In this document: positions 1-64,000 of the stretch, one piece after another
How positions within the stretch are numbered: position 1 is the stretch's first letter
Layout: every line of letters begins with the position of its first letter
Assembly: GCA_045651525.1 (NCBI GenBank)
Contig: JAZRSO010000036.1
Location: 2,016 to 66,015 of the forward strand
DNA length: 64,000 nt
Reading direction: 5' to 3'
Origin: Candidatus Enterousia sp.
Lineage (GTDB): Bacteria; Pseudomonadota; Alphaproteobacteria; Rs-D84
Program-made: the position numbers and the translations under genes
The notes under the pieces: model-generated
Seen by the model: the letters and a program-made list of their open reading frames with translations, nothing else
Database searches by the model: none
Told to the model about the DNA's origin: nothing

Positions 1-791
1 TTGTTGGCAGTTGCGCGCAATAAATCAGGTCTGGTCTTTTGCGCCTGTGCGAACAATTCATCCAACGATTTTGTTTCTGATATACTGGCAATTTCAGCCG
101 GCATATCTGCAATTGTTATATCTTGGTCGGCAGAAAAAGACAGCTTTGCAAGCAATGCCCCTTTGGTAATTTCACGATTATTTTTTGCACGCTCTAAATC
201 CAAATCACGACTGGCCAATGTTGTATCGGCCTTTAACACATCAGCACGTGCAACAGAACCGGCCTTGAACTTTTTTTGTGCAGTATCACGGGCAGTCTGT
301 GCAACATCACGCAACATTTGCGCAGACTTAACATCTGCATTTGCGTTCAGCAACGCATAATAAGAACCAATTAAACCATAAATATAATTCTGAACACTTT
401 CGTCATAATCAAAACCAGCCGCACGCCATGACGCAGCCGCCTGATTTAAATCAGCCAATCTTTTACCAAAATCAAATATCAGATAAGATGCAGACAAAGA
501 CGCACCATACGACCAATCGCCCCATTGTTCATTACGATATGGCAAATTTGCATTTGCACCGACACTAAGACTGGGTAAATATTTTGCATAACTGGCATTT
601 TTGGAAAAGCGCGCCGATTCGTACGCCAAATAAGACGCGGTTGTTTGCGGATTTCTGCACAATCCCAAATCAATAATCTGTTGTAATGTTAATTCTTGAC
701 TTGGAACATCCATACGTGTTGCACAATCTGTAATCTGTGCAAACGCAGAAAACGGCACTAAAAACAGTGATAAAAAGGTTAATTTTCTCAT
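1..791 (-). CDS. tolC: TolC-family outer-membrane efflux channel, N-terminal ~263 codons (gene continues past left window edge)
   Basis: Checked codon by codon: frame 3..791 (minus) has no stop and starts at ATG 791..789. It is absent from the supplied ORF track because it has no in-window stop. Product starts MRKLTFLSLFLVPFSAFAQ (signal peptide), then LTLQQIIDLGLCRNPQTTASYLAYESARF and AGSVARADVLKADTTLASRDLDLERAKNN, typical of OMF/TolC proteins. Confidence 0.7.
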   Translation of the reverse strand, partial: MRKLTFLSLFLVPFSAFAQITDCATRMDVPSQELTLQQIIDLGLCRNPQTTASYLAYESARFSKNASYAKYLPSLSVGANANLPYRNEQWGDWSYGASLSASYLIFDFGKRLADLNQAAASWRAAGFDYDESVQNYIYGLIGSYYALLNANADVKSAQMLRDVAQTARDTAQKKFKAGSVARADVLKADTTLASRDLDLERAKNNREITKGALLAKLSFSADQDITIADMPAEIASISETKSLDELFAQAQKTRPDLLRATAN

Positions 792-884
792 GTACATTCT
801 CTCTGAATCAAATTTATTTTATATGATAAACATTTTTCTGTTGAATTACAAATATTTTTTGCGTAATATAAGTTCGCTGGTTCA

Positions 885-958
885 GGCCTGGTGGCAGAGT
901 GGTTATGCAGAGGACTGCAAATCCTTCTATGCCGGTTCGATTCCGACCCAGGCCTCCA
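885..958 (+). tRNA. tRNA-Cys (anticodon GCA), CCA encoded
   Basis: Acceptor GGCCTGG pairs with CCAGGCC. Anticodon loop is CTGCAAA, T-arm is GGTTCGATTCC, and the 3' end is T-CCA. Length 74 nt. Confidence 0.9.
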
Positions 959-961
959 AAT

Positions 962-990
962 AAAAAAACACCCCTTGTGGGTGTTTTTTT
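962..990 (+). terminator. Intrinsic terminator after tRNA-Cys
   Basis: Stem CACCC/GGGTG with loop cttgt, followed by a T7 run. It is homologous to the terminators at 1491-1514 and 1969-1993. Confidence 0.75.
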
Positions 991-1036
991 GTTTGAAAAT
1001 CATAAAGCAGAGAACCGGCATCCCCATAAATTTTGT

Positions 1037-1065
1037 TTGAAAATAAGTTTTATCTATGTTACATT
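1037..1065 (+). promoter_or_regulatory. Sigma70-like promoter, cassette copy 1
   Basis: TTGAAA (1037-1042), 17 nt spacer, TACATT (1060-1065). Confidence 0.5.
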
Positions 1066-1279
1066 TGTCAGTGAATCCATAGCGATGTGGGTTTGGGCTG
1101 TAGTAAGCTCGTAAAACGTACGGTGCAGTATCGCATCGTAAAATATATCATTGGTGTATTCTGCACCGTTATGCTGCGACCTGTATGGTTGGGCAGCCGC
1201 ATGTTCGTAAGACTGCGGAGTCATTACGTTTTATGATTTACTAACTGCCCGACCACTTTTTTAAGTGGTCTTGTTTTTT
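1061..1279 (+). ncRNA. Unclassified structured 5' leader / attenuator-type RNA, copy 1
   Basis: Five hairpins plus terminator GACCACTT-tttt-AAGTGGTC and T-run (1251-1279). TGGTTGGGCAG (1186-1196) is complementary to CTGCCCGACCA (1245-1255), a candidate antiterminator. There is no long ORF. The boundaries are approximate. Confidence 0.6.
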
Positions 1280-1295
1280 ACCAAAGGAAAAATCT

Positions 1296-1490
1296 ATGGA
1301 ACAAATAATAACGGGGCGCGACATTGAAAAATTCAGACAAGAACACAATTTTCATATCTTTGTTATGTGTAACGTTTTAGGAATTGTAACAGAACTGGAA
1401 TATCATAAAATCATCGCATATCGAAAGCGCTTAACCGTATTTCAACAAATCTCTTTTATTGAATTCAAGTCCACATTCCGCAAACAATAA
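1296..1490 (+). CDS. 64-aa hypothetical protein, weak XRE-type helix-turn-helix resemblance
   Basis: AAGGA, 7 nt, then ATG. Product MEQIITGRDIEKFRQEHNFHIFVMCNVLGIVTELEYHKII... It has its own terminator and is duplicated at 1774-1968 with a single change (F19L). Confidence 0.55.
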   Translation: MEQIITGRDIEKFRQEHNFHIFVMCNVLGIVTELEYHKIIAYRKRLTVFQQISFIEFKSTFRKQ

Positions 1491-1515
1491 AACGCTCCTT
1501 GTGGGTGTTTTTTAT

Positions 1516-1544
1516 TTGAAAATAAGTTTTATCTATGTTACATT
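1516..1544 (+). promoter_or_regulatory. Sigma70-like promoter, cassette copy 2
   Basis: TTGAAA (1516-1521), 17 nt spacer, TACATT (1539-1544). Confidence 0.5.
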
Positions 1545-1757
1545 TGCCAGTGAATCCATAGCGATGTGGGTTTGGGCTGTAGCAAGCCCATAACAAGAAC
1601 GGTGCAGTACTGCATCGTAAAACAATCGCAGATGTATTCTGCACCGTTATGCTGCGACCTGTATGGTTGGGCAGCCGCATGTTCGTAAGACTGCGGAATC
1701 ATTACTTGTTATGATTTGCTAACTGCCCGACCACTTTTTTAAGTGGTCTTGTTTTTT
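1540..1757 (+). ncRNA. Unclassified structured 5' leader / attenuator-type RNA, copy 2
   Basis: Same architecture as 1061-1279, with the terminator hairpin plus T-run ending at 1757. Differences from copy 1 are concentrated in the loops and apical part of the hairpins. Confidence 0.6.
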
Positions 1758-1773
1758 ACCAAAGGAAAAATCT

Positions 1774-1968
1774 ATGGAACAAATAATAACGGGGCGCGAC
1801 ATTGAAAAATTCAGACAAGAACACAATTTACATATCTTTGTTATGTGTAACGTTTTAGGAATTGTAACAGAACTGGAATATCATAAAATCATCGCATATC
1901 GAAAGCGCTTAACCGTATTTCAACAAATCTCTTTTATTGAATTCAAGTCCACATTCCGCAAACAATAA
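1774..1968 (+). CDS. 64-aa hypothetical protein (paralog of 1296-1490)
   Basis: Identical RBS spacing. The protein differs from copy 1 at one residue. Confidence 0.55.
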   Translation: MEQIITGRDIEKFRQEHNLHIFVMCNVLGIVTELEYHKIIAYRKRLTVFQQISFIEFKSTFRKQ

Positions 1969-1993
1969 AATGCCCCTTGCGGGCGTTTTTTTT
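1969..1993 (+). terminator. Intrinsic terminator after second micro-ORF
   Basis: Stem TGCCC/GGGCG with loop cttgc, followed by a T8 run. Confidence 0.7.
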
Positions 1994-2012
1994 AATGTGT
2001 ATGATATGCATT

Positions 2013-3092
2013 ATGATAATAAGTTTAAGTTTGACTGATTTTAGAAATCATACCGCATGTCGCATAAATACATCTGGGCGACATAATGTTATTATTACCG
2101 GCCCCAATGGCGCCGGCAAGACCGCAATATTAGAAGCAATTTCAATGCTGTCTGGCGAACGTGGCATGCGTGGCGCAACAATGTCTGATATCGCACGATT
2201 TAATGGCGATGGTGGCTTTTGTGTTTTTGCAACATCTGATAACGATACAGATATGTGTGTTTATTTTTCATCTGGTGACACAAATCGTCGTGCAAAAATA
2301 GACGGCGAAAATGCACCACTGTCCGAACTGGCACAACATACACGCGTTATATGGCTAACCCCAAAAGAAGACAGATTGTTTGTTGATTCTGCATCTGAAC
2401 GTCGCGCATTCTTTGACAGGCTGGCGACCAGTTTTGACGCATCGCACGCAGGACGCACCGCAAAGTTATCAAAGCTGTTATCAGAACGCGCATTCGCATT
2501 AAAATCTGGGTCTGACATTCATTGGTTGAACGCGTTGGACGCACAAATCGCAGGTGCCAGTGTTGCAATCGCTGTTGCCAGAATACAATACGCTGGCGAA
2601 TTAAATTACTTTTTGAAAAAGTCTGCAATATCTGTTTCTGGAATATTGGAACAAATGCTGATTGACGGCTTATCCGCAGGGGATGCAGAAAGAAAATATC
2701 TGGAATACTTAAAAGAAAACAGAACATTGGTCGGCGATAAAATGGTCTTGGACGGGCCACACAAATCAGACTTTGGTGTTTTTAATACAGAATTAAATTT
2801 ACCTGCGCATTTAACCAGTACAGGTCAGCAAAAAACTGTTTTAATAGATTTAATTTTGGCACACGCAAAATTACTGCATACAAAAACAGGAAATCAGCCA
2901 CTGATTTTATTGGACGAAGCAGCAGCACACTTGGACACAAACGCACGCGAAAACTTATTTACAGAACTGCATGATTCAAACGCCCAGGTTTGGGCAACAG
3001 GATTGGACGCAGAAATATTTAAAAATGTTCCTGATGCTGTATTTGTTACTTGCCATAATGGGGAAATAAGTAATATAGTATTGGCGGAGTAA
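2013..3092 (+). CDS. recF: DNA replication/repair protein RecF
   Basis: MIISLSLTDFRNH..., Walker A GPNGAGKTAILEAI and C-terminal LILLDEAAAHLD. Start moved to ATG 2013 because 1977-2012 lies inside the upstream terminator. Confidence 0.85.
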   Translation: MIISLSLTDFRNHTACRINTSGRHNVIITGPNGAGKTAILEAISMLSGERGMRGATMSDIARFNGDGGFCVFATSDNDTDMCVYFSSGDTNRRAKIDGENAPLSELAQHTRVIWLTPKEDRLFVDSASERRAFFDRLATSFDASHAGRTAKLSKLLSERAFALKSGSDIHWLNALDAQIAGASVAIAVARIQYAGELNYFLKKSAISVSGILEQMLIDGLSAGDAERKYLEYLKENRTLVGDKMVLDGPHKSDFGVFNTELNLPAHLTSTGQQKTVLIDLILAHAKLLHTKTGNQPLILLDEAAAHLDTNARENLFTELHDSNAQVWATGLDAEIFKNVPDAVFVTCHNGEISNIVLAE

Positions 3093-3097
3093 AAGAA

Positions 3098-3562
3098 ATG
3101 GCACGTATTGATTATCAAACATTACTAGATAACGCATTAAAGTCAGTCGTCAAAGATGCACTGATTCATGCACAGTTTAATGGATTGGGTGATGGAACGC
3201 ACTTTTTTATAACTTTCCGTACACGCGACGCGGGGGTTGTTCTGCCGGACTTTTTGCGCATCAGATACCCAGATATTATGACAATTGTATTGCAATATTC
3301 TTATAACAACCTGCATGTATCTGACAAAGAATTTGGTGTACAGCTGACGTTTGACGGTCGCCCGTTCTTTATTCGCGTTCCATTTTCTGCGCTGGTTGAA
3401 TTCAAAGACCCATCTGTTGACTTTATGTTGTCTTTTCAAACAAAGTCACAAACGCAGGCCGCAGATAACGATATGGAATTACCGCTGGACGAAAAACCAG
3501 ATACTGTTCCAGACCCAGGTCGGGTTGTATCACTGGACGAATTTAGAAAAAACAGAAAATAA
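3098..3562 (+). CDS. sspB: ClpXP adaptor SspB (alphaproteobacterial type)
   Basis: HFFITFRTRDAGVVLPDFLRIRYPDIMTIVLQ...VPFSALVEFKDPSV closely resembles my recollection of Caulobacter SspB-alpha. The C-terminal tail is acidic. Confidence 0.75.
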   Translation: MARIDYQTLLDNALKSVVKDALIHAQFNGLGDGTHFFITFRTRDAGVVLPDFLRIRYPDIMTIVLQYSYNNLHVSDKEFGVQLTFDGRPFFIRVPFSALVEFKDPSVDFMLSFQTKSQTQAADNDMELPLDEKPDTVPDPGRVVSLDEFRKNRK

Positions 3563-3589
3563 AAATACCGGTGTTTGCCGGTGTTTTTA
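3561..3589. terminator. Bidirectional terminator between sspB and queH
   Basis: Stem ATACCGG/CCGGTGT flanked by an A-run and a T-run. Belongs to the CACCGG...CCGGTG terminator family. Confidence 0.7.
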
Positions 3590-4132
3590 TATCTTTCTGA
3601 TACTAAATTCACAGCCACAATAATTCTGACGATAAAATTCTGATTCTCGATTTATCTGAATACGCAAATTTTCATCCCATTTTATCGGCACATATTCAAT
3701 ATCACCACAAACATTTTGGGCGGCGGTGTCAACCTGTGGCTGACTTTTATGACGCGACACACCTAATACACTTGCAATCGCATTATATCCATTTTCACGC
3801 GCAAATTTTTCCGCACGACGAAATCTGTATTCAAAACACAGACTGCAACGCGGACCACGTTCAGGCGCAGTTTCATAACCACGCACCGCATCGCGCCATG
3901 CGTCATGGTCGTATTCCAGCACCGCATATTTTACACCCAAACTTTCACAGTATTTAATTTGTTCCTGCATACGTTTTGTATATTCTGATTCTGGAAAAAT
4001 ATTTGGGTTGTAAAACAAGACAATAAAGTCAGATACGCCATCTATTTTATTTTCTGCCAGTTGTTTTATTGCACCTGACGAACATGGCGCACAACAAGAC
4101 AATAAAACAAGACGTAGTTTATTATCTGACAT
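3587..4132 (-). CDS. queH: Epoxyqueuosine reductase QueH (DUF208)
   Basis: LLSCCAPCS, FYNPNIFPESEY, RCSLCFEYR and the C-terminal YRQNYCGCEFS are QueH hallmark motifs. Confidence 0.85.
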   Translation of the reverse strand: MSDNKLRLVLLSCCAPCSSGAIKQLAENKIDGVSDFIVLFYNPNIFPESEYTKRMQEQIKYCESLGVKYAVLEYDHDAWRDAVRGYETAPERGPRCSLCFEYRFRRAEKFARENGYNAIASVLGVSRHKSQPQVDTAAQNVCGDIEYVPIKWDENLRIQINRESEFYRQNYCGCEFSIRKI

Positions 4133-4664
4133 TTTGCAACATTTTTGCTAATATTTCTGGGATTGTTCCGGTTGTTTTTGGATAAATCTGTTTCATATCC
4201 TTATTCACAACAATATCATTATTATCCAATTCATGCCAAAAAACATTTGTTGAAACAGGAAATACACATGGTTTTGTGGCACCCATTTCTTTCAGACCAA
4301 CACAATAATCTGTGTAAACACCTGTCTGAATCGCAGGTACATTTAAATTCATACTATTTATTTCAGGAAAAAACCTGAATCTTGGATTACTGTTTTTAAT
4401 TTTTTTCGCACTTGTGATTTCTTCTGCAACCCATAATGATAACTTTTTTGTTTTAACATTATGTGTTTTTAGACCTGAACTCATACAGTGATTTTCTTTT
4501 ATTGTTTTGCTCAGTTCTATTTTATAAACATTTACATTAACGAATAAAAGTTTCTTTATATCTTCAATGTTTTTGAAATTACTTTTTATTGTCAACCCGT
4601 CCAAATATAAACGCAGCGCTAACACTTCGTGCACTCCTGTGTTTTCTTTTTTAAATTCGGCCAT
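4122..4664 (-). CDS. Hypothetical protein (180 aa)
   Basis: AAGGGA RBS. Overlaps the queH start by 11 nt and sits between metG and queH. The C-terminal VVNKDMKQIYPK resembles CVID(S/N)K(S/T)LKQIYPP of the genes at 56797 and 57316. Confidence 0.5.
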   Translation of the reverse strand: MAEFKKENTGVHEVLALRLYLDGLTIKSNFKNIEDIKKLLFVNVNVYKIELSKTIKENHCMSSGLKTHNVKTKKLSLWVAEEITSAKKIKNSNPRFRFFPEINSMNLNVPAIQTGVYTDYCVGLKEMGATKPCVFPVSTNVFWHELDNNDIVVNKDMKQIYPKTTGTIPEILAKMLQNVR

Positions 4665-4677
4665 TATTCTATCCCTT

Positions 4678-6669
4678 TTAATCTAATTTATATTCTTCGC
4701 CGATATTATATTCTGGATTCAGTTCAATGATGTTTTTATCATCATCGCCACGTCCCAATTCTGCAGCGCTGCACATCATGCCGAATGATTCAACACCTGC
4801 AACTGTGCGTTGTGACATTGGCTTTTTCATACCTGGCAATTTACAACCAACCGGCGCCAAGACACCACGCAAACCAACATATACATTTGGCGCACCACAC
4901 ACAATTTGTACATTTTCGTTTGAACCATAATTTACATCCAATACGTGCAAATCTTCACGAGACGGATGATTTTTTACAGCAACAATTTCTGCAACAACTG
5001 GCGTTGGTGAATTGTCTTCTTTTTTCGCAGTATATTTTTCAATCAGCATTTTTACCGTATCATCATCAATACGATTAAACAGATTTTCAGGCACAACAAA
5101 TTCATCACCGTCTTTGATACGATGTTCATATTTTGTTGGCCATGAAAAATCATGCGCAACAGTAAATACTTTTTGCATTTTTTCCGCAGTATCTGGGATA
5201 AATGGCGCAGACACACGTGCAAACAAATCTATCATCTGCATACATTCATTTAATACCGCACCCGCAGTCATCACATCGCCATTTTTTACCAATGCCCATG
5301 GTTCCATCTTGGTCATATATTCATTTCCAATCGCATACAGACCACGCAGTGCCGCAATTGATTTACGAAATTCGCACGCATCCAGCGCAGACGTCAATTC
5401 AGATATTTTTTCGTTTATTTGTGATTCCAGTTCTGTATTTTTTTCGCCAGTTTTTGGTACAACATTACCAAAATTTTTCTGGGTCAGTTTACATACACGG
5501 CTGACAAAATTTCCCAACATTCCGTTCAGGTCTTTGTTCACGATATCTGCGAAACGTGATACTGTAAAATCTGTATCGTCTGTTTCTGGTGCAGATGCCA
5601 ATAATGTATATCTCCAACAATCTGATGGAGCAATTATAATCGCATCATTCAAGAATATTCCATTACCTGTGGATTTAGAAACCTTGCCACCTTCAAAGTT
5701 CAAGAAGTTAAAACCCTTTAACATATCAACTGTTTTCCATCCATCATCCATCGCTAATTCCTGGGCCGGAAAGAATATTGAATGAAACGATACATTATCT
5801 TTGGCCATAAACTGTGCATAATGTGTATCTGGATTTTTCCACCAATCAGCCCAATTTTCATTTGCATCTTGAGATATAGAAACATATCCCCATGGCGCGT
5901 CAAACCAAACATAGAAAACTTTGTTTTCATAACCTGGTTTATTGACAGGAATTCCCCATTTCAAATCACGGGTAATTGGGCCGTCATGCAAACCTTCGTC
6001 CAGCCATTTATTCGCAATTGCCAGTGCCGTTTTAGACCAGCCAACACGCGAATCAATCCATTTGCGCAACGCACCCTGCATTTCACTATATTTGAAGTAC
6101 AGATGTTTTGTTTCCCTCATTTCTACGGGCGAATCAGGCACAACCGCACTGTGTGGATTTATCAGTTGGGATGGTTCCAAGTTTGCAAAGCATTTATCAC
6201 ATTCGTTTCCATATGCGCGTTCATATCCACACTTTGGACAGGTGCCGACAACAAAACGATCTGCCAAGAATTTTTCTTCTTTGACAGAATATGGCTGCAT
6301 TGATACTTTTTCAACCAGCATACCCTGCTCTTCCAAGCGCTGGAACAAACTTTGAATTAATTTTTCATGTGTTTTTGTGTGGGTGCGACCATATAAGTCA
6401 AATGATAAATTAAAATCCTTGATAGATTCCAATTGAAACGCGCGATATTTTTCAACATATTCTTCAACAGGCATATTTTCTTTGTATGCGCCAATTTCAC
6501 TGGCAGTGCCGTGTTCATCAGACCCTGCGACCAGCAAAACATCACGCCCCATCGCACGACAAAAACGTGCGTAAACGTCACTTGGCAACAAACAGCCGAC
6601 CAAGTGGCCGATATGTAAATTATTGTTCACGTATGGTAATGCAGATGTAACTAAATATTTTTTTGACAT
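4678..6669 (-). CDS. metG: Methionine--tRNA ligase with C-terminal tRNA-binding domain
   Basis: MSKKYLVTSALPYVNNNLHIGHLVG (HIGH motif), KVSKSTGN (KMSKS motif) and a C-terminal Trbp111/EMAP-like domain (VCGAPNV...). Start set at ATG 6669, because the track's upstream extension crosses a terminator hairpin. Confidence 0.9.
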   Translation of the reverse strand: MSKKYLVTSALPYVNNNLHIGHLVGCLLPSDVYARFCRAMGRDVLLVAGSDEHGTASEIGAYKENMPVEEYVEKYRAFQLESIKDFNLSFDLYGRTHTKTHEKLIQSLFQRLEEQGMLVEKVSMQPYSVKEEKFLADRFVVGTCPKCGYERAYGNECDKCFANLEPSQLINPHSAVVPDSPVEMRETKHLYFKYSEMQGALRKWIDSRVGWSKTALAIANKWLDEGLHDGPITRDLKWGIPVNKPGYENKVFYVWFDAPWGYVSISQDANENWADWWKNPDTHYAQFMAKDNVSFHSIFFPAQELAMDDGWKTVDMLKGFNFLNFEGGKVSKSTGNGIFLNDAIIIAPSDCWRYTLLASAPETDDTDFTVSRFADIVNKDLNGMLGNFVSRVCKLTQKNFGNVVPKTGEKNTELESQINEKISELTSALDACEFRKSIAALRGLYAIGNEYMTKMEPWALVKNGDVMTAGAVLNECMQMIDLFARVSAPFIPDTAEKMQKVFTVAHDFSWPTKYEHRIKDGDEFVVPENLFNRIDDDTVKMLIEKYTAKKEDNSPTPVVAEIVAVKNHPSREDLHVLDVNYGSNENVQIVCGAPNVYVGLRGVLAPVGCKLPGMKKPMSQRTVAGVESFGMMCSAAELGRGDDDKNIIELNPEYNIGEEYKLD

Positions 6670-6828
6670 TTTTATTTTTCCTTTGCCTGTATTCTTAAAA
6701 AAATAGACGCCAACGGGGGCGTCTACCGATTCCCGTTGAAAATAATTCAAGATTAAATTTGCATTCGCATTGTTTTGTTTCACCTCAAAAATCACAATGA
6801 TTATAACAGAGCTTTTTATCTTTGCAAC
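6670..6828 (-). promoter_or_regulatory. metG leader: promoter followed by intrinsic terminator (putative attenuator)
   Basis: Read on the minus strand: TTGCAA (6827-6822), 16 nt, TATAAT (6805-6800). Then hairpin TAGACGCC/GGCGTCTA (6725-6704) with a T7 run (6703-6697), ending 27 nt before the metG ATG. Confidence 0.5.
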
Positions 6829-8181
6829 TTAAAACCGTTGTTGCATAGTAAATTCCAACGCAGTTTTGCTATATTCACGTTGCCAGATATTCGAATCGCG
6901 TTGCGTATAACTGAATGTCAACGTTGGCACAAATCCCCATATATCAAATTTATTGTTTGATATTGATATCGCGTATCTGTGTGTAAAGTCATGTTCTGTT
7001 ATTTCTGCCAGTTGCATATCTGATGCAACAAAACGTGAATCGTCATAAACACTCCAATACACAGACGGTTCTAAATACACATGAAATCCCCATGGTAATT
7101 CTGCGCCAACACCCAATGATACAGACGGTTGCCAATATGAATACGTTGGATTTTTTGCATCTTCACGCGTAATACCACCACGCAAGTTCATATAAACGCT
7201 GGCATTAAACGAATAAGTAAATCGTACGTTTGCAGAATATGTCTGGCCATTTAAAAAATCGCCGTACAAGTCATATTTGTTTTCCATCGCACGCAGATAA
7301 AGACCACCTGATAATTTGCGCGTAAAGTCATAATTTGTGTCCAGACGTACGCCCGCAGACCAATTATACCGTTCCCATCCGTACCAGCGACGCGCAAAAG
7401 TTCCAGCCAACCAGACGTCACCTTGGGACCAAACAAAGCGCGGGCCACTGGACACACCGATATATAAATCATCAAATTTGTGCTTGTCATAAATATTGCT
7501 GTACAGATTTGCGTCTGATTTCCAACGCCATTGGTCAGACAATTTAAATTCATAATTTCCGCCCAGCGTTAAATTTGTACCAATTGCAGATTCCGGCTCT
7601 GCCAAATCGTTACATAAAACATAGCCGTAATATAATATACATTCTTGCCCACCGGTGGCATTATTAACATTATTGTCAGGAGCCGCGCCAATATTAAACC
7701 ATACATTCCAGTTCTTGTTCTGACGCACAACATATCGGTAATAATTCATCATTTTTCGCGCATTTTCCGGCAGGTCTTTACCAGCCATCGCAAGGCGCAA
7801 ATGATAATCTGCACGCGACCATTGTTTTGTGTGCATATAACAAGTCGCCAGTTCAAAACGAATACGCGCCAAATCTGGTTGGTCATCCAAAATCTTGCGA
7901 TATATTTTTATTGCAGAATCATAATCGCCTTGTTTTTGCGCGATTTGCGCCAACAGAAACCACCGTTCTATTTCCAGCGCAACATTATTCATTTGTGGGG
8001 TCTTGGTCAGGATTTGCAACGCGTGCTCATAATCACCATGGTCAACCATTGACCCCGCCAGTTGCATAGCCTGTGTTGTACTCATCGTGATTTCAGATGT
8101 GGTATTTTTTGCAGACGTTTCTTCTGCCCATGAAACCATGGGGGCAAGAAAAAACAAAATTATAAATAACGCTGATTTCAT
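6829..8181 (-). CDS. Outer-membrane protein with N-terminal TPR and C-terminal beta-barrel (Slam/DUF560-like)
   Basis: Signal peptide MKSALFIILFFLAPMVSWA and a TPR segment (QKQGDYDSAIKIYRKILDD). Then an alternating aromatic beta-strand pattern ending ...ALEFTMQQRF (terminal F). The family assignment is from memory only. Confidence 0.45.
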   Translation of the reverse strand: MKSALFIILFFLAPMVSWAEETSAKNTTSEITMSTTQAMQLAGSMVDHGDYEHALQILTKTPQMNNVALEIERWFLLAQIAQKQGDYDSAIKIYRKILDDQPDLARIRFELATCYMHTKQWSRADYHLRLAMAGKDLPENARKMMNYYRYVVRQNKNWNVWFNIGAAPDNNVNNATGGQECILYYGYVLCNDLAEPESAIGTNLTLGGNYEFKLSDQWRWKSDANLYSNIYDKHKFDDLYIGVSSGPRFVWSQGDVWLAGTFARRWYGWERYNWSAGVRLDTNYDFTRKLSGGLYLRAMENKYDLYGDFLNGQTYSANVRFTYSFNASVYMNLRGGITREDAKNPTYSYWQPSVSLGVGAELPWGFHVYLEPSVYWSVYDDSRFVASDMQLAEITEHDFTHRYAISISNNKFDIWGFVPTLTFSYTQRDSNIWQREYSKTALEFTMQQRF

Positions 8182-8263
8182 TTTTATAACTTGAATCAAG
8201 TTATATAATCTATAACAAATAAAAACAAGAAAAAAATCGGGACAAACCCGATTTTGTTATCTG

Positions 8264-8340
8264 TGGTGGGTGGTATTGGGCTCGAACCAACGACCTTTAC
8301 GATGTCAACGTAACGCTCTAGCCAACTGAGCTAACCACCC
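8264..8340 (-). tRNA. tRNA-Val (anticodon GAC), CCA encoded
   Basis: Reverse complement reads GGGTGGTTAGCTCAGTTGG...TTACG-TTGACAT-CGTAA...GGTTCGAGCC...CCACCCACCA. Confidence 0.9.
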
Positions 8341-8413
8341 AAAGCGAACAGAATTATAACAGACAAATTCAAAATTGCAAATATTAAATAGCGGTAAAAA
8401 AGCAAATGTCTTT

Positions 8414-8581
8414 TTATTGCTTTTGATTTTTTCTTTTTATATAACCCTGTTCACGAACGACAATATTTTCTAACTTTTTCATTTGTTTTTTTAGCACCAG
8501 ATATGTTTCAAACAATATTTCCATTGTTTCTTCGCGTGTTGGACGCGCAATACTGCCATATGGAACATAACGTATCGCCAT
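8414..8581 (-). CDS. 55-aa hypothetical protein downstream of leader copy 3
   Basis: AGGAG, 7 nt, then ATG at 8581. Product MAIRYVPYGSIARPTREETMEILFETYLVLKKQMKKLENIVVREQGYIKRKNQKQ. The track's longer version would start inside the terminator T-run. Confidence 0.5.
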   Translation of the reverse strand: MAIRYVPYGSIARPTREETMEILFETYLVLKKQMKKLENIVVREQGYIKRKNQKQ

Positions 8582-8606
8582 GATAAATCTCCTATGTATT
8601 TTTTGT

Positions 8607-8770
8607 AAAAAAAAAGACCACATTTAAAAGTGGTCGGGAGTTCATACAAATTTGACTACACAAATCCCGCACACCTTACGATGTGCAGCATCCCGACCAT
8701 ATGGTCGGGACATTTGTTATCAATAAAGTAGTCAATGGGGTATGAAGCCCGTTCACTAACAAATGTCTGA
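8607..8770 (-). ncRNA. Unclassified structured leader / attenuator-type RNA, copy 3 (diverged)
   Basis: Shares the 5' box ACATTTGTTAGTGAA (8766-8752) and the terminator CCCGACCAC...GTGGTC plus T9 (8635-8607) with copies 1/2. It has hairpin CCCGACCATATGGTCGGG, whose 3' arm can pair with the terminator 5' arm. Upstream promoter is TTGAAT-17-TATAAT. Confidence 0.55.
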
Positions 8771-8810
8771 ATTATATTATAATATACTAAATTCATTGAT
8801 TCAATAATTA

Positions 8811-8840
8811 AAAATCCCCCAAACGGGGGATTGTTTTTTT
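8811..8840 (-). terminator. Intrinsic terminator after ppdK
   Basis: Stem ATCCCCC/GGGGGAT flanked by A/T runs. Confidence 0.7.
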
Positions 8841-11499
8841 AGTTGTTCTTTGGGAACTTGACCGCCGCCTGTGCTGCTGCCAAACGTGCAATTGGCACAC
8901 GGAATGGTGAACATGATACAGAATTAAATCCAACCTGATGGAAGAAGGAAATAGATTCTGGATCGCCACCGTGTTCGCCGCATACGCCCAAGTGGATTTT
9001 GTCGCCCTTGGTCGCACGTGCTTTCTGCACAGCGTCTTTAATCAAAATACCAACACCCAACTGGTCAACAGATGCAAATGGATCTGCAACATATACACCA
9101 CGGGCACGATATTCGTCCAAGATTTTTGCAGTGTCGTCACGTGACATACCCAATGTTGTCTGGGTCAAGTCGTTTGTTCCGAATTCAAAGAATTCACAGC
9201 TTTCTGCAATTTCGTTTGCCAATACTGCTGCGCGTGGCAATTCAATCATTGAACCAACAGTGTATTCAACAGTCTCGCCTGTTTCTGCGAACAATGACTG
9301 TGCAGTTGCATCAATTACAGCTTTGACAATATCAACTTCTTTCTTAGAACCAACCAATGGAACCTCAATCTCTGGGAATACGCGAACACCAGCCTTCTTG
9401 ACTTCTAATGCAGCGGACAAGATTGCGCGTGTTTGCATTTCACAGATTTCTGGGTATGTGATTGCCAAACGGCATCCACGATGACCCAACATAGGATTCT
9501 GTTCATGCAATTGTTCTGCACGTTGTTTGATGAATTCTACAGATTTGCCAATATGATTTGCCAATTCTTCAATTTCAGCTTCTGTATGTGGCAAGAATTC
9601 ATGTAGTGGTGGGTCAATCAAACGGATTGTAACTGGCAAACCGTCCATGATTTTGAACAATTCAACAAAGTCTGCTTTCTGATATGGCAACAATTTCGCC
9701 AATGCAGCGCGACGACCTGCTTCGTCTTCAGCCAAAATCATTTCACGCATATCTTGGATACGGCTTGGGTCAAAGAACATATGTTCTGTACGTGCCAGAC
9801 CAATACCTTCGGCACCAAAGTCGCGCGCTTGTTTTGCGTCTTTTGGTGTTTCTGCGTTTGCCTTGACTGTCAATGTTTTGATTTCATCAACCCATTTCAT
9901 CAATGTACCAAAGTTACCTGTCAATTCAACAGATACAGTTGGGATTTGACCAGCAATAATCTGACCCTTGGCACCGTCAATAGATACCCAGTCACCTTCG
10001 TGAATAACCGTACCATCTGTTGTTTTCAGTGTTTTTGATTCATAGTCAATTTTGATGTCTGGAGAACCAGATACACATGGTGTACCCATACCGCGTGCAA
10101 CCACCGCTGCGTGTGATGTCATACCACCACGTGCAGTGATAACACCCTGAGCTGCGTTCATACCTGCAATATCTTCTGGGGATGTTTCAACGCGAATCAA
10201 CATAACTTTTTTACCCTGGGATGCCCATTTTTCTGCGTCTTCGGCATTAAATACAGCCTGACCAACAGCAGCACCTGGGGATGCAGGCAAACCTGTTGCA
10301 ATAATTTTCTTTTCTGCTTTTGGATCCAACATTGGGTGCAACAAGTGATCTAATTGTTCTGCACCAACGCGCAAGATTGCTTCTTCTTTGGTCAACAGGC
10401 CTTCTTCAACCATTTCAACAGCCATACGAACAGCAGCAGCTGCTGTACGTTTACCGTTACGGCACTGTAACATCCACAATTTTCCATGTTCAATTGTGAA
10501 TTCCATATCTTGCATATCTTTGTAGTGTTTTTCCAACTTTTCACGAACATCACACAGTTCTGCATAAACAGATGGCATTACTTCTTCCAAAGACAGACGA
10601 CCTGAATCATCCTTGCTCATTGGCTGTGGTGTACGGATACCTGCCACAACGTCTTCACCTTGGGCGTTAATCAAGTATTCGCCATAGTATTTATTTTCAC
10701 CAGTTGCTGGGTCGCGGCTAAAGCATACGCCAGTTGCTGAATCTTCGCCAGAGTTACCAAATACCATCGCCTGAACGTTTACAGCGGTACCCCAATCTGC
10801 TGGGATATTGTTCAATTTGCGGTACGTGATAGCCTTTTTGCTCATCCAAGAACCGAACACTGCGCCAATCCCCATTTCCAACTGTTTCCATGGATCTTGT
10901 GGGAAAACCTTGCCGATTTTGTGACCGATTTCCTTGAACTTTTCAACCAATTCTTTCAAATCATCAGCAGTCAATTCTGTATCCAGTTTGTAACCTTTGT
11001 CTTCTTTCATGCGTTCCAATGTGTGTTCAAACAAGTCAATGTCTGCACCCATAACAACTTCGCTGAACATCATGATAAAGCGACGATAAGAGTCATATGC
11101 AAAACGTTCATTGCCAGAAATTTTTGCCAATGCTTTTACTGTTTCGTCATTCAAACCCAGATTCAATACTGTATCCATCATACCCGGCATTGATACACGT
11201 GCGCCAGAACGTACAGATACCAACAATGGATTTTCCAAGTCTGCAAATTTCTTGCCCATGATTGATTCAACATGTGCAATACCACTGCGTACTTGATCCA
11301 TCAAATCAGCTGGATATGTTTGATTATTTGCATAGTAATATACACAAACATCGGTTGTAACTGTGAATCCAGCAGGAACTGGCAGACCAACCAAGTTCAT
11401 TTCGGCCAAGTTTGCACCTTTGCCACCCAGCAGATTTTTCATATCTGCCTGACCTTCGGCCTGACCGTTACCGAAAGTATATACCCATTTATTACTCAT
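8839..11499 (-). CDS. ppdK: Pyruvate, phosphate dikinase
   Basis: 886 aa. LGGKGANLAEM in the ATP-grasp region, phosphohistidine motif GGMTSHAAVVARGMG, and a C-terminal PEP-utilizer TIM domain (GVCGEHGGDP). Confidence 0.95.
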   Translation of the reverse strand: MSNKWVYTFGNGQAEGQADMKNLLGGKGANLAEMNLVGLPVPAGFTVTTDVCVYYYANNQTYPADLMDQVRSGIAHVESIMGKKFADLENPLLVSVRSGARVSMPGMMDTVLNLGLNDETVKALAKISGNERFAYDSYRRFIMMFSEVVMGADIDLFEHTLERMKEDKGYKLDTELTADDLKELVEKFKEIGHKIGKVFPQDPWKQLEMGIGAVFGSWMSKKAITYRKLNNIPADWGTAVNVQAMVFGNSGEDSATGVCFSRDPATGENKYYGEYLINAQGEDVVAGIRTPQPMSKDDSGRLSLEEVMPSVYAELCDVREKLEKHYKDMQDMEFTIEHGKLWMLQCRNGKRTAAAAVRMAVEMVEEGLLTKEEAILRVGAEQLDHLLHPMLDPKAEKKIIATGLPASPGAAVGQAVFNAEDAEKWASQGKKVMLIRVETSPEDIAGMNAAQGVITARGGMTSHAAVVARGMGTPCVSGSPDIKIDYESKTLKTTDGTVIHEGDWVSIDGAKGQIIAGQIPTVSVELTGNFGTLMKWVDEIKTLTVKANAETPKDAKQARDFGAEGIGLARTEHMFFDPSRIQDMREMILAEDEAGRRAALAKLLPYQKADFVELFKIMDGLPVTIRLIDPPLHEFLPHTEAEIEELANHIGKSVEFIKQRAEQLHEQNPMLGHRGCRLAITYPEICEMQTRAILSAALEVKKAGVRVFPEIEVPLVGSKKEVDIVKAVIDATAQSLFAETGETVEYTVGSMIELPRAAVLANEIAESCEFFEFGTNDLTQTTLGMSRDDTAKILDEYRARGVYVADPFASVDQLGVGILIKDAVQKARATKGDKIHLGVCGEHGGDPESISFFHQVGFNSVSCSPFRVPIARLAAAQAAVKFPKNN

Positions 11500-11520
11500 G
11501 GTTTCTCCTTGCGTTTAATT

Positions 11521-11546
11521 AAAAAATGCCCCAAGATTGTGGGGCA
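11521..11546 (-). terminator. Intrinsic terminator 22 nt upstream of ppdK start
   Basis: On the minus strand: TGCCCCA-caatct-TGGGGCA followed by T6, then AAGGAG and the ppdK ATG. Confidence 0.65.
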
Positions 11547-11639
11547 GATATCACATAAAAGCAAGAAAAAAATCCACAAAATTTATTTATTTTTTGTAAC
11601 ACGATACTTAAACAAATAACTAATAATGTTTTTTGCCAT

Positions 11640-12842
11640 CTAATCCCTGAACCTATCAAAATTCTGATATATATTATTGGTGTTTTTTTGTTGTGCAAAA
11701 GTATTATAAAAATTACGCGAGACATTAGTTGCAACATAACGTGCTTCTGCTTCTTCTAAAATATTAATGTATGTTATTCTGTTGCTGTAATCACTGTTTG
11801 ATTTTTGATATGCGTTATATTCTGGATCGATACTGCTGGCACCAACAGACTGAAACCCATGTATATTTTCATGAATCAGTGTTCTTAGAACCAAATCAAA
11901 GTTTTCTAAATTTAATGTTTTATACGAAAAACTGTTACTGCCTTCGTCATTAAAGCCGCCATTTACACGATATTTATCGCCAAAATTTACAACTGTATTA
12001 CCAATATGTTTTCTGTGCATAGAACCAATTATGTAATTCATTTGTTTCATTGCATCTATTCGTGATGACTTTGATAAATGCTGCCAATTTATAATTGCAT
12101 TTGATAAATTTGGTAATTTAGCAAATTCTTTCATTAAAACATTTCGTAAATCATAAGACAAAGAATCTATACCATGTTGCGACAACGCGCCAATTTTTGC
12201 ATATCTGGCAATAATTTTATTTGTATGCTCACACATTTCTGGCGAATAAGCAAACATATCATTTACAGGCAACGGCGTCGCCAGAATATCCATTAAATCT
12301 TTTTTTACAAATTCATTTATAGGTATTTTTTTTACACGATACACTTTACCAAAGATTTCCTTGCTGGCAATATAGTCTGCAGGCGGTAAATTCAAAGTTT
12401 TTTCAACATTAAAAATTAAAAACCTGCCCTTGTTTGTTGAAACATTTTCGACATATATTGCCCGATTTTCCAACGCAGTCTTTATCGCTTCAATTTGTAT
12501 TTGCGATAAATTATCAATATTTAAGCGATAATGTTCATATCCAAGACCACTGGCATCAGCCATACGATGTTCCCAATCAAAATTAGTATATCTTTTTAAT
12601 TTATTTTCCAGTTTTGTCGGAACAATATTTCTAACTTGCTTTGAAAACTTCATATATTTATGACCATCTTTTTCAACTGGAACCATAATAACATTATAAG
12701 GTTTTAACTTTTCATTCAACGCATTCCATTCTTGGCTTGTCAATCTGCTGGCAGGCAGCATTTTTACAACACCTTGGGTTTGAAACATTTGCAGATATTC
12801 ATTAAAATTTTGACTGGCTCGTAAAAATAAACTATCTGACAT
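11640..12842 (-). CDS. Hypothetical protein with HExxH zinc-metallopeptidase motif (400 aa)
   Basis: LIHENIHGFQ (HExxH at nt 11873-11859), with EEAEARY about 35 residues downstream as a gluzincin-like third ligand candidate. No signal peptide and no family recognised. Confidence 0.5.
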   Translation of the reverse strand: MSDSLFLRASQNFNEYLQMFQTQGVVKMLPASRLTSQEWNALNEKLKPYNVIMVPVEKDGHKYMKFSKQVRNIVPTKLENKLKRYTNFDWEHRMADASGLGYEHYRLNIDNLSQIQIEAIKTALENRAIYVENVSTNKGRFLIFNVEKTLNLPPADYIASKEIFGKVYRVKKIPINEFVKKDLMDILATPLPVNDMFAYSPEMCEHTNKIIARYAKIGALSQHGIDSLSYDLRNVLMKEFAKLPNLSNAIINWQHLSKSSRIDAMKQMNYIIGSMHRKHIGNTVVNFGDKYRVNGGFNDEGSNSFSYKTLNLENFDLVLRTLIHENIHGFQSVGASSIDPEYNAYQKSNSDYSNRITYINILEEAEARYVATNVSRNFYNTFAQQKNTNNIYQNFDRFRD

Positions 12843-12857
12843 AATACACCTTTTTAA

Positions 12858-13751
12858 TTACATACTGCATGCGCATGCGATTGAAAACAACTTGGAAACA
12901 TCACTGTCTGAACGGGAATTTACAATTACTGGCACGCGCGCACCAATAACAACACCGCCAAAAATCCAATCACCAAATTGAACCATTGCTTTTATTGTGT
13001 TATTACCCGCTTCGATATTATCAAACAGTAAAATATCTGCATCACCTTGGATTGGGCCGTCATATCGTTTAATTTTTGCCGCATCGCGTGATACCGCAAT
13101 ATCAAACGATATTGGGCCACTGATAACACAATCTGAGATTTCGCCATTTGCGTTCATTTTTTGCAGTGCATCCGCATCAACTGTGGCCTGCATTGCTGGA
13201 TTTAATGTTTCAACAGCACAAAGCGGTGCAACCAATGGTTTTTGCACCCCCATATGACACGCCAAAGACACAGCATTTTTCACCAACTGAATCTTTTTAT
13301 CAAGGTCTGGATACATAACCATTGCAATATCTGTTAAAAATAATTTGCGTTGTAATTTCGGCGAATACAGCACAGAAACATGCGACAAAATACCATCACC
13401 ACGAATACCAGTTTCACGATTTAACACACCACGCAAAATATCAGCAGTATGCACCAATCCCTTCATTAAAATATCTGCACGACCATCACGCACCAACGAC
13501 ACTGCCGTCTGTATTGCAGATATTTCATCCGCACAATGACGAATTTCAAATTCTGATATATCAATATTATTTTTATTTGCGATTGATTTTATTGCTTGTT
13601 CATCACCACACAAAATCGCATTTACAAAACCCATCTTGTGCGCAGTTTGCAGTGACGACAAAACATTTGCATCAATCGCATTCGCAACAGACACTGTACG
13701 CATTTTATCAGGTCGCATTGATAATAATAATTTTTCAAATTCTGTATTCAT
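12858..13751 (-). CDS. Phosphate acetyl/butyryl-transferase family protein
   Basis: PTA_PTB-like sequence: VANAIDANVLSSL...ILCGDEQAI...DILMKGLVHTADILRGVL...ISGPISFDIAVS. Start moved to ATG 13751 (AGGTG RBS), because the track start would overlap the porin gene. Confidence 0.7.
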   Translation of the reverse strand: MNTEFEKLLLSMRPDKMRTVSVANAIDANVLSSLQTAHKMGFVNAILCGDEQAIKSIANKNNIDISEFEIRHCADEISAIQTAVSLVRDGRADILMKGLVHTADILRGVLNRETGIRGDGILSHVSVLYSPKLQRKLFLTDIAMVMYPDLDKKIQLVKNAVSLACHMGVQKPLVAPLCAVETLNPAMQATVDADALQKMNANGEISDCVISGPISFDIAVSRDAAKIKRYDGPIQGDADILLFDNIEAGNNTIKAMVQFGDWIFGGVVIGARVPVIVNSRSDSDVSKLFSIACACSM

Positions 13752-13759
13752 AACAACAC

Positions 13760-14785
13760 CTAGAACGTTATACGCATACCCGCAGATATAAATGGCGTCT
13801 TGGACGTTGTGCCGCCAGATATCCACCCATCAACATTTTCACTGTATTTATACCGAAAAGACGCAACAACCGTATTATCAATAAAATCATCAACGTCATT
13901 TTGCCATACACCTGTATCAGACAGCATATAAATCAATGATACACTGTACTGAAACAAGTCATAACTGACACCTGTTCCAACAACAAAACCATCAGAAACT
14001 TCGCCAATCGGATTTTTATCGTATATTACACGACCAGACAAACCAAATATCCAGCTGTTATACTGTACATTCATTGCCATTGACATTTGTGCACGCCAAT
14101 CAGCCGTGACGCCAGGTGTATAAATTTCATTATCAAAATTATCTGGCCTGTTCATAAATGATGCGCCAACAGAATATGCAGACTTTAATTTACCAGATGA
14201 TTTTCTGAATTTTATACCTGCATCTGCCGCCCAATTATAATCATCTGTTATGCCAGATACAGACACACCATATTGCATGCCATTATTGGAATTAGACACC
14301 AAATTTAATCGTAACGAATTGCTGCGTCCTGATGTCAAAGTCGTATCTGCAATAACTGCGCCGGATGGTATAATTTTTTCATTATATAATGGTCTGTCAT
14401 TTATACGAAGCCCCCCAACATCTGGCAATCCCAACCCCAACTTGCGCGCGATTGAATCAGTAAACCCAAACTCAACGCGACCAAGTGATTTAGATTGTAA
14501 AAATGCGAAAACTTCACGCGAAAAATTACCCTTGTCCAATGCCGCCTTGTCCATTGCGTAAACAAAGCCCAATTTCGTATCTTGGATAGAAGAGTTTGTT
14601 ATCTGACCACGCACACGCCAATCACCAATAGACAGCGGCGTTTTAATATCAGGATTTATCATTCCAAACGTACCATACCCCGTCAGACGAAAATCTGTAT
14701 TACCAATATTATATTCCAGCGCATATGCACCACCAAACACCATAAACAACGTTGCAGCACACAGAATTTTATTTATACCAAACAT
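13760..14785 (-). CDS. Outer-membrane porin (beta-barrel)
   Basis: Signal peptide MFGINKILCAATLFMVFGGAYA, an alternating beta-strand pattern, and the C-terminal sequence ...SAGMRITF with terminal Phe. Confidence 0.6.
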   Translation of the reverse strand: MFGINKILCAATLFMVFGGAYALEYNIGNTDFRLTGYGTFGMINPDIKTPLSIGDWRVRGQITNSSIQDTKLGFVYAMDKAALDKGNFSREVFAFLQSKSLGRVEFGFTDSIARKLGLGLPDVGGLRINDRPLYNEKIIPSGAVIADTTLTSGRSNSLRLNLVSNSNNGMQYGVSVSGITDDYNWAADAGIKFRKSSGKLKSAYSVGASFMNRPDNFDNEIYTPGVTADWRAQMSMAMNVQYNSWIFGLSGRVIYDKNPIGEVSDGFVVGTGVSYDLFQYSVSLIYMLSDTGVWQNDVDDFIDNTVVASFRYKYSENVDGWISGGTTSKTPFISAGMRITF

Positions 14786-14786
14786 A

Positions 14787-15701
14787 TTATTTTTTACCTT
14801 CGCTTTCTGTTAGGATTGCATCACGCAATTTGTTATACGCACGTTCTTCGATTTGACGAACACGTTCGCGTGATATTCCATACTTTTGCGACAGTGATTC
14901 CAATGTCGCCACAGGTTCACGCAATCTGCGCGCGACCAAAATATCACGGTCGCGTTCAGACATTTTTGATAAATGCTTTTTCAATAATTCATATCCGCGA
15001 CGTCTGAATTCAATTTGTTCCAATGTATCTTCGATTGATTCGCGACCATCTGTCATATTAGATAAAATATCTGTTCCGCCATCTTCGGAATTTATTGGTG
15101 CATTCAGCGACAAATCACGCGCGCCAATACGTGTTGCCATGCGGGCAACGTCTTTTTCTGGAACCTCTAAATAATCGGCAATTTGTTTGGTCTGTTCATC
15201 TGTCAGGTTATTATCCATAATTCCCAATGCACGTTTTGCGCGCGACAGGTTAAAGAATACACGCTTTTGATTTGCAGATGTACCAATACGAACAATTGAC
15301 CAATTATTCAGAATCGTTTCGTAAATTTCTGCTTTTATCCAAAACATCGCGTATGTAGAAAAACGAAAACCTTTTTCTGGGTCAAATTTTTGCAGCGCCT
15401 GCATCAATCCCATATTACCACTGGCAATCAAGTCACCAACCGGAATACCATAATTTTTATAATCATACGCCACAGACACAACAAGGCGCAGATGACTGGC
15501 CACCAGTTTTTCGCCTGCGACCTGGTCCTGATTTTTTACCCACTGGGTCGCATATTCGTATTCTTGTTCGGCTGTTAAAACCGGAATTTTTTGAACAGTT
15601 TGTATATATTGCGCCAATCCAGATTCATCACTGACCCCACGGGCAGCAACAATACTGTTATTTTTCACAATTGGTAAAGCGTCCTTGATTTCCTTTGTCA
15701 T
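14787..15701 (-). CDS. rpoH: RNA polymerase sigma-32 factor RpoH
   Basis: Sigma70 regions 2-4 (LRLVVSVAYDYKNYG, GNMGLMQALQKFDPEKGFRFSTYA) and an RpoH-box-like QKRVFFNLSRAKRAL. Start set at ATG 15701 (MTKEIK...). Confidence 0.85.
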   Translation of the reverse strand: MTKEIKDALPIVKNNSIVAARGVSDESGLAQYIQTVQKIPVLTAEQEYEYATQWVKNQDQVAGEKLVASHLRLVVSVAYDYKNYGIPVGDLIASGNMGLMQALQKFDPEKGFRFSTYAMFWIKAEIYETILNNWSIVRIGTSANQKRVFFNLSRAKRALGIMDNNLTDEQTKQIADYLEVPEKDVARMATRIGARDLSLNAPINSEDGGTDILSNMTDGRESIEDTLEQIEFRRRGYELLKKHLSKMSERDRDILVARRLREPVATLESLSQKYGISRERVRQIEERAYNKLRDAILTESEGKK

Positions 15702-15755
15702 AACTTTTATAGTATAACAAAATTTAACAATTATCAAGCACAGGAGAAATTTATT

Positions 15756-16406
15756 ATGGCAACTATGTTGGAAAGAAATAAAAAAGTCAAAGCACCACAA
15801 AAAACACACGCAGAACATGCACAAGACGCACTGTATCGCGAGGTTTGGGAAGAAGTAAACAACGAAAAAACAATGCAATTTATTAAGAAATACTCACGTC
15901 ATATTATGGCGGGTGTTATTACTGTGCTGATTATCGCAACAGGTATTCAAATCGGTATTCGTGCATATCACGCAAATAAAATGGCAACTGCGGTCGCATA
16001 TGAAACAGCCGTTTTAAACCGTGATGCAAATGCATTGGCGGCACTGGCAGACGACACAAATGGCGCAACCAGTGATTTGGCATTATTCCAAGCATACTTG
16101 TTAGACAAAGATATTAAAAAGTTAGAAGAATTGGCAGAAAATGGTAATACACACGATTTCCGCGACTTGGCAAAATTGCATATTGTTGGAATCCGTGGCG
16201 ACGAAATGTCTGGCGCGGATGTTGAAAAATATCTGTCTGATTTAGACACAAAAAATTCACCATTTTATTACACGGCAATGCTGACAATCGCACAAAAGTA
16301 TTTATCCACAGGCAATACAGAATCTGCAAATAAATGGCTGGATAAAATTATCAACGATAAAAATGCGCCAGCATCTATTTCTGGTACAGCACAAAGCTTG
16401 CGTTAA
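15756..16406 (+). CDS. YfgM-like membrane-anchored TPR-like protein
   Basis: GGAG RBS and a single TM helix (IMAGVITVLIIATGIQIGI), followed by a helical domain. It lies directly upstream of the bamB-like gene, as yfgM does in many proteobacteria. Confidence 0.45.
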   Translation: MATMLERNKKVKAPQKTHAEHAQDALYREVWEEVNNEKTMQFIKKYSRHIMAGVITVLIIATGIQIGIRAYHANKMATAVAYETAVLNRDANALAALADDTNGATSDLALFQAYLLDKDIKKLEELAENGNTHDFRDLAKLHIVGIRGDEMSGADVEKYLSDLDTKNSPFYYTAMLTIAQKYLSTGNTESANKWLDKIINDKNAPASISGTAQSLR

Positions 16407-16423
16407 AACACAGGAAATAAAAT

Positions 16424-17152
16424 ATGCGTAAAATATCTGTGTTTATGTGTTGTGCATTGTCATTGGTCGCATGTGATAAACATGATCCAATATTGCCTGG
16501 CGTACGTACTGCAATTTTTGACACGTCAAATATTGATGTACAAAACAAAACAATTACTGATTTACCCGAATCGGTAATCACAACAAATAATACACATTGC
16601 CCATATACCCAAGACGCATCTAATACAATTTGGGACGGTGAACGAAAAATATTCAGTGGGTTCGCCACACCAAATTCTGTTATCAGCAATCAAAAACCAA
16701 CCTGTGACGGAAAATATATATACGCAGGTCTGACCACAGGCGAGGTTGTAAAGTTAAACCCACGCACACGAAAAATTTTATGGATTGCGGACGTATATCG
16801 CGCCAGCAATTTAACCGGTGGCGCATCAATGGTTGATATTGTCGCACCAATTATCGCAAACAAAAACGCCGTATTTGTGGGCGGTCTGGGCGATGCGTTC
16901 TGTAAAATAAACGCAACATCGGGGGCGAAACAATGGTGCCAAAACATCAGTGTTTCAGAACCATTTATAATAACTGACAATTATGCATTTGTTGTTGGGG
17001 TGGATAATTATCTGTACGCAATTGCAACCAATAATGGCGATATATTCTGGCGCACAGAAATCGAACAACAAATTGCACCAAAATACGAAAATGGCACCAT
17101 TTTTGTTGGCAAAATGCAAATAAATGCAGAAAATGGTAAAAAAATTAAATAA
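16424..17152 (+). CDS. bamB: BamB-like PQQ-repeat beta-propeller lipoprotein (short, 242 aa)
   Basis: Lipobox ALSLVAC and repeated (Y/F)(V/A)G...G.(V/L).(K/A)(L/I)N..(T/S)G blades (YIYAGLTTGEVVKLNPRTRKILW, AFCKINATSGAKQW, YLYAIATNNGDIFW). Confidence 0.6.
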   Translation: MRKISVFMCCALSLVACDKHDPILPGVRTAIFDTSNIDVQNKTITDLPESVITTNNTHCPYTQDASNTIWDGERKIFSGFATPNSVISNQKPTCDGKYIYAGLTTGEVVKLNPRTRKILWIADVYRASNLTGGASMVDIVAPIIANKNAVFVGGLGDAFCKINATSGAKQWCQNISVSEPFIITDNYAFVVGVDNYLYAIATNNGDIFWRTEIEQQIAPKYENGTIFVGKMQINAENGKKIK

Positions 17153-17207
17153 AAAACTGGACAAACGAAAAAATATATTATATTATTTGTCCGCTGAAAC
17201 AGCAATC

Positions 17208-17284
17208 GGGTGTTTAGCTCAGTTGATTAGAGCATCTCGTTTACACCGAGAGGGTCGGGGGTTTGAGTCCCTCAACACCCACCA
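17208..17284 (+). tRNA. tRNA-Val (anticodon TAC), CCA encoded
   Basis: GGGTGTTTAGCTCAGTTGA...CTCG-TTTACAC-CGAG...GGTTTGAGTCC...AACACCCACCA. Confidence 0.9.
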
Positions 17285-17291
17285 CGAATTC

Positions 17292-17313
17292 TTCCGCCAA
17301 ATGGCGGATTTTT
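17292..17313 (+). terminator. Intrinsic terminator after tRNA-Val
   Basis: Stem TCCGCC/GGCGGA with loop aaat, followed by T5. Confidence 0.7.
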
Positions 17314-17337
17314 ATTGCGAAAAAAAGAAGAAGAAAC

Positions 17338-17535
17338 ATGAAAGCAGAAACAAAAAATAACATAAAAGAAATCTTGCAATTAATTGGTTTTACAGCCGTT
17401 GCTGTTGCATTTGTTTTTCAATTTAACAACCCCTTGAAAAAAAATGAAACAGATAACACAACAACAAAAACAATAAAAAACGATTCGATAAAAACAGATT
17501 CGATAAAAACTGTTCGATTTGCAAAAACCAGATAA
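17338..17535 (+). CDS. Small membrane protein (65 aa), hypothetical
   Basis: ATG at 17338. One TM helix (LIGFTAVAVAFVFQF) and a C-terminal repeat KNDSIKTDSIKT. Weak RBS. Confidence 0.35.
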   Translation: MKAETKNNIKEILQLIGFTAVAVAFVFQFNNPLKKNETDNTTTKTIKNDSIKTDSIKTVRFAKTR

Positions 17536-17537
17536 AA

Positions 17538-17560
17538 ATGTGCCGAAATGGCACTTTTTA
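17538..17560 (+). terminator. Intrinsic terminator
   Basis: Stem GTGCC/GGCAC with loop gaaat, followed by T5. Confidence 0.65.
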
Positions 17561-17622
17561 TTTTTGTATTTTTCTATAACATGATTTAAAATATACTCAT
17601 CAAAAACAAAAAAGGAGAAAAC

Positions 17623-18261
17623 ATGAAAAAATTAGTATCATTGGGCGCAGTGTTGGCACTGGTATCTGCATGTACAACTGTAAATCCATATACCGGACAA
17701 ACACAAACTGCAAAATCAACATGGGGAACCGCAATTGGCGCGGCAACAGGCGCACTGATTGGCAGCACACAAAGCAGCAAGGGCGCATTGATTGGCGGAC
17801 TGGCCGGCGCCGCAGTTGGCGGTGGGGTTGGATATTACCTGGATGCCCAGGCGGCAGAACTGCGTGCAGAATTGGTATCCACAGGTGTTCAGGTCGTTGA
17901 ATCTGATGACAATATCCGCTTGATTATGCCAGGCAATATTACGTTCAAAACAGATTCTGCGGACATAAACGCAAATTTCTATCCTGTATTAAATTCAGTT
18001 GCCAAGGTTTTGAACAAATACAGCAATTCAACCGTATTGGTATCTGGCCACACAGATAACACAGGCAGCGCAGAATATAATCTGAACCTGTCAAAAATGC
18101 GCGCAGAATCAGTCGCAGCATATCTGGAAGGCCAAGGCGTAAAATCAAACCGATTTGAAGTGATGGGAATGGGATATTCCAACCCAATCGCCAGCAACGA
18201 CACCGCAGCAGGCCGCGAAAAGAACAGACGCGTTGAAATTAAAATTATTCCAAACAAATAA
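17623..18261 (+). CDS. OmpA-family lipoprotein with glycine-zipper segment
   Basis: AAGGAG RBS and lipobox LALVSAC. Gly-zipper GAATGALIGS...GGLAGAAVGGGVG, then an OmpA_C domain (VSGHTDNTGSAEYNLNLSKMRAESV...NRRVEI). Confidence 0.8.
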   Translation: MKKLVSLGAVLALVSACTTVNPYTGQTQTAKSTWGTAIGAATGALIGSTQSSKGALIGGLAGAAVGGGVGYYLDAQAAELRAELVSTGVQVVESDDNIRLIMPGNITFKTDSADINANFYPVLNSVAKVLNKYSNSTVLVSGHTDNTGSAEYNLNLSKMRAESVAAYLEGQGVKSNRFEVMGMGYSNPIASNDTAAGREKNRRVEIKIIPNK

Positions 18262-18289
18262 AAAATCCCCCATTTGGGGGATTTTTTTT
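18261..18289. terminator. Bidirectional terminator (ATCCCCC/GGGGGAT family)
   Basis: Stem ATCCCCC/GGGGGAT with loop attt, an A-run before and T8 after. Confidence 0.7.
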
Positions 18290-18302
18290 GTGATTGATGT
18301 TT

Positions 18303-18602
18303 TTATTGTGGGATTGGCATACCGGCGGTTGCTTCGCCCATAACCTTGTCAATTAAAACATCCGCTTTTTCTTTGGCGTCTTTGATTGCCGCCAACACAG
18401 CCGCAGATACAACATCTGCACCTTGTGATAAAACAGATGGATGAATTGTAACTTTTAACACATCGTATTTACCTGTCATATCGATAATGCATGCACCGTT
18501 TCCTGCAATACCCTTGACATTTGTCTGCGCCAATTTTTCCTGGGCAGCAGCAACTTTGTTTTGTAATTCGGCGGCCTGCGCCATTAATGATTCCATATCC
18601 AT
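18303..18602 (-). CDS. ybaB: Nucleoid-associated protein YbaB/EbfC
   Basis: 99 aa. MESLMAQAAELQNKVAAAQEKL...V.G.AGNG...M.G...V..V.I.P matches the YbaB pattern. Confidence 0.8.
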   Translation of the reverse strand: MDMESLMAQAAELQNKVAAAQEKLAQTNVKGIAGNGACIIDMTGKYDVLKVTIHPSVLSQGADVVSAAVLAAIKDAKEKADVLIDKVMGEATAGMPIPQ

Positions 18603-18603
18603 A

Positions 18604-18960
18604 TTATTTCTCCTTTATATGCAACATTTGTAACGCATTGCGTGGAATATACAAAGCATCAGACCAAAATTTTTTCAGTTCCAGTTTTGGTATTGCTTCG
18701 TTATTCGCATATTGTACAGCAGTTTTAAAGTCAGCAAATACCTTATCATCAGAAACCATGGGCATAACCCTTCTGGTACCTGCCATACTTGTTGACATAC
18801 TTGTCACAAGAAAATTATATTCTTTGGTGTCATTATTCTGTTCAATAACAGGAAAAAAGTTTGCATACACATAAGCTCTGATACTTGGAACTTCTTGGAC
18901 TGGGCAACCCAAATGGGCTGCCCACTGTTTATCTGTCCAATCTAATTGTTCTTTCGTCAT
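18604..18960 (-). CDS. Hypothetical protein (118 aa)
   Basis: AAGGA RBS overlapping the pnp stop. The stop lies 1 nt before the ybaB ATG. No motif recognised. Confidence 0.45.
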   Translation of the reverse strand: MTKEQLDWTDKQWAAHLGCPVQEVPSIRAYVYANFFPVIEQNNDTKEYNFLVTSMSTSMAGTRRVMPMVSDDKVFADFKTAVQYANNEAIPKLELKKFWSDALYIPRNALQMLHIKEK

Positions 18961-18970
18961 TTATACGTCC

Positions 18971-21133
18971 TTATTTCTTGATTTCTTCGCCTGTTTTCTG
19001 GTCGATTCCAACCATAGACATACGTGTTTTGCCACGTTTATCGGCGCCCAAGAAACGAACATAAACTGTATCGCCTTCTTTGATTTTTGTATCTTCGATT
19101 TTTGCGATACGTTCACCTGTGATTTCAGAAATATGAACCATTGCTTCGAATCCGTTCATAATTTTTACAAACAGACCAAAGTCTTTCATACCAGATACTG
19201 TACCTTTATAGATTTGGCCAACTTCTGGTTCTGCAACGATTTCTTTGATGCGTGCGATTGCGGCATCTGCATCTTCTTTGGCAACCGCCATAATCTTGAC
19301 AGTACCGTCGTCTTCCAAATCAATGATTGTGTTTGTTTCACGAACCAAGGCCTGGATAACACTGCCGCCCTTGCCGATTACTTCACGTACCTTGTCTGGA
19401 TGGATTTTCATAGTGTACAATTGCGGCGCATATTCAGAAACATGTGCGCGTGGCTTTTTAATTGCCTTTTCAATTTTACCCAAGATATGCATACGGCCAT
19501 CTTTTGCCTGGGCCAATGCACGTTCCATAATTTCAAATGTGATAGATGTAATTTTAATATCCATTTGCAACGCTGTGACACCTTGGTCTGTACCCGTTAC
19601 TTTAAAGTCCATATCGCCCAAGTGGTCTTCGTCACCCAAAATGTCTGTCAGAATTGCGTAATCATCGCCTTCTTTAATCAGACCCATCGCGATACCCGCA
19701 ACCGGACGTTTCATTGGAACACCACCGTCCATCATTGCCAATGTCGCACCACATGTTGTTGCCATTGATGATGAACCGTTTGATTCCAAAATATCGGAAA
19801 CGATACGAATTACATAATCAAATTCGCTGCGACTTGGTACCATTGGATGAACCGCGCGCCATGCCAAGTTACCGTGACCAATTTCACGACGGCCTGGGGA
19901 TTTCAAGCCTTTGCATTCGCCAACAGAATAACCTGGGAAGTTATAGTTCAAGATAAAGTCACGTTCTTCGGCACCGTCCAAAGATTCAATTGGTAACGCA
20001 TCTTTGCCACCACCCAATGTCAATGATACCAGCGCCTGTGTTTCACCGCGTGTGAACAATGCAGAACCGTGTGCGCGTGGCAGAACACCCAATTCAATTT
20101 CAATTGGACGAACTGTTTTATTATCACGACCGTCAATACGTGGTTTGCCCGCCAAGATATTGCCGCGCATAATACGTGCAGTCAGATTTTCAATAACTTC
20201 GTCTGCCCATGATTCCAGCGTTGATGTTGCACGTGTTGTTTCTGGGAACAATTCTGCAATACGTTCTTTGGCCACAGTGTGAATTGATGCCAATGTTTCC
20301 AAACGAGTCAACTTTTCTTTAATCTGTAATGCTGATTCAATTTCACCGGCAAAACTTTCAAAGTTTTCTTCCATTGTGATTTGTTCTGCTGTTTTTTCAG
20401 GTGTTGCCCAACGTTCTTTACCGGCCTTGTCTGCCAATTCATTGATAGCCGCAATAACAGTCTGCTGTGCATCAAAACCGAATTTAACAGCACCCAATAC
20501 AGTCGCTTCGTCCAATTCGCCAATTTCTGATTCAACCATCAATACGCCGTCTTTTGTTGCAGCAACAACCAAATCCATTTCAGATTCTTCGACCGCTTTC
20601 TTTGATGGGTTCAAGATATATTTACCATCTGCATAGCCAACACGCGCAGCACCAATTGGGCCTTGGAAAGGAACACCACTTAATGCCAACGCAGCAGATG
20701 ACGCAATCATCGCCAAGATGTCAGGTTGATTCTTTTTATCATATGAAAATACCTGGGCGATAATTTGAACCTTGTTCTTGAATGTTTCTGGGAACAAAGG
20801 ACGAATTGGTCGGTCAATCAAACGTGCAGTCAATGTTTCTGCAGTTGATGCCTTGCCTTCGCGTCTGTCGCGTGAACCTGGGATACGACCCGCAGATGCA
20901 AATTTTTCTTGATAATCAACAGTCAATGGGAAGAAGTCTTGACCTTCGACTGCAGCTTTTTCGGCACATACAGTTGCCAAAACCATTGTACCACCCATTG
21001 TTGCCAAAACAGAACCGTTTGCCTGTTTCGCCATACGACCTGTTTCCAAACGCAGTGTTTCATCACCGTATGGAATTTCAACAATAACTGGATTGTTTAA
21101 TTTAGCGTCTTTCTTAAATAAGCCAAATACCAT
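18971..21133 (-). CDS. pnp: Polyribonucleotide nucleotidyltransferase (PNPase)
   Basis: 720 aa with two RNase PH domains (GSSSMATTCGATLAMMDGGVP), then KH (IGKGGSVIQAL) and S1 (GQIYKGTVSGMKDFGLFV) domains. Confidence 0.95.
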   Translation of the reverse strand: MVFGLFKKDAKLNNPVIVEIPYGDETLRLETGRMAKQANGSVLATMGGTMVLATVCAEKAAVEGQDFFPLTVDYQEKFASAGRIPGSRDRREGKASTAETLTARLIDRPIRPLFPETFKNKVQIIAQVFSYDKKNQPDILAMIASSAALALSGVPFQGPIGAARVGYADGKYILNPSKKAVEESEMDLVVAATKDGVLMVESEIGELDEATVLGAVKFGFDAQQTVIAAINELADKAGKERWATPEKTAEQITMEENFESFAGEIESALQIKEKLTRLETLASIHTVAKERIAELFPETTRATSTLESWADEVIENLTARIMRGNILAGKPRIDGRDNKTVRPIEIELGVLPRAHGSALFTRGETQALVSLTLGGGKDALPIESLDGAEERDFILNYNFPGYSVGECKGLKSPGRREIGHGNLAWRAVHPMVPSRSEFDYVIRIVSDILESNGSSSMATTCGATLAMMDGGVPMKRPVAGIAMGLIKEGDDYAILTDILGDEDHLGDMDFKVTGTDQGVTALQMDIKITSITFEIMERALAQAKDGRMHILGKIEKAIKKPRAHVSEYAPQLYTMKIHPDKVREVIGKGGSVIQALVRETNTIIDLEDDGTVKIMAVAKEDADAAIARIKEIVAEPEVGQIYKGTVSGMKDFGLFVKIMNGFEAMVHISEITGERIAKIEDTKIKEGDTVYVRFLGADKRGKTRMSMVGIDQKTGEEIKK

Positions 21134-21266
21134 TTATTTTTCTCCATATTTTTTTGTTTCATCAATGCGAAGAAAAATCATTCGTTTCTGTACCCTGGGA
21201 CAGGCACACAAAAGAACAATTTCATCTTCGCCGTGCAAATTATAGAACATATTTACCGGTTTGCAA
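21134..21266 (-). promoter_or_regulatory. pnp promoter and ~100-nt leader with long-range stem
   Basis: On the minus strand: TTGCAA (21266-21261), 16 nt, TATAAT (21244-21239). GCGAAGA (21231-21225) pairs with TCTTCGC (21173-21167). Confidence 0.4.
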
Positions 21267-21331
21267 ATAAAATCCATATAAAAAAACACTAAAAAATATG
21301 ATATAATGTCCAGGTTACCAAAAGGAAAAAC

Positions 21332-23095
21332 ATGCAATTCCCATCCAGTGTATTCAAATTCTATACTAAAAATTTCTGGCGTTACTGTGGCGCAATGTCG
21401 TTAGTGTATTCTGTACTGGCGATTATTGATACACTGGGACTAAACCTGCTGCCTGCATTTGTTTTAAGTGAAACGGTCAACGCAATTGAATCTAACCCAG
21501 CAGACATGGTGTTTCATGCGGTATTAAATGTCGCAATTGTATATTTTATATTGCGTGGCCTGCAATGGTGTGCGTCTATTTTGCGTTGGTTTGTCTTTGA
21601 CAGTATAATTAAATACAAATCATACAATAAAATTTCATCAGATTTATACGATTATGTATTCAAACAAAGTACAGAATACTATACCGCAACAATGCCTGGA
21701 AAAATTTCCAGCCAAATACATCAAATTGCAGAATCTTTCTATGAAACAGTTGAATTGATTTTCGGTACATTAACTGGTGTAATAGCTGCCTTTTTCATAT
21801 CTGCATCTGGTCTGCTGGCGATTGGATGGCAATATCTGTTGGTTATAACATTTGCTGTGACATTCCGTATAACATGGGGCGCGTTTACAGTAAAGAAATC
21901 ATTAAAGACCGCCGCAAATGCTGCATCAACATTAAATACGTTACAGGGGCGCTTGCTGGACGCGTTATCTAATTTTCCGGTGGTAAAATCGTTTGCACGC
22001 AGTGCGTTTGAACAAAAATTTGCAGAACCAATTCGTGATAAATACCAAATGGATGCACGCACACAGCACTTTTGGTCACGTTTTTTCTGGGCGCCAGGGA
22101 ATTTGATGATGGATACAGTTTGCTTTACAATATTTATCATCTTGGCGGGATATATGTACAGCATCGGTCAATCAACAGTTGCAGATGTATCTTTTGCGCT
22201 GGCGATATATGTCGCAATCAGCACTATTGCATTTAACTTGGTTTTCACGATGAAATATTTTACAAATAAATTGGGGAACGCGGTCGGTTCTTATAACACA
22301 CTTATAAAACCAATATCTGTCCAAGATGACGAAAACGCACCAAAACTAAAAATCAAAAACGCAGATATAGATATACAAAAACTGTCATTTAAGTATAACA
22401 AAAAATTCGTCTTGAAAGATTTCAATTTACATATTCAGCCTGGTGAAAAAGTTGGCTTGGTCGGACTTAGCGGTGCAGGCAAAACCACACTGGTAAATCT
22501 GATTATGCGCATGTACGACCCAACAAGCGGACAAATCAATATTGACGGACAAAATATCAAACACGTAACCCAGGATTCACTGCGTCAAAACATCGCGTTT
22601 ATCCCACAAGATTCAACAATGTTTAACCGTACACTGCGCGAAAATATCGCATACGGTCGCCCAAACGCATCAGAGAATGAAATCATATCTGCGACAAAAA
22701 AGGCATCTGCACACACATTTATTTGCAACGCAAATGACGGATATAACACACTGGTTGGTGACCGCGGAATAAAACTGTCTGGCGGACAACGTCAAAGAAT
22801 TGCAATCGCACGCGCGTTCTTGAAAGACAGCCCTATTTTAATTCTGGACGAAGCGACCGCCGCATTGGATTCAGAAACAGAAAACGCAATTCAAAAGTCT
22901 TTTATGCGACTGTCCAAGAATCGCACAACACTGGTTATTGCACACAGATTATCAACACTGAAAAATATGGACAGAATAATTGTGCTGGACCATGGTAAAA
23001 TTGTCGAAAGCGGGACACACGAACAATTATTGCGAAATAAAAAAATATATTCCAGATTGTGGAAAATGCAATCCGGTGGATTTATTCAAGAATAA
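21332..23095 (+). CDS. ABC exporter, fused permease/ATPase (MsbA-like)
   Basis: Six N-terminal TM helices. Walker A GLSGAGKTT, signature LSGGQRQRIAIARA, Walker B ILILDEATAALD. Confidence 0.85.
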   Translation: MQFPSSVFKFYTKNFWRYCGAMSLVYSVLAIIDTLGLNLLPAFVLSETVNAIESNPADMVFHAVLNVAIVYFILRGLQWCASILRWFVFDSIIKYKSYNKISSDLYDYVFKQSTEYYTATMPGKISSQIHQIAESFYETVELIFGTLTGVIAAFFISASGLLAIGWQYLLVITFAVTFRITWGAFTVKKSLKTAANAASTLNTLQGRLLDALSNFPVVKSFARSAFEQKFAEPIRDKYQMDARTQHFWSRFFWAPGNLMMDTVCFTIFIILAGYMYSIGQSTVADVSFALAIYVAISTIAFNLVFTMKYFTNKLGNAVGSYNTLIKPISVQDDENAPKLKIKNADIDIQKLSFKYNKKFVLKDFNLHIQPGEKVGLVGLSGAGKTTLVNLIMRMYDPTSGQINIDGQNIKHVTQDSLRQNIAFIPQDSTMFNRTLRENIAYGRPNASENEIISATKKASAHTFICNANDGYNTLVGDRGIKLSGGQRQRIAIARAFLKDSPILILDEATAALDSETENAIQKSFMRLSKNRTTLVIAHRLSTLKNMDRIIVLDHGKIVESGTHEQLLRNKKIYSRLWKMQSGGFIQE

Positions 23096-23121
23096 AAAAA
23101 CGCCCAAACGGGCGTTTTTTT
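23094..23121. terminator. Bidirectional terminator
   Basis: Stem CGCCC/GGGCG with loop aaac, flanked by A7 and T7. Confidence 0.7.
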
Positions 23122-23132
23122 CAACAGATAAA

Positions 23133-24149
23133 TTACTGCGCAACTGTATCAAGTTCTGCAATTAATGCCTTTAATCTGTCGCCTGTATCAGTATCACCCA
23201 ACACAACAGCGATTGAATGTGCAGATTCCAGGTCATTACGCGCCGCATCCTTGTTACCCAGTTGCAAATTCAATGCAGCAGATTTTTCAAAATATCCCAT
23301 CGCTTTGTTTGATAACGCTTCGCGTTCGTCCATTGATGGTGCGCCTTGAATCTGTTCAGAAATTACACGCACAGCAGAAGAATAATCATTTACAGCATCT
23401 GCATATTTACCCAATGCTGTGTACGCTTCGGCGCGATCTGCATATACCGTTGGGTCAACAACACCTTCTGGTCTTGCCAATGAATTTGTAAAGTCTGCAA
23501 TTGCACCTTCCCAGTTCTTGGACCACAAATTCAAACGGCCACGTTTTGCATACAAGTCACGCATTTGTAATGCCGAACTTGGGTTTGTTGCATTTGCAGC
23601 CAAAGCATTGTTTATATCATTCATAGCAGATGCATAATCTTCCAATCTGGCGTTTAACAAGTAACGGTCATAGTATGCAACAGCACTTGCAGGGTCTTTT
23701 GACAGTGCAGTGTTATAATCTGCCATTGCGTTTGCATAGTCGCCAGATTGCATATACGCTTCGCCACGCAGGATATATGTATCAACAGATGCAACACCTG
23801 TATCAATCGCGGCTGTTAAATCTGCAATTGCGTCTTCGATATTACCTGTTGCTAATTTTACCTTGCCGCTTTCCAGATAATCGCCAGCCTGCAACAATAC
23901 TTCTTCGGTAATTTCAATATTTGCAACGCTGGGTTGCGCGTTATGACTGCGCCCCAAGATATAAAATGTTGATGCAATAAAGAACAAAATTATAAACCAA
24001 TAAACATAAATAGACACAGACCATGGATTAAAACATGGTTTTGTTTTTTCTGTTTTTACAGTTGGTTTAGACGCCACAGGACGAACCTTTGCCACTGTTT
24101 TTGTGGTCTTGATGTTTTTCTTGGTGTTTTTTACAGGTGTTTTTTTCAT
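23133..24149 (-). CDS. Membrane-anchored TPR-repeat protein
   Basis: Lys-rich N-terminus and one TM helix (IYVYWFIILFFIASTFYIL). Followed by TPR-like repeats (GDYANAMADYNTALSKDP, GKYADAVNDYSSAVRV). Confidence 0.6.
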   Translation of the reverse strand: MKKTPVKNTKKNIKTTKTVAKVRPVASKPTVKTEKTKPCFNPWSVSIYVYWFIILFFIASTFYILGRSHNAQPSVANIEITEEVLLQAGDYLESGKVKLATGNIEDAIADLTAAIDTGVASVDTYILRGEAYMQSGDYANAMADYNTALSKDPASAVAYYDRYLLNARLEDYASAMNDINNALAANATNPSSALQMRDLYAKRGRLNLWSKNWEGAIADFTNSLARPEGVVDPTVYADRAEAYTALGKYADAVNDYSSAVRVISEQIQGAPSMDEREALSNKAMGYFEKSAALNLQLGNKDAARNDLESAHSIAVVLGDTDTGDRLKALIAELDTVAQ

Positions 24150-24178
24150 TGTAAATCTCCCTTCCTTTTAATGGAATA

Positions 24179-24877
24179 TTAAAGAGATTTTAACAGTTCG
24201 TCAATTGTTTTCTGCGGTACTTGTTCAATTTTTCCAACAGGCAGTGTTTTTAGTTTTATATTCCCAAAAGACACACGATGTAATTTATGCACAGGACAAC
24301 CGCACGCAGCCAAAACAATTCTAACCTCGTTCTTTTTGCCTTCGCATATTTCAACACGCAGGTTAGAACCACCAATGCAATCTATTTTCATTGGCGAATA
24401 TTTTACGCCATCAACAGTTATTCCACGACGCGCAGCATCCAATCCAGAAAAATCACGCCCCGATACCGTTGCGATATACACACGTGGAATCTTGGACGAC
24501 GGTAATGTCATACGTCTGGCAAATTCGCCATCATTGGTCAATAACAGCAACCCCGTCGTCTTGAAATCAAGACGACCAACATACTTTAAATTTCTGTATT
24601 CCAACGGCAGACAATCATATATTGTGCGACGCCCCTGGGGGTCAGACGTCGTTGTCATTGTGTTTATCGGTTTATGATACATAAAAACCTGTGTTTCGTT
24701 TCGCTGGGTTATTTTTTTGCCGCGCACCAGTATCACATCATCTTCTTCGACAAAAAACACAGGTGAATCTATAACTGAACCATTGACGCGCACCAAGCCA
24801 GATTTAATCAGTTCTTCGGCCTGACGACGTGATGCAACACCAGAATCAGCAATAACCTTGGCAATACGTATTCCCAT
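24179..24877 (-). CDS. Pseudouridine synthase, RsuA/RluB family
   Basis: S4 domain (GVASRRQAEELIKSGLVRVNG) and catalytic motif VGRLDFKTTGLLLLTNDGE. Confidence 0.85.
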   Translation of the reverse strand: MGIRIAKVIADSGVASRRQAEELIKSGLVRVNGSVIDSPVFFVEEDDVILVRGKKITQRNETQVFMYHKPINTMTTTSDPQGRRTIYDCLPLEYRNLKYVGRLDFKTTGLLLLTNDGEFARRMTLPSSKIPRVYIATVSGRDFSGLDAARRGITVDGVKYSPMKIDCIGGSNLRVEICEGKKNEVRIVLAACGCPVHKLHRVSFGNIKLKTLPVGKIEQVPQKTIDELLKSL

Positions 24878-25533
24878 TATTTTACCACCTTTGCAATTGC
24901 AATTGATGCCGCCAATTCTGCACGCAATATCGTCTTGCCCAGCGATATACCACGCGCACCCGCCGCATCCAGCGCATTAAATTCGTCTTCTGAAAAACCG
25001 CCTTCGGGACCAATCAGTATAGATGTTACATCCCCTGCCCCAGATGGTAATTCTTTGCCATAAGCCGCACGTTCGTCCGCAAATACAATGTCCGACAAAT
25101 CAAGTTCTGAAAATTTTATCGGATTTAATATCTTTGGCGCACTGTTACGATTAGATTGTTCTGATGCCTCAATCACGATTTTTTGCATACGTTCCCAGTT
25201 TATGTGATTTGCATTTGTTCGTGCTGTTATCACAGGCAAAAATTCTGCAACGCCCATTTGTGTCGCCATATTTAACAAATCGTCTGTACGTTTAATCGGT
25301 GCAAACATCAATCTGATATTATTTGACGGGTCTGGGTGCGCTGTTTGTGCGCCAACTGTTAAAACACGACCATCATCAGATAATACAGCACTATATTCAT
25401 TTCCATTCCCGAACACTAAACATTCTGTTGTTCGCATAACACGCGTTAAATAGTGCGAAACACTGCGTTCAACAGGTATAACCATACCGCTTGCGATATT
25501 TTCACCAACAAAAATTCTTGGAATATTTTTCAT
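24877..25533 (-). CDS. rsmE: 16S rRNA (uracil1498-N3)-methyltransferase RsmE
   Basis: C-terminal IGPEGGFSEDEF...LGKTILRAELA signature. Overlaps the next gene by 1 nt. Confidence 0.8.
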   Translation of the reverse strand: MKNIPRIFVGENIASGMVIPVERSVSHYLTRVMRTTECLVFGNGNEYSAVLSDDGRVLTVGAQTAHPDPSNNIRLMFAPIKRTDDLLNMATQMGVAEFLPVITARTNANHINWERMQKIVIEASEQSNRNSAPKILNPIKFSELDLSDIVFADERAAYGKELPSGAGDVTSILIGPEGGFSEDEFNALDAAGARGISLGKTILRAELAASIAIAKVVK

Positions 25534-25588
25534 ATTTTTACATTTCCTGATTTTCTATTTTCGTTTTTTCTGATATAATATTATCACT

Positions 25589-27841
25589 ATGGCAATTAAA
25601 TTCAACTTTTTATCAGCGTCCGGCAAAGGAAAAGGAATCGGTATTTTCGATTCTAAAAAGTACAAAGAACACGAACAAACCCCACTTGCGCGTGAGTTTT
25701 GGTCAATCCGTTGGACAATTATAATCTGGCTGATTGCCGCGCTGATGTTCGCATGCAGTTTCCCGATTGAACATATTTGGCGATATGGCTGGTCGCCTGC
25801 GACAAATCATTGGATTGCGATTTATTTTCACCAGATGCTGTCATCTTTTGGTATGTCTGTACTGGCACAAATTCCTGCATGGCTGGGGCGTGTTGCGTCA
25901 TATCCTGATATCGCGTGCATAACACCACTGTTGCCAATTGTTGGGTATTTCTTTTTAGCAGACGCAACAATGACAGATGAATTTAATCCACATTCCAAAG
26001 ATAAATTTGATGAAAAGTCTTCACGCAAGGCAAACGCAAACGACATAAAAAAAATGGCACAAAACCACAAAAATACCGAAGGTTTATTCAAAGGATTTAT
26101 GATGGTATTGGGCTATTTTAAAAACAAAGGTAAAAATGTTCCGCTGATGATGGACGAATGTTTGTCTGCTTTGCTGTTGGCACCTGCTGGTGTCGGTAAA
26201 ACACAGGGTGTCGTTATACCAACAATTTTAGATTGCGATAATGTATCTATGATTATAAACGACCCAAAACCTGAACTGGACGAAAAAACATCTGCATATC
26301 GTGCAACATTGGGACCTGTATTTATTATGAACTGGGCCGCCCCAGACGAACCTGAGAAAGGTATTTATTACCCTGCATGGAATCCATTGTCACCTGAAAA
26401 CTTGCCTGTATCTGCCGAAGAACGCAGTACATATATTCAGGTTATCGTAAATTCAATTATCGAAGAAAACGCCAAAGACCCACACTGGTCAAACACGGCA
26501 CGCGCAGCATTGACCGGATTTATCAACTTTATCGTTTCCAAGGTAGAACGCGCCAAAGCAAACGATTATTTTTATTACAGACTGAAAAACGGTACTTTTG
26601 ACGAACAAGACGCAGCCGTTTTGATGGATTATTATATGACAATGACGACTGATCCAAATGCGTATGCTGCAATGTCATTGTTACAACGTGGCGAATTAAA
26701 TATAAATAACTATATTCACGTTGGAACATGGGGCGGACTGCCGCCAGAATGGCATGGTGGCGAAGCGTCAATCCCAATGTTCTTGGCCTGGTATGTCGAA
26801 GGTCAAATAAAGGTCGCAAACGAACTGGAAGAACGCAAACGCCAGGGCGACCAAATGGTTATGATGGCAGACCCAATGAAAGACTTTTTAACCGAGGCTA
26901 TCAATGAAGCACGACTGTACTCGTATGAAAGTGATGCAATTTCTGCACTTATCAACCTTGCAAACACACCTGACAAGGAACGTGGTTCTGTTATATCAAC
27001 GATGAATGCCGGATTAAACATCTTCCGCCACCCTGCGGTAAACAAGCATACACGTCATTCCGACATTCATTTTAGCGACATTCGTGGTATGATTGACCCA
27101 ACAGACGGGAAAATGAAACCAACCACAATCTACCTATCAATGAATGTGGCAGATGCACCCGCGTTTAGCGCAATTACCAGTATGTTTATTGAACTGTTAT
27201 CAAACTTTTTGATTGCAAATCCACCAGAAAAAATGAATCACGGACAAAAGCTGGGGCCGTATCCTGCACTGTTTGTATTGGACGAAATGCCAACAATGAA
27301 TAAGTTAGAGGCTGTTATCCGTGGTCCTGCGGTCGGTCGTGGTCAAAAAGTTTCATACCTGATTGTCGGCCAGGACATCAGTCAGATTGCAGAAAAATAT
27401 GGCGACAAAGCCGCTGAAACAATTATTGCAAATACTGCTGCCAAGGTTGTAATGCGTGTTAATGATTATGCCACCGCAGAAAGATTTACACGTATGATTG
27501 GCAAGAAAAAGGTTAAAAAGAAAGAAAAAGGCCCAGACGGCAAGGATACAGAGGTTGAAAAAGAAGAAGACTTGTACAGCCCAATGGATTTGATGACATT
27601 ACCAAAACAAAAACAATTGGTATTGTTCCAAGGTTCGTACAATCGCCCGATTGAGGCTGATGGTGAATGGCACTTCTTGCGCAAGACACCGATTCAAATT
27701 GCATTGGACGACAAGGTCAGAATGGGACGCGCATCGCCAATTCCAGAATACTTAATACCAAAACACCATCGCGCATTACGATACGATGGCAAACCGAAAG
27801 TATATGACGCAAAAACAAAAACAGTAAAAGAATTAGCATAA
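25589..27841 (+). CDS. virD4: Type IV secretion coupling protein VirD4/TraG family
   Basis: 750 aa with N-terminal TM helices. Walker A-like LLAPAGVGKTQGVVIPTIL, Walker B FVLDEMPTMNKLE, and YLIVGQDISQI. Confidence 0.85.
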   Translation: MAIKFNFLSASGKGKGIGIFDSKKYKEHEQTPLAREFWSIRWTIIIWLIAALMFACSFPIEHIWRYGWSPATNHWIAIYFHQMLSSFGMSVLAQIPAWLGRVASYPDIACITPLLPIVGYFFLADATMTDEFNPHSKDKFDEKSSRKANANDIKKMAQNHKNTEGLFKGFMMVLGYFKNKGKNVPLMMDECLSALLLAPAGVGKTQGVVIPTILDCDNVSMIINDPKPELDEKTSAYRATLGPVFIMNWAAPDEPEKGIYYPAWNPLSPENLPVSAEERSTYIQVIVNSIIEENAKDPHWSNTARAALTGFINFIVSKVERAKANDYFYYRLKNGTFDEQDAAVLMDYYMTMTTDPNAYAAMSLLQRGELNINNYIHVGTWGGLPPEWHGGEASIPMFLAWYVEGQIKVANELEERKRQGDQMVMMADPMKDFLTEAINEARLYSYESDAISALINLANTPDKERGSVISTMNAGLNIFRHPAVNKHTRHSDIHFSDIRGMIDPTDGKMKPTTIYLSMNVADAPAFSAITSMFIELLSNFLIANPPEKMNHGQKLGPYPALFVLDEMPTMNKLEAVIRGPAVGRGQKVSYLIVGQDISQIAEKYGDKAAETIIANTAAKVVMRVNDYATAERFTRMIGKKKVKKKEKGPDGKDTEVEKEEDLYSPMDLMTLPKQKQLVLFQGSYNRPIEADGEWHFLRKTPIQIALDDKVRMGRASPIPEYLIPKHHRALRYDGKPKVYDAKTKTVKELA

Positions 27842-27867
27842 AAACACCGGCAAATGCCGGTATTTTT
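27841..27867. terminator. Bidirectional terminator (CACCGG family)
   Basis: Stem ACCGGC/GCCGGT with loop aaat, followed by T5. Confidence 0.7.
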
Positions 27868-27871
27868 ATTA

Positions 27872-28420
27872 TTATCTTGCAGGTGCAATTATAATAGATT
27901 TAGTGCGTTCGTCTGGTTTTGACTTAGACTCCATCGTTCCCTTGTCGCCAACCAATTCCATTATACGCGCAAACAATTCTGGAACAGCATCTTTACCACG
28001 TCCCAAAACCCGCTTGTCACCACGTGTCATAACAGAAATCTTTACCTTGTTACCATCGGCCAAGAATTCAAAAACCTTTTTCATTTTGATATTTAAATCG
28101 TTTTCTTCAATAAAAGGCTTTACCCATACATCCTTCATTCCGGTTGTTTTTTGGTTTTTCTTTGCCTCAGACGCGCGTTTTTTCTGTTCATACTTAAACT
28201 TGCCATAGTCCAATATCTTTACAATTGGTACAGGCGCGTTTGCGTTCATTTCAACCAAATCCAGACCATCATCTGATGCAATTTGCAGTGCCTGGGCAAT
28301 TGGCATAACGCCCAAATTCTGGCCATCTGCACTGATTACCTGTACAGTTTTGGCGGTTATACGATTGTTCATACGTGGTCCCATATCACGACGGTTATCA
28401 CGATTAAATGCAGGTTTAAT
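27872..28420 (-). CDS. infC: Translation initiation factor IF-3, probable ATT start
   Basis: AAGGAG, 7 nt, then ATT at 28420-28418, in frame: IKPAFNRDNRRD...RITAKTVQVISADGQNLGVM. The IF3 N and C domains follow. The track's TTG start at 28459 lacks an RBS. Confidence 0.8.
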   Translation of the reverse strand: MKPAFNRDNRRDMGPRMNNRITAKTVQVISADGQNLGVMPIAQALQIASDDGLDLVEMNANAPVPIVKILDYGKFKYEQKKRASEAKKNQKTTGMKDVWVKPFIEENDLNIKMKKVFEFLADGNKVKISVMTRGDKRVLGRGKDAVPELFARIMELVGDKGTMESKSKPDERTKSIIIAPAR

Positions 28421-28462
28421 GTTCGGCTCCTTTGTTAAACATAAGGGAATTATTAACAAAAA

Positions 28463-29236
28463 TTACGCATTTTTCAAGATATTTTGCACATTTTGTAGCG
28501 CTGTCCAAACATCACGCTTGGCCGCTGGCTTTAATATTAAATAATTTGGATGAAATATAGGCACAAATACCGCACCATTTTCCATTTCAACAGGCACACC
28601 ATGCGATTTTGCTAAATTTACCTGTGCGTATTCCAATGCCGGCAATGTACCCAGCGACAAAATAACACGTGGCGCAATCAATTCAATCGCCCTGTCAACA
28701 AACGGGCGCGCCAGTTCTAATTCTTGGGCAGATGGCGAACGCCCACCCGGCGTACGCCAAAATAACATAGGCACAACAGAAACGTCTTTGCGCGACAAAC
28801 CAATCGCAGCCAACATTTTATCCATCAATTCGCCAGACGCGCCACTTAACGCAACGCCTGTTTCGTCATCATCAGAACTGGGCATATCTGTCAAAATCAA
28901 CATCTTGCCCTGCCCTGCGTGTGGTAAAACCGTATTTGTTGCAGCACTTTTTAACGGATGATTGAATTCAACAATCATACGATTCAGACTTTCTATATCT
29001 GTCGGACGCATTGCCATTGAACGCACAGTATCAAGCGACATTGTCTGAACAGGTGCAATTGGCGGCACAATCGTATTCTGGGGACGCGATACAGACATCG
29101 CGGACGGCTCTTGGGCAACCACAGGCGATTTAAATGGCAAAACAGTTGTGGTTTCTGATAATTCCCACTGTACACCAGATAAAACCAAATCGCGTAATGC
29201 GTCACCAGACATTTTGTTTTCCCTTGATTTTTTCAA
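28463..29236 (-). CDS. Uracil-DNA glycosylase family-4-like protein with N-terminal extension
   Basis: C-terminal half reads ...LILTDMPSSDDDETG...SGASGELMDKMLAAIGL...FHPNYLI, which is UDG superfamily (family 4-like) as I recall it. The start could instead be the internal ATG (MSGDAL...). Confidence 0.6.
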   Translation of the reverse strand: MKKSRENKMSGDALRDLVLSGVQWELSETTTVLPFKSPVVAQEPSAMSVSRPQNTIVPPIAPVQTMSLDTVRSMAMRPTDIESLNRMIVEFNHPLKSAATNTVLPHAGQGKMLILTDMPSSDDDETGVALSGASGELMDKMLAAIGLSRKDVSVVPMLFWRTPGGRSPSAQELELARPFVDRAIELIAPRVILSLGTLPALEYAQVNLAKSHGVPVEMENGAVFVPIFHPNYLILKPAAKRDVWTALQNVQNILKNA

Positions 29237-29288
29237 TATTTTATTATAAAATATAACACGAGCAACAAAAACTCAAGGGAGTATTTTC

Positions 29289-29702
29289 ATGAAAATTAAA
29301 AATCTTGCTTTATTGGCTGGTGTTGCAGGCTTGTTGGCTGCATGTGGCGGTTGCATTGTTGAACCTGCAGACCTGAACGATCAACGTGTATTCTTTGATT
29401 TCAACTCTGCTGAAATCACAGAAGATGCTAAAAACAACCTGTTGGGTCAGGCATTGTATATGAAAAACCACGAAGATGTTAAAATCCAAATCGCTGGTAA
29501 CTGCGACGAACGTGGTTCAACAGAATACAACTTGGCATTGGGCGCACGTCGTGCAAACGCTGCAAAATCAGTTATCGTAAATGACGGTATTGATGCAAAA
29601 CGTATCTCTACTATCTCTTATGGTAAAGAACGCCCATTGGTAAAACGTACAGGCGAAAAAGTCTGGAAAATGAACCGTAATGCAACAACAACTGTAAAAT
29701 AA
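29289..29702 (+). CDS. pal: Peptidoglycan-associated lipoprotein Pal
   Basis: Lipobox LLAACGG and an OmpA_C domain: VFFDFNSAEI...IAGNCDERGSTEYNLALGARRANA. Confidence 0.85.
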   Translation: MKIKNLALLAGVAGLLAACGGCIVEPADLNDQRVFFDFNSAEITEDAKNNLLGQALYMKNHEDVKIQIAGNCDERGSTEYNLALGARRANAAKSVIVNDGIDAKRISTISYGKERPLVKRTGEKVWKMNRNATTTVK

Positions 29703-29721
29703 TTCAGTTGGTGTGAAATTT

Positions 29722-29746
29722 AACACCCCGTTTGGGGTGTTTTTTT
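29722..29746 (+). terminator. Intrinsic terminator after pal
   Basis: Stem ACACCCC/GGGGTGT with loop gttt, followed by T7. Confidence 0.75.
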
Positions 29747-29799
29747 GTTGACTTTTATTATTATTGACAAAGCGTGTTTTTGTGTTATACAATAACACT

Positions 29800-30801
29800 A
29801 TGTCAAAAATTGAAAATATTTTTAATAATATCTCGGACCGATTTCTGCCGATTGGCGGATTTGTACGCAATTTAAAATATGCAATGGTATTCAAAACAAC
29901 GCATTGGTGTTGGTATAACTGCCCACACTGTTGCGAAAGTGCCGGTCCAGACAGACCACGCGAATTTATACCAGAAATAATTATTAAATACTATGTAAAT
30001 CAGGCAAATAACGACCCACGCTTTGATAAATCTGTCGTTCTGACAGGTGGTGAAATAATGGCATCTTATAAATTTGGCCCAAAAAACTATGTGCCAAATA
30101 TTATGAAACATATAATGGATTCTGGTGCAAGACTGGACATAAAAACAAATGGCGCATGGGTGCGAACAAGCCTAAAAAAGCAAATTATCAACGATATTGA
30201 ACAATTGGCACAACAATATCAACAAGGCCTGTCTTTGTTCCAAATATCCCTGTCCATGGACACATATCATAAAAACGCAATCGAAAATAACCATGAAATT
30301 ATTCGTGAACTGGCAAAATTAAAAAACACAAAAATACCGGTACATATATCAGGATTTAATGACCAAACAGATATTATGAATCAATTTATAGAAACCTTGA
30401 AACAAGACAAAGATTTAAAGCTAGAATTTTTTGATATGATGTCTAGAAATTCTAGCCCCACCCCTGTAATTGTAATAAATAACCTGTCTGTTTTACTACA
30501 ACCATCTACGAATGCACAATTGTTCAACGGTGGGCGCGCTGCAAACCTATCAAACGCAAAACAAATAGAATACCCGCAATTTAGTTTCGTTACAAATGAC
30601 GGACGTATGCTGATGGCATTTGATACAATGGGCTATGTTACGTTGGGCGAAAATTCTGGACGCAAAATCCGCACAAAATGGAGAAATCCAGACGGAACAC
30701 CGCGACCACTGGCAGATATAAAACGCGATTTGATAAAAAACGCACAATTTGAAGAAATTCGCCAAATTTTAATTGATACAAAAAAAATATTTACAAAATA
30801 G
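29800..30801 (+). CDS. Radical SAM protein, unassigned subfamily (333 aa)
   Basis: CX3CX2C motif (CWYNCPHC) and LTGGE (SAM-binding GGE motif). Start set at ATG 29800. TTGACA (29764) and TACAAT (29788-29793) place the predicted TSS at about the ATG, which would make the mRNA leaderless. Confidence 0.7.
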   Translation: MSKIENIFNNISDRFLPIGGFVRNLKYAMVFKTTHWCWYNCPHCCESAGPDRPREFIPEIIIKYYVNQANNDPRFDKSVVLTGGEIMASYKFGPKNYVPNIMKHIMDSGARLDIKTNGAWVRTSLKKQIINDIEQLAQQYQQGLSLFQISLSMDTYHKNAIENNHEIIRELAKLKNTKIPVHISGFNDQTDIMNQFIETLKQDKDLKLEFFDMMSRNSSPTPVIVINNLSVLLQPSTNAQLFNGGRAANLSNAKQIEYPQFSFVTNDGRMLMAFDTMGYVTLGENSGRKIRTKWRNPDGTPRPLADIKRDLIKNAQFEEIRQILIDTKKIFTK

Positions 30802-30804
30802 CAC

Positions 30805-30834
30805 AAAAACACCGGCAAACACCGGTATTTTTTT
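30805..30834 (+). terminator. Intrinsic terminator after radical-SAM gene
   Basis: Stem ACCGG/CCGGT with loop caaaca, followed by T7. Confidence 0.65.
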
Positions 30835-30862
30835 AATAATTTATTATATTCGCGTTTACCAC

Positions 30863-30892
30863 AAAAAAAGCCGGCATTTGCCGGCCTTTTTT
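30863..30892. terminator. Bidirectional terminator (serves parB on the minus strand)
   Basis: Stem GCCGGC/GCCGGC with loop attt, flanked by A7 and T6. Confidence 0.7.
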
Positions 30893-30899
30893 AACATTT

Positions 30900-31778
30900 T
30901 TATTTTGTTATTTTTTCAACCAATTCAAACAACTGTGTTCTTGTCGCAAAAGATAATATTATCTGCCCTGACCCGCCACGACGCTCGGATATTTTTGCCG
31001 GCACTTTCAAGGCAACAGACAATTGTTTTTCAATATCACGAATCGTTTTATCATCAATTCCATGATTTACATGTTTCTTGGCCCCAGATGAACGCGTGCC
31101 ATTTTTTACCAAACGACCGGTATCTGCAACAGATAAATGTTCTGCAATAATTTTATGCGCCAATTCTTCTGGATTTTGGGCGACTGCGATTGTACGCGCA
31201 TGTGACGCAGACAGTTCGCCCTGCTCTACCAATCCTTGGACAGAATCTGGCAAAGATGTCAGACGCAGCATATTACGAATATAACTTTCCGATTTACCAA
31301 TAAGGCGCGAAACATCCGGCAATTCATAATCACAACATTCCATTAAATTCTTGTAAGCATTTGCTTCTTCGATTGGGTTTAAGTTTTCACGCTGAACATT
31401 TTCAATCAACGCAATTTCCATTGCATTGGTATCATCAATCGCCTTTACCAACGCAGGAATTTCCGACAAACCCGCCATTTTTGATGCACGATAACGGCGT
31501 TCACCTGCAACAATTTCATACAAATACGGACGATTTGATACACTGCGTAATAAAATAGGTTGTAAAACACCCTTTTCCTTGATAGAAGCCGCCAAATCTG
31601 CCAATTCACTTTCTGTAAACGTTTTGCGTGGCTGATCAGGATTTGCACCAATTTGCACCAATGGCACCTGTTTTACAACAACCCGTTCACTGGGGGTCAA
31701 CAAAGAAATATCTGGAATCGCGCCACGCGCTGCACTTAAATCTGCCAAACCGCGCCCTAAACCAAATTTATTTGCCAT
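30900..31778 (-). CDS. parB: Chromosome partitioning protein ParB
   Basis: GLGRGL..., LQPILLR, EIVAGERRYRASKMAG and LIENVQRENLNPIEEA. Overlaps parA by 11 nt. Confidence 0.9.
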   Translation of the reverse strand: MANKFGLGRGLADLSAARGAIPDISLLTPSERVVVKQVPLVQIGANPDQPRKTFTESELADLAASIKEKGVLQPILLRSVSNRPYLYEIVAGERRYRASKMAGLSEIPALVKAIDDTNAMEIALIENVQRENLNPIEEANAYKNLMECCDYELPDVSRLIGKSESYIRNMLRLTSLPDSVQGLVEQGELSASHARTIAVAQNPEELAHKIIAEHLSVADTGRLVKNGTRSSGAKKHVNHGIDDKTIRDIEKQLSVALKVPAKISERRGGSGQIILSFATRTQLFELVEKITK

Positions 31779-32550
31779 CTAAATCTCCTTCGATACGTTG
31801 TACAACCTCGGTCGCGACGCGTAAATACGCCTGGGCGCCAGTTGAATTAAAATCATAGAACAATGCAGGTTTGCCATGACTTGGTGCCTCTGACACACGA
31901 ACATTACGTGGAACAACCGTCTTGAATACTTTGTCGCCAAACGCGGCACGAACATCATCATCAACCGCACGCGTAACATTGTATCTGCGTTCATACATAG
32001 TCAGCAAAACACCCAAAACATCTAATTCTGGATTCCATTTTTCTTTGACAACAGAAATAGTATCTGTCAGTTGCTGAACACCTTCCAACGCAAAGAATTC
32101 ACATTGCAACGGTATTAACACACTGTTTGCAGCCGTCAATGCGTTTATCGTCAAAAACCCCAGTGCAGGCGGACAATCCAGCAAAATATAATCATAATAA
32201 GGCAAAATAGGTTGCAACGCATCACGCAAACGGAATTCACGATTTTCCATATCAACCAAATCAATATCAGCACCCGCCAATGCCTGTGAAGATGGCAACA
32301 AATGCAAATTTGGCACAGCTGTTGACAGTATATTATCTGCAATATTTGCCGTTCCCATAATAACACCGTAAACACTTTGACGATGCGACGCACGTTCAAA
32401 CCCCAGTCCAGTCCCAGCATTCCCCTGTTGATCCAAATCAATCAGCAAAACACGTTTTTTTATCGCTGCCAATGACGCACCAATATTTATTGCAGTGGTT
32501 GTTTTACCAACCCCACCCTTTTGATTTGCAAATGCGATTATTTGTGTCAT
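31768..32550 (-). CDS. parA: Chromosome partitioning ATPase ParA
   Basis: Deviant Walker A NQKGGVGKTTTAINIG, then LLIDLDQQGNA and ILLDCPPALG. Confidence 0.9.
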   Translation of the reverse strand: MTQIIAFANQKGGVGKTTTAINIGASLAAIKKRVLLIDLDQQGNAGTGLGFERASHRQSVYGVIMGTANIADNILSTAVPNLHLLPSSQALAGADIDLVDMENREFRLRDALQPILPYYDYILLDCPPALGFLTINALTAANSVLIPLQCEFFALEGVQQLTDTISVVKEKWNPELDVLGVLLTMYERRYNVTRAVDDDVRAAFGDKVFKTVVPRNVRVSEAPSHGKPALFYDFNSTGAQAYLRVATEVVQRIEGDLDGK

Positions 32551-32653
32551 TTTACCCTTTCCTGTTTTTTATAAAAATACAAAAACCAAACGATTCGGTC
32601 AAGAACTTAAACCAAAACACACAAAACTAATGTAAAATCAAACAAATACGATT

Positions 32654-32669
32654 TATTTCACATGAAATA
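32654..32669. promoter_or_regulatory. parS-like site 1
   Basis: TATTTCACATGAAATA matches 13/16 positions of the parS consensus TGTTTCACGTGAAACA. It lies upstream of parA. Confidence 0.55.
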
Positions 32670-32687
32670 TTATTTTATATTTTTATT

Positions 32688-32716
32688 AAAAAACACCGGC
32701 AAAGGCCGGTGTTTTT
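32688..32716. terminator. Bidirectional terminator (after rsmG on the minus strand)
   Basis: Stem CACCGGC/GCCGGTG with loop aaag, flanked by A6 and T5. Confidence 0.7.
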
Positions 32717-32749
32717 ATTGTTTTAAAGTATTTTCAATACATTATCAAA

Positions 32750-32765
32750 TATTTCACATGAAATC
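32750..32765. promoter_or_regulatory. parS-like site 2
   Basis: TATTTCACATGAAATC has the same core as site 1 and overlaps the rsmG stop codon. Confidence 0.5.
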
Positions 32766-33324
32766 ACCGGCAAAAACGCACAATTATTATAAAACCATCA
32801 CCTGTTTTTGATGGTATTAATTCGTATTCAAATCTGTATTTCTGTTTTGCGACGGCAATTTCTGATTCTATTTCCCGGCCTTTTAATAAAAAAAGCCGGC
32901 ATTTTGTTCGTCCAACATAATCCATTATCTTTACTAACGATGCAAACGCACGCGCAGTAAACACAATTCTATCGTTTTTTGCCGGTAAATGCCGGACAAA
33001 TTCTTCAACACGACCGTGGTAAATCGTCAGGTTTTTTAGTCCTAATTTTTCTTTGACCGCCGATAAAAATGCAACTTTTTTACCAATAGACTCAATACAA
33101 GTTACATTCCAGCCTAAAATCGCCAACACAACCGCAGGAAATCCGGCACCACTGCCCAAATCCACCACATTTACATCATGTGGCAAAACATCCGCAAGTT
33201 GCGCAGAATCGGCAATATGACGCGTTTTAATATCATTCAGCGTACTGGGAGCAACCAAATTCATACGCCCAGACCATTCACGCAGCATGTTTTCATATTC
33301 TTCAAATTTGACATTATTCTTCAT
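32764..33324 (-). CDS. rsmG: 16S rRNA (guanine527-N7)-methyltransferase RsmG (GidB)
   Basis: WSGRMNLV...IADS, SAM motif VVDLGSGAGFPAVVLA, and synteny with parA-parB. Confidence 0.85.
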   Translation of the reverse strand: MKNNVKFEEYENMLREWSGRMNLVAPSTLNDIKTRHIADSAQLADVLPHDVNVVDLGSGAGFPAVVLAILGWNVTCIESIGKKVAFLSAVKEKLGLKNLTIYHGRVEEFVRHLPAKNDRIVFTARAFASLVKIMDYVGRTKCRLFLLKGREIESEIAVAKQKYRFEYELIPSKTGDGFIIIVRFCR

Positions 33325-33345
33325 AAAGAGTATTCTAGCATAATC

Positions 33346-34965
33346 ATGAAGAAAATAGAAAGCTTATTTATTACATCTTGTTTATTTGCCACACTTACTG
33401 TGACTGGGGTTGCAATTTGGGGCGCAATTAGACACAACACACAAGAAAACCAGACAGCAAGTATACCTGTTACACCATTTGGTTCTTTCTTGGCCACACA
33501 ACATGCGATTTACGCAAATGATTTTGAGGCTGCAAATAAATTATCTGCACACCTGCAAGATACACAATATGCAATTGTGCATAACACCAAGATAATTTCT
33601 GAATTCTTGGGCGGTTTCATGCCAATAGACGCGAAATTGTTACGTTCTGAAAAGACGCTGCCAGCACAATTTATTTATGATGCGTACTTGGTAAAAAATA
33701 ACGACTGGAAAGAATTGCACAACCGTCATAAAAATGACGAAGCCGCACTTATCGCACCATTCAGAATTTGGTCTGCAATTGCAAACGACTGGCGAACAAA
33801 TACATTAAAGTTTATTGATAAATTACCAGTCAACGAATCTTGGCGCGAATTTGCACGCGGTCAAATATATGCAGAATTAGGGAATTTTGATAAGGCAGCC
33901 GAACATTTCGAACTGGTAACCCCAGACTTTATGAATATAAACGATTATATTTATATTATGTCTTTTTATCTGTCGCACGATATGCAAGACAGGGCAGGGG
34001 ATTTAAAGGAAAGATTTACCGCCAGACCTGCGGGGATGTTTTTAAAAGAATTTGATAATTTCCCAAACTGGTCTGTATTCAGCGGATATAACAACGCATT
34101 GGCATTCAGCCTGATACAAAATGTATCACATACGCAAATTTTAATGTATTCTGACATGGCATTACTGATGATGCGTTTTGCTGAAATTACTGCGCCTGAT
34201 TTTGCAAAAAACACAGATGCAATTGATTATTATATGGGGCAATTCTTTTATACAAACACCGGAAAATATCAGCAGCATTTTGATAAAATCGACAAATCCA
34301 GTCCATATTATCCTTTTTCTGTATTACGCAGCGCAGAAAAAAATAAAGACATTCAAAAACTGGAATCTATGCTGAAACAGTATCCGCTGTTTGTTCCTGC
34401 AGTAAACAAGGCTGTTGGTCATTATATCAAAATTGGCGACAAACGCGGCGCACTGCGTGTTGTAAATCGCGCGATAAAGAATAAATCTTTGAACGAAGCG
34501 GGCAGGGCGTTTTTCTTGAAATCGCGCGCCCAGATTTATTATTCTTTTGGCGACTATGACAAGGCACAAAAAGACATTCACGACGCGTCTGAAATATTGA
34601 ATATAGACGCAGAAATTCTGGCATTACAGGCAAAAATTTGGGCTGCACAGAATCGTGAAATTGAAAATGCATACAAATATGCAATGACACTTGTTACCAA
34701 AAACCCCAGCGATATTATGGCGTGGGACACATTGGGAACGGTTGTCCTGGTGCGCGAAGGTACAGATGCCGCACTGGAAATATATGAACGGGTTGGAAAG
34801 ATATCACAAACTCATTCGCCGTTATATTTGCACCTTGGGGACATATATGAATCGATTGGCGACAACGACAAAGCAATCAAAGCATATATGCGTGCAATTG
34901 ATTTATCTGATGATGGATTGATAGTCGTCCCTGAAATTGAAAGGAAAATAAGGAAACTAAAATGA
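33346..34965 (+). CDS. TPR-repeat protein with N-terminal membrane anchor (539 aa)
   Basis: MKKIESLFITSCLFATLTVTGVAIWGAI, with C-terminal TPR units (GDYDKAQKDIHDASEI, GDNDKAIKAYMRAIDL). Start moved from 33178, which overlaps rsmG. Confidence 0.6.
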   Translation: MKKIESLFITSCLFATLTVTGVAIWGAIRHNTQENQTASIPVTPFGSFLATQHAIYANDFEAANKLSAHLQDTQYAIVHNTKIISEFLGGFMPIDAKLLRSEKTLPAQFIYDAYLVKNNDWKELHNRHKNDEAALIAPFRIWSAIANDWRTNTLKFIDKLPVNESWREFARGQIYAELGNFDKAAEHFELVTPDFMNINDYIYIMSFYLSHDMQDRAGDLKERFTARPAGMFLKEFDNFPNWSVFSGYNNALAFSLIQNVSHTQILMYSDMALLMMRFAEITAPDFAKNTDAIDYYMGQFFYTNTGKYQQHFDKIDKSSPYYPFSVLRSAEKNKDIQKLESMLKQYPLFVPAVNKAVGHYIKIGDKRGALRVVNRAIKNKSLNEAGRAFFLKSRAQIYYSFGDYDKAQKDIHDASEILNIDAEILALQAKIWAAQNREIENAYKYAMTLVTKNPSDIMAWDTLGTVVLVREGTDAALEIYERVGKISQTHSPLYLHLGDIYESIGDNDKAIKAYMRAIDLSDDGLIVVPEIERKIRKLK

Positions 34966-35825
34966 AAGTAGCAATTATTGGGGCTGGTGCATGGGGTACT
35001 GCGCTGGCAATTACCGTGGCACGCGGTGGTGCCGACACAATATTATGGTCTTATGATGGATTATATAAAGAATTTGATGGCGTAGATATGCCACACAATT
35101 TAGTCATCACAAAAGATATGGCAGACACAAAAGAAACAGATGCCTGGCTGATTGTTACGCCATCTGCATTCTTTCGTGAAACATTGAACAAGGCACGCGT
35201 GCACTATAACGGTCAACCTGTTATTATTTGTACCAAGGGCGCAGAATGTTCCACTGGTCAATTCATGTCTGAAATATTAAACGATGTATTACCAGAATGC
35301 ATTGATTTTGGTATTTTATCTGGCCCACAATTCGCAGCCGAGGTTGCAATAGGTTGCCCAACAGGTTCAACGCTGGCAGGAACAGATGCAGCAATTGTGG
35401 CAGGGCAACAAGCACTAAACAAACTGTATCTTGAAATCAGCAGTGACATTATTGGAACACAAATCTGTGGGGTTGGTAAAAATGCAGCCGCGCTTATTAG
35501 CGGATATAACTCGGTCGCTGCGCCCAGCGAAAACGAACGCGCAATGCTGTTCACGCGCGTATGGGGTGATGTTGTAAAAATCGGTATCGCATCAGGCGCC
35601 CAGGCAATAACATTCTTGGGACTGTGTGGTTTGGGCGATTTAATACTGTCTGCAACCAGCCCAACCAGCCGTAATTATTCTGGCGGTATGGCAATTGCAA
35701 ACGGAAACAAACCCGAAGGAACAGTCGAAGGTATTCATGCCCTGTGTGGTTTAATAGAACGCGCAAATGCACTGGGGATAGATGTACCTGTTTTAAAAGA
35801 GATGAAAAACAAATTAAAAATATAA
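34962..35825 (+). CDS. gpsA: NAD(P)H-dependent glycerol-3-phosphate dehydrogenase
   Basis: MKVAIIGAGAWGTALA, ...KG.E...SGP.FA.EVA..., and GLGDLILSATSPTSRNY. ATGA overlap with the upstream gene. Somewhat short at 287 aa. Confidence 0.8.
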   Translation: MKVAIIGAGAWGTALAITVARGGADTILWSYDGLYKEFDGVDMPHNLVITKDMADTKETDAWLIVTPSAFFRETLNKARVHYNGQPVIICTKGAECSTGQFMSEILNDVLPECIDFGILSGPQFAAEVAIGCPTGSTLAGTDAAIVAGQQALNKLYLEISSDIIGTQICGVGKNAAALISGYNSVAAPSENERAMLFTRVWGDVVKIGIASGAQAITFLGLCGLGDLILSATSPTSRNYSGGMAIANGNKPEGTVEGIHALCGLIERANALGIDVPVLKEMKNKLKI

Positions 35826-35855
35826 AAAAACACCGGCAAATGCCGGTATTTTTTT
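35824..35855. terminator. Bidirectional terminator (CACCGG family)
   Basis: Stem ACCGGC/GCCGGT with loop aaat, flanked by A7 and T7. Confidence 0.7.
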
Positions 35856-36450
35856 AAACTAAACACGCCAATGTCGCGCCGGTATTTTTTAACATAAACC
35901 AACCGATTCGATAATCTGTGGCATAAACAGTCAGCATAAACAGTGCCAAAATACCGATTACCATCAATACACTGTTACGTTTACCGCGCATACAATACAG
36001 CGATATGTTATAAAACAAAAACAATATATACATATCAACCAATAAACTGATTACCCAAATTGATACACAATTAAACGCCAGCGCATTTAGTACCAATATC
36101 ACTGGATAAATAAAGAATACAGACGCCAAGCCCTTTATCGCAATTTCCCAGTCGCGTTCACCGCCCGTTATCTCAGACACCAGCATCAGCAAACCACCCA
36201 TAACAAACAATAAAGTTACAGCCAGTACCGGAACAATCATAATTGCAGTAAATATTGCACCCAAGGTTATTGTCGCGCCGCCCATCAGTCTGATAGCCAA
36301 AACCAAAATACCACCCAATAAACCGTACAAAAAGGCCTTTAACATTGATTCTTCCAAATTACCATCAGCAACAATCTTGGTAAAATAGCGTTTTGGATTC
36401 ACGATTATATTGCGGATTCGTTTAAATGCGTTTTTTAATTTTTTCTTCAT
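35854..36450 (-). CDS. Yip1-like multi-pass membrane protein
   Basis: 198 aa. N-terminal NPKRYF motif followed by five hydrophobic helices. Assignment from topology and motif only. Confidence 0.45.
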   Translation of the reverse strand: MKKKLKNAFKRIRNIIVNPKRYFTKIVADGNLEESMLKAFLYGLLGGILVLAIRLMGGATITLGAIFTAIMIVPVLAVTLLFVMGGLLMLVSEITGGERDWEIAIKGLASVFFIYPVILVLNALAFNCVSIWVISLLVDMYILFLFYNISLYCMRGKRNSVLMVIGILALFMLTVYATDYRIGWFMLKNTGATLACLV

Positions 36451-36518
36451 ATTTTTGCCCCCAATTTGATTATTTATATTTTTGCTTTATAATTACAAAA
36501 AATCAATGGAAAAAAGCG

Positions 36519-37856
36519 ATGACAAAGATAGCAATTGTTGGACGCCCGAATACAGGAAAGTCCACACTTTTTAATGCCCTGACAGGCACGCGCGATGCAC
36601 TGGTTCATGACAGACCAGGGGTTACACGCGACATAATTTCAGGCACATTTTCAAACCGTCCATATACGCTGTATGACACAGCTGGCTTGGAAAACGCGAA
36701 ATCCGGCATTGGTCTGGATTCAACCAATATGGCATTTGGTGCATTGAACGATGCAGACGCAATTTTATTTGTGGTGGACGGACGCGCGGGTCTGACCAAT
36801 CAAGATATAGATTGGGCAAAAATTATCAGACGTAAAACACGCGCGCCTGTGTTGTTATTGGTCAATAAAAGCGAATCGGAAAAGAGATTATCTAATATCC
36901 ATGACTTTTATAAACTAGGCTTTGGCGAACCTGTATTGATTTCCGCAGAACACAAACGCGGGTTTGGCGCAATTTATGAATTTACAGACAAAATTGCGGG
37001 TTATAACACCGAAACCGCAGAACCTGTTGAAAAGACCACAGACACACGTATCAAAATCGCAGTATTGGGTCAGCCGAATGTTGGTAAATCAACATTTGTA
37101 AATCGTGTCTTGGGCGAAAAAAGACAGATTGTAATGGATGCACCTGGGATTACACGCGATACTGTAAAAATCCCGACAACATTCTATGGTCGCGATATTG
37201 TATTAATGGATACAGCGGGACTTCGTCGGAAATCTGGCGTTACAGACGATGTTGAAACATTATCTGCATTAAAGTCTTTGGATGCGATTGAAAAGGCAGA
37301 TGTCGTGATTTTGATGGTTGACGCGACCAAAAACATTGAAAATCAGGCACTGGGGATTGCAGCACGTGTTTATAACGCAGGAAAAATCCTGTGTGTTGCA
37401 CTGAATAAATGGGACTTGGTTGAACCAGAACTGCGTGATGAAAAATTACTGAAACTAAAACATCAGTTTTCTAATTCTTTCCATCAGATAATAAAGCCTA
37501 TGATATTGGCTGTATCTGCGGAAACAGGCACAGGTGTTCAAAATATGTTCCGTCGTATTTATGAACAATGGGATATTTCAATGGCACAGGCACCAACCAG
37601 TCTGGTCAACAGAATTGTTGAAAAACTGGTCGCAGACAGACAACCGCCATTATCGCGCCTGAAACGCCCAATGAAGATTAAATTTGCACGCCAAACAGGT
37701 CGTCATCCAATGAAGATAACCATAAATGTTGGTGGCGCATCTGATATTCCAGAATCTTACACACGTTATTTGCGTCGTGGATTGGCAACCGCATTAAAGT
37801 GGGAACACTTGCCGATTATAATTGAATACGACAAGGCGGAAAATCCATATGATTAA
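36519..37856 (+). CDS. der: Ribosome-biogenesis GTPase Der (EngA)
   Basis: Two G domains (GRPNTGKSTLFN...DTAG...NKSE, and GQPNVGKSTFVN...DTAG...NKWD) plus a KH-like C-terminus. Start at ATG 36519. Confidence 0.9.
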   Translation: MTKIAIVGRPNTGKSTLFNALTGTRDALVHDRPGVTRDIISGTFSNRPYTLYDTAGLENAKSGIGLDSTNMAFGALNDADAILFVVDGRAGLTNQDIDWAKIIRRKTRAPVLLLVNKSESEKRLSNIHDFYKLGFGEPVLISAEHKRGFGAIYEFTDKIAGYNTETAEPVEKTTDTRIKIAVLGQPNVGKSTFVNRVLGEKRQIVMDAPGITRDTVKIPTTFYGRDIVLMDTAGLRRKSGVTDDVETLSALKSLDAIEKADVVILMVDATKNIENQALGIAARVYNAGKILCVALNKWDLVEPELRDEKLLKLKHQFSNSFHQIIKPMILAVSAETGTGVQNMFRRIYEQWDISMAQAPTSLVNRIVEKLVADRQPPLSRLKRPMKIKFARQTGRHPMKITINVGGASDIPESYTRYLRRGLATALKWEHLPIIIEYDKAENPYD

Positions 37857-37882
37857 ACACCGGTCTTTACCGGTGTTTTTTT
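37855..37882 (+). terminator. Intrinsic terminator after der
   Basis: Stem CACCGG/CCGGTG with loop tcttta, followed by T7. Confidence 0.7.
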
Positions 37883-37937
37883 ATAAATAATAAATAAAAA
37901 TTATGGTATAATATCACAAGTTCAAGAGAGAGAATTT

Positions 37938-38660
37938 ATGAAAAAAACAGCTGAAAATATTATTTCACTTAAAAACATCAACAAAAGCTTTCCGTTGGAA
38001 CTGGGCGGTGAACAACAGGTTTTGTTTGATATAAACTTTACAATCAAATCCGGTGAATTTGTCGCAATTATGGGGCCCAGTGGTTCTGGAAAGTCGACTT
38101 GTATGAATATTATTGGCGCGCTGGACACCGCCAGTTCTGGGGTTTATGAATTATATGGTCGTGACGTAACAGGACTGACCCCAGACGAATTAGCAACTGT
38201 TCGAAACGAACATATCGGTTTTGTATTTCAACAGTTTAATCTGTTACCAAAACGCAGTGTGTTGGACAATGTAATGCTGCCGTTGATGTATCGCGGCCTG
38301 CCGATGAATGAAAGAATTGACCGCGCACGCGAAATGTTAAAGCGCGTGGGATTGGAAAACTTTGAAAGCTATCTGCCGACACAGTTGTCCGGCGGTATGA
38401 AGCAACGTGTTGCAATTGCGCGCGCATTGGCCGGCAATCCAAAGCTTATCTTGGCGGACGAACCAACGGGTGCATTAGACAGTAAAATGGGTAATGAAAT
38501 CTTAAAGTTCTTTAAAAAATTGAACGAAGATATGGGCATTACAATCGTTATGATTACCCACGAATTTGATATTGCAAAATACGCAAACAGGTTGATACAT
38601 ATTCGTGATGGTAAAATAAACTATGACGGAAAAATTCCAAAAGATGACAGCAAACTTTAA
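37938..38660 (+). CDS. ABC transporter ATP-binding protein (MacB/LolD type)
   Basis: Walker A GPSGSGKST, Q-loop FVFQQFNLL, signature LSGGMKQRVAIARA, Walker B LILADEPTGALD. Confidence 0.85.
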   Translation: MKKTAENIISLKNINKSFPLELGGEQQVLFDINFTIKSGEFVAIMGPSGSGKSTCMNIIGALDTASSGVYELYGRDVTGLTPDELATVRNEHIGFVFQQFNLLPKRSVLDNVMLPLMYRGLPMNERIDRAREMLKRVGLENFESYLPTQLSGGMKQRVAIARALAGNPKLILADEPTGALDSKMGNEILKFFKKLNEDMGITIVMITHEFDIAKYANRLIHIRDGKINYDGKIPKDDSKL

Positions 38661-38681
38661 TCAGGGCAGGGAGAATAACAT

Positions 38682-39899
38682 ATGACATTTAACGACATTT
38701 TAAAAGAATCTTGGCTGTCAATCAGCGGTAATAAAATTCGTTCTTTCTTGACCGTTTTGGGAATTATTATCGGTGTTATGGCGGTTGTGATAATGGTCGC
38801 AGTGGGCGAAACCGTGCAGAAATCTATTACAGACCAATTTTCATCACTGGGGACAAATACGATTATGATTCGTGCAGGTGCCGCACAATCTGCCGGCGTC
38901 AGAACAGGAAACAGACATACACTGACCATCCAAGACGCTGAATTTATCGCACGACTGCCCGACGTTATGGCATCAACCCCCGTACAAAATGGGGCTGCAC
39001 AGGCAATTTATGGTAATAAAAACTGGGCAACATCAATGGTTGGGGTTTATCCTGATTATACCACCGTTCAAAATATAGAAATGGAGCAGGGCACATTTTT
39101 TGATATGTCTGCTGTCAGAAATGCGTCAACATACGCAGTAATCGGCCCAGAAACAGCCGAAGAACTGGGGCTGCCAGAAAACCCAATTGGTGAAGTTATT
39201 CGTGTACAAAACACGCCTTTTGTTGTTATCGGTGTAACCAAGGCCAAGGGTGATTCTGCCATGGGCAGCCAAGACGATATGATTATTATACCAATCACAA
39301 CACTAAAAAAACGCCTGCAAGGCAGTCGTTTTCCAAATTCTGTAAATATGGTGGCTTTAAAACTGTTTGCAGAATCTGACAATAACTTGGCAATTGAACA
39401 AATAACACTGCTGTTACGTCAAAGACACAGATTAAAAGACGATGCCGAAGACGATTTCCAAATAATGGATATGAAACAAGTTATGGAAACAATGAATACC
39501 GTTACTGGATATTTAAAGTTATTATTGATTGCGATTGCAGCGGTATCTTTGCTGGTCGGTGCGATTGGTATTATGAATATGATGCTGGTATCTGTTGCAG
39601 AACGCACACGCGAAATCGGCATTCGCAAGGCAATTGGCGCCCGTGAACGCATGATAATTATTCAATTTTTATCAGAATCTGTCTTGATTTCATTTATCGG
39701 GTCAATGATTGGTCTGGTTATTGGTGTCGGCCTGTCCCAGGGTGTTGGGCGATTTATATTGGGGTATAATGTACCGTTCAGTATATGGCCTGTGGTATTA
39801 TCTGTATCTGTGGCGGTGATTGTCGGTCTGTCATCTGGCGTTATGCCTGCGATGAAGGCAGCAAAACTAAATCCGATTGACAGTTTGCGATACGAATAA
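38682..39899 (+). CDS. ABC transporter permease, MacB-like (periplasmic domain + FtsX)
   Basis: N-terminal TM helix, a periplasmic domain of about 200 aa, then three C-terminal TM helices with ERTREIGIRKAIGA (FtsX signature). Confidence 0.8.
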   Translation: MTFNDILKESWLSISGNKIRSFLTVLGIIIGVMAVVIMVAVGETVQKSITDQFSSLGTNTIMIRAGAAQSAGVRTGNRHTLTIQDAEFIARLPDVMASTPVQNGAAQAIYGNKNWATSMVGVYPDYTTVQNIEMEQGTFFDMSAVRNASTYAVIGPETAEELGLPENPIGEVIRVQNTPFVVIGVTKAKGDSAMGSQDDMIIIPITTLKKRLQGSRFPNSVNMVALKLFAESDNNLAIEQITLLLRQRHRLKDDAEDDFQIMDMKQVMETMNTVTGYLKLLLIAIAAVSLLVGAIGIMNMMLVSVAERTREIGIRKAIGARERMIIIQFLSESVLISFIGSMIGLVIGVGLSQGVGRFILGYNVPFSIWPVVLSVSVAVIVGLSSGVMPAMKAAKLNPIDSLRYE

Positions 39900-39924
39900 A
39901 AAATCCCCCAAACGGGGGATTTTT
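39898..39924. terminator. Bidirectional terminator (ATCCCCC/GGGGGAT family)
   Basis: Stem ATCCCCC/GGGGGAT with loop aaac, followed by T5. Confidence 0.7.
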
Positions 39925-40627
39925 ATAATTCAACCTTGCCATTTGTGGCAATTAAATCTGCCATCATTTCTATTTTTCCGCCAGCCTCGCGTAATATTAA
40001 ATCACCCGCTGCGATTTCTGCATAATCCAGTGGGTCAGATACATATGCATCAAACTTGCCCGCAGCAACCCACGCCAAATCCAGCGCAGGGCATCCTGTT
40101 CTGCGGCCATCGCCAACCATTGGGCGATCGTCTGATGTGTTATATGCGATTGTTAATTCCGAAGTTTCAGATAAATTAGATACCTTGATTCTGGCAGAAT
40201 GGAATGCAGAAAACACGTATGCACCACGGCCCGCTTCTGCATAATATAATCTTTCATCAATTGGGGAATAAACCAATGCAATTTTTGTTTCGTCGTTTGA
40301 ACGTAACGCCAAAGATATCGCAAAGTGTGGATTGCCACGAACAAAATTTGCAGCCCCAGATAGCGCCAAAACAAATTCATCACGCCCATCACCGACGTGT
40401 GTTGTGTTTGGTGTCAACAAACCTGCATTTGGGCGAACCAATAACAGGTCTGATAATATACTTTCTTCGATTCGGGCAGATGCCTTGCTGACAAAGTCAC
40501 GGGCGCCACGCAACGATTGTTGCAGGTTTTCCACCTCGCCAAAGTCGCGACGCAAACCAGATGCTGTGCGTTGCAACGCCATAAACATTTTGTTTAATTC
40601 GGTTGAACCTTTTATCAACAATTCCAT
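39923..40627 (-). CDS. suhB: SuhB/inositol-monophosphatase-family protein with degenerate catalytic motifs
   Basis: RRDFGEVENLQ and ALDLAWVAAGKFD are typical SuhB. However, DPLDGT is replaced by LALSGA and WD(I/F)AAG by YAEIAAG. Confidence 0.7.
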   Translation of the reverse strand: MELLIKGSTELNKMFMALQRTASGLRRDFGEVENLQQSLRGARDFVSKASARIEESILSDLLLVRPNAGLLTPNTTHVGDGRDEFVLALSGAANFVRGNPHFAISLALRSNDETKIALVYSPIDERLYYAEAGRGAYVFSAFHSARIKVSNLSETSELTIAYNTSDDRPMVGDGRRTGCPALDLAWVAAGKFDAYVSDPLDYAEIAAGDLILREAGGKIEMMADLIATNGKVEL

Positions 40628-40657
40628 GACGCTGCCCCCATCAGACGAAAGTTAGAC

Positions 40658-40870
40658 TTAGAAATTAAAGCCAGCAAATTTGCTTTTGAATTCTGCAGCA
40701 CGTTGACCCTTGTCTGCAACGTTTGAACGTTGACCTGTCCATGCAGAATGGTTCAAATTATCTGTTGATAAAACCAAGTCTTTTTTAACAGAAGAATACA
40801 TTTTTACAGTCTTGCCATCTGTTCTTGTGACATTGATTTCGTGGTATTCAGGATGAATTCCTTGTTTCAT
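40658..40870 (-). CDS. rpmE: 50S ribosomal protein L31
   Basis: MKQGIHPEYHEINVT... Start set at ATG 40870. Upstream promoter is TTGATT-16-TATAAT. Confidence 0.85.
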   Translation of the reverse strand: MKQGIHPEYHEINVTRTDGKTVKMYSSVKKDLVLSTDNLNHSAWTGQRSNVADKGQRAAEFKSKFAGFNF

Positions 40871-40945
40871 TGTATTGTCCTTTTTTAGAATTTTAGCCTG
40901 CGAATTATACAAGGATTTTTACAGAAATCAAGCAATAATAATATT

Positions 40946-41458
40946 TTAATATCTGCCAATACAGCCCAAATATGAATTGCCCGTAGATTCCAAGATATTT
41001 ATAAACTGATTCTGATTTTTCCCAGAAAATAACGCCAATATTGTGCCTGTATCCGTCGCCAGCATATCTGCAACAGTCGCAATCCCAGAATTCATTTTCT
41101 TGAAAAAGCCACTGGCCGGGCGGATTTCAGCCGCCAACAATTGATTCACACCCTGTGATTTTGCATTTTTCTGGGATTCAATGACCATCAGCTGACATTC
41201 TGGGGATATAATCAGTTTATCACTGACCACGGCATCACTGCCCAATAATTCGCCCCACCAGCCAGTAGAACCAAAAAAAACAGGCATATAAATAGTTGCG
41301 TTTGGATTTTGTTCCAGAATCTGTGCAATATCAACATCATCTGCGCAAACATCAGGCATTACACCAGTTGATTTATTTATAACCTTGCGCGCCAACTGGT
41401 ATTCATCATCCCCAGTTGTTTTGCGTGGCCAATAAAGAATCGGAAACTTTGTCATCAC
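40946..41458 (-). CDS. Hypothetical protein (170 aa) adjacent to VirB6-like array
   Basis: Clean ORF with no TM helices and no motif recognised. Confidence 0.4.
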   Translation of the reverse strand: MMTKFPILYWPRKTTGDDEYQLARKVINKSTGVMPDVCADDVDIAQILEQNPNATIYMPVFFGSTGWWGELLGSDAVVSDKLIISPECQLMVIESQKNAKSQGVNQLLAAEIRPASGFFKKMNSGIATVADMLATDTGTILALFSGKNQNQFINILESTGNSYLGCIGRY

Positions 41459-41523
41459 TGAGAATTATATCAGATTCGGAACATACAAAAAAGGGGGGCA
41501 ATGTAAATAAAGCACTTGATTTT

Positions 41524-42810
41524 TTATTTTTTCATTTTTTCCAGCCATTTTTTGCCACCTTCCCACAATATTTTTAGGTCGCTTTTGGCCTTGTCATAAT
41601 ATTCTGTAGATATTTGAACATTGAATAAGGTCTTGATTAATGCCGGAATCATTGTCATAAACATCGCCATAAACAACCCCATCAAGACAACTGTGATAAT
41701 TGTATCGTTTTCCATCAACAAAGCATCCATTAAAAAATGCGAATCGTTTTTGTTTAATGCAACCTCAAGCGCACTGGCACCAGCCCAGTCGCCAAAGACC
41801 GCATTTAAAAACATTATCGCAAAAGAAACAAATACGCCCGTCATCGCAATCCCAAGCGTCGCAGATATTACATTGTCTATCATTGACTTTAACGATGTTC
41901 CAACGCCTGCCAGCGATATTTTCCAACCCTTGAATAACCACGCCAGCAACATCAATGGCAACATTATTAAATCCATTGATAGTTTTATAAAGACTTCCAG
42001 AAAATACAGCGGTATCGGCAATAATGCGACAAAAAACAGTCCCAATATTAACGCACCTGCAAATAACATAAATACATTCGGCAGAATCGGTATTGCCCAT
42101 AAAATCTTGTAATTATAATCATCATTAAAAGACATATTTAACATTGTCCAACCAATCGCCATCCCCAGCCCCGTCATCTGATGAACCCCGGCCAATTCAC
42201 ACGTCAAATTATGACGTAATTTTGGCGAAAAAGCGCCCAGACTTACTTGTCTTGCATCAGATACAGGATCTGCAATTGCGCTGGCAACCACACATTCATC
42301 AAATTTATCATCATAAACCGCCATTCTGTTCAGGGTCAGACCAACATTAAATATAGGCTCTATTGCAATATTGGAGATAAGGCGCGGCAGGGGCGCAACC
42401 AATAAAGCACACACAAATCCCAACTTTAGGATATGCAAACCAAATGTGCTGGTCATATCCCAAGGCTTTTCAAGATTAGTATTAAAAAAACCACTTAACA
42501 ATGTCCATGCAAACCAAATGGCTGTCAACATTACCGCCATGGTCGCAACAGAAGTGCCCAATGCGCTGTACACACGTGGCAACAAACCGGACATTGTTGA
42601 CATAATGTCCGAAAACATTTGACATGTCCAACAACTGGAAAAAAACTTTAACGCATCCGCCATATTCACAGGTGCCAATGTGCGATATATTGAAAATCCT
42701 GCAATTGCGCCGACACCAGCAATCCCACCAATTACCAATGGGGGAATTGCCCCTGCACCAAATGGCAGGAACGATAAAAACACTATCCAAAATTTTTTTA
42801 ACCTGTTCAT
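41524..42810 (-). CDS. virB6: VirB6/TrbL-like polytopic membrane protein, paralog A
   Basis: 428 aa with at least 6 TM helices. CWTC motif, a W-containing TM helix followed by an amphipathic segment and IEPIFNVGL, then a central FFVALLPIPLYFLEVFIKLSMDLIMLPLMLLAWLF block. The layout parallels A. tumefaciens VirB6 as I recall it. Confidence 0.55.
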   Translation of the reverse strand: MNRLKKFWIVFLSFLPFGAGAIPPLVIGGIAGVGAIAGFSIYRTLAPVNMADALKFFSSCWTCQMFSDIMSTMSGLLPRVYSALGTSVATMAVMLTAIWFAWTLLSGFFNTNLEKPWDMTSTFGLHILKLGFVCALLVAPLPRLISNIAIEPIFNVGLTLNRMAVYDDKFDECVVASAIADPVSDARQVSLGAFSPKLRHNLTCELAGVHQMTGLGMAIGWTMLNMSFNDDYNYKILWAIPILPNVFMLFAGALILGLFFVALLPIPLYFLEVFIKLSMDLIMLPLMLLAWLFKGWKISLAGVGTSLKSMIDNVISATLGIAMTGVFVSFAIMFLNAVFGDWAGASALEVALNKNDSHFLMDALLMENDTIITVVLMGLFMAMFMTMIPALIKTLFNVQISTEYYDKAKSDLKILWEGGKKWLEKMKK

Positions 42811-42875
42811 CGTTTTAACTATACCATATTTTATACCAAATGTGATATAATTGAAATAATAAATATGACGAGAGA

Positions 42876-44147
42876 ATGTTTTTATTAAGAAAATTGTCTT
42901 TATTTGCCCTTGTTTGTACGGCGTTTTTTATGCCGTCGTTGGCATATGCAGACAACATTGTTGACGCGTTAAATCTGGCGCCTTTTGTTCCGATTGTGCT
43001 GGACGCGATGATGATGGTCGGCACAGGTGTATACGAATATTTTGTCGGGGACGCCCAGCACACGGGTATTATTTACATACTGATATGGACTTTCTTGGGA
43101 TTATCTATATCCATAGAACTGATAAAGATGTATTTACCAAAACAATGGGTTGAATTCTTGGGCTTTTCTGGCGGTGGCGAACTGGCCAATGGAAGTGCCA
43201 CGCCAACAAAAATGTTTACAAATATATTTCAAACAGGTTTTAGGGCAATACTGGCATCTGTAATATTATTGCAATTAAAACCTGTATATATGACAAAATG
43301 GCTGATAAATCCATTCTTGGAATTTGGTTCAATATACACTTCGCATATTGTTGCAAACATAGATTCAACAAACACCACAGCAGAAAAAACATCTTGCCCG
43401 CCCGACATATTGGCAAAAGAATGGATTTCTGAAAAGTCATGTGAATTCTTGACACAGCCTGTGGCAGACCTGTCACACGCAAACAACCAAATTGTTAAAC
43501 GTGGCTTTACATTTTTGACAAATGGTTTGCGTGGGTTAATGGTACCTATTCCACACGGTGGCGAAGATTTTATGAACATTTTAACAGGTTTTATACTGAT
43601 TGCCACATTCGTTGGCAGCAATGTATTTATGGCACTGCTGATTATTCAAGGAATATTTAACTTTGGCGCGCAAATAATACTGTATCCGTTCTCGGTTTTA
43701 GTATATGTATTTAAAAAGAACGATAAATGGCTGGATATTTGGCCGGCATTTTCTGGGATTACCAAGGCATTACAACAACTGATTGTTACAATGATTGCGT
43801 GTGCATTTATACTGTGCATTAACGTTGCGATTATCAAGGCGTTATTCCAATGGAATTCTTCGGTGTTTGTTGTGGCGGCTGGCGGCACTGCTACAAGTAA
43901 TGTTCCGCAACAGGCCGCAACATCAATGGGATTTGGGCAACATTCTGTTTTGTGGTTGTCGGCAATAATGACATTCTATTTAATGTTTAAAATATTTGAA
44001 ATGACACGCAAACAACTGGATATGTACGTTGGCAAGGGAATGGATACACTGTACAATAATGTAACAAATGATACGAAAACTTTGTACAATGCATCTAAGA
44101 CAATGATAAAAAAATACAAAGACGCATCAGGCTGGTTTAAAAAATAA
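42876..44147 (+). CDS. virB6: VirB6/TrbL-like membrane protein, paralog B (signal peptide)
   Basis: 423 aa. Signal peptide ...FMPSLAYA, then INPFLEFGS and the block LLIIQGIFNFGAQIILYPFSVLVYVF. Divergent from paralog A across a 65-bp promoter region. Confidence 0.5.
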   Translation: MFLLRKLSLFALVCTAFFMPSLAYADNIVDALNLAPFVPIVLDAMMMVGTGVYEYFVGDAQHTGIIYILIWTFLGLSISIELIKMYLPKQWVEFLGFSGGGELANGSATPTKMFTNIFQTGFRAILASVILLQLKPVYMTKWLINPFLEFGSIYTSHIVANIDSTNTTAEKTSCPPDILAKEWISEKSCEFLTQPVADLSHANNQIVKRGFTFLTNGLRGLMVPIPHGGEDFMNILTGFILIATFVGSNVFMALLIIQGIFNFGAQIILYPFSVLVYVFKKNDKWLDIWPAFSGITKALQQLIVTMIACAFILCINVAIIKALFQWNSSVFVVAAGGTATSNVPQQAATSMGFGQHSVLWLSAIMTFYLMFKIFEMTRKQLDMYVGKGMDTLYNNVTNDTKTLYNASKTMIKKYKDASGWFKK

Positions 44148-45382
44148 TGAATCAAATGGCAACATCTTTGGCAGATAATATTGTGCAGTGTTGGGGCTGT
44201 GCTGTTTTTGACAGACTGTTTCAGATAATATCTACCATCGGCATAGAAATCTATGACAGCATGACCCAAATATGTTTAGTGATATTTGGTCTGCTGTTTG
44301 CGATTTTTGTATTCAACGCAATTTGGAAAAATTTCAAAGGCGGAATAAAAGACCCAATTATGAAAGACAGCTTTTTAAAAGCATTTATTCGGTCTGTATT
44401 TGCATTGACGTTGCTGGGGGCAGGGACACTGATACCAAAAACAATCAGCACTGTTATATTTGAACCTGTGACCAAGGTTACATTGTTATATACCCAATCT
44501 ATGATAAAAACAAACGACGAAATCGTTTCTGCAAGGGTTACATACGAACCGATTGAAATTACCCAAGAAGGAATATATTCTCAAAAATTACGCGATATGG
44601 TTATTATGCTGATGAAAACAACAATTACTCAATTCCAGTCGTTTATAAAACTGGGAATCGAAGTAATGGACAAAGCATTCTCGTGGAGCGCATTCACAAG
44701 CGTCAGCGTATTAATCAAACATATTATGTTATTTTTTATTGGGCTGTATTTAGCATGGGGATTTTTAAAAATATTTTTTAAGTATTGTTGTTATTTTGCC
44801 GATGTAATTATTGCAATGGCGTTCTTTGCATTCTTTTTCCCAATATCACTGGTTATGACATCGTTCAAAGACGTAAAGGAAGTGCCAAAATGGTTCGGTA
44901 CAATTGGTAAAAACGTCGGTGTTGCACAGCTAAAAAATGTAATAAACGCGATTGTGACATTAGGCTCGGTCGTGTTGACGTATACTGTTATGATGGTAAT
45001 TATTGCAAAATTCTTGTCTGCATCAAACGTATCCGTTAATGATTTGATGGGGGCAATTTACGGTGGGAACCTTTACGAAGAAGATTTAAGCACTGACGCC
45101 TTGTATTCACTGACATTGGCAAGTTTTATCGCATTATTATATGTTTTAAATTTTGTCTTTGAACAAATTCCACAAATTACTAAGATGGTGTTATCAATGT
45201 TCGGTGTCGAAGAAAATAACAAGCACAGCGAACAATTCGCAAGTGATATGGGACGCTTGTCAAAGCTGGCATTTGATAATGCCGCCACATTTGGATCTAT
45301 TATCATTAACGGCAAGAAAAAAGACGATAAAAAAGAAGAAAAAACCGACACCAAAACAGACGGCAAAAAGGATACGAAATAA
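44147..45382 (+). CDS. virB6: VirB6/TrbL-like membrane protein, paralog C
   Basis: 411 aa. CWGC motif (44189-44200), FEPVTKVTL, and a Lys/Asp/Thr-rich tail. TAATG overlap with paralog B. Confidence 0.5.
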   Translation: MNQMATSLADNIVQCWGCAVFDRLFQIISTIGIEIYDSMTQICLVIFGLLFAIFVFNAIWKNFKGGIKDPIMKDSFLKAFIRSVFALTLLGAGTLIPKTISTVIFEPVTKVTLLYTQSMIKTNDEIVSARVTYEPIEITQEGIYSQKLRDMVIMLMKTTITQFQSFIKLGIEVMDKAFSWSAFTSVSVLIKHIMLFFIGLYLAWGFLKIFFKYCCYFADVIIAMAFFAFFFPISLVMTSFKDVKEVPKWFGTIGKNVGVAQLKNVINAIVTLGSVVLTYTVMMVIIAKFLSASNVSVNDLMGAIYGGNLYEEDLSTDALYSLTLASFIALLYVLNFVFEQIPQITKMVLSMFGVEENNKHSEQFASDMGRLSKLAFDNAATFGSIIINGKKKDDKKEEKTDTKTDGKKDTK

Positions 45383-46824
45383 TGTTAAAAGCAAAGTTGA
45401 TTTTATTTCTTGTCAAGGCTGTTATGTGGGGGGCAGTAATCGGTATTGGAATTTGGTACCTGTCTTCTTCGCTGGGGGGCGCGTCACTGACATATACCAG
45501 TGTTGATAAATTTTTAAATGCCGCAGGCGTAGAAAATGGCGACATATCAACTGCAAACGGATGTTTTATGTGCCGATATGTTCACGATTTATTTTCTGTT
45601 CTGGGGGTTGCCACAGACAAATTCTGGAACGCTATGCTGGACAGTTTGTGGGTACTGATTGTTGTTGGATTTGGTATTTTCTTGATTATACATGCAACAA
45701 AACATATTTACGAGGCCGCCAAAGCAACCACAAAACTTAGCACAACAGAAAAAAAACTAGAATTTAAATCATGGTTTGATCAAGTTTGGAAACGCGCCAT
45801 CAGAATCATGATTGTTGGCACAATGATTGGTGCGCTGGGCATGGGCGGAACGGGCGCACTTAAAACAATAACCAACATAACTATTAAACCGGTTATGTGG
45901 CTGGGGGCAGAATTATCAATGGCTGCAACAGGCGTAACCAGTGCAGCACAATGTAACGCGCTATCACAAACATCACAAGACCCAGAAGATATTTTAAATC
46001 CTGTGCTGCAACCATTTATGTGCGTTGTTGGAAATATCAACAGTGTTATGCTGGCAGGCGCCGCTGGTGGATTTGCGCTGATGAACTATTCTTGGTTGGG
46101 GCTGGGTGGTGGATTGTTTACATGGCTGGCAGGTTTTGGTTTGGTTTTAATGTTTTTGTTTATCGGGTTTGATTTGTTCTTTCAAATACTGTCAGTTATA
46201 TTTAAACTGGTATTTATAATTATATTTTTGCCATTGTTATTGGCGTCGTACGCCTTTGAGGGCGCATGGTCTGTGGCCAGCGGACTTGTCAATAAATCTG
46301 TTGATATGTTGGTATCCAGCGCAGTCAGAATTGTTGCAATTACATTAAAAGTTTTGATTGTTTATGCAACTGTATCGTATTCGGCAGATACTTTTTTTCC
46401 ATCGCCTAATGACGGATACAGTGCGATTTTACCACCACTGATGGGACAAAAGGTAAAAAATCCAGATGCACAAACACTGTCTGTAATGAACGTATTTTCA
46501 ACATGTGAACAAGTCGCGCTGGCTGGTAACGAAATGAACAAAGAAGCATTTGTAAACTGTTTTAACGCACGCAAAGCAGAAGTTGAACGCAAATATCCAA
46601 ATGCGTTTGACTTTTTAAGTAATGGTTGGGACTTTTTAGTATTGATGGCGGCTATATTCTTCTTATACTACTATGCAATCAGTCCAAAAGTTGATAAACT
46701 GTTGGGCAAAGACGGAAAAGAAGTGTTTGATTATGGCCAATGGATGAAAGACATTGGAACACAGGTATGGAAATTTCCTGCGTCAATAACAGAAAAAATA
46801 ACAAGTAAACTTGGTAAAAGCTAG
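45382..46824 (+). CDS. virB6: VirB6/TrbL-like membrane protein, paralog D
   Basis: 480 aa. CFMC motif (45562-45573), IKPVMWLGA, and the block FIGFDLFFQILSVIFKLVFIIIFLPLLLASYAF. TAATG overlap with paralog C. Confidence 0.55.
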   Translation: MLKAKLILFLVKAVMWGAVIGIGIWYLSSSLGGASLTYTSVDKFLNAAGVENGDISTANGCFMCRYVHDLFSVLGVATDKFWNAMLDSLWVLIVVGFGIFLIIHATKHIYEAAKATTKLSTTEKKLEFKSWFDQVWKRAIRIMIVGTMIGALGMGGTGALKTITNITIKPVMWLGAELSMAATGVTSAAQCNALSQTSQDPEDILNPVLQPFMCVVGNINSVMLAGAAGGFALMNYSWLGLGGGLFTWLAGFGLVLMFLFIGFDLFFQILSVIFKLVFIIIFLPLLLASYAFEGAWSVASGLVNKSVDMLVSSAVRIVAITLKVLIVYATVSYSADTFFPSPNDGYSAILPPLMGQKVKNPDAQTLSVMNVFSTCEQVALAGNEMNKEAFVNCFNARKAEVERKYPNAFDFLSNGWDFLVLMAAIFFLYYYAISPKVDKLLGKDGKEVFDYGQWMKDIGTQVWKFPASITEKITSKLGKS

Positions 46825-48138
46825 ATGAGAATATTGCGTAATATTTTGACAAGGATTATATTGGCATGCACTTTGATATTTGCAACAGTGCCTGCATTAT
46901 GCGCAAGCTCAAATATCCCCAGCACAACAACAGCAGGAATGGCAGACGTCGGCGAATTTGGATTATGGGCAACAGAAACAAATCAAAAAAGATATCTAAA
47001 CAGTCTTAGATACGATATAGAACAATTCCAAGGCACATCAAGAACACAAAATGTCGCAGACTATGTCCCAATAGAAGCCAAGGTAGGTCTGGCGTTTATG
47101 AACGCGTTTTCATACATTGCACATGTTCTGGATTCTTCACTGGGGCGGTTTACGATAATATTTATAATCATCGCTTATGGATTTTGGCTGTTTTTTGAAG
47201 CATACACAATTATTTCTGGACAAAGCAAAGTAGATGAAAAAATAAAAGAAATGGCAAAAACTGGATTAAAAGTTGCCGCATGGGTGACGGTATTAGCTAT
47301 TGGTCCTGCGCAAATATTTATGATGTTGATGTCGCCAATTTTATATATCAGCACATTGTTTTCTGATATTATTTTAAACGCGGCGACGGCTGTTGTAGAT
47401 GAAAGTTTACTACCAAACACTTGCAAGGCAATTCATCAATACACCGAAGCAAATATATCACCAAACAATATCATAGACCCTGTTTCCGCCGCTAATATTA
47501 TGTGCGTACCAACACGATTATCTGGATTCTGTTACAACGCAATAAAAATGGGCTGGCAATGGATGGGTATTGGAATTGGTTCCAGTGGATTTGCGTTTTT
47601 ATGTGGCTTGGCGTTTGTTGTTGGTTTTTTATACGTTGCATGGAAATTCGCTTTTATCGCATTTGGTGTTATCGCAGATTTATTCTTGGGTATTATAATG
47701 TTGCCATTTACAGCAATTGCAGAAACAACTGCAAAAACAACGTACAAAGGAATCGCAGGTAATATATTTAACGGATTTCTAAAATTATTCTCGGCAGAAA
47801 CACTAAATACACAAATATCGCGTTTTATAAACGCAGCGTTACATTTTGTTGCGCTATCAATTATCATTGCGGTTTGTGCAGCTTTGTTATCTACGACAAT
47901 GAACACAAACAATCCTGAAATGATACCACAAATAAATGACCAAAGTTTTTGGATTACAATGATAATGGCAGCATTAACGTGGTGGTTGGCGAAAAAAGCA
48001 TCAGATTTCGCATCAGAAATGGGTGGCAAAATATCTTATGATATGGGAACCGCACTTCAAAAAGACGCTGACAATTTATGGTCCAGCACAAAGAAAGGCG
48101 CCAAAACCGTTATTAAAATCATACGAAACAGAAAATAA
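46825..48138 (+). CDS. virB6: VirB6/TrbL-like membrane protein, paralog E (signal peptide)
   Basis: 437 aa. Signal peptide ...ATVPALCAS and the block AFGVIADLFLGIIMLPFTAIAE. The ATG directly follows the stop of paralog D. Confidence 0.5.
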   Translation: MRILRNILTRIILACTLIFATVPALCASSNIPSTTTAGMADVGEFGLWATETNQKRYLNSLRYDIEQFQGTSRTQNVADYVPIEAKVGLAFMNAFSYIAHVLDSSLGRFTIIFIIIAYGFWLFFEAYTIISGQSKVDEKIKEMAKTGLKVAAWVTVLAIGPAQIFMMLMSPILYISTLFSDIILNAATAVVDESLLPNTCKAIHQYTEANISPNNIIDPVSAANIMCVPTRLSGFCYNAIKMGWQWMGIGIGSSGFAFLCGLAFVVGFLYVAWKFAFIAFGVIADLFLGIIMLPFTAIAETTAKTTYKGIAGNIFNGFLKLFSAETLNTQISRFINAALHFVALSIIIAVCAALLSTTMNTNNPEMIPQINDQSFWITMIMAALTWWLAKKASDFASEMGGKISYDMGTALQKDADNLWSSTKKGAKTVIKIIRNRK

Positions 48139-48194
48139 CATACTGGTATCTATACCTTGAAAAGGGTGAATTTATATTCTATACTGCGGATGTT

Positions 48195-49253
48195 ATGAAT
48201 ATTCTAAAACGATATTTTTCACGTCAACTGGTGGCAATTTTTATAATGCTGTTGCTGGTTTTAACAGGTTTGGCATGGATGATGCAAATTATGTCCATGA
48301 TGAAGTTCTTGTTAAAATACGGTATTGATTTAGGTGATTTTATCGGTTTAACAGCATTAATGATTCCGTTTATTGCATCAATTGTTGTACCTTTTGTTTG
48401 TTTTATCGCGGTTATATTTGTCTATAACAAAATGATTGCAGATAATGAAATTACTGTTATGGCGGCATCTGGTTTGTCGCCGTTGCAAATTGCACGTCCT
48501 GCACTGCGACTGGGGGCGTTATTGACCATATTAAATCTAATTCTGACAATTTGGATTGTACCACAAAGTCAATCTCTGTTTTATGATATGCAATGGAATT
48601 TAAAGTATGGTATGGCACATATGAAATTGCAAGAAGGGGCTTTTACAGAAATATCTGATGGGCTGGTTGTGTATGTAGATAAGGTGTCAAATCATGACCT
48701 TAGCCAGGTAATGCTGTCTGACACACGCAAAAAAAATGCCCCCAGTGCAATATTTGCAGAAAAAGGAAAATTAGTTACAACACCACGCGGATTGTCACTG
48801 GTCATGACAAATGGCGCATTACAATCAACGGGCAAACAAAAAGTAACAGGTACATTTGATACATTTGATATGGACTTGAACGTTGTTGAAAAAAGTAATG
48901 AAAATTCTTTCCGGGTCAGACGAATTCCAACACGCAGTTTGTTACATATCGCATTTGATGCAAAAACAAAAAAACAGCATAAAATGATTTTAACAGAACT
49001 GTGCAGCAGATTCCTGGGACCATTTATGAATTTAATATTGGCGGCATTATGTGCAACAATACTGTTACGTTCATCGCTGTTGCGTCGCAGAACCAGCTTT
49101 GCACCGGTGTTGGCTGTGGCGTCTATGGCGGGTGTTATGGCAATATATATGTCTGTTTCTAATATGATTGGCAGTTTATCTGAATTTGTCTTGTTGGCAT
49201 TGGGATTAATTTTAACATTCAGTTTAATAATGATGCAGTTGGCAAAAAAATGA
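48195..49253 (+). CDS. LPS export ABC permease, LptF/LptG (YjgP/YjgQ) family
   Basis: MNILKRYFSRQL... N-terminus, 3+3 TM helices around a periplasmic domain, and an ATGA overlap with lptD. Confidence 0.75.
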   Translation: MNILKRYFSRQLVAIFIMLLLVLTGLAWMMQIMSMMKFLLKYGIDLGDFIGLTALMIPFIASIVVPFVCFIAVIFVYNKMIADNEITVMAASGLSPLQIARPALRLGALLTILNLILTIWIVPQSQSLFYDMQWNLKYGMAHMKLQEGAFTEISDGLVVYVDKVSNHDLSQVMLSDTRKKNAPSAIFAEKGKLVTTPRGLSLVMTNGALQSTGKQKVTGTFDTFDMDLNVVEKSNENSFRVRRIPTRSLLHIAFDAKTKKQHKMILTELCSRFLGPFMNLILAALCATILLRSSLLRRRTSFAPVLAVASMAGVMAIYMSVSNMIGSLSEFVLLALGLILTFSLIMMQLAKK

Positions 49254-51265
49254 AAAAATTAAAAGCATCTTTATTGGCATATCTTTGCATCATCGCACAC
49301 GCGTATGGTTTAGGAATTGATGTAAACGAACCAAAAACAGTTGTCGCAGATAAAATTGAATACAACGTAAAATCCGAAGAAATAAAAACTGTTGGCAACA
49401 CAGAAATTACAAATAAATCAGGTCAACGTATGACACTGGTTGATTCTTATATATCATCCAAGGGCGACAATGTATCTGGTAACGACATTCAATTATGGCT
49501 GGGACATCATATATATGTTGAATCTAAAAATATTGTACGTGACGGCAACATAACAGTCGCACGGGACGCACTGTTCACAGCATGTGCAGACTGTGATTCT
49601 TATGGCGAAGCATGGGAAATATGGGCAAAAAAGTTTACACACAATATGGACGAACGTATGATGTCTTTCGTCAGCCCTGTATTTTATGTGTATGATTTGC
49701 CGGTATTTTGGTTCCCTTATATTCAAATGCCAGACCCAGGCGTAAAATATAAATCTGGAATTTTAATGCCTGATATGGGTTCAACAAACAAAATGGGAAC
49801 ACAGATAAACATACCGTTTTACCTGTCTTTGTCAGATACACATGACATGACATTTACATTTTCATATCTGACCCAAGAAAACCCATTATTTCAGGCGGAA
49901 CATCGTTTAAACGCAAATCATGCAGAATTTAGAACCCGTGGTTCTTTTACCCGTAACAAGGCAGGCGAAAATCGTTGGCACGTATTTAATAACGACATTA
50001 TTGAACTGGGCGAAAATGCACGCGCAACAGTGTTTTTGGAGCGCACATCAGATAAAACTTATTTACAAAAATACGGATTTTATGATTCACAGCCATATCT
50101 TGATTCTGGCGCAAAGTTAGAGATTTTTGGGCAAAGCAGTTACGCCGTTGCAGATGCGCACTTTTTCCAAGAATTACGCGAACGTTCAAACCGATACGCA
50201 GTTCCAGATGGAAACATTTTACCAAATATTCGTGCAGTACATCAAACAGCGCCAATATTCGGTGAAACCTATGCAACATTTGCAGCAGATATTCTGGGCA
50301 TTTCTGGGGATGGAACGTCATCACAGCGTATGATTGGTGATATACAGCTTACTACACCTTGGACACTGTGGGGCGGAAACAGATTGACCGCCAATGTATC
50401 TGCCAGATATGATTTATATAATTTTAACAACACAAAAATGATTGATAATTCTGTGTATTCTGGTGTAAAAAGCAGATTTTTACCAAGCGGATATTTAGAA
50501 TGGGGGTTGCCATTGTTTAAACCAACAAAAACATGGACCCAGGTCATCGAACCACGCGCCAGAATTACTATTATGCGAAAAATGGACGAAGCTGGATTCT
50601 TGTTAAACAATGATTCCGCAGGAACAGTGTTGACAGACACAACATTATTTTCTGACAATCGTTTTGCAGGCTTTGATTTGTGGGAAAATGGGACATATGC
50701 GGACTATGGTGCGCGTTGGTACGCATATAACAACAAAGGCAAAAGTTTTGAAATTTTCCTGGGGCAATCATATGACTTTACAGACAAAGACGTTATTGAT
50801 TCAAACAGTGGGTTCCGTAATGGATTATCAGACTATGTTGGACGCGTCAGTTACAATAATGCAAAATGGTTGCGTTTTGCATCGCGTTTCAGATTAAACC
50901 AAGAAACATTGGGACTTAGCCACATGGAAACATCTGCAAACATCGGACAAAAAGGAGTCTATTTAAATATAGGGCATATTTGGTCTGAAAACCTGAACGA
51001 AACACTAACAGGAATGGAAGATGTTCACGAAGCTGTAATTGGTGCCAGTGTAAAATTATCAGACAGATTAACCGCCAGATGGACAGGTATATATAATGTT
51101 GAATCAGACGCGTTTCAAAGTCATACAGGTGGTATATTTTATAATCATCCTTGTTATTATATATCTGCACAATATCGTCGTGATAATGCAAGAAAAAATG
51201 ACTATGTCGGAAACACAACTTTTCAGTTTAAATTTGGTATGGCAATCGATGGCCAACAGTACTGA
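49250..51265 (+). CDS. lptD: LPS-assembly outer-membrane protein LptD
   Basis: 671 aa. Signal peptide, an OstA-like N-domain (ADKIEYN...), a large beta-barrel, and synteny with lptF/G and surA. Confidence 0.8.
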   Translation: MKKLKASLLAYLCIIAHAYGLGIDVNEPKTVVADKIEYNVKSEEIKTVGNTEITNKSGQRMTLVDSYISSKGDNVSGNDIQLWLGHHIYVESKNIVRDGNITVARDALFTACADCDSYGEAWEIWAKKFTHNMDERMMSFVSPVFYVYDLPVFWFPYIQMPDPGVKYKSGILMPDMGSTNKMGTQINIPFYLSLSDTHDMTFTFSYLTQENPLFQAEHRLNANHAEFRTRGSFTRNKAGENRWHVFNNDIIELGENARATVFLERTSDKTYLQKYGFYDSQPYLDSGAKLEIFGQSSYAVADAHFFQELRERSNRYAVPDGNILPNIRAVHQTAPIFGETYATFAADILGISGDGTSSQRMIGDIQLTTPWTLWGGNRLTANVSARYDLYNFNNTKMIDNSVYSGVKSRFLPSGYLEWGLPLFKPTKTWTQVIEPRARITIMRKMDEAGFLLNNDSAGTVLTDTTLFSDNRFAGFDLWENGTYADYGARWYAYNNKGKSFEIFLGQSYDFTDKDVIDSNSGFRNGLSDYVGRVSYNNAKWLRFASRFRLNQETLGLSHMETSANIGQKGVYLNIGHIWSENLNETLTGMEDVHEAVIGASVKLSDRLTARWTGIYNVESDAFQSHTGGIFYNHPCYYISAQYRRDNARKNDYVGNTTFQFKFGMAIDGQQY

Positions 51266-51285
51266 TAAAAATAGAAAGGAAGAAA

Positions 51286-52113
51286 ATGAAATACTGTAAA
51301 TTTTTAACAATGTTTGCCTTGGTTCTGTTTACAATGCCTGTGTTTGGGGCATCTGTTGTTGCAAATATAAACGGCACACCGATAACAGATACAGATATTA
51401 CTGCACGCACAAAACTGATGGCAAAACAAGGCAAAACATCAACTGACAATCGTCGCGTGGCACTGCAAAGTATTATTGATGATAATATTAAAATATCTTA
51501 TGCGGGTAACTTTAATGCACTGCCAGACGATAAAACCGTTGAACAAGAATTCAAAAAAATGAATCTTGGTGATTTATCAAAATCAGAAATAGAGATGGCG
51601 AAAAATTCGCTGCGTGCAGAAATCGCATGGCAAATTATTGTTGGACGTACAATACTGCCAACTGTTGATGTGTCAGACGAAGATATAAATGCAGAAAAAG
51701 TAAATCTGGCACGTGAACATGGTCTGCCGATTGAAATGACAATAATCCGCCTGACAGATATTCCAAATGACATTGCTGCACACTTAACAAAACCAAAATC
51801 ATGTGACAATGCGATTGAGATTGCAGAAAACCTGGGTGGCACGCCACAGAAATTTACTGCATTGCAATATGAATTATCGGCGGATGTGCGTGAACGCGTG
51901 GCAGGGTTAAAAAATCTGACGTGGTCACCGGTACAAGACGGAACTGTTTTACTGGTATGCGATACAAAAAAGACCAGCGAATATAAAAATCTGGATACAA
52001 TTATCAAACAAAATGCACAATATAAGCAGGCGATGTTCTTGGCTGACCAACAATTAAAACAACTGCGACGCAAGGCAGTTATTGTAATAAACGATGACAG
52101 ATATAAACTATGA
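51286..52113 (+). CDS. surA: SurA-like periplasmic chaperone (N-domain type, no obvious parvulin signature)
   Basis: Signal peptide ...MPVFGA, then VVANINGTPITDTDI and the lptD-surA synteny. Short at 275 aa. Confidence 0.6.
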   Translation: MKYCKFLTMFALVLFTMPVFGASVVANINGTPITDTDITARTKLMAKQGKTSTDNRRVALQSIIDDNIKISYAGNFNALPDDKTVEQEFKKMNLGDLSKSEIEMAKNSLRAEIAWQIIVGRTILPTVDVSDEDINAEKVNLAREHGLPIEMTIIRLTDIPNDIAAHLTKPKSCDNAIEIAENLGGTPQKFTALQYELSADVRERVAGLKNLTWSPVQDGTVLLVCDTKKTSEYKNLDTIIKQNAQYKQAMFLADQQLKQLRRKAVIVINDDRYKL

Positions 52114-53216
52114 AACCAGTATTATTTAACTTTACAGACGCAGAACTTGAAAAATATTTAGCAGATATGGGTCAGCCACGTTTTCGCGCAAAGCAAATTC
52201 GCGAATGGTTAAATCGTGGTGCACCTGATTTTTCTGTGATGAAAAACATTCCGGAAAAACTGCGTATTGATTTAGATAACAACGCACAAACACTGCCATT
52301 AAAAATTGTAAAAAAACTGGAATCATCCGACGGCGAAACAACCAAGTTCTTGCTGGAAATGACAGACGGCGAACAGATTGAGTGTGTTTTAATGCGAACA
52401 ACATACGGAAACAGCGTTTGTGTCAGTTCGCAGGCCGGTTGTGCGATGGGATGTAAATTCTGCGCCAGTACACTGTTGGGATTAAAACGCAATTTAACAG
52501 CAAACGAAATTTACGCACAAATTCTGGTGGCGCAATGGGAACTGCGTGGTGATAAATTCACAGACAAACCAATTCGTCCAAATGGCGACGCAAACAATAA
52601 TGATGTTTCACATATTGTAATTATGGGAACAGGCGAACCGTTACAAAACACAGAAAATGTTATCAACTTTATCGAACGCGCAAATTCACAAATGGGAATT
52701 GGCTGGCGCAGAATTACTGTATCAACATGTGGTATTGTTCCCGGGATTGACAGGTTGATAGAGTGGGGCCGACCAATAAACTTGGCCATATCACTGCATG
52801 CACCAACAGATGAATTACGCAGTCAAATTATGCCAATAAATAACAAGTATAAAATTGATGAGGTTATGGATGCGGCATGGCGTTTTACAGACCTGCATAA
52901 TCGTCAGTTAATGATTGAATATATATTACTGGGCAAGCGCGATGAAAACGGAGATGTTATTTTATATAACGCAACACCTGAATATGCAGACAAATTATCT
53001 GAAATTTTACGTAACAAGAACTGTATGGTAAATTTAATTCCATGGAACGCGGTTGATGAACGTGATTTTGCGTCACCGTCTGGAAATGCTGTACATAGAT
53101 TCCAAGATACGCTTATTAAAAATGGAATTCATACGCGTATCAGACGCGAACGCGGAACAGATATTGGGTCTGCGTGTGGTCAATTGCGCTTGAATAATAA
53201 AAAAGGCATAAAATGA
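52110..53216 (+). CDS. rlmN: 23S rRNA/tRNA (adenine-C2)-methyltransferase RlmN (radical SAM)
   Basis: FRAKQIREWL, the CX3CX2C motif in SSQAGCAMGCKFCAS, and C-terminal GSACGQL. Confidence 0.9.
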   Translation: MKPVLFNFTDAELEKYLADMGQPRFRAKQIREWLNRGAPDFSVMKNIPEKLRIDLDNNAQTLPLKIVKKLESSDGETTKFLLEMTDGEQIECVLMRTTYGNSVCVSSQAGCAMGCKFCASTLLGLKRNLTANEIYAQILVAQWELRGDKFTDKPIRPNGDANNNDVSHIVIMGTGEPLQNTENVINFIERANSQMGIGWRRITVSTCGIVPGIDRLIEWGRPINLAISLHAPTDELRSQIMPINNKYKIDEVMDAAWRFTDLHNRQLMIEYILLGKRDENGDVILYNATPEYADKLSEILRNKNCMVNLIPWNAVDERDFASPSGNAVHRFQDTLIKNGIHTRIRRERGTDIGSACGQLRLNNKKGIK

Positions 53217-53965
53217 ATTTAAAATATATTACATGTTCTGACCCACGTGAATCTTTGCAAATCAATGATTTAATAGAACTGACAAAAATATCGCCAAAGG
53301 TTGAAATCGGTATGCAATCACACCCCAGCGCGATGATGAGTGGACTGGACAGAAATATTTGGTTTAATCAATTTCTTGATTGGGCAGGAAAACAAAAAAC
53401 ACCTGTGAATATCGCAATGCATGTAAATTATCAATGGTGCGACAAAATGTGCACTGGCATAATCCCAACAGAAATCGCCAAATGGATGCAGTTACGCAAT
53501 GTTCATACTGACGCGCCTGTTATCAAAAGATGGCAGTTAAATATCGGCGATGGAACAAGTAACTTTGACGCAGAAAAAATCGCGCGTTTAATAGAAACGT
53601 TTCCAGAAAACGATTTCTTGTTCCCTTTTAACCCATACGTTCAATCCAAGATATCTGCATTATATAAAACAAATGCAAAGTTTTCTTTGATGTATGATTC
53701 TTCGTACGGTTATGGTATTTGCCCAGACAGATGGAATCCACCTGTTTATAACAACAGAAATATGGGATATGCAGGCGGTCTGTCACCAGAAAATGTTGCG
53801 CAGAATTTAGAAAAAATATCACAGGTTGTTCCAAAAGACTATACAACATGGATTGATGCAGAAGGCAAATTGATGATGCCAAATTCACGCACGTGGGACA
53901 TGAACAGGGTTACAAACTATGTCAAAAACGCACTTGCGTGGGAGGCAAATCAGAAAACAAAATAA
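53213..53965 (+). CDS. Hypothetical TIM-barrel-like protein with TrpF (PRAI)-like C-terminal motifs
   Basis: YDSSYGYGICPDRWNPP...GYAGGLSPENVAQNL...WIDAEGKL parallels TrpF LDS..GGTG..FDW...LAGGL.PENV...GVDVSSGVE. ATGA overlap with rlmN. Confidence 0.4.
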   Translation: MNLKYITCSDPRESLQINDLIELTKISPKVEIGMQSHPSAMMSGLDRNIWFNQFLDWAGKQKTPVNIAMHVNYQWCDKMCTGIIPTEIAKWMQLRNVHTDAPVIKRWQLNIGDGTSNFDAEKIARLIETFPENDFLFPFNPYVQSKISALYKTNAKFSLMYDSSYGYGICPDRWNPPVYNNRNMGYAGGLSPENVAQNLEKISQVVPKDYTTWIDAEGKLMMPNSRTWDMNRVTNYVKNALAWEANQKTK

Positions 53966-53987
53966 ATCCGGTTTTTACCGGATTTTT
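53964..53987 (+). terminator. Intrinsic terminator
   Basis: Stem ATCCGG/CCGGAT with loop ttttta, followed by T5. Confidence 0.65.
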
Positions 53988-54045
53988 AATTGAAAATATG
54001 AATTTATTTTTGTATCTTAAAACCACGTAACCTAAGGGAAAAATT

Positions 54046-54240
54046 ATGACAGATACAAAGTTGAGTTTTGAAGAAGCATACAAGCAATTAATGGAACTGG
54101 TCAAGAAAATGGAATCTGGTGAATTACCACTGGCTGATTCTGTCGCGGCATACGAACAAGGTATTAAATTAAAAGCATACTGCGAACAATTATTAAAAGA
54201 AGCAGAATTGAAAATTGAAACACTGAAAGTAAGCGAATAA
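54046..54240 (+). CDS. xseB: Exodeoxyribonuclease VII small subunit
   Basis: 64 aa. LSFEEAYKQLMELVKKMESGELPLADSVAAYEQGIKL matches the XseB pattern. Confidence 0.85.
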   Translation: MTDTKLSFEEAYKQLMELVKKMESGELPLADSVAAYEQGIKLKAYCEQLLKEAELKIETLKVSE

Positions 54241-54265
54241 TTATCTTTAACTAAACGGATTTGTC

Positions 54266-56782
54266 GTGGCAGAAAAAAGTAAACTGACCCCTGTTATGCA
54301 ACAGTATGTTGATATGAAGGCCGAAAACCCAGATGCATTGTTAATGTTCAGACTGGGGGATTTTTATGAATCTTTCTTTGAAGATGCAAAAACAATCAGT
54401 GCCACATTAGGGCTGGTTTTAACTGCACGTGGAACAGACGGCGATGGAAACAGTATTCCAATGTGTGGTATTCCATGGCATGCCGCTGATAATTATTTTG
54501 GTCGTTTGGTTCGCAGTGGATACAAGGTTGCTTTGGTTGAACAGATGGAAACACCTGCCCAGGCCAAAGAACGCGGGCATAAATTTATTGACCGTCAGGT
54601 TGTACGTGTTTTAACACCTGGTACATTGACAGATGATAATTTGCTGACCCCGAAAAATTCTAATTTTCTGATTGCAATTACGCCAATTGGTGGTGGCAAA
54701 TACGATATTGCAGGTTGCGATATTTCAACAGGTGAATTCTTTGTCGGAAATACAAACGACGTATTTGACGATTTAACACGTGTAAACCCAGCCGAAGTTA
54801 TTTTCCCATTCGGTAACGCCGAAGAAAAAAATATCAAAAAAATTCGTGATGCATTTAAATCTACACCTGTGTATGAAAAACTGTATCATCGCAGCGATAT
54901 CGATATGGTTGTATCGCGCGTGTTTGGCTGTGCCGTAAACGCAGGCGAAGTTGCAAAAAATTCTGACAGTGCAATTTGTTTATTGGCGGGTTATTTATTT
55001 AATACACAACGTGGGGCGGCAATTACATTTCGCGCGCCATATACATTTAAATCTGGCAAGCAATTATTGATTGATTCATCTACTTGGAAAAGTCTGGAAA
55101 TTGATGCGCCTATACACGATGGTGGCGCATGTTTGATTGACGTGTTGGACGAAACGCATACATCTGCAGGTGCACGAAAACTGCGCGCGTATCTGCGTTC
55201 GCTGTCCAGCGACATAAATGAAATTATGTTGCGCCAACAGCATATTTCACACTTTGCATTAAATCCAGATATTCGCATAACAATGGAAAATATTTTATCT
55301 TCTGTCCCAGACGTTGGGCGCGCGATATCAAGATTGATGTCTGGACGTGGCGCACCACGTGATTTGCGTAACGTTGCAGAATTCTTGTATATTTTACCAC
55401 GTGCACAGATGATGGCTTCACGACTGGATGCTGGATTTGAACCATTGTTTAATAACATAAACACGCACAGTGAAATTGCATTAAAATTAAATCGTGCATT
55501 GTCTGATGAACTGCCCAGTTTTTTCCGTGACGGAAATGTTATTCGCGATGGATTTGATATCGCACTGGATAATATGCGGTCACTATCACACGGCGGTCGT
55601 GAAACAATCGCTGCATTACAGGCAGAATATATTTCACAAACTGGAATCAATACATTAAAAATAAAATACAATAATATTTTGGGATATTTTATAGAAGTAC
55701 CTGCCGCACGTGCCGAACCAATGATGGCCGCAAATTCTGGATTTATTCACCGTCAAACAATGGCGGGTAATCTGCGTTTTACAACAGAACGACTGATTGA
55801 ACTGGACAATAATATTCGCAGCGCCGCAGAAAAAGCCGCAGGTATTGAATCAGAAATCATAAATGAATTTATTGAAACAATTCGCACTGTGGCTGATGAC
55901 CTGCTGGCCACTGCTGATTTATTAGCAGACGCAGACGTTTGGTGCGCGTTGACTGCGGTTAGTGATAAATATTCTTGGGTGCGTCCAAATATGACAGACG
56001 ACTGTGCGTTTGATATTGTTGGTGGTCGCCACCCTGTGATAGAGGCTGTATTACGCAAAGGCGGCGATAACTTTGTTAAAAACGATTGCAATTTGAACAC
56101 AAACCCAATTGCACTGTTGACGGGACCAAATATGGCCGGTAAATCAACATACTTGCGTCAAAATGCAATTATTGTCGTGTTGGCGCACATGGGGTCATTT
56201 GTGCCTGCAGAACGCGCAACAATCGGCGTATGCGACCAATTATTCAGTCGCGTTGGTGCATCTGATAATCTGGCGGCAGGACAATCAACATTTATGGTAG
56301 AGATGAGCGAAACCGCCAACATTTTAAATCGTGCAACAAATCGTTCATTTATCATATTTGATGAAATTGGTCGTGGTACTGCGACTTATGACGGTATGGC
56401 AATTGCCCAGGCGGTATTAGAATACCTGAACGAATTATGTCCGCGCACACTGTTCGCAACACATTATCATGAACTGACTGGGTTGGTATTAAACGGGTAT
56501 TTGAACAACGTATCGTGTCTGACAATTGATGTTCGTGAACACAACAACGAAATTATATTTATGCACAAGATTGTATCAGGTGTCGCAAATCGTTCGTATG
56601 GTATTCAGGTGGCAAAGATGGCAGGTATGCCAACATCTGTGGTCGCGCGTGCAGAATGCGTCTTGGCGGCATTGGAAAATAATGAAATGTCTGTACCAAT
56701 GCAAAGTGCGCCAAAACCAATGCCGCGCAAAAAGAATAATGTTTGCGACGAACTGCCACCACAATTAAATCTGTTTGGGTAA
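54266..56782 (+). CDS. mutS: DNA mismatch repair protein MutS (GTG start)
   Basis: TPVMQQYVDMKAENPDALLMFRLGDFYESFFEDA, Walker A GPNMAGKSTYLRQ, STFMVEM, and DEIGRGTATYDG. Confidence 0.95.
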   Translation: MAEKSKLTPVMQQYVDMKAENPDALLMFRLGDFYESFFEDAKTISATLGLVLTARGTDGDGNSIPMCGIPWHAADNYFGRLVRSGYKVALVEQMETPAQAKERGHKFIDRQVVRVLTPGTLTDDNLLTPKNSNFLIAITPIGGGKYDIAGCDISTGEFFVGNTNDVFDDLTRVNPAEVIFPFGNAEEKNIKKIRDAFKSTPVYEKLYHRSDIDMVVSRVFGCAVNAGEVAKNSDSAICLLAGYLFNTQRGAAITFRAPYTFKSGKQLLIDSSTWKSLEIDAPIHDGGACLIDVLDETHTSAGARKLRAYLRSLSSDINEIMLRQQHISHFALNPDIRITMENILSSVPDVGRAISRLMSGRGAPRDLRNVAEFLYILPRAQMMASRLDAGFEPLFNNINTHSEIALKLNRALSDELPSFFRDGNVIRDGFDIALDNMRSLSHGGRETIAALQAEYISQTGINTLKIKYNNILGYFIEVPAARAEPMMAANSGFIHRQTMAGNLRFTTERLIELDNNIRSAAEKAAGIESEIINEFIETIRTVADDLLATADLLADADVWCALTAVSDKYSWVRPNMTDDCAFDIVGGRHPVIEAVLRKGGDNFVKNDCNLNTNPIALLTGPNMAGKSTYLRQNAIIVVLAHMGSFVPAERATIGVCDQLFSRVGASDNLAAGQSTFMVEMSETANILNRATNRSFIIFDEIGRGTATYDGMAIAQAVLEYLNELCPRTLFATHYHELTGLVLNGYLNNVSCLTIDVREHNNEIIFMHKIVSGVANRSYGIQVAKMAGMPTSVVARAECVLAALENNEMSVPMQSAPKPMPRKKNNVCDELPPQLNLFG

Positions 56783-56796
56783 TAAAAGGAGAATTA

Positions 56797-57282
56797 ATGA
56801 TTGTAAAACCAATATATGTTTTTAATCCAAAAAACGGACAAAACAGTAAAAAATTTGATACGCCAGAAGAATTACTGGAACATATTAAAAACTATGATTA
56901 TTTGCGTGAATATTATAACGATAATAAATTAACTGGTCGTGTGATGCGTAGTAAAGGAAAAGGTTTTTCTGTATCTGCTCATTTTAAGTTTGATTTAGAA
57001 GAAATTTCTATGGAATCATATAATTTTCATAGACGTGTTTTCTATATCGGTCAAAGTGCTGTTAAAACAAATAACGGCGCACAAATTACTGTACTACACC
57101 ATCCAATAAAAATAGAAGAAGAACTACATGAAAAATATTCCGCCTACGCACAAGATTGTGTGATTGATAGTAAAAGTTTAAAACAAATATATCCGCCTGT
57201 TGATAAATTTGAAGATTCAGAATTAGCAAAATGGATAAAACAGATTGAATCTATGAAATACAACATTCAAAAAGTTAAATAA
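56797..57282 (+). CDS. Hypothetical protein P1 (161 aa), member of a local paralog pair
   Basis: AAGGAG, 5 nt, then ATG. About 25-30% identity to P2 by eye. Shared C-terminus CVIDSKSLKQIYPP...KVK. Confidence 0.55.
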   Translation: MIVKPIYVFNPKNGQNSKKFDTPEELLEHIKNYDYLREYYNDNKLTGRVMRSKGKGFSVSAHFKFDLEEISMESYNFHRRVFYIGQSAVKTNNGAQITVLHHPIKIEEELHEKYSAYAQDCVIDSKSLKQIYPPVDKFEDSELAKWIKQIESMKYNIQKVK

Positions 57283-57315
57283 ATGAAATCGGGTTGGGTA
57301 ATAAAAGGAGTTATT

Positions 57316-57819
57316 ATGTCTGATATAAAATATATTTTTAAACCATGTAATAAAATTGACAGAAAAGAAGAATTTTCTTTATCTAGCACTTTGCTACATT
57401 ATATAAAAAAATATGATTTTTTTCGCCAGTATGACGCAAAGGATAAAGCATACGGAGTAACACGTGCCGAAGACAAAGCTTTTTATTTATCGGCATCCAT
57501 CAAAGTTAAACTAAACGACTTTGATATATTTACACAGGTTGGCATTGGACAATATCCTAGTGAAAATTTTAAATTTTATATCGGGGAAAAAGTAGAAAAA
57601 ATCCCAAATTCAAACAAAATAAAAGTGACTGTATTCAAATTTCCTGAACATATACAAGATGATTTATATGAAGAATATACAATAAATTATAACAACTGTG
57701 TAATCGATAACAAGACATTAAAACAAATATATCCACCATGCGGTGACAACGATTCAAGATTAAATCAATTTATTAACATGGTACAATCAATAAAAGGTAA
57801 CCTGGAAAAAGTTAAATAA
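57316..57819 (+). CDS. Hypothetical protein P2 (167 aa; may instead start at 57283 with a copied truB N-terminus)
   Basis: AAGGAG, 5 nt, then ATG at 57316. An in-frame ATG at 57283 gives MKSGWVIKGVI-, copied from the truB start. Shared C-terminus CVIDNKTLKQIYPP...KVK. Confidence 0.55.
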   Translation: MSDIKYIFKPCNKIDRKEEFSLSSTLLHYIKKYDFFRQYDAKDKAYGVTRAEDKAFYLSASIKVKLNDFDIFTQVGIGQYPSENFKFYIGEKVEKIPNSNKIKVTVFKFPEHIQDDLYEEYTINYNNCVIDNKTLKQIYPPCGDNDSRLNQFINMVQSIKGNLEKVK

Positions 57820-58692
57820 ATGAAATCGGGTTGGGTTATCTTGGACAAGGATTCAGGGCTGTTTTCAAGAACAGCCGGTGGTAAAATTGCACGAATGATT
57901 GGAACAAAAAAATTCGGACATATTGGCACACTGGACCCGATGGCGTCTGGGGTGTTGCCGATCGCAATTGGGGATGCAACCAAGATGATTCCATTTGTCG
58001 AAGAAATATCGCCCAATGTAAAAGAATACTTGTTTTCACTGCAATTTGGGTTTGAAACAGACACACTGGATATCACAGGTCGCGAAATTGCGCGTAATAA
58101 CATCGTGCCAAGCGAATCTGATGTGTTGGGTGTGTTACCAAAACTGATTGGAAAAATATCACAGGTACCACCACAATACAGTGCTGTACACGTTGATGGC
58201 AAACGTGCATACGACGCCGCGCGCCAGGGCAGGGCAGTTGAAATTCCCCCACGTGATGTCGAAATATACGAACTGGAATTTTTAGGTATACGGGGTAAAT
58301 CCTGGCATTTTCGTGTACGTTGCAGTCGTGGTACATATGTGCGTTCAATTGCACGTGATATTGCAAAATTATGTGGCACAATTGCGACTGTTGATATGAT
58401 ACGGCGCACACAATCTGGTGGGTTTGATATAAAAAGTGCCGTAAAACTTGATTTTTTAGAAAATCTGTTTAATAATAGTGCCAGCATTGATGAAAATTTG
58501 ATGCCGGTGGATTTTGGACTGGGGGACATTCCGGTTCTGAATCTTATCGATAAAGATGCCGAATTTTATAAAAACGGTGGCTTTATCACAGTTGCCGCAG
58601 GGGATGGCATGTATCGCGTTTATAACAATGATTTATTTATTGGTATTGGCGTTGTACATGGCGGAAATCTGCGACCAAAACGAACAATATAA
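57820..58692 (+). CDS. truB: tRNA pseudouridine55 synthase TruB
   Basis: SGWVILDKDSGLFS, and GHIGTLDPMASGVLPIAIG with the catalytic Asp. Confidence 0.9.
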   Translation: MKSGWVILDKDSGLFSRTAGGKIARMIGTKKFGHIGTLDPMASGVLPIAIGDATKMIPFVEEISPNVKEYLFSLQFGFETDTLDITGREIARNNIVPSESDVLGVLPKLIGKISQVPPQYSAVHVDGKRAYDAARQGRAVEIPPRDVEIYELEFLGIRGKSWHFRVRCSRGTYVRSIARDIAKLCGTIATVDMIRRTQSGGFDIKSAVKLDFLENLFNNSASIDENLMPVDFGLGDIPVLNLIDKDAEFYKNGGFITVAAGDGMYRVYNNDLFIGIGVVHGGNLRPKRTI

Positions 58693-58710
58693 AATAAAAA
58701 GGAAAATATA

Positions 58711-58983
58711 ATGTCCATTACAAAGACAAAAAAGTCTGAATTGATTCAGGCATATAAAATTTCTGAAAACGACAATGGTGGTTCCGTTGAATCACAGGTT
58801 GCTGTTTTAACAGAACGTATCCGCAATTTGACAGAACATATGAAGGCTAACCACAAAGACAACCATTCTAAACGCGGTCTGTTGTTGATGGTAAACCGTC
58901 GTAAAAAATTGTTGGCCTATATCAAAAAACGTAATCCAGAAGATTACGAAAACTTGATTAAAAAATTGGGTCTGCGTAAATAA
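58711..58983 (+). CDS. rpsO: 30S ribosomal protein S15
   Basis: 90 aa. [45 protein letters not shown]. Confidence 0.95.
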
Positions 58984-59008
58984 AAAATCCCCCGATTGGG
59001 GGATTTTT
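58982..59008 (+). terminator. Intrinsic terminator after rpsO
   Basis: Stem ATCCCCC/GGGGGAT with loop gatt, followed by T5. Confidence 0.75.
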
Positions 59009-59027
59009 ATTTTTCAATACAGAATAC

Positions 59028-59056
59028 TTGCATTTTGTATTTTTAGTGTGTAAAAT
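59028..59056 (+). promoter_or_regulatory. ileS leader promoter
   Basis: TTGCAT (59028-59033), 17 nt, TAAAAT (59051-59056). The predicted TSS falls at or 1 nt before the leader-peptide ATG. Confidence 0.5.
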
Positions 59057-59063
59057 TCGTTAC

Positions 59064-59096
59064 ATGAAAACAGCAACAATAATTATTATTAAATAA
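59064..59096 (+). CDS. Putative ileS leader peptide MKTATIIIIK
   Basis: ATG AAA ACA GCA ACA ATA ATT ATT ATT AAA TAA. Four consecutive Ile codons lie 28 nt upstream of a terminator hairpin. Confidence 0.55.
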   Translation: MKTATIIIIK

Positions 59097-59123
59097 CTGG
59101 CGACTGCGCTTTGGCGGTGGCTG

Positions 59124-59146
59124 GGGCGTATGGACGCCCTTTTTTT
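59124..59146 (+). terminator. Attenuator terminator in ileS leader
   Basis: Stem GGGCGT/ACGCCC with loop atgg, followed by T7. It ends 31 nt before the ileS ATG. Confidence 0.7.
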
Positions 59147-59177
59147 AATGATAAAACATAATACGGAGTTATAAATT

Positions 59178-62100
59178 ATGGCATACCCAAAAACAGACCT
59201 GCGTGCAGATTTCACCGCACTGGAACAGCAAGTATTACAATACTGGCGTGAAAATAATACCTTTGATAAGACTTTGCAAAAAACAAAACAAGGGCATCCA
59301 TTCAGTTTCTTTGACGGCCCCCCATTTGCAAACGGTATTCCACACTGGGGACATTTGGGCGTTACTGTGGTAAAAGATATGATATCACGTTTCCAGACAA
59401 TGAACGGCAGATATGTAAACCGTGAACTGGGATGGGATTGCCATGGTTTGCCTGCGGAAAATTCTGTTGAAAAAAAGGTTGGGAAATCTGCCAAAGATAT
59501 TGTTGCAAAAGACGGAATTGACGCGTTCTGTAATATGTGCAGAACAGACGTTATGACATATACAAATGAATGGGATAAATTTATTGAACGTATGGGTCGC
59601 TGGGTAAAAATCGGTGATGAATACGGCTATAAAACCATGAATAAAAACTATATGGAATCTGTAATGTGGACATTAAAAACACTGTACGACAAGGGCTTGT
59701 TGTACAAAGATTACAGTGTAAATCCATATGACTGGGTAAACGGTACTGTGATTTCTAATTCCGAAGCATCCAGTGACTATCGCGAAATTGTTGATGATGC
59801 AGTGACTGTTTGGTTTGAACTGGAAAATGGCGACCGCGTTATTGCATGGACAACAACACCATGGACATTACCTGCGAATTCTGCGTTGGCGGTAAATCCA
59901 AATATGGAATATCTGCGTATGCAAGACGAAGATGGCAATGTTTATATCGTTGCAAAAACCAGATTAAAGGCGTATGAAAAACAATTCGCAAATGCAACAG
60001 AAGTTGAATGTATCAAGGGTTCTGATTTGGTTGGCAAACACTATACGCCACTGTTCCCTTATTATGCAGGACAATCTGATTTATTATTCCAAGTTATACC
60101 AGCAGATTATGTATCTGATTCTGATGGTACAGGTATTGTTCATATCGCGCCTGCGTATGGTTCCGAAGACTTTTGGGCGGCAAAAAATGTTAACCAACAT
60201 TTCCCTGTTCTGTTGAATGTTGATGACTATGGAAACTTTGACGACAGTGTTGTTGACTTTGCGGGCGAAAATATATTTGCTGCGACACCACGTATTATGG
60301 ATTGGTTAAAGCAAAATGGAAAACTGGTCAAAAAAGAACAATATAAACACAGTTATCCTTTTGGCGACCGCAGCAAAGAAAAACTGATTCAGCGTGCGAC
60401 AAATTCTTGGTATATAGACGTTCCAAAAATCAAAGATAAATTATTGGCAAACAACGCAACTGTAAATTGGATCAGCGCTGGCGAAAGATTCCGCACATGG
60501 ATAGAAGGCGCGCGTCCTTGGTCAATATCACGCAATCGTTTCTGGGGTATGCCATTGCCAATCTGGGAACGTGACGGCGAATTCAAAGTATTTGGTTCAA
60601 TCGCAGAATTGGAAGAATTCTTTGGTGTAAAGGTTGATGACCTGCACCGACCAACACTGGATAAACTGACACGTGATGGTTGGACACGTATATCAGACGT
60701 TTTGGATTGCTGGGTCGAAAGTGGTTCAATGCCATGGGCATCACTGCACTATCCATTCGAAAACAAAGACAAATTTAACGCAACATTCCCAGCTGATTAT
60801 ATTATCGAAGGACAAGATCAAACACGTGGTTGGTTCTATTCTTTGATGGTATTGGCAACAGCTTTGTTTGATAAACCGGCGTTCAAGACTGTATCTGCAA
60901 ATGGTATGATTGTTGATGAAAATAAAAAGAAGTTTTCAAAATCATTAAAGAACTATGTTGACCCATCAGAACAAATTGAACAATATGGTGCAGACGCTGT
61001 ACGCTTGTTTATACTGGGTTCAAACTTTATGAAGGCAGAACCAGTGCCTGTTGATAAAGAAGGTAAAGTATTTACAGAAGCGTCAAAAACAATTCAAACA
61101 CCACTGTGGAACGCATATCACTTTTTTACACTGTATGCGAACGCAGGAAATGTTGTTGCAAAGTATATGACAAATCCAGAAAAACCAATGGATAAATATA
61201 TCTTGGCTGAATTGAATATGCTGATTGACAGTGTTACAAAATCTTTATCTGAATATAAACCAGATGTCGCTGTCAAAGATATTGTTAAATTCTTGGATAT
61301 ATTGAACAACTGGTATATCAGACGCGGACGCGCACGTATCTGGGACGAAGAACAAGACGCATTTGATACACTTTATACTGTACTGGTTACATTGTGTCGT
61401 GTTTTGTCGCCTTTTGCGCCATTTATATCTGAATTTATATATCGCAATTTAACAGGCGAAGAATCTGTACATTTAACAGACTGGCCAACCGCAGATAAAT
61501 TCGATAAAAAGATTGTTGATGATATGCGTCGCGTACAGTCAATTGTTTCTGTTGGAAATCAATTACGTGAACAATATAAACTGCGTAACAGATTGCCATT
61601 GAATTCTTTGACAATCGCAGGTGCAAATATGCCTGAATATGCAGATATTATCAAAGACGAATTAAATGTAAAATCTGTAAAGTTTGATGAAAATATCGCA
61701 AATGTTGCAGACAGTTTTATATATCTGATTACACCAAAAATTGGCGCACGTCTGGGTGGGGCATTAAAAGATATAATCCCATCTGTAAAACGTGGCGATT
61801 ATGAAGTCAAGGGCGATAAACTGTTGGCCGGTGGTCATGAATTAAACGCAGATGAATTTGAAAACCGTTTAACAATCAAAGACGGTGTAACAGGTGCGGC
61901 ATTGCCAGACAATACTGCTGTTGTTGTATTAGACACAGAATTAAACGCAGAATTGATTGCCGAAGGTTTGGCAAACGATGCGTTGCGTCATATCCAAAAT
62001 ACACGCAAAACAGCAGGACTGGATGTTTCAGACCGTATTGTTCTGACATACAACGCAGACCCAGCTGTGGCGGCGGCAATCGAACAACATAAAAAACACA

Positions 62101-62201
62101 TCATGCACGAAGCACTGATTGTTGAAATGTCTGTTGGCGACGGCGAATACGCAACAGAATTCGAAGGATATAATCTGGCTGTATCCGTAAAGAAAGCATA
62201 A
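59178..62201 (+). CDS. ileS: Isoleucine--tRNA ligase, class-2 ('eukaryote/archaeal-like') type
   Basis: 1007 aa. FFDGPPFANGIPHWGHL (HIGH variant), KFSKS (KMSKS variant), and a type-2 C-terminal region without the Zn-finger tail of type-1 enzymes. Confidence 0.9.
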   Translation: MAYPKTDLRADFTALEQQVLQYWRENNTFDKTLQKTKQGHPFSFFDGPPFANGIPHWGHLGVTVVKDMISRFQTMNGRYVNRELGWDCHGLPAENSVEKKVGKSAKDIVAKDGIDAFCNMCRTDVMTYTNEWDKFIERMGRWVKIGDEYGYKTMNKNYMESVMWTLKTLYDKGLLYKDYSVNPYDWVNGTVISNSEASSDYREIVDDAVTVWFELENGDRVIAWTTTPWTLPANSALAVNPNMEYLRMQDEDGNVYIVAKTRLKAYEKQFANATEVECIKGSDLVGKHYTPLFPYYAGQSDLLFQVIPADYVSDSDGTGIVHIAPAYGSEDFWAAKNVNQHFPVLLNVDDYGNFDDSVVDFAGENIFAATPRIMDWLKQNGKLVKKEQYKHSYPFGDRSKEKLIQRATNSWYIDVPKIKDKLLANNATVNWISAGERFRTWIEGARPWSISRNRFWGMPLPIWERDGEFKVFGSIAELEEFFGVKVDDLHRPTLDKLTRDGWTRISDVLDCWVESGSMPWASLHYPFENKDKFNATFPADYIIEGQDQTRGWFYSLMVLATALFDKPAFKTVSANGMIVDENKKKFSKSLKNYVDPSEQIEQYGADAVRLFILGSNFMKAEPVPVDKEGKVFTEASKTIQTPLWNAYHFFTLYANAGNVVAKYMTNPEKPMDKYILAELNMLIDSVTKSLSEYKPDVAVKDIVKFLDILNNWYIRRGRARIWDEEQDAFDTLYTVLVTLCRVLSPFAPFISEFIYRNLTGEESVHLTDWPTADKFDKKIVDDMRRVQSIVSVGNQLREQYKLRNRLPLNSLTIAGANMPEYADIIKDELNVKSVKFDENIANVADSFIYLITPKIGARLGGALKDIIPSVKRGDYEVKGDKLLAGGHELNADEFENRLTIKDGVTGAALPDNTAVVVLDTELNAELIAEGLANDALRHIQNTRKTAGLDVSDRIVLTYNADPAVAAAIEQHKKHIMHEALIVEMSVGDGEYATEFEGYNLAVSVKKA

Positions 62202-62219
62202 TAAAAAAAGGATATATAT

Positions 62220-62366
62220 ATGGCATGCATAAACACAATTTGTCCGTTTAATCGTGGTACAAAATGTGCGAATAATTTAACACTTTGTATCGTACGCGAT
62301 TTATATAACACACAACAAAGAACGTATGCATGCCTTACATATTCAACACAAGAAAAGGTAAAATAA
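62220..62366 (+). CDS. Small Cys-rich protein c1 (48 aa; below the ORF-track cutoff)
   Basis: AAAGGA RBS. Product MACINTICPFNRGTKCANNLTLCIVRDLYNTQQRTYACLTYSTQEKVK. The stop directly abuts the ATG of the next ORF. Confidence 0.45.
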   Translation: MACINTICPFNRGTKCANNLTLCIVRDLYNTQQRTYACLTYSTQEKVK

Positions 62367-62855
62367 ATGTTAAAAAAGAATTGTATTTTTTGTGGGAAAA
62401 TTGGCTATGAATGCCCAAATAAAAATTTTGACGGAATTTGTAAAACTGACGGTAAAGTGAACGAATTTGGCGAAAAACAACCCTGCAACCATAGCGTTAC
62501 AATAAAAAATGAAAACATGCAATTTTTTGCAAAGTATTTATATACTGCACGCAGTGATAAACCACGTCAAATAATGACACGTTCTGAACCAGTAAAAGTA
62601 TATCCAGACAATTTATATTGCACACACGTTGATACATTTTGCCCATATCAAGCACCTGGTGGAAAATGCACAATTGTTCAATTTCTGCAAGGTCGCGAAG
62701 AGCCAACAACTTGCGACTATCAGATGTATGTCGATCCTGAAACAGAACTGGTTACACGATTGATACAATATGTTCATATGGATATTGATAAACTGAAAAA
62801 AGAAAATGCAAAATTACAAAAAGAAATTGAAGAATTAAAACAAAATCAAAAATAA
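62367..62855 (+). CDS. Cys-rich protein c2 (162 aa) with C-terminal coiled-coil
   Basis: Nine Cys in two clusters (CIFCGKIGYECPNKNFDGICK; CTHVDTFCPYQAPGGKCT...C). C-terminal KLKKENAKLQKEIEELKQ. Confidence 0.55.
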   Translation: MLKKNCIFCGKIGYECPNKNFDGICKTDGKVNEFGEKQPCNHSVTIKNENMQFFAKYLYTARSDKPRQIMTRSEPVKVYPDNLYCTHVDTFCPYQAPGGKCTIVQFLQGREEPTTCDYQMYVDPETELVTRLIQYVHMDIDKLKKENAKLQKEIEELKQNQK

Positions 62856-62868
62856 AAAGGAATTTAGT

Positions 62869-63246
62869 ATGACAAAAAAATTGTTATTTGTCGTTTGTGC
62901 ATTTTGTATGATTGGTACCATGTTTTATTTCTTGCCATCAAAACAAACAAAAACAACCAATCAACCAAATTTTGTTGTAACACACAAATGCGCAGAAGCA
63001 CGATCAATATACGTCAATGGCGTAACGGAAAAATATTTTTCCCAGTGCTTTTGTATGATATCAGATAATGAAAACACAGAACCTGTGTGGTTGGATATGA
63101 CAGGTGTTAAACATACAGAATTCACACAAAACACTGCACAAGAAGCATATAAAAATTGTGAACAGGGTTGTGAAATTTTGTGCAAAACATCTTTTGAAAA
63201 ATTCTTATCAGAAAACCCTAAATTTAAAATTGTAAAACGTTGGTAA
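62869..63246 (+). CDS. Cys-rich membrane-anchored/secreted protein c3 (125 aa)
   Basis: AAGGA RBS, N-terminal hydrophobic helix LLFVVCAFCMIGTMFYFL, and 7 further Cys. Confidence 0.5.
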   Translation: MTKKLLFVVCAFCMIGTMFYFLPSKQTKTTNQPNFVVTHKCAEARSIYVNGVTEKYFSQCFCMISDNENTEPVWLDMTGVKHTEFTQNTAQEAYKNCEQGCEILCKTSFEKFLSENPKFKIVKRW

Positions 63247-63251
63247 AATAA

Positions 63252-63455
63252 ATGGCAAATTATTGCATAACTTTTTCGTACGATTGCAATCATTGTTCTA
63301 AGACTGGCGAATGCAGTTGTTCCAAGGATTGTTTAAACAAGATTGAATTAAACCCGACACCAGAAATGGAGCTGTTGATTTCTCATTTTCTGGAACAAAA
63401 AAAGCAAAACGATAATATAATATATCAACTTAAACAGATAGTCCAAGGGATGTAA
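63252..63455 (+). CDS. Small Cys-rich protein c4 (67 aa)
   Basis: MANYCITFSYDCNHCSKTGECSCSKDC followed by a helical tail. Separated from its neighbours by 5-nt gaps. Confidence 0.5.
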   Translation: MANYCITFSYDCNHCSKTGECSCSKDCLNKIELNPTPEMELLISHFLEQKKQNDNIIYQLKQIVQGM

Positions 63456-63460
63456 AATAT

Positions 63461-64000
63461 ATGACACCACAGCAATATTTTGATTTGGTTGTTCCGACTG
63501 TTGATATGTCTATACGGTCAGAACTGTACCATACAAACGAATTTAATTTTGCGGTGGCGGTAATTTTGTCTGCCCAGGCAACAGACAAAAAAGTGAACGA
63601 GGTTACACCACGCCTGTTTGAAATAGCCCCAACACCACAAAAAATGTTAGAACTGGGGCTGGATGGTTTAAAAGAACATATCAAAGTTATATCTTTCTTT
63701 AATAACAAGGCGAAAAATATTATTGCGTTGGCACAAAAACTGTCGGATGAAAATATAACAGATAAATTTTCTGAAAAATATCATAACCGTGATGCTTTGA
63801 TGAAATTGCCGGGGATTGGTCAAAAGACTGCAAATGTTGTTTGTAACGTTTTGTGGAATGCACCGAATATCGGTGTTGATACACATGTATTTCGCAACGC
63901 ACACAGATATGGATGGGTGGGCGACGCAGATAACACCCCAGAAAAAGTAGAAGAAAAATTATTAAAAAAAATTCCTAAAAAATATCACCCGATTGTAAAC
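63461..64000 (+). CDS. nth: Endonuclease III (Nth), N-terminal 180 codons (continues past right edge)
   Basis: Not in the ORF track because it has no in-window stop. AVAVILSAQATDKKVNEVTPRLF, the HhH motif LPGIGQKTANVV, and GVDTHVFR. Confidence 0.85.
   Translation, partial: MTPQQYFDLVVPTVDMSIRSELYHTNEFNFAVAVILSAQATDKKVNEVTPRLFEIAPTPQKMLELGLDGLKEHIKVISFFNNKAKNIIALAQKLSDENITDKFSEKYHNRDALMKLPGIGQKTANVVCNVLWNAPNIGVDTHVFRNAHRYGWVGDADNTPEKVEEKLLKKIPKKYHPIVN

Follow-up and report, generated by a model that had tools for sequence, protein, structure and literature searches.

RNAs of the sRNA-Xcc1 family (Rfam RF02221) are annotated as trans-acting sRNAs in thousands of genomes and also reside on Xylella islands and in APSE phage; we know of no mechanism described for them. 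In Xanthomonas, sRNA-Xcc1 appears on Northern blots as a discrete 88-nt RNA and was described as trans-acting (PMC2996969). In Xylella, five copies lie about 382 bp apart (PMC12189769), and carriers of sRNA-Xcc1 comprise integron cassettes, transposons and plasmids (10.1101/2025.06.18.660453).

The window analyzed here (64,000 nucleotides of contig JAZRSO010000036.1 from Candidatus Enterousia sp.) contains two tandem copies of a leader that, judged by sequence, is a distant and extended relative of sRNA-Xcc1, one of its folds resembling Xcc1 below threshold. Two near-identical units of about 479 bp, each with a promoter, a leader terminator, a ribosome binding site and a 64-codon ORF with its own terminator, had been recognized in a first-pass annotation, and all of these features were recovered. 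A repeat search and MAFFT alignment placed the units at 1031–1514 and 1510–1993, with 97% column identity and a spacing of 479/478. In each, promoter and structured leader are followed by an intrinsic terminator, an RBS, the ORF and a second terminator, all on the forward strand. The cassette sits directly between tRNA-Cys and recF; the other neighboring genes are tolC-like (outer-membrane efflux family, OEP), sspB, queH, and metG. The tRNA-Cys gene (GCA anticodon, 885–958, forward strand) was identified by ARAGORN and by the Rfam tRNA model (58.8 bits). It is followed by a terminator (962–990) homologous to the cassette terminators (repeat families D3/D4) and by a remnant (996–1030) of a “filler” segment that sequence comparison shows at full length in three relatives (L005, L007, and L008).

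The unit 1 promoter, TTGAAA-17-(TG)TACATT with an extended TG (1037–1065), ends with its -10 box 7 nt before the first leader hairpin, P1. The leader terminator (1251–1279, hairpin 1251–1270) has the form GACCACUU-UUUU-AAGUGGUC followed by a U-run, with a stability of -10.5 kcal/mol, and promoter and terminator together predict an RNA of about 205 nt. The AAAGGA RBS and the ORF (1296–1490) occupy 1283–1490, and an intrinsic terminator is located at 1489–1511. Only 3 nt separate the end of the U-run (1279) from the RBS (1283), leaving no room for a promoter; therefore, expression of the ORF needs read-through. In unit 2, the same TTGAAA-17-TACATT promoter with extended TG (1516–1544) opens the leader region (1516–1760), with P1 at 1552–1573, segments S3 and S4 at 1665–1674 and 1723–1732, and the terminator at 1729–1748; model R1 matched this leader at 1650–1752 with 72.4 bits. 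The second ORF (1774–1968, within 1774–1993) is the L19 allele and is followed by a terminator at 1967–1989.

The two ORFs differ only by F19L, with zero synonymous differences. Purifying selection (dN/dS 0.04–0.10 at dS of about 0.7) indicates that the 64-aa ORF is a real gene. Its product, earlier described as HTH-like, was modeled by AF2 with four helices and a pLDDT of 91.9, and the top Foldseek matches in the PDB (SinR, HigA, HipB, C.BclI, Aca2, and ClgR) are all XRE HTH proteins, with query-normalized TM-scores of 0.55–0.75 and probabilities of 0.85–1.0, at E-values of only 0.1–0.7. The model thus supports a predicted XRE-type HTH fold. Pfam assigned no family at E≤1, so there is no HTH_3 or HTH_31 sequence match, and an exact look-up of the protein returned no record. 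A single-sequence search found only three near-identical clusters; a profile search found 17, all unnamed.

The leader folds far more stably than shuffled sequences (z = -7.1 for unit 1 and -6.0 for unit 2). It begins with the 5'-terminal hairpin P1 (1073–1094), which is 99.7% paired, contains two covarying pairs and carries a GNRA loop, GCGA in the window and GUGA, GGGA or GAGA in relatives. In the minimum-energy fold, S1 (GGGC, 1095–1098) is followed by the 5' strands of P2 (1100–1107) and of the hypervariable helix P2b (1109–1120), which pair with 3' strands in the region 1219–1245 (P2b, 1225–1236; P2, 1237–1245). Enclosed by this helix is the P3 region (1121–1168), where CGGUGCAG (1121–1128) pairs with CUGCACCG (1161–1168). 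It holds the conserved GCAUCGUAA and is also readable as two similar hairpins, HP-A and HP-B, each followed by U(A/U)A. Then come the switch hairpin (1174–1196, 83% paired across the family), consisting of S2 (CUGCGACC, 1174–1181), a loop and S3 (GGUUGGGCAG, 1187–1196), and the P5 hairpin CCGCA...UGCGG (1197–1218), a reduced version of the P5 arm of the family. S4 (CUGCCCGACC, 1245–1254) extends 4 nt into the 5' side of the terminator stem and pairs either with S1 or, over 10 bp, with S3. Two local hairpins are alternatives to P2/P2b: H1 (1095–1110), formable in all family members, and H6 (AGUCAU/AUGAUU, 1219–1238), which replaces its 3' strands.

Hereafter, the combination of P2/P2b, the S2:S3 hairpin and the terminator is called fold A. 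Across 43 homologues, 95.7% of its cells are paired and 18 pairs have changed on both sides; 0 of 500 shuffles came as high. The 3-bp block of P2 shows full covariation, cognate P2/P2b strands pair better than non-cognate ones (-7.8 vs. -3.1 kcal/mol, p = 5e-13), and three compensatory double changes in P2/P2b distinguish the two units. The fold drawn by eye in the first-pass annotation is partly retained: its helices H2, H3, and H4 and the terminator occur in the minimum-energy fold, whereas its 5' hairpin at 1095–1110 and its H5 (1219–1238) are only the local alternatives named above, and the dominant, covariation-supported helix 1100–1120/1225–1245 had been overlooked. The reported excess of leader substitutions (about 20 plus one indel, against one in the ORF) holds, with 18 of 206 columns differing from P1 to the terminator, one indel included, vs. 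1 of 195 nt in the ORF (Fisher p = 6e-5). The reason given for their preservation of pairing was largely misassigned; the clusters at 1104–1119 and 1220–1240 are the two strands of P2/P2b. DGR-like adenine mutagenesis was rejected as a source of P2b variation, the substitutions being of all types. The TCGTAA motif does recur, with three occurrences in unit 1 and two in unit 2, but is conserved in the family only at 1136–1141 (GCAUCGUnA).

The alternative fold B is defined by a 10-bp S3:S4 helix, the closing stem of a three-way junction, whose formation eliminates the terminator. The proposed antiterminator pairing is conserved, with an extent of 10 bp (1187–1196/1245–1254) rather than the 11 bp first counted. 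It is 97.7% paired in about 43 homologues, with compensatory changes at three positions that represent only three to four independent events. The hairpins H1 and H6 either do not vary or have changed on one side only, which is consistent with fold B and not proof of it. Positions 9–10 of S3 match S4 and often mismatch S2 (in 21 of the 43 leaders, column 130/161 does not pair); such a mismatch would offer S4 a toehold from which to start strand invasion. Simultaneous formation of P2/P2b and S3:S4 as a pseudoknot was set aside, since linker lengths suggest that it is sterically unlikely.

Locally, S3:S4 is more stable than the S2:S3 hairpin in unit 1 (-18.3 vs. -9.5 kcal/mol), and once it forms, the terminator falls from -10.5 to 0 kcal/mol. 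With S3:S4 forced, the terminator remnant has 0 kcal/mol in the units and -2.5 kcal/mol on average in the family. At the decision point, when the transcript extends up to S4, fold B lies above fold A by 6.5 kcal/mol in unit 1, by 3.9 kcal/mol in unit 2 and by 6.7 +/- 3.9 kcal/mol on average in the family, and among six relatives whose RNAs were folded at full length, fold A is ahead by 11–15 kcal/mol. Fold A is energetically favored; therefore, fold B needs a stabilizing factor or kinetic control. The mutually exclusive terminator and antiterminator pairings seen earlier stand, while the label of a “textbook” attenuator overstates the case, because the terminated fold is favored by 4–7 kcal/mol at the decision point.

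A permissive Rfam scan of 800–2200 and a scan of the whole window at gathering scores returned only tRNAs; matches to nqrA-II (27 bits), ctRNA and Phe-leader were terminator-only noise. Housekeeping RNAs (6S, tmRNA including its two-piece form, SRP and RNase P) were rejected as identities of the leader, which gave no model match, and only tRNAs were found by ARAGORN; moreover, the leader is multi-copy and ORF-fused. The first-pass annotation recognized no known family in the leader, but the RNA does have relatives: its 3' half matches sRNA-Xcc1 reciprocally below threshold. RF02221 gave no match at E≤10 when the 1.4-kb segment 800–2200 was searched, and in a 121-nt search it matched 1188–1261 with 22.8 bits (E 0.035) against a gathering score of 53. 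The best relatives reached 38.5 (L034) and 36.3 bits (L056), both below 53, and three bona fide loci used as controls (L063–L065) reached 69–73 bits. In the reciprocal direction, our domain model matched the true Xcc1 loci with 46.1, 25.4/25.1, and 23.8 bits (E 1e-12 to 6e-6). The Rfam alignments contain the helices of fold B, S3:S4 and AGUCAU/AUGAUU.

Both sRNA-Xcc1 and the Enterousia leaders contain a three-way junction closed by a GGYCGGGG/CCCCGRCC helix, equivalent to S3:S4, with two internal hairpins. One arm carries an AUA(C/A)AAUA...GAAA internal loop in sRNA-Xcc1 and in most family members: the Xcc1 loop AUACAAUA/GAA flanking a CCC-GAAA-GGG hairpin appears to correspond to UAUA(A/C)AA(C/U)A-GGG...CCC-GAAAG in most of the family, and in the window copies this arm has shrunk to CCGCA-UGUUCGUAAGAC-UGCGG. 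Common to both are also the second short hairpin (H6), a tail UUAACUCCCGAC(C)GCC, and a same-strand ORF 40–55 nt downstream, variable and often of mobile-element type. Tandem arrays occur in both, with two units in Enterousia and the sRNA-Xcc1 array in Xylella. The Enterousia leaders are longer by a 5' domain of about 110 nt (P1 and its GNRA loop, P2/P2b, HP-A/HP-B, and S2), which can unfold the Xcc1-like domain by pairing with its complementary strands, and they have a separate intrinsic terminator overlapping S4. The three bona fide loci examined, L063–L065, lack both.

More than 40 homologous leaders were found in gut and rumen metagenomes, the host being Ca. Enterousia of the order Rs-D84. 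This lineage is uncultured, lives in the gut and has reduced genomes (0.75–1.0 Mb), in which non-coding DNA is scarce and for that reason likely functional. In every family member a sigma70-like promoter is located directly before P1 at the same distance. Among 43 distinct leaders with a complete 3' end, 40 are followed by a same-strand ORF starting 38–101 nt after S4 (38–63 nt in all but one of the 40). These ORFs are very diverse and encode HTH proteins, DNA methylases, secreted or membrane proteins and orphans. Two candidate members from the metagenome scan were discarded, one of L032 and L045 being a chance match and the other truncated. A 14-bit match of model R1 within the window (59629–59740, reverse strand) was also rejected; it reads like coding sequence and has none of the motifs of the family.

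The analysis establishes how the leader is built, that both folds are conserved and how their energies compare; that read-through is regulated, and in which direction, we infer. With a probability of about one half, the leader is a cis-acting conditional transcription terminator for the XRE-type HTH gene, each unit being a self-contained expression cassette. Transcription would start just before P1, and by default the RNA would adopt fold A, in which P2/P2b bridges the 5' and 3' parts, S4 is paired with S1, S3 is hidden by S2 and the terminator at 1251–1279 forms, giving a short RNA and an unexpressed ORF. In fold B, H1 and H6 would replace P2/P2b and S3:S4 would close the sRNA-Xcc1-type junction, pulling GACC from the terminator stem so that RNA polymerase reads into the ORF. 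The likeliest trigger of the transition would be a factor binding the conserved junction or the 5' domain.

Such a conditional terminator shares with attenuation riboswitches and T-box leaders a promoter-proximal structure, mutually exclusive terminator and antiterminator pairings, a downstream gene without its own promoter, and the presence of several copies per genome. The leader has a structured domain with covariation, and S4 and the terminator stem share GACC. No riboswitch or T-box match was obtained from Rfam at E≤10 in 800–2200. In contrast to riboswitches, the alternative fold spans almost the whole RNA and not only a short expression platform, and the downstream genes have no common pathway, metabolite or signal; such functionally mixed genes would be unusual for a metabolite riboswitch.

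Alternatively, the leader could be a stand-alone trans-acting sRNA like sRNA-Xcc1, with the ORF expressed by constitutive leaky read-through and the folds representing stages of maturation or activity. The strong terminator and stable 5' hairpin would produce a discrete RNA of about 205 nt, for which the 88-nt RNA of Xanthomonas offers a precedent, and the leader (95–97.5% identical across a distance at which ORF dS is about 0.7) is more conserved than the synonymous sites of the ORF. In two loci, L039 and L060, no ORF follows the leader. A distant paralogue in the window, RNA-V (8605–8770, reverse strand; model R1 match 8612–8712, 47.6 bits, E 2.7e-12), is without P1 and shares the closing helix, the CCCGACC hairpin, the UCGUAAG-loop hairpin, S4 and the terminator. 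On its 3' side are a 55-codon ORF and then tRNA-Val; the sharing of CAUCGUAA with the tRNA-Val anticodon arm was dismissed, the 8-mer not being enriched (4 found vs. 2.7 expected). In L006, RNA-V is 100% conserved and its ORF is truncated, and together with the ORF-less leaders this indicates that the RNA may have a function of its own. However, the same-strand RBS and ORF at fixed spacing in the 40 of 43 leaders argue against this reading, as does the overlap of the terminator stem with S4, by which the conserved alternative helix necessarily alters termination. No conserved single-stranded seed is evident, and the sole hypervariable segment is base-paired internally. We regard the stand-alone sRNA as unlikely.

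Quite unlikely is a cis switch that responds to a nucleic acid, with P2/P2b as the address of the cassette. An RNA able to pair with the P2b 5' strand, such as the exposed H6 loop of a terminated copy of the leader, would block P2b and push the nascent leader into fold B, providing copy-specific feedback, and the units would have diverged to avoid cross-talk. The concentration of inter-unit substitutions in P2/P2b, with the three compensatory doubles and identical synonymous sites, fits this scheme, and fold B displays the P2b 3' strand in a hairpin loop. Cross-pairing between the units is uneven: the unit 2 5' strand with the unit 1 3' strand yields -3.0 vs. -10.9 kcal/mol for the cognate pair, and the unit 1 5' strand with the unit 2 3' strand still yields -7.8 vs. 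-9.0 kcal/mol. However, a helix unconstrained in sequence is expected to vary and covary anyway, no candidate trans RNA was found elsewhere in the window, and the difference between the units is partly allelic, unit 2 sharing variants with L004. The excess of leader substitutions in part reflects the joining of two alleles by recombination, and not only divergence after duplication.

The unit junction carries a chimeric terminator (1481–1514), whose left half matches the ORF terminator and whose right half matches the tRNA-Cys terminator with an L004-type junction. This chimera supports duplication by way of terminators, as first proposed. The tandem probably originated by an unequal crossover in which the ORF terminator of one allele recombined with the terminator of tRNA-Cys from a second allele; homologous terminator segments of families D3/D4 extend over 957–998, 1481–1522, and 1959–2000. 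In close relatives the cassette between tRNA-Cys and recF is absent, single, double or inverted, the filler of L005 and L007 ends in a duplicated, att-like tRNA-Cys 3' end, and unrelated ORFs are fused to leaders that are nearly identical, the homologous stretch reaching from about -45 to some 12 nt beyond the terminator. Breakpoints in L006 and L039 fall right after the terminator.

Together with the carriage of sRNA-Xcc1 by integron cassettes, transposons and plasmids (10.1101/2025.06.18.660453), this variation could point to a DNA-level element of a mobile or recombining cassette system, either a recombination site or a portable promoter, as in integron cassettes or tRNA-targeting islands, the RNA fold being secondary. 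The units resemble integron cassettes in being short, mostly single-ORF and tandem, with strain-variable content and diverse cargo often of unknown function. The attC site at the 3' end of each integron cassette is an imperfect inverted repeat of 57–141 nt with RYYYAAC/GTTRRRY cores. By contrast, the conserved element of the units is a transcribed 5' leader with a promoter, present in every copy, and the unit boundaries are ordinary terminators; no attC-like site was found at the unit ends, only 23-nt terminator hairpins. Since G-U pairs, GNRA loops and strand-specific covariation indicate an RNA of this strand, and ordinary homologous recombination accounts for the chimeric terminator, a DNA-level element is very unlikely.

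Highly improbable is a phage-type RNA immunity like that of P4 CI/P1 c4 (CL00128), in which a processed S3 RNA would pair with the repeated sites S2 and S4 to control termination: one segment (S3) is complementary to two copies of CYCCCGACC in the same transcript (S2 and S4) with an effect on termination, the setting is tRNA-adjacent and island-like, two members are on contigs classed as viral by IMG/VR and Rfam c4-2 matches weakly (15.6 bits, E 0.81), but c4-2 has a gathering score of 41, far above this value, the tRNA-Cys-recF locus itself showed no phage genes, and the family occurs on chromosomes in multiple copies, joined to a wide range of unrelated genes. The pattern CCCGACC-N-GGTCGGG-N-CCCGACC yielded nine loci in viral contigs (L016–L024), of which none was confirmed by the covariance model.

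Overall, the leaders make up an RNA class that is well supported, counts more than 40 members of about 200–230 nt and is missing from Rfam. The compensatory changes between units 1 and 2 shift the predicted switching gap (6.5 vs. 3.9 kcal/mol) and thus provide a natural allele pair for experiments. An extended relative of sRNA-Xcc1 whose additional 5' domain is an exact internal antagonist of the Xcc1 fold, combined with a terminator and an ORF, leads to the testable hypothesis that accessory genes are under a cis switch whose “on” state is the Xcc1 junction. It is a speculative extension, to which we give a rather low probability, that the Enterousia leaders and the “sRNA-Xcc1” of integrons, plasmids and phages belong to an unrecognized class of cis-acting bistable riboregulators. 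They would then serve as a portable promoter-plus-switch for horizontally acquired genes, sensing a common cellular factor via the three-way junction, with the hypervariable “address” helix setting a cassette-specific threshold or copy-specific trans control.

Downstream of the tRNA-Cys gene (885-958), the window contains two direct repeats of 97% identity (units 1 and 2; 1031-1514 and 1510-1993, spacing 479/478). Each comprises an extended -10 promoter of the sigma70 type, TTGAAA-17-TACATT (1037-1065 and 1516-1544), a leader stretch of ~205 nt whose longest ORF is 49 aa, an intrinsic terminator followed by a U-run (1251-1270 and 1729-1748), and a 64-codon ORF (1296-1490 and 1774-1968) preceded by a ribosome-binding site and followed by a second terminator, with no room for a promoter of the ORF itself. 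Three terminators, at 957-998, 1481-1522 and 1959-2000, are homologous. The first-pass annotation had thus described and delimited the duplicated cassette correctly. Aligned from P1, the 5'-terminal hairpin, through the terminator, the units show 18 differences in 206 positions, one of them an indel, versus one non-synonymous and no synonymous difference in the ORFs (Fisher p = 6e-5 for leader versus ORF).

RNAfold energies of the two leaders are -86 and -87.5 kcal/mol (z = -7.1 and -6.0 against dinucleotide shuffles). The predicted structure, fold A, consists of P1 (1073-1094; GNRA loop), a long-range helix of S1:S4, P2 and P2b pairing 1095-1120 with 1225-1250, the enclosed hairpins P3 (1121-1168), S2:S3 (1174-1196) and P5 (1197-1218), and the terminator as a further element. 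It departs in the long-range helix from the fold previously drawn by eye. The two substitution clusters noted earlier are the two strands of P2/P2b. Between the units, three double changes are fully compensated (U1104-A1240 to C-G, A1115-U1230 to C-G, C1117-G1228 to A-U), one G-U pair is replaced by A-U, and two changes break pairs in the outer part of P2b (positions one and eleven).

Several Candidatus Enterousia MAGs match the RecF protein of the window at 97% identity, which assigns the window to this uncultured lineage of gut bacteria (order Rs-D84; genome size 0.75-1.0 Mb; PMC12306168). Searching with the P1-S1 junction pattern retrieved 2 IMG/VR contigs and 38 metagenome contigs, and 43 distinct leaders of ~180-240 nt were aligned, one chance match and two incomplete copies being left out. 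Fold A, the minimum free energy architecture, is common to nearly all of them: the MAFFT alignment has 95.7% paired cells, with 18 two-sided changed pairs (148 cells), and 0 of 500 shuffles attain these pairing and covariation values. When the 3' partners are displaced by one to three columns, pairing falls to 34-56%. Covariation is full in the 3-bp P2 block, where columns 31/239 read GC in 23 members, AU in 11, CG in 6 and UA in 2, and the variable 5' and 3' strands pair at -7.8 kcal/mol with their own partner versus -3.1 kcal/mol with those of other members (p = 5e-13). The P3 hairpins HP-A and HP-B (1121-1168; alignment columns 50-125) carry repeated, mutually complementary hexamers CGGUGC and GCAUCG, in three and two copies in some members, with U(A/U)AUC after each hairpin; with several alternative pairings possible, this region might be a site for an oligomeric RNA-binding protein.

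In the alternative fold B, a 10-bp S3:S4 helix closes a three-way junction and the terminator is lost. The complementary strands of this helix are S3 (GGUUGGGCAG, 1187-1196), which also serves as the 3' arm of the switch hairpin, and S4 (CUGCCCGACC, 1245-1254), which takes in the terminator stem's first four bases. The helix, proposed in the first-pass annotation as an antiterminator, proved to be family-wide, 97.7% paired with compensatory changes at three columns (unit type C-G; U-A in locus L048; two C-G pairs in L049). By contrast, 21 of the 43 sequences lack the outermost S2:S3 pair; the 3' end of S3 therefore tracks S4, not S2, a pattern to be expected if S4 were to invade the switch hairpin from a toehold. 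In unit 1 the S2:S3 hairpin is worth -9.5 kcal/mol versus -18.3 kcal/mol for the S3:S4 duplex, and the terminator -10.5 kcal/mol, reduced to 0 after S3:S4 formation. With the transcript extended to S4, the decision point, fold A is preferred by 6.5 kcal/mol in unit 1 and 3.9 kcal/mol in unit 2 (family mean 6.7 +/- 3.9 kcal/mol), and its full-length advantage in six relatives is 11-15 kcal/mol, the figures for the two units referring to the decision point only. The antiterminator can thus compete, provided that kinetics or a stabilising factor assist it. In unit 2 the local hairpin H1 (1095-1110) is stronger, position 1109 forming G-C instead of G-U, and P2b is shorter (9 versus 12 bp), which shifts this unit towards fold B.

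The best-supported mechanism for the leader is a cis-acting conditional terminator. In fold A the terminator would form and a short RNA would result; in fold B an sRNA-Xcc1-type junction would form, disabling the terminator and permitting read-through into the helix-turn-helix (HTH) gene. What the sequences establish is the anatomy of the cassette, the lack of space for an ORF promoter, the conservation and covariation of both sets of pairings, and the energetic balance between them; the occurrence of switching in vivo, its direction and its trigger are inferred. A rival explanation is a stand-alone trans-acting sRNA with leaky read-through into the ORF. Each family member is equipped with a promoter whose -10 box ends 7-9 nt upstream of P1, and in 40 of 43 a same-strand ORF with a ribosome-binding site begins 38-101 nt past S4 (38-63 nt in all but one).

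Compared with those of L007 and L001, single-copy loci, the 64-codon ORF has dS ~0.7 and dN/dS of 0.04-0.10, indicating a real gene; across the same distance the leader is 95-97.5% identical and thus under tighter constraint than synonymous sites. A Pfam search with the 64-aa protein gave zero matches, and its homologues form only 17 unnamed clusters from Alphaproteobacteria MAGs. AlphaFold2 run on the homologue alignment predicted four helices with confidence (pLDDT 91.9), and the top PDB matches of the model are all XRE/Cro-type HTH proteins (SinR, HigA, HipB, C.BclI, Aca2, ClgR), with query-normalised TM-scores of 0.55-0.75, probabilities of 0.85-1.0 and E-values of only 0.1-0.7, as expected for a domain so small. 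The model thus bears out, at the level of the predicted fold, the earlier description of the product as HTH-like.

Between tRNA-Cys and recF the cassette is single in L001, L003, L004, L007 and L058, double in the window and absent from L005 and L009-L011. In a related species (L008, 3480-3920, minus strand) the whole cassette, consisting of the leader and a 61-aa homologue of the ORF (44% identical), is inverted at this site. In L005 (3700-3945) and L007 (3220-3470), tRNA-Cys is followed by a filler of ~170 nt that closes with a second copy of the 3' end of tRNA-Cys and its terminator; only the first ~30 nt of the filler remain in the window (996-1030). The att-like direct repeat suggests that the filler is an old att-type scar of integration at the tRNA. 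The terminator at the junction of the units is chimeric: its left half (CAAACAATAAAACGC) is that of the ORF terminator and its right half (CCTTGTGGGTGTTTTTTATTTGAAAATAAG) that of the tRNA-Cys terminator, with a junction to the cassette identical to that in L004. The left junction of unit 1 is of the filler type, as in L001, L003 and L058. Further variants are common to unit 2 and L004, namely GCC downstream of the -10 box, the ORF residue L19 and the sequence GC(G/A)GATG that separates HP-A from HP-B. Judging from these sequences, the best explanation for the tandem is an unequal crossover in which one allele's ORF terminator recombined with the tRNA-Cys terminator of a different allele, in agreement with the earlier proposal of duplication by recombination between terminators. 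Since the units derive from two alleles, part of the leader substitution excess is allelic. Alleles with identical synonymous sites still differ in P2/P2b and the HP-A/B spacer, which therefore evolve faster than neutral with pairing kept. A second rival to the conditional terminator invokes a nucleic-acid trigger acting through this hypervariable helix.

The ORFs following the leaders are highly diverse: besides the 64-aa protein and a canonical XRE HTH protein, they encode DNA methylases (EcoRI-type and N6/N4), proteins with a signal peptide, membrane proteins and numerous orphans. Near-identical "short-type" leaders are joined to unrelated ORFs (L014, L040, L025, L050, L062, L035, L033), and their homology is limited to the stretch from ~-45 to ~12 nt beyond the terminator, suggesting that promoter plus leader behaves as a portable module. 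L039 and L055 have a leader in common and diverge straight after the terminator. A third rival assigns the element a role mainly at the DNA level, as a mobile cassette, and a fourth, RNA immunity of the P4/P1 type.

By R1, a covariance model of the leader 3' domain, the window has no more than three copies: units 1 and 2, at 72 bits each, and RNA-V (hit at 8612-8712, minus strand, 47.6 bits). RNA-V (8605-8770, minus strand), a distant paralogue of the unit leaders, has its own promoter and lacks P1, but retains the closing helix, the CCCGACC hairpin, the UCGUAAG-loop hairpin, S4 and the terminator as in the units. It is followed on the same strand by a 55-codon ORF (MAIRYVPYGS..., ~8580-8413) and, beyond it, tRNA-Val (8264-8340). 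The 8-mer CAUCGUAA, conserved in a leader hairpin (8676-8683, minus strand), also occurs in the tRNA-Val anticodon arm (8297-8304, minus strand); its count in the window, 4 against an expected 2.7, shows no enrichment, so that the coincidence is probably due to chance. RNA-V is conserved at 100% in L006 (1400-1950, minus strand; RecF identity of the genome 97%), where the ORF is cut to 26 codons and the locus adjoins sspB, not tRNA-Val, the breakpoint lying directly after the leader terminator. L041 contains another natural cassette array, two members (3101-3325 and 4460-4578, the second found by R1) in tandem ~1.25 kb apart with one ORF between them. Family members also occur on two contigs classed as viral by IMG/VR, L014 (IMGVR_UViG_3300029906_000277) and L015 (IMGVR_UViG_3300029904_000303).

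In Rfam, the S3...S4 domain is nearest to RF02221, sRNA-Xcc1 (L034, 38.5 bits; L056, 36.3; the window, 22.8; gathering score 53), in whose consensus structure the pairing partners are exactly S3 and S4, and AGUCAU and AUGAUU (H6, the H5 of the first-pass annotation). R1 in turn matches three bona fide Xcc1 loci, L063-L065, at 46, 25 and 24 bits (E 1e-12 to 6e-6), which score 69-73 bits with Rfam, so the similarity is reciprocal. That the first-pass annotation did not recognise the RNA as a family it knew agrees with the gathering score and leaves out this sub-threshold likeness. The Xcc1 copies (L063, 1482-1572; L064, 1498-1580; L065, 1485-1570 and 1710-1780) come from two plasmids and a Neisseria record of 2.17 Mb that is listed as a plasmid; the latter has two copies ~225 nt apart and no annotated genes there. 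Two annotated copies have a same-strand ORF 40-55 nt downstream, encoding a hypothetical protein and a BRO-family protein.

The literature describes sRNA-Xcc1 as an 88-nt RNA (PMC2996969) of unknown mechanism. Its published occurrences are Xanthomonas integron cassettes, where it precedes symE, APSE phage, where it precedes an ORF6N gene, and a Xylella island with five tandem copies spaced ~382 bp apart (PMC12189769). The tail UUAACUCCCGAC(C)GCC is common to the Xcc1 copies read and the Enterousia leaders, whereas P1, P2 and the HP-A/B domain are present in the latter only. The Enterousia RNA thus combines an Xcc1-like junction with a 5' domain complementary to its parts (S2 to S3, the P2/P2b 5' strands to H6 and its flank, S1 to S4) and with a terminator fused to S4. 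It scores below the 53 bits of RF02221 and has the junction architecture of that family; it is therefore classified as a new, extended variant of an RNA type that is known but mechanistically unexplained, and a leader function may be hidden beneath the published "trans-acting sRNA" label of sRNA-Xcc1.
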